A stretch of DNA of 35,334 nucleotides from Chloroflexota bacterium. Lineage in GTDB: Bacteria; Chloroflexota; Anaerolineae; UBA7937. A program made the position numbers and the translations under genes. The stretch is from NCBI GenBank assembly GCA_003453555.1, contig DMLA01000018.1, positions 1-35,334 on the forward strand. The letters run 5' to 3'. The notes below the pieces were generated by a model. It was given only the letters and a program-made list of their open reading frames with translations, ran no database searches and was not told the origin of the DNA. Positions 1-35,334 of the stretch are shown in pieces (within the stretch, counting starts at the first letter, position 1; each line of letters begins with the position of its first letter).

Positions 1-33
1 CTATCCCTGCCTGAGACCGCTACCCGTCTTCAT

Positions 34-62
34 TTGCGACGGTAGACAAATGAGGGTATAAT
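34..62 (+). promoter_or_regulatory. Candidate sigma70-type promoter of the rpmH operon
   Basis: TTGCGA (34-39), 17-nt spacer, TATAAT (57-62), ending 12 nt upstream of the rpmH ATG at 75. Confidence 0.45.
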
Positions 63-74
63 AGTTTATCGATC

Positions 75-212
75 ATGCCCAAACGGACCTATCAACCCAA
101 GAAGAGAAAGAGGCGGAGGGCCCACGGCTTCCGGGCCCGCATGAAGACCCAAGGGGGGCGCCGGGTATTAAAAGCCCGACGGCTGAAAGGGCGCAACCGG
201 TTGGCTCTATAA
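75..212 (+). CDS. rpmH: 50S ribosomal protein L34
   Basis: Not in the ORF track (45 aa). Hand translation gives [45 protein letters not shown], stop TAA 210-212. Classic L34 sequence directly upstream of rnpA. Confidence 0.95.
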
Positions 213-220
213 GCCATCTC

Positions 221-556
221 ATGGAGAGGAGATACCGGCTTCGGGAGAACGAGGATTTTCAAAAGGTTCGCCAGGAGGGGCGCTCTTGGACTCAGCCGTT
301 GATGGTACTCTGCGCTCTCCCTAACGGCCTGTCCCATAGCCGCTTTGGCTTCTCCGTCAGCCGTAGAATAGGCAAGGCGACCGTTCGCAACCGAGTCAAG
401 CGGATGATGCGTGAAGCGGTGAGGCGAAGGGTGTCGCAGATACCGCCAGGACAGGATCTGGTCTTAATCGCTCGAGCCCCCATCGCCAGGGCCCCTTTCC
501 GAGAGGTGGAGGCGGCAGTGGAGGGACTCCTCTCCCAAGCAGGACTCATCAAATGA
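221..556 (+). CDS. rnpA: Ribonuclease P protein component
   Basis: 111 aa, basic. Has the RNase P protein pattern ([10 protein letters not shown]..., [20 protein letters not shown]). Conserved rpmH-rnpA-yidD synteny. Confidence 0.9.
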
Positions 557-762
557 AGACTATTTTACTTACCTTTATCCGAGCATATCAATCAACCTCC
601 TCTCGGGTTCTGCCCCCCAGTTGCCGCTTCGTCCCTTCCTGTTCCCAGTACGGCTATGAGGCCATCGAGAGATATGGCCCTTGGAGAGGCGGATGGCTAG
701 CCCTTAAGCGCATAGCCCGCTGCCACCCTTTCCATCCCGGGGGGTTCGACCCCCTTCCTTGA
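553..762 (+). CDS. yidD: Membrane protein insertion efficiency factor YidD
   Basis: 69 aa with the [15 protein letters not shown] and HPGGFDP hallmark motifs. ATGA overlap with the rnpA stop. Confidence 0.9.
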
Positions 763-1862
763 AGAGGAGCACACCCTTGCTAAAAGCGAAAATCGCTCTT
801 ATATTCACACTTCTCATCTTGATCTCCGGATGCGCCAGGCAAGCGCCAGCCAGCGGCTGGTCTAGCCCTATCGTCTCTGGAGACACCCTCTATGTCGGCT
901 CTCCCGGGGGGAGAGTCTACGCCCTCGACGCCGCCACCGGCCAAAAGAGATGGGAGACCAGGATCGTGGAGGAGAAGAGCACCACGGGTCTCTACTCCTC
1001 GCCCATTGTGGGGGAAAGCCTCGTTTACCTGGGCACCTTCGAGGGGAAAGTCGTGGCTTTAGACGCAGAGAAGGGGCAGATTCGGTGGGAGTTTGAGACT
1101 GGGGGAGCCGTAGTGGCCACCCCTCTACTGGGAGGGGATACCCTCTCCCACAGGGATACTTTCGTATATGTGACCTCCTCCGACCATAAGGTATATGCCC
1201 TCCGCGCTCAGGATGGTAGCAAGGTCTGGGAGTTCGAGACGGGGGCCCGGATCTGGGGGGGAGGGGCCTTAGGAGGTGGCCTCCTCTACATCGGCTCTTT
1301 CGACGGCGGATTGTACGCCCTCAATCAGGAGAGCGGCGAAAAGATCTGGGAGTTCAAGGCGGGAGGAGCCATCGCCTCCACTCCTCGCCTAGCCCAAGGG
1401 GTCGTCTACTTTGGCTCCCTGGACAACAAGGTCTACGCCCTAGACGCCGACTCTGGCGAGAAGATCTGGGAGTTCAAGACCCAGAATTGGGTCTGGTCCC
1501 AACCTCTGGTTAGCGGAGACAGAGTCTATTTTGGCTCCCTCGATCATAAAATGTACGCCCTGGACAGGGAAGGCAATGAGGTTTGGGCGTTCGACACAGG
1601 GGGAGCCATCCGTTCTTCCCCCCTCCTGGCCCAAGGGTTGCTCATCTTCGGCTCTGGGGACGGCCATCTCTACGCTCTCGACCAAGAGAGGGGCAAAGAG
1701 ATCTGGCGCTTTCCCCAACAAGAGAGGCTGGGGGCGATCTACTCCACGCCGTCGGTAGCCCAGGAGACCTTATATTTCAGTTCTTATGGGGGCAAGGTAT
1801 ACGCCCTGCAAGTAGAAGATGGCAACCAACTCTGGGAGTTCGAGATGGACAAGGAAGGATAG
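759..1862 (+). CDS. PQQ-like eight-bladed beta-propeller lipoprotein (BamB/YfgL-like fold)
   Basis: TTG start overlapping the yidD stop. Lipobox LILISGC. Eight repeats of the type G.VYALDA.(S/T)G.K.WEF. Confidence 0.8.
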
Positions 1863-1865
1863 AAG

Positions 1866-2654
1866 ATGATAGGGCAGTTATGGACAATCGTAATCTTAGA
1901 ACCCATGATCAACCTCTCGGTGCTCCTCTACAGCCTCCTCTTCAACAACTTCGCCCTGGCCATAGTGGGGCTCACCATCCTGGTGAGGCTCATAACCTAC
2001 CCTCTGACCCGGAAGCAGCTCCAATCGATGAAGGCCATGCAGGACTTGAGCCCCAAACTCCAGGCCCTCCAGAAGAAGTACGAGAAGAATAGGGAGAAAC
2101 TCACCGAGGAGACGATGAAGTTGTACAAAGAGCATGGCGTCAACCCAGCAGGCGGTTGCCTGCCCTCGTTGGTTCAGTTGCCGGTCTGGATCGGCCTCTA
2201 CCAATCGATCTACCAGGTCTTGGGGGAGACCCCAGAACAACTGATAGCCCTCTCCCAGCATATCTACCACTCGGTGCCTTTTCTTTATGAGATAGCCCGG
2301 CGGACGATACCCCTAAATAATCGATTCCTATGGCTTAACCTGGCCCTCCCCGACCCCTACTACATCCTGCCCATATTGGTGGTGGCCGTCTTCTGGCTCC
2401 AACAGAGGATGAGCACCGTCCCCTCCGCCGACCCTCAGCAGGCCTCTATGAACCAGACCATGAGCATCATGATGCCCCTCATGTTCGGCTTCTTCACCCT
2501 ACAGGTCTCCTCCGGCCTGGCTATCTACTGGGTTGTCTCCGGCGTTCTGGGCATCATTCAGCAATATTTCGTCACCGGGCGGGGTGGTCTCAGGGCCCAG
2601 CCGGTGGTGTCGGGAAAAGAAGATGGAAGAAAGAAGAAGCGTAGAGGCAAGTGA
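1866..2654 (+). CDS. yidC: Membrane protein insertase YidC (short form without large periplasmic domain)
   Basis: 262 aa. Conserved YPLT.KQ, MK.LQPK...LQKKY, NP..GCLP.L.Q.P motifs and a basic C-terminal tail (GRKKKRRGK). Confidence 0.9.
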   Translation: MIGQLWTIVILEPMINLSVLLYSLLFNNFALAIVGLTILVRLITYPLTRKQLQSMKAMQDLSPKLQALQKKYEKNREKLTEETMKLYKEHGVNPAGGCLPSLVQLPVWIGLYQSIYQVLGETPEQLIALSQHIYHSVPFLYEIARRTIPLNNRFLWLNLALPDPYYILPILVVAVFWLQQRMSTVPSADPQQASMNQTMSIMMPLMFGFFTLQVSSGLAIYWVVSGVLGIIQQYFVTGRGGLRAQPVVSGKEDGRKKKRRGK

Positions 2655-3291
2655 TAAGAGCGTAGAGGAGGCCACAGAGAAGGCCCTCGCCGAGTTAGGG
2701 GCCAGCCGGGAGGAGGTGGAGATCCAAATCCTCAGCCCGGGAGGACGCCGCCTTCTGGGTCTGGGGACCCAAGAGGCACGAGTGCGGGTCACTCTCCGCC
2801 CCCCTGAGCCTGAAGGGGAGGTGGCCCTGGTGGCCAAAGAGGTGCTGGAGAGGCTGCTTGGGGGCATGGGTATCGAAGCCCGGGTGAGCCTTCGCCCCCC
2901 CGACCTTCCAGAAGGACCAAACTCCATCGTCCTGGACATCGCGGGCCAGAACTTAGGCATCCTCATCGGCCGTCGGGGGGAGACCCTGCGAGCCTTACAA
3001 TATATCACCCGCCTCATCGTCAACCGCAGGCTTCACCAGTGGACGGAGATCATCGTCGACGTAGAGGGGTACAAGAAACGGCGCGAGAGGTCCCTCACCC
3101 AACTGGCGCGCCGCATGGCGGATAGAGCCACCCTCCTAGGCCAGGCGGTCTCTCTGGAGCCCATGCCCGCTCATGAACGACGCATCATCCATCTCGCCCT
3201 TCGAGATCACGAGAAGGTCACCACAGAGAGCGTGGGGGAGGGCGATCGCCGCAAGGTGGTGATCTTTCCCCGGGGGCATACGGCTCCCTGA
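2623..3291 (+). CDS. jag: RNA-binding protein Jag/KhpB (Jag_N + KH + R3H)
   Basis: I start at the internal ATG 2623 (MEERRSVEASDKSVEEATEKAL...) rather than the track start 2533, which lies inside yidC. R3H-type C-terminus (ERRIIHLAL). yidC-jag synteny. Confidence 0.85.
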   Translation: MEERRSVEASDKSVEEATEKALAELGASREEVEIQILSPGGRRLLGLGTQEARVRVTLRPPEPEGEVALVAKEVLERLLGGMGIEARVSLRPPDLPEGPNSIVLDIAGQNLGILIGRRGETLRALQYITRLIVNRRLHQWTEIIVDVEGYKKRRERSLTQLARRMADRATLLGQAVSLEPMPAHERRIIHLALRDHEKVTTESVGEGDRRKVVIFPRGHTAP

Positions 3292-3304
3292 GGCAGGCGT
3301 CGGG

Positions 3305-4165
3305 GTGAAGGGACCGGATTTCCTGGTCGTCGGGCATCTCACCAAGGACCTTGGAGAAGAGGGACACACCTTAGGGGGGACGGCCACCTATTCGGCTCTG
3401 ACCGCCAGGAACCTGGGACGAAAAGTGGCCGTAGTCACTAGCGTTGGTCCCGATATGGAGCTCGAAGTCTTAGAAGGGGTCGATCTCCTCTGCCTTCCTT
3501 CGCCAACCACGACCACCTTTAGAAATATCTATCGGGGAGAGGGCCGCTCCCAACTCCTATACCATCGCGCTTCGCCCATAGATGTAGATGCCGTACCTCT
3601 GGAATGGCGAGATCTCCCCATCGTCCATCTGGGACCCGTGGCCCACGAACTAGGAGAGGAGATGGTGTGGCTTTTTCCCCACTCCCTGCTCTGCCTCACC
3701 CCTCAGGGGTGGCTTCGAAGATGGGATGAGGAGGGGCGGGTCCATCCCCAGAGATGGGAGGGGGCAGAGAAGGTGCTCCCTTCTATAGATCTCCTCATCG
3801 TCAGCGAAGAGGATATGAGGGGAGAGGCGGCTTCGCTCAGGCAACATCTTGACCTCCCTCATATAAGCGTGGTAACCCAGGGGGCCCAGGGAGCCACCCT
3901 CTATCATAAAGGAAAGAGATACCGCTTTCCCGCCCCCCGGGCTAGAAGCGTCGATCCCACGGGAGCGGGGGATATCTTCGCCGCCGCTTTTCTAGTAAGG
4001 TTGGCCGAGACAGGGAGCCCCCACATCGCTGCTCGCTTCGCCAATGCCGCGGCCTCCCTGTCGATAGAGAGGACCGCTCTTTCGGGGATACCCACCAGGG
4101 CGGAGGTAGAAGAACGACTGGAAACATCGGCATATACCCATGGGAACGATATTCACCTTGGCTAA
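3305..4165 (+). CDS. PfkB-family carbohydrate/nucleoside kinase
   Basis: 286 aa with the PfkB C-terminal signature DPTGAGDIFAAAFL. Substrate not inferable. Confidence 0.8.
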   Translation: MKGPDFLVVGHLTKDLGEEGHTLGGTATYSALTARNLGRKVAVVTSVGPDMELEVLEGVDLLCLPSPTTTTFRNIYRGEGRSQLLYHRASPIDVDAVPLEWRDLPIVHLGPVAHELGEEMVWLFPHSLLCLTPQGWLRRWDEEGRVHPQRWEGAEKVLPSIDLLIVSEEDMRGEAASLRQHLDLPHISVVTQGAQGATLYHKGKRYRFPAPRARSVDPTGAGDIFAAAFLVRLAETGSPHIAARFANAAASLSIERTALSGIPTRAEVEERLETSAYTHGNDIHLG

Positions 4166-4928
4166 CCAGAAGGGTGGGGTGGGCAAGACGACCACCGCCA
4201 TCAACGTAGGGGCCTACCTGGCCGCTCAGGGGAGCAAGGTACTCCTAGTAGATATCGACCCCCAAGCCAACGCCACAAGCAGCCTAGGGATAAATAGGAA
4301 CCACCTACCTCTCTCCATCTACGATAGCCTCATAAGAGATATGCCCCTGGCTCGAGTAATCCTCCCCACCGAGTGGCTCCACCTGGACTTGGCCCCCTCC
4401 GCACCCTCCCTTGCTGGCGCCCGGGTTGAACTGACCCGCCTTCCCGCCCGAGAGCGGCTTCTACGCCTGGCTCTTCAGCCCCTAGAGGGACGGTACGACT
4501 ATATCATTATCGACCCCCCTCCCAGCCTGGGGCTTCTCACCGTCAACGCCCTCGTCGCGGCTCGAGATGTGATCATCCCTGTGCAATGCGAGTACCTCTC
4601 CCTGGAAGGCCTCACCCATCTCCTCCACACCATCGGCCTCGTGCGGCGAGCCCTGAACCCCGGGCTTCACCTCTTCGGCTTGGTGATGACTATGTACGAC
4701 GCCCGCACCAACCTCGCCCGCCAGGTGGTGGAGGAGGTGCGCAGACACTTCCCCGAGAAGGTCTTTAGGACCATCATCCCCCGCAGCGTCCGTCTCAGCG
4801 AGGCCCCCAGTTATGGGGAGCCGATCTCCGTCTACGCTCCCCGCTCTGCAGGGGCCCTGGCCTACGAGGCCCTCACCAGGGAGATCCTGGAGCGGGTCTC
4901 GGAACGGGAAACCAAGGTGGTGGTATGA
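4140..4928 (+). CDS. parA: Chromosome partitioning ATPase ParA/Soj
   Basis: Deviant Walker A NQKGGVGKTTTAINVG, DIDPQANAT, and the full-length ParA pattern. Confidence 0.92.
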   Translation: MGTIFTLANQKGGVGKTTTAINVGAYLAAQGSKVLLVDIDPQANATSSLGINRNHLPLSIYDSLIRDMPLARVILPTEWLHLDLAPSAPSLAGARVELTRLPARERLLRLALQPLEGRYDYIIIDPPPSLGLLTVNALVAARDVIIPVQCEYLSLEGLTHLLHTIGLVRRALNPGLHLFGLVMTMYDARTNLARQVVEEVRRHFPEKVFRTIIPRSVRLSEAPSYGEPISVYAPRSAGALAYEALTREILERVSERETKVVV

Positions 4929-4964
4929 AGGACCAAAAAGCCCGTTGTTTAGAAGGGAGGCATC

Positions 4965-5798
4965 ATGGCCGAAACCCCTCGTAGAACGAGACGCGGACTG
5001 GGCAAAGGGCTAGAGGCCCTCATTCCCACCCCTCCCCCCTCTGGGGTAATGGAGATAGAGATGGAGAAGATAGAGCCTAACCCTAGCCAACCTCGGGTGG
5101 GCTTAAAGGGGTTGGAGGGGCTGGCAGACTCCATCCGGGAGAACGGCGTAGTGCAGCCCATCATCGTCACCCGAACCGAGGAAGGGTTCCAGATCATCGC
5201 TGGGGAGAGGCGTTGGCGGGCCGCCCAGATGGCCGGACTAGCCACGGTCCCAGCCATAATCCGGGAGGCGGAACCCCCAGATAGGCTGGCCTTGGCCCTG
5301 GTGGAGAACCTGCAAAGGGAGGACCTAAACCCCCTAGAGGCCGCTTCGGCCTATCAGGAACTGATAGAAAATTTCGGCCTGACCCAAGAGGAGATAGCCA
5401 GGAGGGTAGGGAAGGATCGAAGCACGGTGGCTAACACCTTGCGCCTCCTCAGGCTTCCAGAGGTGGTCAAGGGAGCCCTTCTCTCCGACCTGATAAGCGA
5501 GGGGCACGCCAGGGCTCTCCTCCGCCTGGAAAGTGAGCAGCAAGAGCGGGCCCTGGAGGCGATCCTCAAGAGGGATCTCAACGTTCGCCAGACCGAGGAA
5601 CTGGTCCGCCGGCTGGTAGAGGGGGCTCCCCGACCGGCGAGCAAACCCCGGGAGGATCTAGCCCTAGAGGAGGCCTTCAGGCGAGCCTTGGGCACTAAGG
5701 TGACCCTCCTTCGAAGCAAGAAGGGGGGGAGGTTGATCATCCACTTCTACTCCGAGGAGGAGTTGCAAGGGCTCTACGACCTTTTGGTAGAGGGTTGA
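4965..5798 (+). CDS. parB: Chromosome partitioning protein ParB/Spo0J
   Basis: RGLGKGLEALIP N-terminus, IIAGERRWRAA ParB box, HTH EEIARRVGKDRSTVANTLRLL. RBS GGGAGG before the ATG. Confidence 0.92.
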   Translation: MAETPRRTRRGLGKGLEALIPTPPPSGVMEIEMEKIEPNPSQPRVGLKGLEGLADSIRENGVVQPIIVTRTEEGFQIIAGERRWRAAQMAGLATVPAIIREAEPPDRLALALVENLQREDLNPLEAASAYQELIENFGLTQEEIARRVGKDRSTVANTLRLLRLPEVVKGALLSDLISEGHARALLRLESEQQERALEAILKRDLNVRQTEELVRRLVEGAPRPASKPREDLALEEAFRRALGTKVTLLRSKKGGRLIIHFYSEEELQGLYDLLVEG

Positions 5799-5802
5799 AA
5801 GG

Positions 5803-6690
5803 GTGTTTCACGTGAAACATAGGGTCTGCGACTACGAAGGGAGCGACTATAAGGCCTTTTGGCCCGGCCGGGAGTACGAGGACGCCGCAGAGCGGAGCGC
5901 CCTACGAAGGCTCCTCCCCCCAGAAGGGGAGGCGCTGGTAGATTTGGGGGCTGGTTTCGGGCGGCTGGCCGACCTCTACCAGGGCTACAAGAGGGTGATC
6001 CTCCTCGATTTCGCCCGCTCCCAACTTCTTCAAGCCCATCAGAGGTTTGGGGAGGGCAAGTTTATCTACCTGGCCGCCGATATCTACCGCCTACCCCTCG
6101 CCTCCTCCGCAGTCGATACGGCGGTCACCGTGCGGGTCCTCCACCACATAGCGGATATCCCCGCGGCTCTAGCCGAGGTCCATCGCATCCTCAAGCCCAA
6201 GGGAACCTACATCCTAGAGTATGCCAACAAGCGTAACCTCAAGGAGATCTTCCGCTACCTTCTAGGGCGCTCCCAGAAACGGCCCTTTTCCTGGGAACCG
6301 TTTGAGTATCTGGATATGCATTTCAACTTCCACCCCGCCTACATCTCCGCCTCCCTCCAGGAGGCGGGATTCGCCCCCCAGGAAGAACTGGCCGTCTCTA
6401 GCCTGCGCCTCCCCGTACTCAAGCGGCTCTTCGCCCCCGGGGTATTGGCCTACCTAGATGGCCTTTTGCAAAAGCCCACCGCCGGCCTCAAACTGAGCCC
6501 TAGTATCTTCGTCGCGGCTCGAGCCGTCAAGAAGGAAGGGGAAACGCCAAAGGCGTTATTCCGTTGTCTTTATTGCTATACCCCTTTGCAGGAGAAGGAG
6601 ACGACCCTCTTCTGCGCAGGGTGCGGCCAGGAGTGGAGGCCCCAAGAGGGGGTATACGATTTCCGAGAGCCGGAGCGTATCCCCTCTTGA
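5803..6690 (+). CDS. Class I SAM-dependent methyltransferase with C-terminal Cys4 zinc-ribbon
   Basis: SAM motif I VDLGAGFGRL. C-terminal CLYCYTPL...CAGCG ribbon. The 5' end is uncertain: the first codons (GTG 5803 or GTG 5812) are the parS palindrome itself. Confidence 0.75.
   Translation: MFHVKHRVCDYEGSDYKAFWPGREYEDAAERSALRRLLPPEGEALVDLGAGFGRLADLYQGYKRVILLDFARSQLLQAHQRFGEGKFIYLAADIYRLPLASSAVDTAVTVRVLHHIADIPAALAEVHRILKPKGTYILEYANKRNLKEIFRYLLGRSQKRPFSWEPFEYLDMHFNFHPAYISASLQEAGFAPQEELAVSSLRLPVLKRLFAPGVLAYLDGLLQKPTAGLKLSPSIFVAARAVKKEGETPKALFRCLYCYTPLQEKETTLFCAGCGQEWRPQEGVYDFREPERIPS
5804..5819. promoter_or_regulatory. parS: parS centromere-like site
   Basis: TGTTTCACGTGAAACA is a perfect 16-bp palindrome matching the canonical parS consensus TGTTNCACGTGAAACA. 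It begins 6 nt after the parB stop codon. Confidence 0.9.
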
Positions 6691-6759
6691 ACTCCCCCCA
6701 AATATGTTGTATACTGTCGGCGATTCTTAAGCGGTCGCGAAGGAAAAGGAGGTCTGAAG

Positions 6760-7908
6760 GTGAAAGTCTCCTGCTTGCAAGAGAACTTATCTAGGGGCTT
6801 GGCTATCGTGGGACGGGCGGTGAGCCTGAGGAGCGTCCTCCCTGTGCTCCACAACATCCTCTTGGCCACCGATCAATCCCAGTTGAAACTTTCGGCCACC
6901 GACCTCTCCACCAGCATAACCTGCTGGATCGGGGCCAAGACAAAGGAGGAGGGGGCTACTACCGTCCCCGCTCGGCTCCTAGTGGATTTCGTCAACTCTC
7001 TCCCCCCTGAACAGATCGATTTAGAACTGGTAACTCGTACCCAGACGCTCCACCTCAAATGCGCCCGCACCGAGGCCAATATAAAGGTCATAGATGCCCA
7101 GGAGTTCCCTCTCATCCCCACCGCCATCGAGGATAGGAAGATAACCCTTCAGCCCGAAGCGCTGCGCCAGATGATCGAGCAGGTGACCTTCGCCGCGGCC
7201 ACCGATGAGAGCCGCCCCATCCTCACCGGGGTTTTGGCCGATTTCCAAGAAGCAAAACTTACGCTAGCCGCCGCCGATGGCTTCCGCCTCTCCGTCCGCT
7301 CCGCCCCCTTGAGCGAGCCGGTTCCGGAACCGATGAAGGTGATCATCCCCGCCCGGGCTCTTCAGGAACTGGGCCGAGTGGCCGCCGAGGAGGGAGAACC
7401 GGTGGAGATGACCATCCCTTCCGCCAGGAATCAGGTGCTCTTCCACCTGGCAGGAGGGGCTCTGGGAGGACCGATAGAGGTGGTCTCCCAACTGATCGAG
7501 GGGAACTTTCCTGATTACAAACAGATCATCCCCACCAGTTACAACACCCGCACGGTGGTAGATACTAAGGAGTTCCTGAGGGCGGCCAAGATCGCTTTGC
7601 TCTTCGCCAGAGACGCGGCCAACATCGTCCGCCTGCAGATGGCCCCCGGTGAGGAGGAGCCGGGGAGCCTCACCTTGGCCGCCACTGCCGCCGAGGTGGG
7701 CGATAACGTGGGCCAGATCGACGCCACCATCGAGGGACAAGCGATGGAGATAGCCTTTAACGGCCGGTACCTCATCGACATCTTGAACGTCATAGACTCG
7801 GCCCAGGTGGCTTTAGAGACGAGCACCCCCTCCAGCCCCGGCGTCTTCAGGCCCGTGGGCGACGAAGATTTCGTCCATGTGATAATGCCCATGCATATCA
7901 GTCGGTAA
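6760..7908 (+). CDS. dnaN: DNA polymerase III beta sliding clamp
   Basis: 382 aa with the typical DnaN N-terminus (...L...L..V.RAV..RS.LP.L.NILL) and C-terminal MPM. GTG start preceded by AGGAGG. Confidence 0.93.
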   Translation: MKVSCLQENLSRGLAIVGRAVSLRSVLPVLHNILLATDQSQLKLSATDLSTSITCWIGAKTKEEGATTVPARLLVDFVNSLPPEQIDLELVTRTQTLHLKCARTEANIKVIDAQEFPLIPTAIEDRKITLQPEALRQMIEQVTFAAATDESRPILTGVLADFQEAKLTLAAADGFRLSVRSAPLSEPVPEPMKVIIPARALQELGRVAAEEGEPVEMTIPSARNQVLFHLAGGALGGPIEVVSQLIEGNFPDYKQIIPTSYNTRTVVDTKEFLRAAKIALLFARDAANIVRLQMAPGEEEPGSLTLAATAAEVGDNVGQIDATIEGQAMEIAFNGRYLIDILNVIDSAQVALETSTPSSPGVFRPVGDEDFVHVIMPMHISR

Positions 7909-7999
7909 CCGCTGCCCCCTCATAATGGCCGTAACCGACTACCTTGAACCAGCAAAGGGACCATTCCTGGAGTGGTTCCTTTCTCTTTGCCTCTACCCT

Positions 8000-8008
8000 T
8001 GATATAAT
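8000..8008 (+). promoter_or_regulatory. Candidate extended -10 promoter element for recF
   Basis: TGaTATAAT, ending 16 nt upstream of the recF ATG at 8025. Confidence 0.35.
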
Positions 8009-8024
8009 CGTCGCAGGGGTCGCA

Positions 8025-9236
8025 ATGCGCTTGAAACACCTCTCTCTCACTAATTTCCGTAACTATCTCCGCCTGGAGTTGGATCTCCCCCCACAGATCA
8101 CCCTTCTGCAAGGGGGCAACGCCCAGGGGAAGACCAACCTCCTGGAAGCCATCTACTACCTCTCCGCCGCCAGTTCGCCCCAGGCAGAGGCGGACCACCA
8201 ACTGATCAACTGGCGCGCCTGGGAAGAGGATCTCCCCTTCGCCCGGCTGACAACGGATATAGAGGGTGGCTCTCTCAGAAGGTTGGAGATAACACTGCTT
8301 CCCTCACCCCAAGGAAGTCTGCGTAAAGAGATCAAGATAAACGGCGTGAAGCGGCGGGTGGCCGATCTTTTGGGCCTGCTCAAGGTGGTGATTTTCCTCC
8401 CCGATGATGTGGGGTTGATAGCCGGCTCCCCTAGTCCCCGCCGCCGCTATCTGAACGCTCTCATCTCCCAGGTCGACAGGGCCTATCCCCGGGCTCTACA
8501 GGAGTATGAACGGGTCCTCATCCAGCGGAACTATCTCCTCCGTCGCCTGCGAGAGGGAGGCGATTTGAGCCAGTTGGAGTTCTGGGATGAGCGGTTAGTG
8601 GAGAGAGGTTCCCGACTGATAGCCGCGCGCTTGCGAGCGGTCAGCGCCTTGAACGACCTGGCCCAGGAGATCCATCGCCACTTGACCGGAGGGGAGGAAG
8701 ACCTCCGCCTCTTTTACAAGTCCAGCCTCCCTCTAGAAGGGGGGGCTAAGAGCCCCTACCAACTACCCCTGGATATGCTCCACCATCCAGCATCTCAGAT
8801 GGTCCAACCCCATCTGCCGGCGGAGGAGATCGCCAACCTCTTCCACCAGCGGTTGAGGGAGAGGCGTAGGCAGGAGATAGAGAGGGGCGTTACACTCGTA
8901 GGCCCTCATCGAGACGATCTCCGCTTCTTCATAGGGGGGATGGATCTTACCATCTACGGCTCTCGGGGGCAGCACCGCACCTGCGCCCTATCGTTGAAAT
9001 TGGCTCAGGTGGGGCTCGTCCGCTCTCAAACCGGGGAGCGGCCTATCCTCCTCCTGGATGATGTGATGTCGGAACTCGATCTGGCCCGGCGAGAATATCT
9101 CCGGGCCTCTATCGGCGGCGAGGAGCAGGTGATCATCACGGCCACGGAACTGGCCCCTTTCCCCCCCGACTTTTTGAGAAGGGCGGCCCTCTTCCGCATC
9201 GTAGAGGGGAGAGTGGAACCTTTCTCTGTGCCCTAG
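8025..9236 (+). CDS. recF: DNA replication and repair protein RecF
   Basis: Started at ATG 8025 (MRLKHLSLTNFRNY...). Walker A GGNAQGKTNLLEA. LLLDDVMSELD signature near the C-terminus. The track start 7944 adds 27 non-conserved residues. Confidence 0.9.
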   Translation: MRLKHLSLTNFRNYLRLELDLPPQITLLQGGNAQGKTNLLEAIYYLSAASSPQAEADHQLINWRAWEEDLPFARLTTDIEGGSLRRLEITLLPSPQGSLRKEIKINGVKRRVADLLGLLKVVIFLPDDVGLIAGSPSPRRRYLNALISQVDRAYPRALQEYERVLIQRNYLLRRLREGGDLSQLEFWDERLVERGSRLIAARLRAVSALNDLAQEIHRHLTGGEEDLRLFYKSSLPLEGGAKSPYQLPLDMLHHPASQMVQPHLPAEEIANLFHQRLRERRRQEIERGVTLVGPHRDDLRFFIGGMDLTIYGSRGQHRTCALSLKLAQVGLVRSQTGERPILLLDDVMSELDLARREYLRASIGGEEQVIITATELAPFPPDFLRRAALFRIVEGRVEPFSVP

Positions 9237-9253
9237 GCGACCCCAAGAGACAA

Positions 9254-9282
9254 TTGACCTCTCTGCTATCAAATGGTAAAAT
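9254..9282 (+). promoter_or_regulatory. Candidate promoter of the islet nuclease gene
   Basis: TTGACC (9254-9259), 17-nt spacer, TAAAAT (9277-9282). Confidence 0.35.
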
Positions 9283-9374
9283 GCGATGGAGGTCAAGTTT
9301 CTTTAAGTTTTGATACATTCTTCGGTAAATTTGACGTTAAGTGAAATTCCGCCTCCAATAGGAGTAATGCAAAA

Positions 9375-10277
9375 ATGGAGATTGAACATAAGTTAGGCGG
9401 CACACAAGTGGAATATGGCTATATTTGGTGGAAGACAAAGGAGAATGACAAATACAGACAAATCCTTCCTGAGGGGGATTTTACTGTAGATTTGCAGGGC
9501 CAAAAAATCGCTGGGAGAAAGGTTGACTGGAAACAGGGCCGAGTTTACATCGGGAAGAAACCTATGCAGGAATTGTTTCAGAAAGACGATGTCGTTATTA
9601 TTTCAAAGTCTTCTGATGGAAAAGCAGTAATTGTTAGAAAAAAGGAGGGTTATGAGCCCCCACCACCAGATTTAGTTTCTAAGCTACGGGATTCACAACG
9701 AAATACTGATGACCCTACTTCATTTGAAAAAGCGTTAGTCGAGGCTTTCCAATACCTGGGTTTTTCTGCTGAGCATATAGGCGGAAGAGATGAGCCTGAT
9801 ATTCTTATCAATGACGACTTCAAGATAATTCTTGATTCCAAGACTACAAAGGAAGGGGTGATAACCGAGAGATATATTAATTTCAATGCCCTGGATAGAT
9901 ATAAGGAAAAGTATAAAGCAAATCATCTTGGCGTAGTGGCTCCAGGGTTCTCAGAAGGCTATGTCAGAGAAACAGCCAAAAAACGAGGAGTAATCCTTAT
10001 CGAGACCGAAGCAATTTGTAAGCTTTTGGAGAATCACGCAGTCTATCCTTATGAGCCAACCCGAGTTGTTGAGATTTTGTTCAAATCTAGCAAGTGGGTT
10101 ATTAGCACAATGGATATCCCACCATCCACTATTGACCAAGAAAGATTAATAGAAATTACAGCCAAAATTCTTTCAGACATAAGGTCAACGGGCAAGCAAT
10201 CCTTTACCAGTCGAGAACTGCATATTGCATACCAGTGGCAAGGACTTAACTACGAGGTTGATGACATAGAAAATTAG
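9375..10277 (+). pseudogene. 5' fragment (300 codons) of an IS-split gene: N-terminal small beta-barrel-like domain plus FokI-like PD-(D/E)xK nuclease core
   Basis: A+T-rich codon usage unlike the flanks. Residues 118-215 (FEKALVEAFQYLGFSAEHIGGRDEPD...IILDSKTTKEG...RYKEKY...VILIETEAICKLLE) parallel the FokI cleavage domain as I remember it (EFFMKVYGYRGKHLGGSRKPD...VIVDTKAYSGG...RYVEEN). The terminating TAG (10275-10277) is the first three bases of the IS inverted repeat. Confidence 0.7.
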
Positions 10278-10303
10278 GAAATATTTCCGGTTGCCGGTGG
10301 TGA
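10275..10303. repeat. Left terminal inverted repeat of the IS-like element
   Basis: TAGGAAATATTTCCGGTTGCCGGTGGTGA. Contains the perfect 12-bp palindrome GGAAATATTTCC (10277-10288). Confidence 0.75.
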
Positions 10304-10367
10304 GGTGCCAAAGCCGTAGTAGGGGCTGTGGATTTGTGGGGAACACGGAGAGTCGTCCACATATCCA

Positions 10368-11177
10368 TCAGCTTTCCTCTTGGGCAGCAAGGGCCAGATC
10401 GGGATGGAACTCAAGCACGATCTCGTGGTATTGTAGCACAGTCCATAGACCCCGCCCAATGGCATGGCTGATTTCGGTGACATTCAGCCCCTTACCCAAC
10501 AGTACCTTTACACGTTCATAGTCCTTGAGGTAGCGGTCTACCGCTGCCAAGCTGTGGCCGGTGCTGCGAGCGATCTCCGGAGGGCTAACCCCTTTCTCAT
10601 ACAAGCGCACCATGACCCCCTTGTGGGTCGGATTGCTGCCCTGGTCGAGGACGTAGCCCTTGAGCGGCAATACCTCACCGGTTCGCTCGAAGTGGTCCAG
10701 GATGCACCGGCGCACCGTGCTCATGGAACGGTTGATCAGGATGGAGAGGTCAGCCAGGGAGAGGAGGAGTCGCCCCCCGGGGTTGTCCAGGCCCCCTTTC
10801 ACCAGGCGGACCACACGGCGGATGTCCCGTTCGTGCCCCCAGACGCGGGCGTGTTTGCCCTTGGGGCAACCCTGGGCCAACTCGGCGATATCCTCGGCAG
10901 TGATCAAGGGCAGCACTGCGGTGACAGTAGGCTCATCCTCCGCGCGTCGCCCGGCCCGTGGTTTGCGTCCTTCGTCCAATGTCCCTCGCCAGACGATGTG
11001 GCCCGGAGGCACCAGGTCGCCATCCCGGTAGTACTCCCTGTGCAGGTCAGCGATGTCATCGGCGATCATCTGGATCACCCTGTGGCTGCCCACCAACTTG
11101 TACTCCTTCTCCAACAGGTGGATGATGGCCTGCCGGAAAGTGCGCTGGGTGGCCGCGTGGTAGTGATTCCTGCTCAT
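10368..11177 (-). CDS. IS-borne ORF B: multi-HTH protein, paralog of ORF A
   Basis: 269 aa from ATG 11177 (MSRNHYHAATQ...). ATGA overlap with the ORF A stop. Aligns with ORF A over its full length (SLADLSILINRSMSTVRRCI, SPPEIARSTGHSLAAVDRYL, VTEISHAIGRGLWTVLQY). The upstream 93 codons in the track lie inside ORF A. Confidence 0.75.
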   Translation of the reverse strand: MSRNHYHAATQRTFRQAIIHLLEKEYKLVGSHRVIQMIADDIADLHREYYRDGDLVPPGHIVWRGTLDEGRKPRAGRRAEDEPTVTAVLPLITAEDIAELAQGCPKGKHARVWGHERDIRRVVRLVKGGLDNPGGRLLLSLADLSILINRSMSTVRRCILDHFERTGEVLPLKGYVLDQGSNPTHKGVMVRLYEKGVSPPEIARSTGHSLAAVDRYLKDYERVKVLLGKGLNVTEISHAIGRGLWTVLQYHEIVLEFHPDLALAAQEES

Positions 11178-12001
11178 CACACCCCCCTTTTTGGCACCGC
11201 AACCCAGTGTTGGGTGCCGGCGCTGACCATCTGAACCATCTCTGCCAGCCGATCTTGATACTCTGGGATGTCGTAGCGCCAGTAAAGCTCCAGGTACTCC
11301 TGAGTCAGCCGCTCGGAGATGGCCACGGCGTAAGCGATCCCCCTCACCTTCAGGCCCTTGCGCCTCAACATCACCACCCGACCAAAGGTCTGGAGGTAGC
11401 GCTTGATGGCGTAAGCGGAGTGGCGGGTGCGCTGCATGATCTCGGTGTAAGTGCAACGCTTGAGGTACAGCTCCACGATGAGCACTTTGTGGCTCTGCCC
11501 ACGGCCCACCCCCCGCAGCTTGCCGCGTGTAGCCACCCGGTAGCCTTCTGCTTCAAGGAGAGCAATGTCTGAGCGGACGGTGCGCGCAGACACGCCCAGG
11601 GCCTTGGCTAGGTCTTCTTGCGTCGGCTCGCCTCCCTGCTCCAGGGCCTCGTCAACCAGACGCAGAATGCGCACCCGGCGCAAGGCGATATGGTTGTGCC
11701 TTCTGAGCACGGCCAGGTCCTCCTCGCCTGCATCGAGCGTCCAGGTCACCTCTACCATATCCGTCTGGTGCAGAGGACGGCCGTGAGGCGCACCGGCTGC
11801 GGCAATTACTTGACGAATCTGTCCGGGCCGTAGGCGGCCGGATGGATCACCAGAAACGGCATGGAGGCTGAAGACTTCCTTGGCTAACTCCAGAATGCCT
11901 TCCGAGACCCGGGGAGCCAGCTCAAATCCAGTCTCGAGCTCGTGACGAAACCGTTGATCCAGTGTCTTGACCGCCAGACGGTCAATTGCAGTACGTACCA
12001 T
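11177..12001 (-). CDS. IS-borne ORF A: multi-HTH protein, paralog of ORF B (possibly DUF1670-like, unverified)
   Basis: 274 aa from ATG 12001, which has AGGAGG 6 nt upstream. The track start 12028 lacks an RBS. HTH-like segments TQEDLAKALGVSARTVRSDI, TYTEIMQRTRHSAYAIKRYL, VRGIAYAVAISERLTQEYL. Confidence 0.75.
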   Translation of the reverse strand: MVRTAIDRLAVKTLDQRFRHELETGFELAPRVSEGILELAKEVFSLHAVSGDPSGRLRPGQIRQVIAAAGAPHGRPLHQTDMVEVTWTLDAGEEDLAVLRRHNHIALRRVRILRLVDEALEQGGEPTQEDLAKALGVSARTVRSDIALLEAEGYRVATRGKLRGVGRGQSHKVLIVELYLKRCTYTEIMQRTRHSAYAIKRYLQTFGRVVMLRRKGLKVRGIAYAVAISERLTQEYLELYWRYDIPEYQDRLAEMVQMVSAGTQHWVAVPKRGV

Positions 12002-12037
12002 AGCATGCCTCCTGTGGTGAGGTACCATTCGCCGAAG

Positions 12038-12066
12038 AGTCTACCTCAATCGGCATCCTTATCCAA
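12038..12066 (-). promoter_or_regulatory. Candidate internal promoter of the IS-like element
   Basis: On the minus strand: TTGGAT (12066-12061), 17-nt spacer, TAGACT (12043-12038). It lies just inside IR-R, about 36 nt upstream of the ORF A ATG. Confidence 0.3.
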
Positions 12067-12071
12067 CCCCA

Positions 12072-12099
12072 TCACCTCGGCATGCGGAAAAATTTCCTA
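12072..12099. repeat. Right terminal inverted repeat of the IS-like element
   Basis: Reverse complement reads TAGGAAATTTTTCCGCATGCCGAGGTGA. About 24 positions match IR-L, with one indel. Contains the near-palindrome GGAAAAATTTCC. Confidence 0.75.
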
Positions 12100-12258
12100 A
12101 ATGTAAATGCTTTAGAGTTTTTGTCAACCACACCATTCAGTATTATCACAAAAGAAGAGAACAAGTATTTTGTTTCAGATGATATAGATACTGTACTAAA
12201 GAAAATAGGGTTGCTTCTTCAAGCATTCAACAGGATCAGGGGTGCAGAACTTCACTAA
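12100..12258 (+). pseudogene. 3' fragment (51 codons plus stop) of the IS-split nuclease gene
   Basis: After the duplicated AAT, 12103-12258 reads VNALEFLSTTPFSIITKEENKYFVSDDIDTVLKKIGLLLQAFNRIRGAELH*, in phase with 9375-10274. The other two forward frames hit stops at about 12104 and about 12180. Same A+T-rich codon style. Confidence 0.6.
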
Positions 12259-12286
12259 ACACGCAAAGCGTTATACCAGCCACATA

Positions 12287-12316
12287 AGTAGGGCGGGTTT
12301 CTATACCTGCCCTACT
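12287..12316. terminator. Hairpin between the islet gene and rsmG (possible terminator)
   Basis: AGTAGGGC (12287-12294) pairs with GCCCTACT (12309-12316), 14-nt loop, followed by CTTTGCTT. Confidence 0.3.
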
Positions 12317-12325
12317 CTTTGCTTC

Positions 12326-13045
12326 CTAAACTAGCGGCCGCTTGGCCGGCACCCCTGGCCGGCGGGGGTATTTTTCAGGGGTGGGAGCCACCTTCTCCAC
12401 CACTACCAGGTTCCGCCAGCCCATAGAGAACGGCAACTCTAAACCCCTCACCTCTCGCAAGCGCCCCCCCAAGACCCTGAGAGCCACCTGAGAGGTCTCC
12501 AACTCCTCTTCAATATCTGGCCCCTTCTGAGCCAAGAAGATCCCCCCTATCCGGCAAAGGGGCAGGGCGTACTCTAGAAGCACGGGCAGGGTGGCCACGG
12601 CCCGGGCTAATACCAGATCGTACCCCTCTCGGTGTCCGGGCTGACGACCCACTTCCTCGGCTCGCCCCCTTATGATCGCCACCCCCGGCAGTTCCAATCT
12701 TTCCACGAGGTATTGCAAGAACTGCACCCTCTTCTTCTTAGCCTCAAGAAGTGTCAGTTCCATCTGGGGCCGGGCTATCTTCAAGGGGAGGCCGGGGAAG
12801 CCGGCCCCGGCCCCGATATCGAGGTATCGCCATCGCTCTGCGGGCAACCCCGCTAAAACCAGGTGGCAGGAGAGGGAGTCCAAGAAATGCTTAATCTGCA
12901 CCTCTTGGTAGTCGGTGATAGCGGTGAGGTTGGCCCGCTCGTTCCAGGCGATCAGTTCCTCATAATAGGTCTGGAAGGCGGCCAACATGTCCGAGGTGAG
13001 GCCCAGCCCCCACCGGCGGGCTCCTTCCTCCAAAAGTTCCATCAT
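12326..13045 (-). CDS. rsmG: 16S rRNA (guanine527-N7)-methyltransferase RsmG/GidB
   Basis: 239 aa with WNERANLTAI, HFLDSL, DIGAGAGFPGLPLKI motifs. Confidence 0.9.
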   Translation of the reverse strand: MMELLEEGARRWGLGLTSDMLAAFQTYYEELIAWNERANLTAITDYQEVQIKHFLDSLSCHLVLAGLPAERWRYLDIGAGAGFPGLPLKIARPQMELTLLEAKKKRVQFLQYLVERLELPGVAIIRGRAEEVGRQPGHREGYDLVLARAVATLPVLLEYALPLCRIGGIFLAQKGPDIEEELETSQVALRVLGGRLREVRGLELPFSMGWRNLVVVEKVAPTPEKYPRRPGVPAKRPLV

Positions 13046-13130
13046 CTAATAATTATACCCCGACTTCATGCGAAGAGCGACCTATTGTGCTATAATGGGT
13101 TTAGCGTTCTTCTCGATGGAAGGAGCCTAT

Positions 13131-14408
13131 ATGTCTAAGGTCGCTGGTCATGGGATCTGTTTCTCCGTTGTGGCCTCCCTTATCCTGATGGCGCTTTTGG
13201 GGTGCGCCGTGGCCGAAACCCCCACGCCTCCAGCCAGCCTCACGCCTTCCCCTACGGTCGCCAAGAGCCCTACGCCTTCGCCCTCCCCCTATGCCCCTCC
13301 CTCGACTATCACCCTCTGGACTACGGAAGCCTTCCTTCCCTCCCCTGATACCTCCACCGGAGAGGTGATGGAGGGGATATATCAAGGTTTCCGGGAAGAG
13401 CATCCCGATATCGCCGTCCAGTTCGTGCCTAAGCGGCCTTACGGGAAAGGGGGCATCCTGGATTTCCTCCTCACGGCCAGCGCCGTGGCCCCCCAGACCC
13501 TCCCTGACCTGGTGACCATCGACCTCTCCCAAGTGGAGTTCTTACTGGGGAAGGAGATCCTCCAGCCCTGGGATGGGCTCATCCCCCAGGAACTGGCCGA
13601 CGATCTCCTCCCCCGCATCCGCCAGGCGGGCAGCAAAGAGGGCCAACTCGTAGCCTTTCCCTTTCAAGTAGATATAGAACACCTGGTCTATAACCCCTCC
13701 CTTATAGATAGCCCGCCCCGCACCTGGGATGAGTTGCAGAGCCAGGAGACCACCTACGTTTTCCCTGCCGGAGGTGAGGAGGGCGTCAATTCCTTCCTCA
13801 TCCACTATCTGGCTTTGGGCGGCTCCCTGGTGGATGAGGAGGGGAACCCTGATTTAGATGAGGCCGTTCTAACCCAGGTGCTGGAGTTTTACAGAGAGGG
13901 ATATGAAGCAGGGTATATCTCTCCTTCCGTCTTGGACCTGAAGAGCCTCGATGACTCCTGGGCTCTCTTCAAGGAGGGTGGGGTGGCCATGGCGAACGTC
14001 AGCTCCCAACACCTCCTCATGGAGGGGGCCGGGCAAGCCTACGCTCCTCTACCCACCAAGAACGGGGCTCAAGCCACCATGGCCCGGTGTTGGGCCTTCG
14101 TGCTCTTAACTCCCGATCCCCGCCGCCAAGCGCCAGCGGCGGAGTTCGTCGAATGGTTCTTGACCCCGGAGAACCTGACCGCTTGGGCTCAGGCCAGTGG
14201 TCATCTACCCCCCAGCCGTTCGGCCCTCCGCCTGGCGATAGAGGATACCGGATACCGGCTCTTTGCGCGGCGTCAAATGGAAGCGGCCTATCTCCGCCCT
14301 TTGAACGCGGAGATAGCCGCCGCTCTCCAGCAGGCGGTAGTAGATGTTTTGAGCGGCAACGCTACCCCCCAAGAGGCAACCGACCAAGTTATTCAAACCT
14401 TACACTAA
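13131..14408 (+). CDS. ABC transporter solute-binding lipoprotein (family 1, sugar-type), orphan
   Basis: Started at ATG 13131 (RBS GGAGcctat). TGcTATAAT extended -10 at 13088-13096 lies downstream of the track start 13068. Lipobox LLGC, then a P/S/T-rich linker. No permease or ATPase genes adjacent. Confidence 0.82.
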   Translation: MSKVAGHGICFSVVASLILMALLGCAVAETPTPPASLTPSPTVAKSPTPSPSPYAPPSTITLWTTEAFLPSPDTSTGEVMEGIYQGFREEHPDIAVQFVPKRPYGKGGILDFLLTASAVAPQTLPDLVTIDLSQVEFLLGKEILQPWDGLIPQELADDLLPRIRQAGSKEGQLVAFPFQVDIEHLVYNPSLIDSPPRTWDELQSQETTYVFPAGGEEGVNSFLIHYLALGGSLVDEEGNPDLDEAVLTQVLEFYREGYEAGYISPSVLDLKSLDDSWALFKEGGVAMANVSSQHLLMEGAGQAYAPLPTKNGAQATMARCWAFVLLTPDPRRQAPAAEFVEWFLTPENLTAWAQASGHLPPSRSALRLAIEDTGYRLFARRQMEAAYLRPLNAEIAAALQQAVVDVLSGNATPQEATDQVIQTLH

Positions 14409-14443
14409 AACAGGGGACGGAGCGATCGCTCCGTCCCCTGTTT
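14408..14443. terminator. Bidirectional rho-independent terminator
   Basis: Perfect 30-bp palindrome CAGGGGACGGAGCGATCGCTCCGTCCCCTG (14411-14440), flanked by AAA and TTT, between the convergent SBP gene and hsp20. Confidence 0.7.
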
Positions 14444-14456
14444 GTAACTCCAGGGC

Positions 14457-14900
14457 TTACTTGCTCTTCACCTTGATGACCTTGGGCTTCGCTTCCTCGG
14501 CCTTGGGGATGGTGAGGGTGAGGAGACCGTGCTCGAAGGTGGCTTCGGCCTTCTCCCCTTGCACTCCGCTAGGTAGGGTTATCGAACGGGAGAAACGGCC
14601 GTATCGCCGCTCACGACGGATATAGTCCTTCTCCTCCACTTTCTCCTCGGCCTTGGTCTCGCCAGCGATGGTAAGGGTATTGCCGGCGATGGTGATGTCG
14701 ATATCCTCCGGCTTGACACCAGGGACTGCGGTCTTCACCACCACGTTGTCGGGCGTCTCATACAGATCGATGGCCAAGGTCTCCTCGGTGGGCAAGAGCC
14801 ACCCTGTGCGGGGCCGAACCCAACTCTCCTCGAAGAGCCGGTCCATAGCCTCCCGCAAGGAAATCAAATCCCTAAAGGGTTCCCAACGAGTGATGCTCAT
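14457..14900 (-). CDS. Small heat shock protein (Hsp20/alpha-crystallin family)
   Basis: 147 aa. W.PF..L N-terminus, alpha-crystallin core (DLYETPDNVVVKTAVPGVKPEDIDI...), GLLTLTIPK. Confidence 0.92.
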   Translation of the reverse strand: MSITRWEPFRDLISLREAMDRLFEESWVRPRTGWLLPTEETLAIDLYETPDNVVVKTAVPGVKPEDIDITIAGNTLTIAGETKAEEKVEEKDYIRRERRYGRFSRSITLPSGVQGEKAEATFEHGLLTLTIPKAEEAKPKVIKVKSK

Positions 14901-14936
14901 GGCTACACCTCCTCCTAAAGGTTTTTCTCGACCATT

Positions 14937-14965
14937 ATTATACCAACTTTAGCCCCATTTGTCAA
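14937..14965 (-). promoter_or_regulatory. hsp20 promoter with full consensus hexamers
   Basis: On the minus strand: TTGACA (14965-14960), 17-nt spacer, TATAAT (14942-14937). Confidence 0.6.
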
Positions 14966-14993
14966 GTCTTATAATACTCGCTTGGCAAGATAG

Positions 14994-15022
14994 TTGACAA
15001 AATTGCACCAAGATGTTATAAT
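14994..15022 (+). promoter_or_regulatory. cbpA-hspR-clpB operon promoter with full consensus hexamers
   Basis: TTGACA (14994-14999), 17-nt spacer, TATAAT (15017-15022). Confidence 0.6.
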
Positions 15023-15050
15023 ATCTATAAAGTGAGGGCCGTTGACCGAT

Positions 15051-15965
15051 ATGGAGTACAAAGATTACTACCAGATCCTGGGGGTCGATAGGAACGCTGA
15101 CCAGAAGGAGATAAGGAAGGCTTATCGTCGGCTGGCCCGCCAGTACCACCCTGATGTGAACCCTGGAGACCCCTCGGCCCAGGAGAGGTTCAAGGAGATA
15201 AACGAGGCTTACGAGGTCCTCTCCGACCCTGAAAAGCGTCAGAAGTACGATCAGTTGGGTACCAGTTGGCGCCAGTGGCAGAGGATGGGGGGAGACCCCT
15301 CGGGCTTCGACTGGGGACAGTGGTTCACGGGGCAGCCAGGGCAGGTCTATGTACAATATGGCGACTTAGATGAGATCCTGGGTGGTCTGGGCGGCTTCTC
15401 CGATTTCTTTCAGGCTATCTTCGGAGGTACGTCAAAGAGTTCCTGGCGCACCGCTTCCCGTCGAGGCCGGGACTACGAACAAGAGGTGGAGATCACCCTA
15501 GAGGAAGCGTTCCGAGGCACTACGAAGATCCTCTCCAAGAATGGTCGCCGTTTGGAGGTGAAGATCCCGCCGGGCGTGGGGACCGGCTCCCGAATACGTA
15601 TAGCCGGGGAAGGGGGCGATGGCTACGGTGGGGCCAAGGGGGATCTCTATCTAAGGGTTAAGGTGGCTCCCCATCCCCGCTTCAGACGAGAGGGCGATGA
15701 TCTCCATGTGGAGGTTCCTTTGGATCTCTATACCGCCGTTTTGGGAGGGGAAGTGAGAGTGCCTACCTTGAAAGGCGATATCATGTTGAAGATTCCCCCA
15801 GGGACCCAAAACGGCAAGGCCTTCCGTCTCAAGGGGCAGGGGATGCCTACTCTGAAGGATCCTCAAAAGCGAGGGGATCTTTACGCCAAGGTGAAAGTGA
15901 GGCTGCCTCAGAAGTTGACCCCGCGGGAGCGGGAACTATTTGAAGAACTCAACAGGTTGCGTTAA
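15051..15965 (+). CDS. cbpA: DnaJ-class co-chaperone without zinc-finger domain (CbpA-like)
   Basis: J domain DYYQILGV...YHPD. G/F-rich linker. No CxxCxGxG repeats. I prefer ATG 15051, because the track TTG start 15042 sits only about 20 nt after the -10 box. Confidence 0.82.
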
Positions 15966-15970
15966 GAGAG

Positions 15971-16327
15971 GTGAGTCGAATGGTCCAACGTCTACCAAAA
16001 GATGATGAGCCTTGTTACATAATCAGCGTGGCCGCCAGGATGGTGAGCCTACACCCTCAAACCCTGCGTTACTACGAGCGTTTGGGGCTGGTGCAACCCA
16101 CTCGTTCTGAGGGGAACCGTCGTCTCTATTCGCCTCGGGATATCGAGAGGTTGCGCCGCATCGCCCGCCTAACAGATGAACTGGGGGTTAACCTGGCCGG
16201 GGCAGAGGTGATCCTGAACATGGCTCGCAAGATGGAGAAGATGCGGGAAGAGATGGAAGAGATGGAGGAGGAGTTCCAGAAGGAGATAGAGAGGTTGCGC
16301 GCCCGATTGCAGGAGAGGGAGAGTTAA
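15971..16327 (+). CDS. hspR: MerR-family heat-shock regulator (HspR-like; a CbpM-like role is possible)
   Basis: Mer[30 protein letters not shown]...RLYS..DI.RL. Located between a cbpA-like gene and clpB. An alternative start is ATG 15980. Confidence 0.78.
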
Positions 16328-16329
16328 AG

Positions 16330-18960
16330 ATGCGCCTAGATAGGTTCACAGAGCGGGCTCAGGAGGCCGTACTCGAGGCCCAAGAGCAAGCCCAAAAGAG
16401 AAAACATAGCCAGATAGAGCCTGAGCACCTCCTCTTGGCCCTCTTGGAGCAGAGGGAAGGGGTGGTGCCCCAGATAGTGCGCCAGTTGGGAGGTGAACCG
16501 GCGGTTTTGTCCTCCCAGGTGGAGGAGGCATTGGGGAGACTCCCCCAAGCCTACGGCCCTACGGCCCAGCTCTATATCTCCCCCCGCCTTAAGGGGGTCT
16601 TAGATCTGGCTCAGGAGGAGGCGGGGAGGATGCGGGACGAATACGCCTCCACTGAGCACCTCCTCCTGGCCCTGGCCGACGAGCGTTGGCCGGGGGCTTG
16701 CTTGGAGATATTGCGACGTCAGAGGATAACCAAAGATCGGATCCTCCAGGCTCTGACCACCATCCGGGGCTCCCAGCGGGTTACCAGCCCTGACCCCGAG
16801 GGCACCTACCAGGCTTTGGAGAAGTACAGCCGTGACCTCACCCAGTTGGCGCGGCAGGGGAAACTGGACCCGGTCATCGGTCGCGACGAGGAGATCCGCC
16901 GGGTGATCCAGGTCCTCTCCCGGCGTACCAAAAACAACCCCGTCCTTATCGGCGAGGCTGGGGTGGGGAAGACGGCCATCGTAGAGGGGCTGGCTCAAAG
17001 GATCGTGAGGGGCGATGTGCCTGAGGGGCTCAAGAACAAGCGGGTGGTGGCTCTCGATATGGGGGCCCTGATCGCTGGCGCCAAGTTCCGAGGGGAGTTC
17101 GAGGAGAGGCTTAAGGCAGTCCTCAAAGAGATAACCGGTGCCCAGGGGCAGATCATCCTCTTCATCGACGAGTTACATACCGTGGTGGGAGCTGGAGCGG
17201 CCCAGGGGGCCATGGATGCTTCTAACATGCTCAAACCGATGTTGGCCCGAGGGGAGCTCCACGCCATAGGGGCCACTACCTTAAAGGAGTATCGGGAGCA
17301 TATCGAGAAGGACCCTGCCTTGGAGAGGCGCTTCCAACCCGTCTTCGTCGATGAGCCCTCGGTGGAAGAGACGATCTCCATCCTGCGAGGCTTGAAGGAG
17401 CGCTACGAGGTCCACCACGGAGTGCGGATCACCGATGGGGCGGTTATCGCCGCCGCCACTCTCTCCCACCGTTATATAAGCGACCGCTATCTGCCCGATA
17501 AGGCGATAGATCTCATAGATGAGGCTGCCTCCCGGATGAGGATGGAGATAGATAGCAAGCCTGCAGAATTGGATGAGATCGACCGGAAGATATTGCAACT
17601 GGAGATAGAGAGGGAGGCTCTCAAAAAAGAGAAGGACAAGGCTTCCCAGGAGCGGCTGGAAAGGCTAGAGAGGGAACTTGCCGAACTGAGGGAGGAAAGC
17701 GCCCGGCTCCACTCCCATTGGGAAATGGAGAAGGCGGCTATCCAGGCCATGCGGCAGACAAAAGAGGAGATAGAAGCCACTAAAGGGCAGATAGAAGAGG
17801 CGGAGCGGCACGGCAACCTGGAAGAGGCCGCGCGCCTCCGTTACGGAACCTTGCGGGAACTGGACATCAAACTCAAAGAGCAGGAATCCCACCTCAAGGG
17901 GTTGCAGAAGGATCTAAGCCTACTGAAAGAGGAGGTGGACGCTGAGGATGTGGCGGAGATAGTCTCTAAATGGACGGGCATCCCGGTCTCCCGGCTCCTG
18001 GAAGGGGAGAGAGAGAAACTGTTGCATATGGAGGAGCGGCTACATCAGCGGGTTGTGGGCCAAGACGAGGCAATAAGCAAGGTGGCCAACGCCGTCCGCC
18101 GGGCTCGGGCTGGACTCCAAGATCCCAACCGACCGTTGGGCTCCTTCATCTTCTTGGGGCCTACGGGGGTGGGAAAGACGGAGTTGGCTCGTGCTTTGGC
18201 CCAGTTCCTCTTCGACGATGAAGAGGCGATGGTCCGGTTGGATATGAGCGAGTACCAAGAGAGGCACACGGTGGCCCGCCTCATCGGGGCCCCACCAGGC
18301 TATGTGGGGTACGAAGAGGGGGGTCAACTCACTGAGGCGGTACGTCGGCGCCCTTATTCGGTGGTCCTCTTCGACGAGATCGAAAAGGCTCACCCCGAGG
18401 TTTTCAACGTCCTCCTCCAGATCCTCGACGATGGACGGCTCACCGATGGCCAAGGGAGGGTGGTCAACTTCAAGAACACGGTGATCATCATGACTTCCAA
18501 TATAGGCAGCCAGTGGATAAAGAACCTGGCGGGCAACGAAGAAGAGATGCGCCGTCTAGTCCTGGAGGCTTTGAACGCCCATTTCCGCCCCGAGTTCCTT
18601 AACCGGATAGATGAGATCATCATCTTTCACCCCCTCTCTAAGGAAGAGTTGGTAGACATCGTGGAGATACAACTTCACCGCCTGGCTGAGCGGCTAGCGG
18701 AACAGAAGATCGAGTTGGAACTAACCGACCGCGCCAAACGTCATCTTGCGGAGGAGGGGTACGATCCGGTTTACGGCGCCCGTCCCCTGAGGCGGGTCAT
18801 CCAACGCCAACTAGCCGATCCCTTGGCTAAGGAGGTTCTAGAAGGTCGGCTCAGCGAAGGGGACAAGGTGAAGGTTGACTTAGAAGGCGGTAATTTGATC
18901 TTCCACAAGAGCACGGTCGGCGAAAAGATGGTGGAGCAAACGACACCGGAGAGGGCATAG
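16330..18960 (+). CDS. clpB: ATP-dependent chaperone ClpB
   Basis: 876 aa. Clp_N repeats, two AAA+ modules ([15 protein letters not shown]; [15 protein letters not shown]), a long coiled-coil middle domain, and no ClpP-docking (I/L)GF loop. Confidence 0.95.
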
Positions 18961-18967
18961 AATAGAG

Positions 18968-19693
18968 GTGATACCCCTAGAGAAGCAGAATAGATACCGG
19001 GCCATCTACCAAGATATGAACCCTGGATACAAGCATAGCGGCCCTATCTATGAGGGTTTGGTGAAAAGGCATCTCACCCCCAAAGCCCGGGTGCTAGATG
19101 CCGGCTGTGGTCGAGGAGGGGTGATCGAACTCTACGCTGAGAAAGTAAGGCAGGCGGTGGGGCTGGACACCGATTTGATTTCCCTTCGAGAGCATCGCTG
19201 TCTTAAACAACTAGTGGTGGGCAGCCTGGCTACCATGCCCTTTCCAGCAGACCTCTTCGATGTCGTCCTTTGCGGCTGGGTGGTTGAGCATCTCGAGGAG
19301 CCAGAGGCCGTCTTCCGGGAAATGGCCCGGGTTCTGAATAAGAGGGGACATCTCTTGCTTTTGACCCCTAACGCCTGGAGTTACGTCACCTTAATGAACC
19401 GCCTCCTCCCTGCCCGTCTCCGCCGCTGGCTGGTGCGTACCGTATATGGGCGTCAATCTAAGGATATCTTCCCCACCTTCTACCGAGCCAATTCCAAAGA
19501 ACGGCTAGATGCGAAACTACACCGGGTGGGGTTAAGAAACGAAGAGTTCTACTATGTAGGAGACCCGTCGTATATCGCCTTTAACGATGCTTTCTTTAAG
19601 TTGGGCGTGCTTTTGGAGAGGCTAACTGATTGGCCCCCCTTGCGCCGGCTTAAAGTTCATCTGGTGGCCTCCTACCTAAAGGAAGGGAGGTGA
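18968..19693 (+). CDS. Class I SAM-dependent methyltransferase (Methyltransf_11-like)
   Basis: Motif [11 protein letters not shown]. Acidic post-I LD. Start uncertain (GTG 18968 or ATG 19016). Its stop overlaps the clpC upstream region. Confidence 0.7.
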
Positions 19694-19698
19694 GCACC

Positions 19699-22134
19699 AT
19701 GATGCCCTTCGACCGTTTTACTCAAAGGGCCCAAGAGGCTATCGCCCAATCCCAAGAGATCCTTCAACGGTATAGGCACAGCCAACTGGATGCGGAGCAC
19801 CTGCTTCTGGCCTTGATCGAGCAGCCAGGAGGCGTTATCCCCCAGGTTCTCGACACGCTGGGGGCAGATGTGGAGGTGATAAGGGGGCGGTTGGATGATG
19901 TCTTATCCACCAGCCCACCTACCCAGTTTAGCCCTCCGGCTCCCCAGGCCCAGATCTATGTCACCCCTAGGGTGAAGCGGATAATAGACGTGGCCATGGA
20001 GGAGTCGAAGCGTCTGGGGGACGAGTATGTCTCCACAGAGCATATCTTCCTAGCCATAATTGGTGAGGGGGGTGGCGCCGCTAGCACCATCCTCCAAGAT
20101 ACTGGCGTGACCAAAGATGAGGCCTATAAGGCTATCGAGGAGATAAGAGGGGGGCAGAAAGTGACAGATCCTCAAGCGGAGACCAAATATCGGATACTGG
20201 AAAGGTACGGCCGAGACTTAACTCAACTAGCCCGGGAGGGACGGCTCGATCCGGTGATCGGTCGAGAGACAGAGATCCTTCGCCTCATGCGCGTCCTGGC
20301 CCGCCGCACCAAAAACAACCCCGTCCTTATCGGCGAGGCAGGGGTGGGGAAGACAGCCATCGTCGAGGGGCTAGCCCAGAGGATAGCCGCCGGCCATGTT
20401 CCGGAAAACCTCGTGGGCAGAAGGGTTGTGGAGTTGGATCTAGGAGGCATGGTGGCTGGCTCCCGCTTCCGGGGCGAGTTCGAGGAGAGGCTCAAGGCCG
20501 CCCTCCAGGAGGTACAGCGATCTCATGGGGGGATAATCCTCTTCATCGATGAGTTACACAACGTGGTGGGGGCTGGTGCGGCCCAGGGAGCCATCGACGC
20601 CTCGAGCATGATGAAGCCCGCCCTGGCTCGCGGGGAGTTGCAATGCATCGGGGCCACCACCCTCGATGAGTACCGCAACCACATCGAGAAAGATGGAGCC
20701 TTAGAACGCCGATTCGCCCCCATCTACGTGGAGGAGCCCTCGATGGAAGAGACTATCGAGATGCTCCAGGGCCTGAGGGAGCGGTATCAAGAGCACCACG
20801 GGGTGACCATCACCGATGAGGCCCTAGAGGCGGCGGCTAGACTCTCCCACCGGTATGTGACAGAACGGTATCTCCCCGACAAGGCGGTGGATCTCATCGA
20901 TGAGGCGGCGGCGAAATTGCGCATCGATATGTTCGGGTTACCGGAAGAACTGAAAGAGAAGAAGAGCCGCCTCCAAGAACTCCAGGCCAAAGAGGAGGAA
21001 GCCTGGCAGAAGAGGGACTACGAGCAGGCGGCGTGGTTCAAGAGCGAGCGGTTGCAACTGGAGAGAGTGTACCAGGCGGAACTGGGCTCCTGGCGCAGGG
21101 AAAAGGGGATAGATGAGGTGGTTGACGAGGAGGATGTAGCCCAGATCGTAGCCGCCTGGACCGGGATACCGGTGAGCCGCATGATGGAGACGGAGGCGGA
21201 CAAACTCCTCTCCATGGAGGAGAGGATCCACCAGCGGATCGTAGGGCAGGAGGAGGCGGTTTCCGCCGTGGCCGATGCTATACGGCGGGGCCGCTCCGGG
21301 CTGAAAGACCCCCGACGCCCCATCGGCTCCTTCATCTTCCTGGGGCCCACGGGGGTAGGCAAGACGGAGTTAGCCAAAGCGCTGGCCGAGTTCCTCTTCG
21401 ACGACGAGGAGGCCCTAGTACGGATGGATATGAGCGAGTATCAGGAAAGGCATACCGTCTCCCGCCTCATCGGGGCCCCGCCAGGTTACGTGGGGTACGG
21501 TGAAGGGGGCCAACTCACCGAGGCGGTGCGCCGACGGCCCTATCAGGTGGTCCTCTTCGACGAGATCGAGAAGGCCCACGCCGATGTATGGAACACTCTC
21601 CTCCAGATCCTCGATGAGGGGCGGCTCACCGACGGCCAAGGGCGAACGGTGGATTTTAGGAACACGGTCTTGATCATGACCTCCAACATCGGGACCCAAT
21701 ACGCCCAACGGGGAGGCACTTTGGGCTTCCGCACCGGTGACGAGGGGGATGCGGACTCTGAGATGCAGGCCCAGATGCGGGAGCAATTGAAGAAGACCTT
21801 CCGGCCCGAATTCCTGAACCGAGTCGATGAGGTGATCATCTTCCATACCCTCAAACCGGAGCATATCAAAGCCATCGTGGACCTCCAGATGAAGGATATC
21901 CAGAAGCGTCTCCTGGAGCGGGGGATCGCTATAGAGTTGAGCGACAAGGCCCGAGATCTTCTGGTGGAGAAGGGTTACAACCCCTCTTTCGGAGCCCGGC
22001 CCCTGAAGCGGCTCCTTCAGCGGGAGGTGGAAAGCCCCCTCTCCAAGCGGATCCTGAAGGGAGAGTTGAAGGAGGGAGACGCGGTACTGGTGGACGCCGA
22101 TGAGACGGGGATAGTGTTCACCAATAAAGCATAG
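19699..22134 (+). CDS. clpC: ATP-dependent Clp protease ATP-binding subunit ClpC-like
   Basis: Two AAA+ modules. Short linker with a UVR-like segment ([15 protein letters not shown]). LGF loop (GGTLGFRTG) consistent with ClpP docking. ATG 19699 follows GGGAGGTGA; the track GTG 19690 is also possible. Confidence 0.88.
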
Positions 22135-22154
22135 CCGCACCTGATATGCCCACG

Positions 22155-22186
22155 CAGAGGGGTGCTCACCGTTGAGCACCCCTCTG
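22155..22186. terminator. Hairpin terminator between convergent clpC and psuG
   Basis: CAGAGGGGTGCTCA (22155-22168) pairs with TGAGCACCCCTCTG (22173-22186), 4-nt loop. No clear U-tract. Confidence 0.55.
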
Positions 22187-22206
22187 GCTAGCCGATGATC
22201 CCCTCA

Positions 22207-23097
22207 TTATGCCGTGATTAAAGCCTGCGCCACCCCGGCCGCCACGCGAGCGTTATTCTTGAGCAAAGCGATATTGGCCCTCAGCGTAGCCCCTCGCGTC
22301 AGTTCATTCATCCGAGCCAGGAGAAAGGGGGTCAACGCTGCTCCCCTCACGCTTTCGGCCGCCATCTCCAACGCCTTGGCCAACGCTTCCTCCACCAGGG
22401 TACTAGGCACCTCGTCTTCCTCCGGCAGGGGGACAGTTACCAGTATGGCCGTTGATAGCCCTAACTCATCCCGCGCCCGGGCCATCTCCGCCACTTCCTG
22501 GGGGGTATCCACCCTTTGCTCCAAAGGCAAGCCGCTGCTTCGAGAGTAGAAGGCTGGAAACTCACCGGTGCCATAACCGATAATGGGAACGCCAGAGGTC
22601 TCCAGCCATTCTAGAGTGGCGGGAAGGTCAAGGATCGCCTTCGCCCCTGAGCAGATCACGACCAGGGGGGTCTGAGCCAGAGCCAAAAGGTCGGCGGAGA
22701 GATCCCAGCCCTTGCCCCGATGGACCCCTCCGATCCCCCCTGTAGCCAGCACCCTGATCCCCGCTTTGTGGGCTAGATAGAGGGTAGCAGATACCGTCGT
22801 CCCCCCATCCCACCCGCGGGCTACGGCGGCGGGGAGGTCCCGAAGGCTCACCTTGCGCACCCCGCTTCCTCTCCCCAACCGCTCCACCTCCCCCCTGGAG
22901 AGCCCGACCTTGGGCCTGCCACCGATGATCCCTATCGTGACCGGGGTGGCTCCCCCCTCCCTGACGATCTCCTCCATGGCCTGCGCCGTCTCCAGGTTCT
23001 TAGGATAGGGCAAGCCATGGGAGATGAGGGCCGACTCCAGGGCTACAAGGGGTTTCAATGCATCTTTCGCTTCGTCACCGAACAGAGGATAAGCCAT
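22207..23097 (-). CDS. psuG: Pseudouridine-5'-phosphate glycosidase
   Basis: 296 aa with VALESALISHGLPYPKNLETA, the IndA/PsuG hallmark. Confidence 0.9.
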   Translation of the reverse strand: MAYPLFGDEAKDALKPLVALESALISHGLPYPKNLETAQAMEEIVREGGATPVTIGIIGGRPKVGLSRGEVERLGRGSGVRKVSLRDLPAAVARGWDGGTTVSATLYLAHKAGIRVLATGGIGGVHRGKGWDLSADLLALAQTPLVVICSGAKAILDLPATLEWLETSGVPIIGYGTGEFPAFYSRSSGLPLEQRVDTPQEVAEMARARDELGLSTAILVTVPLPEEDEVPSTLVEEALAKALEMAAESVRGAALTPFLLARMNELTRGATLRANIALLKNNARVAAGVAQALITA

Positions 23098-23138
23098 GCT
23101 GACCCCTCATAAAGTGACGCGCTGTTGAGCGCGAAGCC

Positions 23139-24068
23139 CTAGATCACCAACCGATCATAGAGCCGCTCTAGGCTGAGATCTGGACAGACGGTATCGACGG
23201 AGGTGAGGGCCAAGGTGGCAGCCGAGACGCCCAAGCGAACCGCCTCGGAGACGGGGAAGTCGTTTACCAACCCGTACACCACCCCAGCGGTAAGGGCGTC
23301 GCCAGCCCCAGTAGCATCCGCTACCTCGCAGTCTATGGCCGGGATATGGCCCTTCTCCTGGGAGGTGGCGTAACAGAGCCCCTCTTCAGCCAAGGTGATG
23401 ATCGCCACCTCCACCCCCAAGGAGACCAGTTTCTGAGCGGCGGCGGTCGCTTCGAAGCGATCCCGGACAGGGGATTCAGAGAGGACCTCGGCTTCTTGTG
23501 CATTGGGGGTGATGATAGAGAGGTAGGAGAGGTGATCTTTCAAGCGGGGGGCCAAGGCTACTGATACCGGGTCCACGCAGACAGGGACCCCAGCCTTGGT
23601 GGCTAGGCGAAGGGCGGAGGCTATCGCCGCCGGGCTCAGGTTGGCATCCATCACCACCATCTTCGCCCCCCTGATAAAGCGCCGGCGGTCATAGATATAG
23701 CGAGGGGTGACCTCTTCTATGATAGCCATATCATCGATGGAGAGCCTCATAGCCCCCTTCTCATCTAGGACGGCTAGATAAGCCGCGGACCGCGATCGGG
23801 AACTAACTATCACTTGGCTTACATCCACGCCACCGGCCGCAGTCACCTCCAGGATATGCCTCCCCGCCTCATCGTCGCCCACGGCGGAGAGTAGGAGGGT
23901 GGGGACCCCCAAGCGGCCCAGGTTCTCGGCTATATTTCGACCCACACCTCCAGCACTGACCCGGATCTCGCCGGGGTTAGAAGTAGCGGGGATCAACCTC
24001 CCCCTTGCTCGGCCTTTGGTGTCGATGCTGGCCGCTCCAATAACCACTACCCGCGGCAACTCGCCCAT
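23139..24068 (-). CDS. psuK: PfkB-family kinase, probable pseudouridine kinase
   Basis: Started at ATG 24068 (MGELPRVVVIGAASIDTKG), preceded by a purine-rich RBS. PfkB signature DATGAGDALTAG. Function inferred from adjacency to psuG. The track start 24188 overlaps phnE. Confidence 0.75.
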   Translation of the reverse strand: MGELPRVVVIGAASIDTKGRARGRLIPATSNPGEIRVSAGGVGRNIAENLGRLGVPTLLLSAVGDDEAGRHILEVTAAGGVDVSQVIVSSRSRSAAYLAVLDEKGAMRLSIDDMAIIEEVTPRYIYDRRRFIRGAKMVVMDANLSPAAIASALRLATKAGVPVCVDPVSVALAPRLKDHLSYLSIITPNAQEAEVLSESPVRDRFEATAAAQKLVSLGVEVAIITLAEEGLCYATSQEKGHIPAIDCEVADATGAGDALTAGVVYGLVNDFPVSEAVRLGVSAATLALTSVDTVCPDLSLERLYDRLVI

Positions 24069-24139
24069 TCCTGCCTTCTTTCCCTCTCGAAAAGGTGTGG
24101 CCTCCCAAAAAAGGGGGCTCGCTATGGCCCCCTTTTCTT

Positions 24140-25522
24140 CTATACGATCTTCTCCCTCACGATGGCGCTTGCGTAGTCCAAGGCCCACACCACGATGGCG
24201 ATGGCCCAGACAGCAGCACCCGCTTCCCTATACATCAACAGGCGTATCCACTGTTGCAAGAGGTAGCCGATCCCCCCACCACCGACGAAGCCGATGATGG
24301 TGGACATCCGGACGTTAATATCCCAACGATAGACGGTGAAGGCCACATAGGGAGGTACGATCTGGGGGATTACAGCGTAGACGATGGTCTGCAGGCGGTT
24401 GGCGCCCGTGGCCGTGATGGCCTCGATGGGACCAGGGTCGATCGATTCCACGGCCTCGGAGTAGAGCTTGCCCAGGGCGGCGACGGAGTGGACAGCCAAA
24501 GCGAGAACACCAGCGAAGGGGCCCAGCCCTACCCAGACCACGAAGACTATAGCCATAATCAGGGGCTCTATAGAGCGGAGGATATTGAGGATAGTGCGGG
24601 TCAGGTAGTAGAACCCCATAGTGATGGGGGTGCCCCCCATCAGGTTGCGAGCCGCCAGGAAACTCACCGGGATAGCGAAGACGATGGCCACGGTGGTGGC
24701 CATGAGGGCCAAAAAGATGGTCTCCATCATCTTCTCCGCCACCAGGAAGAAGGTATGGCTGGGGTGGATGGTTCCTACCTCGCGCTTCAGCAGCGCCTGG
24801 ACGCGACTCCTCTGAGGCCCCTTGCCTCTGGCCTCGCCGAAGGCCTCCGGCGCCACAATGGTGAGAGGCGGGATCCTTCCCTTCTCGTCGGTCTGGAAAG
24901 TAAGGTACTCGCCCTCCTGCCGAATCCGGCGCTTCATCTCCCCGGCCATATTGAGCCACCATATCTGGCCGCGGGAGGAAGGCCAGAAGTTGCCGCCTTC
25001 GATGGTGAATGTCTCCCCGACCTCCCCACAGGTCTTGTCCAGGATGATGAGATAGGGCTCATCCTCCAAAGGGGTGCCCTTTTCGGGGGGCGAATCGGAA
25101 CAGGGCGACTCGAAGATGACCTCCGCCTTCTGGGTTTCGATGTCCCGCTCCAGGACGGCGGGTTGCAGAAGGTTGCTCACCAAGGGCTTGATGTCCGCCA
25201 CATCGGTTATCAAGCGCATGAGTTTGATGTCGGTGACCTGCCAGCCGATGATGTACACGATGACGCCTATGATGAGGAAAGGCGGCACAAGCGATATCTG
25301 TCTCCCTTGAGCCAGGCTATAGGCGTCCCCGACGCCCCACAACCAAGCCAGGATGATGCCCACATAGAGAAAGGTGCTCCCTTGCCATTGTATCAGGAGC
25401 GCTGTGACTACGATGGCCAGGAGGAGGGCTGCTCCTTGGAGAGGAGCCCCAGCGTATATCTGCCCCAGGCCAGGGATGAGAGATAGAAATGCACTGAGAA
25501 GGGGTGACTTCTTGCCTTCCAC
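24140..25522 (-). CDS. phnE: Phosphonate-type ABC transporter permease PhnE with about 190-aa N-terminal extension
   Basis: The C-terminal about 260 aa is PhnE-like (TIFLALMATTVAIVFAIPVSFLAARNL...). The N-terminus adds predicted TM helices (LSLIPGLGQIYAG...) and a hydrophilic beta-rich segment. Confidence 0.82.
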   Translation of the reverse strand: MEGKKSPLLSAFLSLIPGLGQIYAGAPLQGAALLLAIVVTALLIQWQGSTFLYVGIILAWLWGVGDAYSLAQGRQISLVPPFLIIGVIVYIIGWQVTDIKLMRLITDVADIKPLVSNLLQPAVLERDIETQKAEVIFESPCSDSPPEKGTPLEDEPYLIILDKTCGEVGETFTIEGGNFWPSSRGQIWWLNMAGEMKRRIRQEGEYLTFQTDEKGRIPPLTIVAPEAFGEARGKGPQRSRVQALLKREVGTIHPSHTFFLVAEKMMETIFLALMATTVAIVFAIPVSFLAARNLMGGTPITMGFYYLTRTILNILRSIEPLIMAIVFVVWVGLGPFAGVLALAVHSVAALGKLYSEAVESIDPGPIEAITATGANRLQTIVYAVIPQIVPPYVAFTVYRWDINVRMSTIIGFVGGGGIGYLLQQWIRLLMYREAGAAVWAIAIVVWALDYASAIVREKIV

Positions 25523-25530
25523 GTTGCCCC

Positions 25531-26286
25531 CTATGTAACCGTTATCCGCTCGGCCTCCTGACCGTAGATCTCCTTAAAGCGTTGGTCGGTGATCTCATCA
25601 GGACGTCCCTGGAAGACCACCCGGCCATCCTTCAGCCCCACCACATTGGAACCGTAGCGACGGACTAAATCCAAGAAGTGGAGGCTGCAGATCACCGTTA
25701 TCCCATCTTCGCGGTTGAGTTGTTCCAGGTACCTCAGGATGGAGTGGGCCAAAACGGGGTCCAGGCTGGCCACCGGCTCATCGGCCAACATGAGCCTGGG
25801 CTCCTGCATCAGGGCGCGGGCGATGCCCACCCGTTGCCGTTGCCCACCGCTCAGGTCATCGGCTCGCTTAGGGGCCAGATCGGTGATGCCCACCCGCTCC
25901 AGGTTTCGCATGGCCCTCTTCACTTCCTCCTGGGGGAAGCGGATGATGCTTTGCCAAGGGTTGACATACCCCAACCTCCCCGAGAGGACATTGGTCAGGA
26001 CCGAAGAGCGCTCCACCAAGTTGAACTCTTGGAAGATGAAGCCGATGTGGCGCCGTATTTTGCGCAACTCCTCCCCCGAGGCAGCGGTGATATCCGTCCC
26101 ATCCCAGACGATCCTGCCCTCGGTGGGCTCGATGAGACGGTTGATGCACCGGAGGAGGGTCGATTTGCCCGCTCCGCTGAGGCCTAGGATCACCAAGAAC
26201 TCACCATCTGGCACCTCGAAACTAACGTCATCTAGGGCCAGAGTGCCGTCCTCATAAATCTTGGTCAGATGTTCTACCTGTAACAA
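25531..26286 (-). CDS. phnC: Phosphonate-type ABC transporter ATP-binding protein
   Basis: Walker A GLSGAGKSTLLRC, signature LSGGQRQRVGIARAL, Walker B LMLADEP. Confidence 0.9.
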   Translation of the reverse strand: MLQVEHLTKIYEDGTLALDDVSFEVPDGEFLVILGLSGAGKSTLLRCINRLIEPTEGRIVWDGTDITAASGEELRKIRRHIGFIFQEFNLVERSSVLTNVLSGRLGYVNPWQSIIRFPQEEVKRAMRNLERVGITDLAPKRADDLSGGQRQRVGIARALMQEPRLMLADEPVASLDPVLAHSILRYLEQLNREDGITVICSLHFLDLVRRYGSNVVGLKDGRVVFQGRPDEITDQRFKEIYGQEAERITVT

Positions 26287-26304
26287 TATCCTTCTCCTTA
26301 CACA

Positions 26305-26342
26305 GGTAGAGAAGGGGGAAAGCGAGATTCCCCTTCTCTACC
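26305..26342 (-). promoter_or_regulatory. Intercistronic stem-loop between phnD and phnC
   Basis: GGTAGAGAAGGGG (26305-26317) pairs with CCCCTTCTCTACC (26330-26342), 12-nt loop. Typical position for an mRNA-stabilising or attenuating hairpin after a binding-protein gene. Confidence 0.5.
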
Positions 26343-26364
26343 CTTGCGCAAAGATCGCCTTTCC

Positions 26365-27267
26365 CTATTTGGCCAGTGCCTCGACGTCGACACCGGAGGC
26401 GTCGAGGACCGCCCGGAAATCGTCGTAGAAGGAGTCGTCCTTCTCCACCACCTCTGCCCAGCCGTATGCCTTCCCCATGGCTTCTACACCCTCGTCGGTG
26501 GCCATGATCTCAATGAAGGCTTGCACGATCTTCTCCCTCATATCGGCCGGGAATTCCTTTATGAACTGGAGGCCATCGTTGGGGATCTCCGGCGATTCGG
26601 CGATCACCACCGTCTTATCATAGACATCGGGGTAATCATCAGCGATCTTGTCCCGGCAGTCGATGTAACACGCGCCAGCATCGCAATCCCCTTGATAGAC
26701 CGCCAGGGCCACATTGTCATGGGACCCCGCCTCTATCTGCTGGGCCAGGTCGGTGTCCGGGTCCACCCCCGCTGCCTTGACCATGATGCTGGGGATGATA
26801 TAACCGGAGGCGGAAGCGGCATCTACCCAGCACATCGTCTTCCCCGCCAGGTCCTCCAGTTTGGTGATACCTGTATCGGCCCCAGCGATGATCTCACCGT
26901 TGTAGAAGGCCCTACCGTAGCGGACGCTGACCAAGGCCACATCGACGCCGTACTTCTCGTGGGCCAAGATGTAGGCGAAGGTGGCCAAGGTGCCCATATG
27001 GGCCTTTCCGGTGCCCATGGCCTCGATGACCGCCGAGTAACTAGTGGCCACACTGCCCTCGATAACGTAGCCCGTCTTCTCCGACAGGAGTGCCGCAATC
27101 TCCTCGGCGCTTTCAATGATCTCCGGCGTGTCCCCGGAGGGGACAAAGGCCAGGACGATGGGGTTATCTTTTGTCCCTAGGGCTGACTCCGCCGGCTTGC
27201 ACCCGGCCAAAGGTACAAGCACCAAGAGCAAGGCCAGACCTAACAAAAGCACTCTATAGTTTCTCAT
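26365..27267 (-). CDS. phnD: Phosphate/phosphite/phosphonate ABC transporter substrate-binding lipoprotein
   Basis: Lipobox LAGC. PhnD-like pattern (PIVLAFVPSGD..., SYSAVIEAMGTGKAHMG). RBS AAGGAG. Confidence 0.88.
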   Translation of the reverse strand: MRNYRVLLLGLALLLVLVPLAGCKPAESALGTKDNPIVLAFVPSGDTPEIIESAEEIAALLSEKTGYVIEGSVATSYSAVIEAMGTGKAHMGTLATFAYILAHEKYGVDVALVSVRYGRAFYNGEIIAGADTGITKLEDLAGKTMCWVDAASASGYIIPSIMVKAAGVDPDTDLAQQIEAGSHDNVALAVYQGDCDAGACYIDCRDKIADDYPDVYDKTVVIAESPEIPNDGLQFIKEFPADMREKIVQAFIEIMATDEGVEAMGKAYGWAEVVEKDDSFYDDFRAVLDASGVDVEALAK

Positions 27268-27436
27268 CTCCTTAACTCCTTTTTGGCTCAGATTCTATCC
27301 GCTATCACAATTTGTACGTGGACTCTATCTATCACCTCCCTCCCAAAAGCGGTACCGCTCTTGACATATAATACTACAAATCCATTTCTTAGGCAAGCGC
27401 TAGATATGCCAAGTATTGACACCCTTACCTCAAGCC

Positions 27437-27470
27437 TTTATACTAATTAACCTTTTGCATATATAATATG
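27437..27470. other. AT-rich stretch, candidate DNA unwinding element of oriC
   Basis: TTTATACTAATTAACCTTTTGCATATATAATATG has only 6 G/C in 34 nt within a G+C-rich genome. It abuts the TAG-trio-like repeat. Confidence 0.45.
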
Positions 27471-27485
27471 TAGTAGTGATAGTAG
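27471..27485 (+). promoter_or_regulatory. DnaA-trio-like trinucleotide repeat
   Basis: TAG TAG TGA TAG TAG. On the dnaA-coding strand this reads CTA repeats. It lies between a degenerate DnaA box (27498-27506) and the AT-rich stretch. Confidence 0.4.
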
Positions 27486-27642
27486 GACCGGTTGAAAGGT
27501 GGAAAACCCTCTGTCATAGCCTGGCCCAGGCCCTATTCTGGTCTAGCAGTTGGTGGAGAAGGTGTGTAATGGATGGAAGGGAGCAGGGCGGGATGGTGAT
27601 TAGAAGTGGTGATGGGCTCCATATCATGGTGTAAGCCCTGAG

Positions 27643-27693
27643 TTATCCCCAGACAAGAGAAGTTATCCACAGGAAAAGCGGGAGTTATCCACA
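27643..27693 (+). promoter_or_regulatory. Cluster of three same-orientation DnaA boxes
   Basis: TTATCCCCA (27643-27651), TTATCCACA (27663-27671), TTATCCACA (27685-27693). Each is preceded by AG, with 20-22 bp periodicity, about 110 bp beyond the dnaA stop. Confidence 0.75.
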
Positions 27694-27799
27694 AGTGTTG
27701 GGGAAAAGGCCTCCATTCCTTCGGATCCTTCCTTCACACTCTCACGGTCTTCAGGACCCAAAAGGGAACGGACAAGGCCCCTGGGAAGGGTTTCCGGTC

Positions 27800-29278
27800 T
27801 TAAGGAAGGGCATGGTAGAGCATCTCCTTGATGGAGAGCAACTCCCGCCGCAAGGAGTCCTCCTCGGCCAGGGAAGATATCTTCTCGTAGCCGTAGAGAA
27901 TAGTAGAATGATCTCGGCCGCCCAGGGCCTTACCAATCTCCAAGAGAGAGGCGTCAGTCTCCTCTCGGGCCACATACATAGCCACTTGACGAGGGAGGGC
28001 CACGGCCTTGCCGCGGCGAGGGCTTTTGAGATCTTCCACCGAGACTCCATAGAATTGGGCTACCGCCCTTACGATCTCTTGGAGGGAAGGGGGGCGATGG
28101 GGAGCGATATCTTGGAGAGCGGCCTTAGCCACCTCCACGGTGAGAGGAGAGGCCATCATGCTGGCGTAGGCCACCACGCGGTTAAGGGCCCCTTCCAATT
28201 CCCGAATATTGCTCTGGATCTTACGGGCTAGAAAATCGATCACCTCCGCCGGGATGGGGCAGCCCGTCCTGGTACCCCGGCCTGGCGCGCCCTGGAACGT
28301 GGCAGGCCAGGGGGGCAGGCTCTCCGCCTTGAAGCGGAGGATGGCGGTACGGGTCTCCAGATCGGGGGGCTGGATGTCGGCGATCAACCCCCATTCGAAG
28401 CGGGAGCGCAACCTCTCTTCTAGGGTGGGGATCGCCTTGGGGGGGCGGTCGCTGGAGATGACGATCTGCTTATTAGCGGCGTGCAAGGTATTGAAGGTGT
28501 GGAAGAACTCTTCTTGAGTGCGCTCCTTGCCGGCGATGAACTGGATATCGTCCACCAGGAGGACGTCTATATGGCGGTATTTCAAACGGAACTCTTCGGT
28601 CGTCTGGTTGCGGATGGAGTTGATCAAGTCGTTAGTGAAAGTCTCCGAGGAGATGTAAAGAACCCTTATGTTCTTTGTGAGGGGCACATGACCGATAGCG
28701 TGGAGGAGATGGGTCTTTCCCAACCCCACGCCTCCGTAGAGGAAGAGGGGGTTATAAGCCTCAGCAGGCTTATGAGCCACGGCATAGGCGGCGGCATGGG
28801 CCAAGCGGTTGCTATTCCCCACGATGAAGGTTTCAAAAGTGTATCTGGGGTTAAGGGAGAGCGAGGATAGAGGGGGCGAAGGGAGAGCAGGCTCCTCTTC
28901 TGCGGATCCTGCCCGTCCTGGTACTTGCCGGGCCAGGGAAGGATCCTCAGGATCCTGAACGGACAGGAGGGGCGGGGAGGGTTGTCTCTGATGGGCCCTG
29001 ACTATGAATCTAACTTCTACTGTGTGACCCAGAATGCCCGCCAGAGTCCTCTTGATGGTGCCCAAGAGGCGGTTCTCCAACCACTCTTTGGCGTAAGGGT
29101 TCTCCACCCCCACGACAAGAAGGCCGTCCTCGTAGGAGACGGCAAACGTCCCCTTGAGCCAGGTGTCGTAGGTGGCCCGGGTCATCTGGAGTTGCAGTTC
29201 ACCCTGGGCGGCCTGCCAGATTCGATGGGCGTCCACGCGCTCTATGACCTCTCTTGGAGGGGCGAAAAAAGGCAGCAT
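27800..29278 (-). CDS. dnaA: Chromosomal replication initiator protein DnaA
   Basis: 492 aa. N-terminal W...L...........TW pattern, Walker A GGVGLGKTHLLHA, LLVDDIQF, SNIRELEGAL, and C-terminal DnaA signature HSTILYGYEKI. No SD before ATG 29278, so the exact start is uncertain. Confidence 0.93.
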   Translation of the reverse strand: MLPFFAPPREVIERVDAHRIWQAAQGELQLQMTRATYDTWLKGTFAVSYEDGLLVVGVENPYAKEWLENRLLGTIKRTLAGILGHTVEVRFIVRAHQRQPSPPLLSVQDPEDPSLARQVPGRAGSAEEEPALPSPPLSSLSLNPRYTFETFIVGNSNRLAHAAAYAVAHKPAEAYNPLFLYGGVGLGKTHLLHAIGHVPLTKNIRVLYISSETFTNDLINSIRNQTTEEFRLKYRHIDVLLVDDIQFIAGKERTQEEFFHTFNTLHAANKQIVISSDRPPKAIPTLEERLRSRFEWGLIADIQPPDLETRTAILRFKAESLPPWPATFQGAPGRGTRTGCPIPAEVIDFLARKIQSNIRELEGALNRVVAYASMMASPLTVEVAKAALQDIAPHRPPSLQEIVRAVAQFYGVSVEDLKSPRRGKAVALPRQVAMYVAREETDASLLEIGKALGGRDHSTILYGYEKISSLAEEDSLRRELLSIKEMLYHALP

Positions 29279-29345
29279 CCCAAATCGGGAGGGGGGCTTT
29301 CCTCAGGATGCCGAACGCACTAGGTTGTCCTTGATAAGTTTCGGT

Positions 29346-29360
29346 GGTACAAATTGTACC
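29346..29360. promoter_or_regulatory. 7-1-7 palindrome in the dnaA upstream/divergent region (candidate operator)
   Basis: GGTACAA-A-TTGTACC, 68 bp upstream of the dnaA ATG. Confidence 0.3.
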
Positions 29361-29653
29361 TGCGGGGTCTTAAGTTGGTGCCCTCACCTTGGAAGCAAAG
29401 CATCCTCCAAACGATGGAGCGCCACGAGGGATCTTTCCCCCTGGGGCAAAGCCGCCGGGCCAAGAAGCACCAGGACTCTCTGGGGGAAGAAGAGCCCGTT
29501 CCGCAAATCATTTTCTATTGTAGCAGAGAAGTTATCCTCTGACAATATGTTAGACCTTAAAATCTAAGGAGGAGGCCGATTTTTAAGGAAAGTTATGGTC
29601 AAGCGGAAGAGGCCGGTGGGCGGCTTCTTCCCCTCCCCGCGCGTTATGGCTTC

Positions 29654-31816
29654 TTGGTGAAGGGCATACTCTTCACCCTCTTGGCTTTCTTGCTGTTGGC
29701 GGCGGTGATGGCCTGGCTCCTCTATCTCGACGAGAAGGTGGTTCTAGGGATAGTTACCGATGAGCTCTCGGGGCTGCCCCTAGCCGGTGCTGTGGTCACC
29801 GTTGGCGAGACCGTCCAGGCTACCGATGACCAGGGGCGCTTTCGCTTTCAGGGTTTGAAGGGGGAGTTGAGCGTCTCCGTCCAAGCGGAGGGGTATCTGG
29901 AGACCAGGGGACGCATAGAGGTGGGGGGACTCTTCGCTAAGGAGTTCCCTTTAGAGGTGATCCTGCGCCCTAACCTCCTGGTAGGCACTGTGCGAGATGG
30001 AGAGACAGGCTCGCCTGTGCCTGGGGCCGAGATCTCTACAGGGAGGCAGATCACCTGCAGCGATACCCAGGGGAGTTTTACCTTTCGCCGCCTGAAAAGA
30101 GGGGCTACTCTCTCCATCGTCGCCCCGGGGTATGAGCCTGGGGAGGCGGTTTTTCGGGGAGAGGAAGCCCAAGTGATACACCTCCGGCCCCAGATCACGG
30201 CAGTAGAGGTGAAGGATGAGAAGGGGTTCCCCATCGGGGAAGCGGTCGTCTCGGCGGGGGAAGAGGTAGCGGAGGGAGGCCAGGAAGGGGTTTTCTTCCT
30301 GCGACGTTTGAAGGAAGGGGCCCAGATCTCTGTCCTGGCTGAGGGGTACTATGGGGCGGAGGTCATCTACGAGGGCCACTCGAAGTTGGAAGTAGTATTG
30401 CAGCGGAGCAGGGTAGTGGTGGCGGTCTATGACCTCTACACCGGCCAGCCGCTGCCAGGGGTGCTCCTATCCTGGGGAGACGACTCCTTCGTAACCGATG
30501 TCCAAGGGCAGAGCCAGATAGAGGGAGTTAAGACAGGGGATCGATTCCAACTGCAGGCGGACGGCTACGAGCGGGGCGAGGTGATATACAGTGGAGAGGG
30601 GATCATGGAGATCGCCTTGCGCCCCGATACCCTCCAGGGGGTGGTAAGGGACGAGAATACCGGCACCCCTATTCCCGATGTCGTCGTTCAGGTGGGGGAG
30701 AGGGTTTTTCACACCGATGCTAACGGGGGTTACTATCTGACCGATTTACCCGCGCAGGCGGTTATGACTTTTAGAGCCCCAGGGTTCAAAGATCTCCAGG
30801 TTGCGGCCCCCCATTCGGCTACCTTCGACGTGGTCTTGCAACCCCTGGAGGCCACCTTTGAGGCCAAGGGTATATACATCACTTTTGGCCTCTTGGCCTC
30901 GGAGGAGAAGGTGCGGGCTCTCATCGATATGGTAGCCCGCACGGAGTTGAACGCTATAGTGGTGGATATAAAAGGGGATTGGGGACGGCTAGCCTACCAT
31001 AGCGAGAACCCACTGGCTCTAGAGATAGGGGCGGAACAGAAGGGGTGGATGGAGGTCCAAGAACTCCTCCGCCTCTGCCGAGAGCGAGGCATCTATACTA
31101 TCGCGCGGCTGGTGGTGTTCAAGGACTCGGTCCTGGCGAAGGGGAGGCCAGATTGGGCCGTTAAGCGGCCGGATGGGGCGCTCTTTGTTGATGGAAAGGG
31201 CTCTTTATGGGTCGATCCCTTCCGCGAGGAAGTATGGGAGTATAATATCGCCATCGCCCGCGAGGTGGCAGCCCTGGGCTTCGACGAGTTACAGATCGAC
31301 TATATGCGCTTCCCCTCCGACGGGGAGGCGAAAACCCTCCTCTACTCCCAGCCCAGCACTGAAGAATCCCGCTATCGGGCCATAGAGGGGTTCATGGCTC
31401 GCTTACAGGCGGAACTGGCCCCCCTGGTCTTCATCTCGGCCGATGTTTTTGGGCTCACCCCCTGGGTGGACCACGAGGCGGGCATCGGCCAGATGATAGA
31501 GAACGTAGCCCCCTATGTCGACTACTTCTCTCCCATGCTCTACCCTTCCCTTTACACAGAGGGGGTTTTGCGGTTTGAGATACCGGATCCAGCTCATCAT
31601 CCCTATGAGGTAGTCTACCGCTCTCTTCTCTTGGCGGCCCAACGCACAGATACTAAGATCAGGCCCTGGTTGCAACATTACTCCTTCCACGGCGTTCAGT
31701 ATGGCCTGGAGGAATATCGGGCCCAGAAGCGGGCGGCCTATGACGCCGGGGCTGACGGCTGGCTCTTCTGGAACGCCAGCGGCATCTACGAGGAGGCGCT
31801 CTTTCAAAATGATTAG
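29654..31816 (+). CDS. Membrane-anchored protein: four carboxypeptidase-regulatory-like beta-sandwich repeats plus a C-terminal putative glycoside-hydrolase TIM-barrel (DUF4015-like)
   Basis: N-terminal TM helix. Repeats of the type G.V.D..TG.P.PG..V......TD..G.F. C-terminal AIVVDIKGD..., WVDPF..EVWEYNI.IA.E.A.LGFDE.Q.DY.RFP. TTG 29654 or GTG 29657 start. Confidence 0.78.
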   Translation: MVKGILFTLLAFLLLAAVMAWLLYLDEKVVLGIVTDELSGLPLAGAVVTVGETVQATDDQGRFRFQGLKGELSVSVQAEGYLETRGRIEVGGLFAKEFPLEVILRPNLLVGTVRDGETGSPVPGAEISTGRQITCSDTQGSFTFRRLKRGATLSIVAPGYEPGEAVFRGEEAQVIHLRPQITAVEVKDEKGFPIGEAVVSAGEEVAEGGQEGVFFLRRLKEGAQISVLAEGYYGAEVIYEGHSKLEVVLQRSRVVVAVYDLYTGQPLPGVLLSWGDDSFVTDVQGQSQIEGVKTGDRFQLQADGYERGEVIYSGEGIMEIALRPDTLQGVVRDENTGTPIPDVVVQVGERVFHTDANGGYYLTDLPAQAVMTFRAPGFKDLQVAAPHSATFDVVLQPLEATFEAKGIYITFGLLASEEKVRALIDMVARTELNAIVVDIKGDWGRLAYHSENPLALEIGAEQKGWMEVQELLRLCRERGIYTIARLVVFKDSVLAKGRPDWAVKRPDGALFVDGKGSLWVDPFREEVWEYNIAIAREVAALGFDELQIDYMRFPSDGEAKTLLYSQPSTEESRYRAIEGFMARLQAELAPLVFISADVFGLTPWVDHEAGIGQMIENVAPYVDYFSPMLYPSLYTEGVLRFEIPDPAHHPYEVVYRSLLLAAQRTDTKIRPWLQHYSFHGVQYGLEEYRAQKRAAYDAGADGWLFWNASGIYEEALFQND

Positions 31817-31877
31817 GGTTGCAAAAGAGGCCACCCTCTGATAAACTAACCTGGTTTGAGAAAAGGAGGGGTATAGC

Positions 31878-32390
31878 ATGGAACTAGCAGAGATGATACG
31901 CAGCATCCCCGATTTTCCGGTGGAGGGGATCCTCTTCAGGGATATCACCACCCTGATCAAAGAGCCTGACGCCTTTCAGGAGGCGGTAGACTCCCTGCTT
32001 GACAGTTGCGTGGGCAAGGAGATAGATGTGGTGGTGGCCATAGAGGCTCGGGGCCTCATCTTTGGGGCCCCCATGGCCTATGAGTTGGGGGCGGGCTTCG
32101 TCCCCGTGCGGAAGCCCGACAAACTCCCCTGGGAGAAGATCGCCGCCTCTTATACCTTAGAGTATGGGACCAACGTCCTGGAGATGCACGCCGATGCCAT
32201 CGAGCCCGGACAGAGGGTGCTCATCGTGGATGACCTATTGGCCACCGGGGGCTCTGCCAAGGCCACGGCGGAACTAGTGGAGAGGCTGGGCGGAGAGGTG
32301 GTGGGGTTCGTCTTCCTCATCGAACTCACCGACCTCAAGGGGGTAGAAAAACTGGAAGGGTATGAGGTCTTCTCTCTGATAAAATATTGA
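31878..32390 (+). CDS. apt: Adenine phosphoribosyltransferase
   Basis: 170 aa. PDFP..GI.F.DIT. PRPP motif VLIVDDLLATGGSA. RBS AAGGAGGGG. Confidence 0.93.
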   Translation: MELAEMIRSIPDFPVEGILFRDITTLIKEPDAFQEAVDSLLDSCVGKEIDVVVAIEARGLIFGAPMAYELGAGFVPVRKPDKLPWEKIAASYTLEYGTNVLEMHADAIEPGQRVLIVDDLLATGGSAKATAELVERLGGEVVGFVFLIELTDLKGVEKLEGYEVFSLIKY

Positions 32391-32412
32391 GCGAGAGTGG
32401 CCAACTGATAAA

Positions 32413-32439
32413 AAAGCCGAGCGCCCAGCGCTCGGCTTT
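32413..32439. terminator. Bidirectional rho-independent terminator between apt and rfbB
   Basis: AAAGCCGAGCGC (32413-32424) pairs with GCGCTCGGCTTT (32428-32439), 3-nt loop. A-run on one side and T-run on the other. Confidence 0.7.
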
Positions 32440-32459
32440 CCTTCGTTGGAGGTTGTTTC

Positions 32460-33482
32460 TCAGGGCGCTATCGTCTTCCGCTTCCCATACTGCCTCTCAT
32501 ACCACACCTTATACTCACCGCTCTTTATCTTCCGCCACCACCACTCGTTCTCTTTATACCATTTGACCGTCTTCTCCAGCGCTTCTTGGAAGGTATGGCG
32601 GCTCCTCCAGCCCAGGGCCTGTAGTTTGGTGGTATCCAGAGAGTAGCGGCGGTCGTGGCCCGGCCGATCTTCCACATATCGAATTAGGCTCTTAGGTTTC
32701 TTAAGAAACCTAAGAATCTGTTTGGCCATATCGATATTGCGAATTTCCACGCCGCTACCCACGTTGTAGATCTCCCCTATTTTCCCCTTGTGGAGGACGG
32801 TGTCTATCCCCTCGCAGTGGTCGATGACGTATTGATAATCTCGCATCTGCAACCCATCGCCGTAGAGGGGGAGAGGCAGGTCGTCGAGGGCGTTGGTGAT
32901 GAAAAGCGGCACCACCTTTTCGGGGTACTGGTAGGGGCCGATGCTGTTGGAGCCCCGGGTGATGACCACCGGAGTGCCGTAAGTGGTATAGTAGGCTAGG
33001 CAGATGAGGTCCCCCCCCGCTTTGCTGGCCGCATAGGGGCTGCGGGGGCGCAGGGGGTCGCTCTCCACCGAAGAGCCGGTCGTCACCTCCCCATATACCT
33101 CATCGGTCGATATCTGGACCATCCGTTCCAGACCGAACTTCTTAGTGGCCTCAAGTAAAACATAGGTGCCGTAAATATCGGTCTGGATGAAACTGCCCGG
33201 CTCTAGGATGCTCCGGTCCACGTGGGTCTCCGCGGCGAAGTTCAAAATGATGTTGATCCCCTGCTCCTGGACCATTCTGTCAACGAGGGGCATGTCGCAG
33301 ATGTCGCCCCTCACGAAGGAGTACCGGGGGTTATCCTCTAGATGGCGGAGGTTATCCGGGTTGCCGGCGTAGGTCAATTTGTCGTAGACCACTACCCGGT
33401 AGAGGGGATAGTTTTCCAGGATATAGTGGGTGAAGTTGGAGCCGATGAAGCCGGCTCCCCCGGTGACGAGTAGGGTTTTCAG
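32460..33482 (-). CDS. rfbB: dTDP-glucose 4,6-dehydratase (extended to a CTG start)
   Basis: The track ORF (GTG 33392) lacks the Rossmann motif. The in-frame upstream sequence reads LKTLLVTGGAGFIGSNFTHYIL. It is bounded by an in-frame TAG at 33494-33492, with no ATG/GTG/TTG before 33392. CTG 33482-33480 follows AGGAGGAGG. Catalytic YAASK is present. Confidence 0.85.
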   Translation of the reverse strand: MKTLLVTGGAGFIGSNFTHYILENYPLYRVVVYDKLTYAGNPDNLRHLEDNPRYSFVRGDICDMPLVDRMVQEQGINIILNFAAETHVDRSILEPGSFIQTDIYGTYVLLEATKKFGLERMVQISTDEVYGEVTTGSSVESDPLRPRSPYAASKAGGDLICLAYYTTYGTPVVITRGSNSIGPYQYPEKVVPLFITNALDDLPLPLYGDGLQMRDYQYVIDHCEGIDTVLHKGKIGEIYNVGSGVEIRNIDMAKQILRFLKKPKSLIRYVEDRPGHDRRYSLDTTKLQALGWRSRHTFQEALEKTVKWYKENEWWWRKIKSGEYKVWYERQYGKRKTIAP

Positions 33483-33491
33483 GGCCTCCTC

Positions 33492-33743
33492 CTAGAGTTT
33501 CTTTCCCCGGCGGCCATAGGCTTCCCTCATCAGATCCTGGATATCCTCCACGGTGAGGAGATAGGTCTCCGTCTTCTTCTCGCCCCTTATGTCCTCGGTA
33601 GTGGAGACGCGACCCTGGAGGATAATCCCCTCCTCGGTCTCGATGAGACGGATGTTGGTGAAGCCGCTCTGGTCGATATAGTGGCCGATGGTCCTTAAGA
33701 GATCCTGGTAATCTGTCTTGGACAATCCTTGGAAGAGTCTCAT
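33492..33743 (-). CDS. Small protein B (83 aa), paralog of small protein A, unknown function
   Basis: RBS GGAGAGGAGA before the ATG. ATGA overlap with protein A. Shares the core Y..LLR..G.Y...(9).I.L.E.E.G...QGR with protein A. Confidence 0.6.
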   Translation of the reverse strand: MRLFQGLSKTDYQDLLRTIGHYIDQSGFTNIRLIETEEGIILQGRVSTTEDIRGEKKTETYLLTVEDIQDLMREAYGRRGKKL

Positions 33744-33973
33744 CCCTGTCTCCTCTCCAGGAGTCTCTCCAGTTCGTCGTGGCTTAGGATCTTAGTTCTA
33801 AGGACAAAGTCGAACCCCTCGCGGGTGTTTATGAGGGCCCGCCCTTGAATTACCATACCTCCCTCCACCTCCAAGAGGCAGATATCGCGTAACCGTTCCT
33901 TCTCTGCATAGCGCCCCGCTGCCCGGAGCGCTTCCTCATAGCGTAACCTTCTGGGTTGGGGCTGTTCGGCCAT
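33740..33973 (-). CDS. Small protein A (77 aa), paralog of small protein B, unknown function
   Basis: Started at ATG 33973, preceded by GGAGG. The track start 34114 overlaps the radical SAM gene. Confidence 0.6.
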   Translation of the reverse strand: MAEQPQPRRLRYEEALRAAGRYAEKERLRDICLLEVEGGMVIQGRALINTREGFDFVLRTKILSHDELERLLERRQG

Positions 33974-33984
33974 GGGGACCTCCT

Positions 33985-35334
33985 TTAACCGGCAAATATC
34001 CGGGCTAGTTTCCTGGCTGCCTTTCGTGGTGAGGCGTACCTCTTCCATAGGTAGCGGAGCTTGCGCTTGAAGGCATTCCAGGGGGTGCGCCTTTGGGACT
34101 CCTCCAGAGCCCAATTGAGAAACTGGTAATCCTGGCCCTTTATCTTGGTCTCCGTGGGGTTGCGGCGGTATTGGTCATGACTGGTGATGAGGGAGAGGTT
34201 ATTCTCCAGGCAGTACTCATAGAGGTCGCTGCCCGGATGGGGGGTGTAAAAGGCTGGGCTATAGTAGTCGGGGTCTATCTCCTTCAGCATGGAGATGGTA
34301 TCTTTCACCTCTTCTTTGGTCTCTGTGGGGATGCCTAGCATGTAGTTGGCCCAGATCTTGACGCCGTACTTCCTGCAGATACGAGTCGCCTCTAGGTTAA
34401 CCTGCCGGGTCGTCCCCTTGCGTAGAAAGCGCAACACCCGGTCGTTGCCGCTCTCGAAGCCGACGAAATAACCCCTACAACCGGCTTCAGCCATTAACTT
34501 TACCATCTCCTCATGGCGGACGATGATATCGGCTCGGCTTTGACAGAAGAAGGGTTGTTCAAACTCCTCTTTGTATCTCTGGCAGAACTCGGTCACCCAT
34601 TCTCCATCCTCGGTGAGGGTGTCGTCGTGGAACATGAAACTGGCGAAATGATACCTCTCGCGTAGTTCCTTCAGTTCAGCCACGACGTTTTCGGAGCTGC
34701 GCCGGCGCACCTTCCGGCCGAAGAGGATCCGCTCCGCCGGCTGACAGAAGTTACAGTTGTATCGGCAGCCTCGCCCGGCGATGAGGGTCACAAAAGGCGG
34801 CGGCAACTCCTCCACAAAGGGGACCTCCGGGGAGTCGAGGGAGTAGCCGTAGCGTCGCCACTCTTGGAGAAAGAGGTCCCGATCCACGAAGGGCAGGGAG
34901 TCGAGGTCCGGCCGTTCGCCCTTCAGAACGCGTTGTGACGGTGGATTGCCGTCCTGGATGGCGTGCAATAGTTCGACGAAAGTTATCTCCCCCTCGCGGG
35001 TGACGATGTAGTCGATCTTTTGCTTCTCGACCACCTCCTCGGTGACGAGGGTAGGGTGGGGGCCGCCGACCACGGTGATAATCCGGGGGTCTGTCTCCTT
35101 GACCACCTCTATAGATTTCATGGCCGGGTTGTAGTCGACGCTCATCATGGTAACCCCCACCAGATCAGGCTGGCGCCTCTTGATCTCTGCCGCTAGATCG
35201 TCCCAACTGGAAAGGGCCCGCAGGTCGATGAGGTTGACCTGGAAACCATGGCTCTTGGCGCAGGCGGAGAGTTGCGCCAGGCCGTGGCTAATCCAGCCGG
35301 CTTCCATCCCCTGACCCAAGGAGTTAAAGCCGTA
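33985..35334 (-). CDS. B12-binding-domain radical SAM protein (5' end outside the window)
   Basis: The frame stays open to the window edge (YGFNSLGQGMEAGW...). It has an N-terminal B12-binding-like Rossmann segment and the radical SAM cluster motif GRGCRYNCNFC. Confidence 0.85.
   Translation of the reverse strand, partial: YGFNSLGQGMEAGWISHGLAQLSACAKSHGFQVNLIDLRALSSWDDLAAEIKRRQPDLVGVTMMSVDYNPAMKSIEVVKETDPRIITVVGGPHPTLVTEEVVEKQKIDYIVTREGEITFVELLHAIQDGNPPSQRVLKGERPDLDSLPFVDRDLFLQEWRRYGYSLDSPEVPFVEELPPPFVTLIAGRGCRYNCNFCQPAERILFGRKVRRRSSENVVAELKELRERYHFASFMFHDDTLTEDGEWVTEFCQRYKEEFEQPFFCQSRADIIVRHEEMVKLMAEAGCRGYFVGFESGNDRVLRFLRKGTTRQVNLEATRICRKYGVKIWANYMLGIPTETKEEVKDTISMLKEIDPDYYSPAFYTPHPGSDLYEYCLENNLSLITSHDQYRRNPTETKIKGQDYQFLNWALEESQRRTPWNAFKRKLRYLWKRYASPRKAARKLARIFAG

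Follow-up and report, generated by a model that had tools for sequence, protein, structure and literature searches.

The window analyzed here, a 35,334-nt stretch of Chloroflexota DNA taken as a whole, contains a gene for a restriction endonuclease that is split by an element with inverted-repeat ends and two minus-strand genes, ORF-A and ORF-B (Table 1). Both encoded proteins belong to DUF1670, a family that the preliminary description of the locus had tentatively likened them to: they match nearly all of the 220-position Pfam profile (PF07900; ORF-A 151.3 bits, E 3.3e-44; ORF-B 148.7 bits, E 2.1e-43) and thereby exceed its gathering cut-off of 25 bits. As had also been proposed, the two are paralogous end to end (BLASTP, 34% identity over 121 aa, E 9e-13; hhalign, 99.4% probability over 226 columns). 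The protein lengths had been given correctly, but not the ATGA overlap between the genes, which is found in other subfamilies; in the window copy, the ORF-A stop overlaps the ORF-B start by 1 nt (TGATG). Both genes are under purifying selection (dN/dS of 0.09–0.23 for ORF-A and 0.11–0.20 for ORF-B, with dS up to 2), and no other selected ORF lies between the repeats. A MITE or other non-autonomous deletion derivative would have no conserved coding capacity, whereas two full-length selected ORFs are present here. A 256-aa plus-strand ORF without a Pfam match was considered as a hidden antisense gene and rejected, as the sense genes show a high dS, which speaks against such a gene.

Table 1. Features of the element and of the interrupted host gene (window coordinates).
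Feature	Position	Strand	Description
Host gene, 5' part	9375..10272	+	FokI-cleavage/Mrr-like restriction endonuclease, A+T-rich
Left junction repeat AA	10271..10272		AA before ATTAGG in 29/33 distinct left flanks
Element proper (best-supported extent)	10273..12104	-	1832 bp, ATTAGG...CCTAAATGT; from host-homologue alignments, 1840-nt shared block and flank census
Inverted repeat at ORF-B end ('short tip')	10273..10305		One nt (A) outside the TTAGG arm
Palindrome GGAAATATTTCC	10277..10288		Inside the ORF-B-end repeat
Hairpin directly 3' of ORF-B stop	10329..10367	-	TGGATATGTGG...CCACATATCCA type
ORF-B	10368..11177	-	269 aa, DUF1670
ORF-A	11177..12001	-	274 aa, DUF1670, paralogue of ORF-B
Leader upstream of ORF-A	12002..12071	-	GGAGG ribosome-binding site, about 12008-12012
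Inverted repeat at ORF-A end ('long tip')	12072..12104		Four nt (ATGT) outside the CCTAA arm
Palindrome GGAAAAATTTCC	12086..12097		Inside the ORF-A-end repeat
Right junction repeat AA	12105..12106		AA after CCTAA + 4 nt in 22/23 distinct right flanks
Host gene, 3' part	12107..12258	+	Gapless protein and DNA alignment to homologues once 1834 nt are removed

The AlphaFold model of ORF-B (pLDDT 82.9) comprises an alpha/beta domain at the N-terminus, a winged HTH and two more HTH, with just two beta-strands in all; for ORF-A, the model of the N-terminal domain is poor, and the well-modelled two-thirds of each protein consist of HTH modules. Of the three HTH-like segments originally suggested for each protein, two are recovered by Pfam, the third by the AlphaFold model only. 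Polar residues that are invariant throughout the family (D96, R124, D143, D178, H185-K186, H208, R215-Y216 and Y250 in ORF-B numbering) may do no more than contact DNA or stabilise the protein core; the equivalent ORF-A residues are D95, R114, D130, H171, K172, H194, R201, Y202 and Y236. Natural fusions of two to four DUF1670 units occur without any other domain, which suggests that the units act as an oligomer. No relevant literature on the family (PF07900, IPR012871) was found in the library searched. JGI annotations name relatives as Lrp/CsgD-type regulators.

Outside the genes, the hairpin that follows ORF-B has arms that are kept across subfamilies and variable loops (RNA fold z-score -3.1); a T-run terminator was not found there. 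A 5'-end alignment of eight subfamilies revealed a conserved TA(G/A)ACT motif at 12038-12043 in the ORF-A leader, which resembles a -10 box and may be part of a promoter. Rfam gave no match at E values up to 1 over 10100-12300, group I/II introns and ribozymes included, and an RNA element was rejected on this basis.

Extent of the insertion and its junctions

The interrupted gene has weak Pfam matches to Mrr_cat and FokI_cleav_dom and a PADLOC match to REase_II; about 100 homologues of ~350 aa are available, many covering 98–100% of the rejoined protein. Alignment to 19 uninterrupted homologues indicates that the inserted DNA amounts to 1834 nt rather than 1828, as removal of 1834 nt gives gapless alignments at both the protein and the DNA level (...ATAGAAAATGCTTTAGAG...). 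The protein collection holds no host-gene allele above 71% identity, so that the empty site of the window insertion, predicted to read GACATAGAAAATGCTTTAGAG, can be inferred from homologues only. The best-supported element would thus run from 10273 to 12104 with a 2-nt repeat, AA, on either side, the register being ambiguous by up to 4 nt within a total of 1834 nt of inserted DNA. Frame restoration at other insertion sites, where many contigs are chimeric, fixes the inserted length modulo 3 only.

These boundaries lie outside those of the preliminary description, which had placed symmetric TAGG...CCTA ends at 10275-12099, flanked by a 3-bp AAT target duplication and implying an empty allele GAAAATGTAAATGCT. 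AAT is indeed present on both sides, and deletion of 10275-12102 does restore the host ORF; the restored frame, however, contains two extra residues, NV, that are lacking in 19/19 aligned homologues, and the same deletion leaves 6 nt that are absent from two homologous genes. Moreover, a stretch of 1840 nt (10270-12109) is 100% identical among independent copies, whose flanks part from each other exactly at 10270 and 12109; each AAT lies inside this block and does not demonstrate a duplication. In several subfamilies, all copies, which lie at unrelated sites, continue after CCTA with AATGTAA(AT), and copies of the P0036 type have AAAT on the left and AAAG, AATA, AACA, AAGT or AATT on the right. 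Taken together, a symmetric element with a 3-bp duplication has hardly any chance of being the correct anatomy.

The imperfect terminal inverted repeats themselves were borne out: 22 nt of the left repeat recur on the opposite strand at 12078-12099 with 3 mismatches (0 expected by chance), and the complete repeats measure ~33 nt with ~26 matches shared, again with 0 chance matches expected. Their tips are asymmetric, extending 1 nt and 4 nt beyond the TTAGG/CCTAA arms. Each repeat carries a palindrome as described, and the two are the only occurrences of GGAAAnnTTTCC in 35 kb (0.05 expected). The one at 10277-10288 is likely to be a binding site for a protein dimer. At the same place, the palindrome differs between lineages (GGAAAnnTTTCC, GGCAATATTGCC, GGACAnnTGTCC, GAGGCCAnATGGCCTC or GGTGACAnnTGTCACC), and such a change along with the protein lineage fits proteins that read their own ends.

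In the window copy, the junction repeat can be read as AAAT (10271-10274 = 12105-12108), and the recurrent part across 33 left and 23 right flanks is AA; one relative (L020) has TA at both junctions. This 2-nt repeat may reflect a true duplication, a shared crossover core or no duplication at all. A 4-bp AAAT duplication as a general rule was rejected, since it fits the window copy but not the five different tetranucleotides in the right flanks of P0036-type copies, and a TA duplication with GG...CC ends, as in IS630, fails to restore the host gene. If joined, the ends would place inverted arms on either side of a 7-nt spacer (CCTAA-ATGTAAA-TTAGG), with a 2-nt core common to the target, target homology being confined to one side of the spacer; the joined-ends sequence predicted for a circle or tandem copy is TTTCCTAAATGTAAATTAGGAAA. 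That the long tip is dif/Xer-like was considered and discarded in view of the many insertion sites, which have only AA(AT) in common. No CCTAA-N(2-12)-TTAGG junction indicative of an excised circle or tandem was present in any fetched locus, the sole match being a trivial short-tip one in L015. Likewise, no empty site was recovered from metagenome contigs with a gapped pattern modelled on the L004 insertion, the site of which is itself part of another insertion sequence.

The contrast in base composition pointed out previously between a G+C-rich element (58–66%) and its A+T-rich host gene (~40%) is real, but since the surrounding genome has ~60% G+C, the outlier is the host gene and not the element. 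The element prefers short A-rich targets in locally A+T-rich DNA, AAAATG in the case of the window subfamily, and there appears to be a preference for DNA that is A+T-rich and horizontally acquired. Of the insertion sites examined, two lie in restriction-modification genes.

Copies and distribution

Chloroflexi metagenomes and MAGs contain identical or near-identical copies in numerous unrelated flanks. ORF-A proteins identical to that of the window are encoded on seven contigs, and among relatives the number of different left flanks is at least 8 each for P0022 and P0036, 4 for P0086 and 3 for P0341. The boundaries are sharp and constant at unrelated sites, as expected of an insertion sequence present in multiple copies, and with 1832 bp and terminal inverted repeats the element also has the dimensions of one (<2.5 kb). 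Two contigs of one MAG (DAOTUH01) carry one copy each, and some copies are located inside other insertion sequences and restriction-modification genes. Most matches sit on contigs of ~1.8–2 kb, which is expected for collapsed repeats. All copies are known from MAGs and metagenomes, many of whose contigs are chimeric across the repeat; plasmid records gave no match. The same two-gene, inverted-repeat layout was found in Chloroflexi, in a Saprospiraceae MAG and in a Thermoplasmatota archaeon; relatives of the P0333 type (L062-L064) were left out, as they show no clear flanking inverted repeat.

The split host gene with its intact homologues, together with copies in many different flanks, identifies the element as mobile. 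The 1.83-kb unit evidently moves as a block into unrelated sites, in agreement with the mobility originally claimed and at variance with a single-copy coincidence. That the cassette is no transposon but a regulatory or addiction module spread by homologous recombination, or an assembly artefact, has a probability close to negligible. Its proteins do resemble transcription factors, and relatives carry regulator names in the JGI annotations; yet the cassette ends in inverted repeats and splits the host gene precisely, its sharp boundaries are identical at many unrelated flanks and copies of it sit within other insertion sequences and restriction-modification genes. The shared 1840-nt block, the host-gene alignments and the flank census already contradict such an explanation.

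Catalytic machinery and competing explanations

The statement that the element encodes no recognisable transposase held up when matches to known transposases or recombinases were sought in Pfam, NCBIfam, PDB profiles and Foldseek. Pfam returned DUF1670 and HTH families only for both proteins. In NCBIfam, the best transposase model (IS630) scored 16.4 bits against a cut-off of 100 and covered a 35-residue HTH only. Against PDB sequence profiles, no E value fell below 0.02. Foldseek with the ORF-B model placed HTH arrays on top with no PDB match at E <0.001, the fold search with ORF-A yielded winged-helix repressors only, and PHROGs and PADLOC produced HTH-only matches for the element proteins. 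With respect to individual classes, Pfam, NCBIfam and Foldseek disclosed neither an RNase-H-like domain with an acidic triad (DDE/DEDD; IS630, IS21, IS3, IS110 and others) nor an HUH/Y1 or Y2 nuclease domain (IS200/IS605, IS91). A resolvase or phage-integrase catalytic domain was likewise not detected, the nearest signals being a weak HTH_7 DNA-binding motif (E 0.005) and XerA in Foldseek (E 0.89, probability 0.09).

We consider it the likelier account, with moderate confidence, that the locus harbors an active or recently active IS-like transposable element of an undescribed family that uses the DUF1670 pair as its own transposition machinery. What defines this family is a pair of paralogous DUF1670 proteins whose genes are translationally coupled. 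That the pair belongs to the element is supported by its being the sole selected ORFs between the repeats, by the layout kept across phyla and by the lack of a transposase or recombinase recurring as neighbor. A and B would form a hetero-oligomer that binds the palindrome and the inner repeat at each end and draws the ends together; the machinery would most likely include DNA breakage and joining, in which case its active site would be one that current profiles and fold libraries miss. Our confidence in an autonomous pair is lowered by the lack of a catalytic fold or motif in either protein and by the failure to recover an empty site, circle or tandem junction. More tentative, and in our estimate somewhat short of an even chance, is the extended proposal that DUF1670 constitutes a new transposase/recombinase class, built from HTH modules and a small N-terminal alpha/beta domain, acting as an A/B hetero-oligomer, unrelated to DDE, DEDD, HUH, serine, tyrosine and Cas1 enzymes, and driving a widespread IS family of ~1300 clusters at 50% identity in Bacteria and Archaea.

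A new transposase type and a DNA-binding pair that recruits an enzyme, the two alternatives named at the outset, remain the two live explanations. According to the latter, which we regard as rather unlikely though well worth weighing, the element is catalytically non-autonomous: the role of A and B is confined to recognising and pairing the ends, or to regulation, while an unlinked transposase or a host recombinase or nuclease cuts and joins. Some integrative elements exploit host Xer recombinases in an analogous manner. The lack of a catalytic domain in both proteins is in line with this explanation, as is the resemblance of the joined ends, with their 7-nt spacer and 2-nt core, to a site-specific recombination site. 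The targets, however, share only AA(AT) and offer no binding arms for a host recombinase, and conservation of the layout across bacterial and archaeal phyla would require the same outside enzyme to be present and co-evolving everywhere. Also, no neighboring gene recurs beside the element, be it for a transposase, a recombinase or any other protein, and a narrow repeat-pattern scan of metagenomes found seven stretches, all DUF1670 elements where the sequence allowed a check, and thus no parent element with the same repeats and other cargo, which is weak negative evidence. There is also a slim chance of single-strand transposition as in IS200/IS605, with insertion 3' of AAAT, no duplication and the palindromes acting as DNA hairpins. 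The asymmetric tips and the hairpin-capable palindrome at each end would suit this mode, as would left flanks that almost always end in AAAT next to right flanks that vary in some subfamilies; its sequence outcome would be the same as for a 2-nt duplication. What speaks against it is the missing HUH/Y1 transposase, the TA at both junctions of L020 and the true ~33-bp inverted repeats, which reach well past the palindrome and fit double-stranded recognition by HTH proteins. Overall, the original interpretation of the locus is supported and was wrong only in fine anatomy, namely in where the element ends, in the 3-bp duplication and in the overlap given as ATGA.

Comparison with known systems

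Pfam lists DUF1670 as a family without assigned function, to which our analysis adds the link to a mobile element with inverted-repeat ends. With IS630/Tc1-mariner, the element shares small size, terminal inverted repeats and an A/T dinucleotide repeated at the junctions, and its C-terminal pair of HTH is similar to the paired-like DNA-binding domain (Pfam HTH_23/HTH_29), with a match to the NCBIfam IS630 N-terminus (E 0.005) and with Pax paired domains near the top of the Foldseek list; it differs in lacking a DDE/D domain, in repeating AA instead of TA, in having two paralogous genes instead of one and in its asymmetric tips. IS21 (IstA/IstB) also has two coupled genes between inverted repeats, and a weak HTH similarity to IstA (IS5376; E ~0.9) was noted, but the DUF1670 element has neither a DDE domain nor an AAA+ helper, and its two genes are paralogous. 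IS607 (serine) and Tn916/CTnDOT (tyrosine) resemble it in the 2-nt core at both junctions and in the inverted arms around a 7-nt spacer, but not in their resolvase or phage-integrase domains. Asymmetric ends with palindromes, a short target motif and perhaps the absence of a true duplication are reminiscent of IS200/IS605, from which the long true inverted repeats and the lack of an HUH transposase and of TnpB set it apart. Topoisomerase V derives its active site from HTH motifs, a tyrosine within HTH modules cleaving and religating DNA. DUF1670 shows no sequence or fold match to it among the Foldseek top matches, and the likeness, a conceptual analogy only, lies in the invariant R, H-K, H, R-Y and Y within its HTH modules.

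Annotation pipelines label these genes as regulators or hypothetical, so that the insertions are missed, and the element breaks up Chloroflexi genome assemblies. A 1.8-kb construct and two small proteins make both readings, an autonomous pair and a recruited enzyme, directly testable. To our knowledge, the well-studied prokaryotic transposable elements all use DDE, DEDD, HUH, serine, tyrosine or Cas1 enzymes. The present element combines compact size and clear mobility with a wide taxonomic distribution, and the only two genes that it carries belong to none of those classes: either they encode a new enzyme for DNA breakage and joining, or the element illustrates a new way of borrowing one.

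Ends of the element and the interrupted gene

The interruption of a host gene, as claimed in the preliminary description, is real: the split gene, located between dnaN-recF and rsmG, encodes a FokI-cleavage/Mrr-like restriction endonuclease with about 100 homologues of ~350 aa, many spanning 98–100% of the rejoined protein. The rejoining proposed there (DDIENVNALEFLS) has two residues too many relative to the aligned homologues, which read D(D/E)IE-NAL(E/K)FLS at the join in 19 of 19 cases. At the DNA level, taking out 1834 nt gives a model empty site that matches two uninterrupted homologous genes without any gap; one of these genes reads GATGAAATCGAAAATGCTTTGAGG where the window has GATGACATAGAAAAT–GCTTTAGAG. 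Judged from these protein and gap-free DNA alignments, the insertion comprises 1834 nt, with AAAATG contained in the target.

The inverted repeats stand as described: the left repeat (22 nt) has an inverted counterpart at the right end with 3 mismatches, where none would be expected by chance, and each repeat carries the palindrome GGAAAnnTTTCC, present only twice in the 35-kb window. In a census of 33 distinct left and 23 distinct right flanks, constant sequence starts with ATTAGG on one side and stops on the other with CCTAA plus four bases (ATGT in the window; CTGT, CTCT, ACGA and TTGT in other subfamilies). Immediately outside lies AA, in 29/33 left and 22/23 right flanks; the relative L020 has TA at both sides. 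Copies of the P0036 subfamily must have moved recently, since their encoded proteins are identical. Their left side is constantly AAAT whereas the right reads AAAG, AATA, AACA, AAGT or AATT, which assigns AT to the element and leaves AA alone as the repeat. Neither the census nor the P0036 copies bear out the 3-bp AAT duplication initially assumed, and the ends, first placed at 10275 and 12099, are best supported at 10273-12104, giving 1832 bp with AA on either side. The target of the window subfamily is AAAATG at three sites, which explains why AAAT looks duplicated in the window and why 1840 rather than 1832 nt are common to copies. The AA repeat could represent a true 2-bp duplication, a 2-nt crossover core or insertion beside AA without duplication, all three of which would leave the same sequence.

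Outside the TTAGG/CCTAA arms lie 1 nt at one tip and 4 nt at the other in every subfamily, and by analogy an archaeal relative (45% protein identity) appears likewise asymmetric (CTACAA-AA-A-TGAGG...CCTCA-TTGA-AA). If the two tips were joined, a 7-nt spacer would lie between inverted arms (CCTAA-ATGTAAA-TTAGG). Only in the window's subfamily does the long tip precede ORF-A; in all others it is found beyond ORF-B. Comparing window 10270-10276 and 12098-12109 with the related loci L001, L016, L040, L030 and L057, we found that the window copy and L015 have long and short tips exchanged with respect to the genes, unlike all other subfamilies, while the inner repeat parts stay in place relative to the genes; if the interior between the two terminal palindromes had inverted, such an exchange would result. 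A promoter-like site (10/12 matches) crosses the junction of the window copy, with TTGACA in the host flank, 16 nt, and TACATT within the long tip; by inserting there, this copy may have gained a hybrid promoter directed into ORF-A.

The reported G+C contrast is present (element 58–66%, host gene ~40%), but the outlier is the host gene and not the element, because the surrounding genome has ~60% G+C. The endonuclease is the sole gene of the A+T-rich island, with no adjacent methyltransferase, and N-terminal domains vary among its relatives (Mrr_N, HARE-HTH). The island's neighbours are dnaN, recF and rsmG (gidB), which makes a position of the window near the chromosomal replication origin probable.

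Features of the element and its surroundings in the window
Feature	Position	Strand	Size or remark
Element, best-supported ends	10273-12104		1832 bp
Sequence shared with identical copy	10270-12109		1840 nt
ORF-A	12001-11177	minus	274 aa
ORF-B	11177-10368	minus	269 aa
Right inverted repeat	12078-12099		22 nt
Left palindrome	10277-10288
Right palindrome	12086-12097
Hairpin at ORF-B stop codon	10329-10367
Promoter-like site	12100-12127	minus
A+T-rich island, recF-rsmG	9300-12300
dnaN, recF	6760-9236
rsmG (gidB)	12326-13045

Copies, flanks and target choice

Seven contigs from other samples encode an ORF-A protein identical to the window's; two of them are the bare repeat unit, and a third, different in both flanks, matches the window at 100% identity over precisely the shared 1840 nt. 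A copy in an Anaerolineales MAG, 94.8% identical, diverges at the same two points, 10270 and 12109. Four relatives (ORF-A 78%, 76% and 73% identical; ORF-B 48%) each occur, protein unchanged, in several unrelated flanks, some copies lying inside other insertion sequences and adjoining CRISPR-associated genes. Each protein has ~500 close homologues, most of them on 1.8–2 kb contigs, the signature of an assembly-breaking repeat. On many longer contigs left and right flanks are paired in all permutations; these contigs are chimeric across the repeat, and we therefore relied on flank censuses rather than left-right pairings. Multi-copy and with the same boundaries at unrelated flanks, the element is real, mobile, as had been claimed, and widespread.

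Eight independent sites on longer contigs were compared with their loci: in seven, G+C over the 150 nt to either side of the element falls 8–20 points below that of the remaining locus. Two sites lie in restriction-modification genes, namely the window endonuclease and, at L016, a type I specificity subunit (Methylase_S, E 3e-10). A short A-rich target alone would steer insertions to A+T-rich, often foreign, DNA in the G+C-rich genomes concerned.

DUF1670 elements repeatedly lie inside or abut other insertion sequences (L004, L030-L037, L046, L035), including DDE_5, DDE_Tnp_1, DDE_Tnp_1_4, IS1595 and IS21 IstB fragments. At L022/L023 (Saprospiraceae MAG contig_44), a 2994-nt perfect inverted duplication, its arms 715 nt apart, spans most of a DUF1670 element and a 367-aa ORF. 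The duplication may be genuine, a palindromic rearrangement, or an artefact of long-read assembly; the right tip of this copy is without the usual TAA-NNNN-AA. In three samples (L062-L064; P0333-type, ORF-B 50% identical), a 247-aa gene and an HTH_3 gene, the same each time, come after the pair; a clear flanking inverted repeat was not found there, and these loci may represent an element of larger size or a copy that has become immobile.

The two DUF1670 proteins

Two minus-strand genes indeed fill the interior, but the ATGA overlap ascribed to them occurs in other subfamilies, the window copy having TGATG with an overlap of one base. The suggested resemblance to DUF1670 was correct (Pfam, 151 bits for ORF-A and 149 for ORF-B versus a cut-off of 25), as was whole-length paralogy (BLASTP E 9e-13; hhalign 99.4% over 226 columns). 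Further Pfam matches are a winged HTH (ORF-A) and a motif of HTH_23/HTH_29 type (ORF-B). In the good AlphaFold model of ORF-B (mean pLDDT 82.9), a winged HTH and two more HTH units come after a small N-terminal domain that comprises helices 14-25 and 32-49, strands 60-67 and 84-90, and helices 94-102 and 110-130; the model of ORF-A is confident from about residue 100 onward only. Among 1.84 billion representatives searched by profile, 1309 DUF1670 clusters were found; their long members consist of two to four fused DUF1670 units and contain no other domain.

Polar residues conserved family-wide (ORF-B numbering) are D96, R124, D143, D178, H185-K186, H208, R215-Y216 and Y250; the corresponding ORF-A positions are invariant even among distant relatives, except that D178 is glycine in A-type proteins. 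Most lie within HTH units or between them. A role in DNA contact is possible, but any unrecognised active site would most obviously be sought among these residues.

A hairpin without a following T-run begins at the ORF-B stop codon, also in L020, L022, L030, L040, L019 and L016. Its arms (TGGATATGTGG / CCACATATCCA) are nucleotide-conserved across subfamilies, the loop varying in length and sequence; L001, L017 and L028, from three subfamilies, have a different, G-rich hairpin instead. The element has no Rfam match, and the antisense ORF no Pfam match.

Probable transposition function and known systems

In agreement with the preliminary description, which saw no transposase or recombinase motif in the translations, neither protein matches an established transposase or recombinase in Pfam, NCBIfam, PDB-sequence profiles or Foldseek. 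NCBIfam transposase models, which derive from ISfinder families, gave no match, the best, IS630, reaching 16.4 bits (cut-off 100) and covering no more than a 35-residue HTH. PDB-sequence profile searches retrieved HTH proteins only (E 0.02 or worse). Foldseek gave the ORF-B model no PDB match with E <0.001; its top matches are HTH/winged-helix arrays (Pax paired domain, SelB, Spo0J; TM-scores all <0.25), and a viral library yielded a single marginal multi-HTH match (TM-score 0.14). ORF-A matched just MntR/DtxR/Rex-type repressors.

The main rival explanation would be that the pair only recognises the ends while an enzyme encoded elsewhere performs the chemistry. The element has no recurrent neighbouring gene, and a narrow metagenome scan for the repeat sequence returned DUF1670 elements only (7 matches, where checkable). 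Between element lineages, both genes are under purifying selection (dN/dS 0.09–0.23, dS up to ~2). The terminal palindrome differs by protein lineage (GGAAAnnTTTCC, GGCAATATTGCC, GGACAnnTGTCC, GAGGCCAnATGGCCTC, GGTGACAnnTGTCACC), as expected if the proteins read their own ends. Because of the selection, the lineage-specific palindromes, the lack of a recurring neighbour and the outcome of the scan, we favour an autonomous element with the DUF1670 pair as its probable transposition machinery, and consider dependence on an outside enzyme rather unlikely. There is a substantial chance, if somewhat short of even, that DUF1670 proteins would constitute a categorically new transposase class.

A literature search returned no paper on DUF1670, PF07900 or IPR012871, and broader phrases nothing relevant; relatives are named "DUF1670 domain-containing protein" at NCBI and regulators at JGI. 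Novelty was judged from Pfam, NCBIfam, PDB and the literature, and the element may have been curated in ISfinder before. For every transposase class tested, the defining catalytic domain was not recognisable in the element. Unlike IS630/Tc1-mariner elements, the DUF1670 element is without a DDE domain and its repeat is AA, not TA; like them, it has a 2-nt junction repeat, and the DNA-binding half of its proteins is similar. It differs from site-specific recombination systems in having no recombinase domain and resembles their core in the architecture of its joined ends. With its corrected ends and junction repeat, the element behaves as an insertion sequence.
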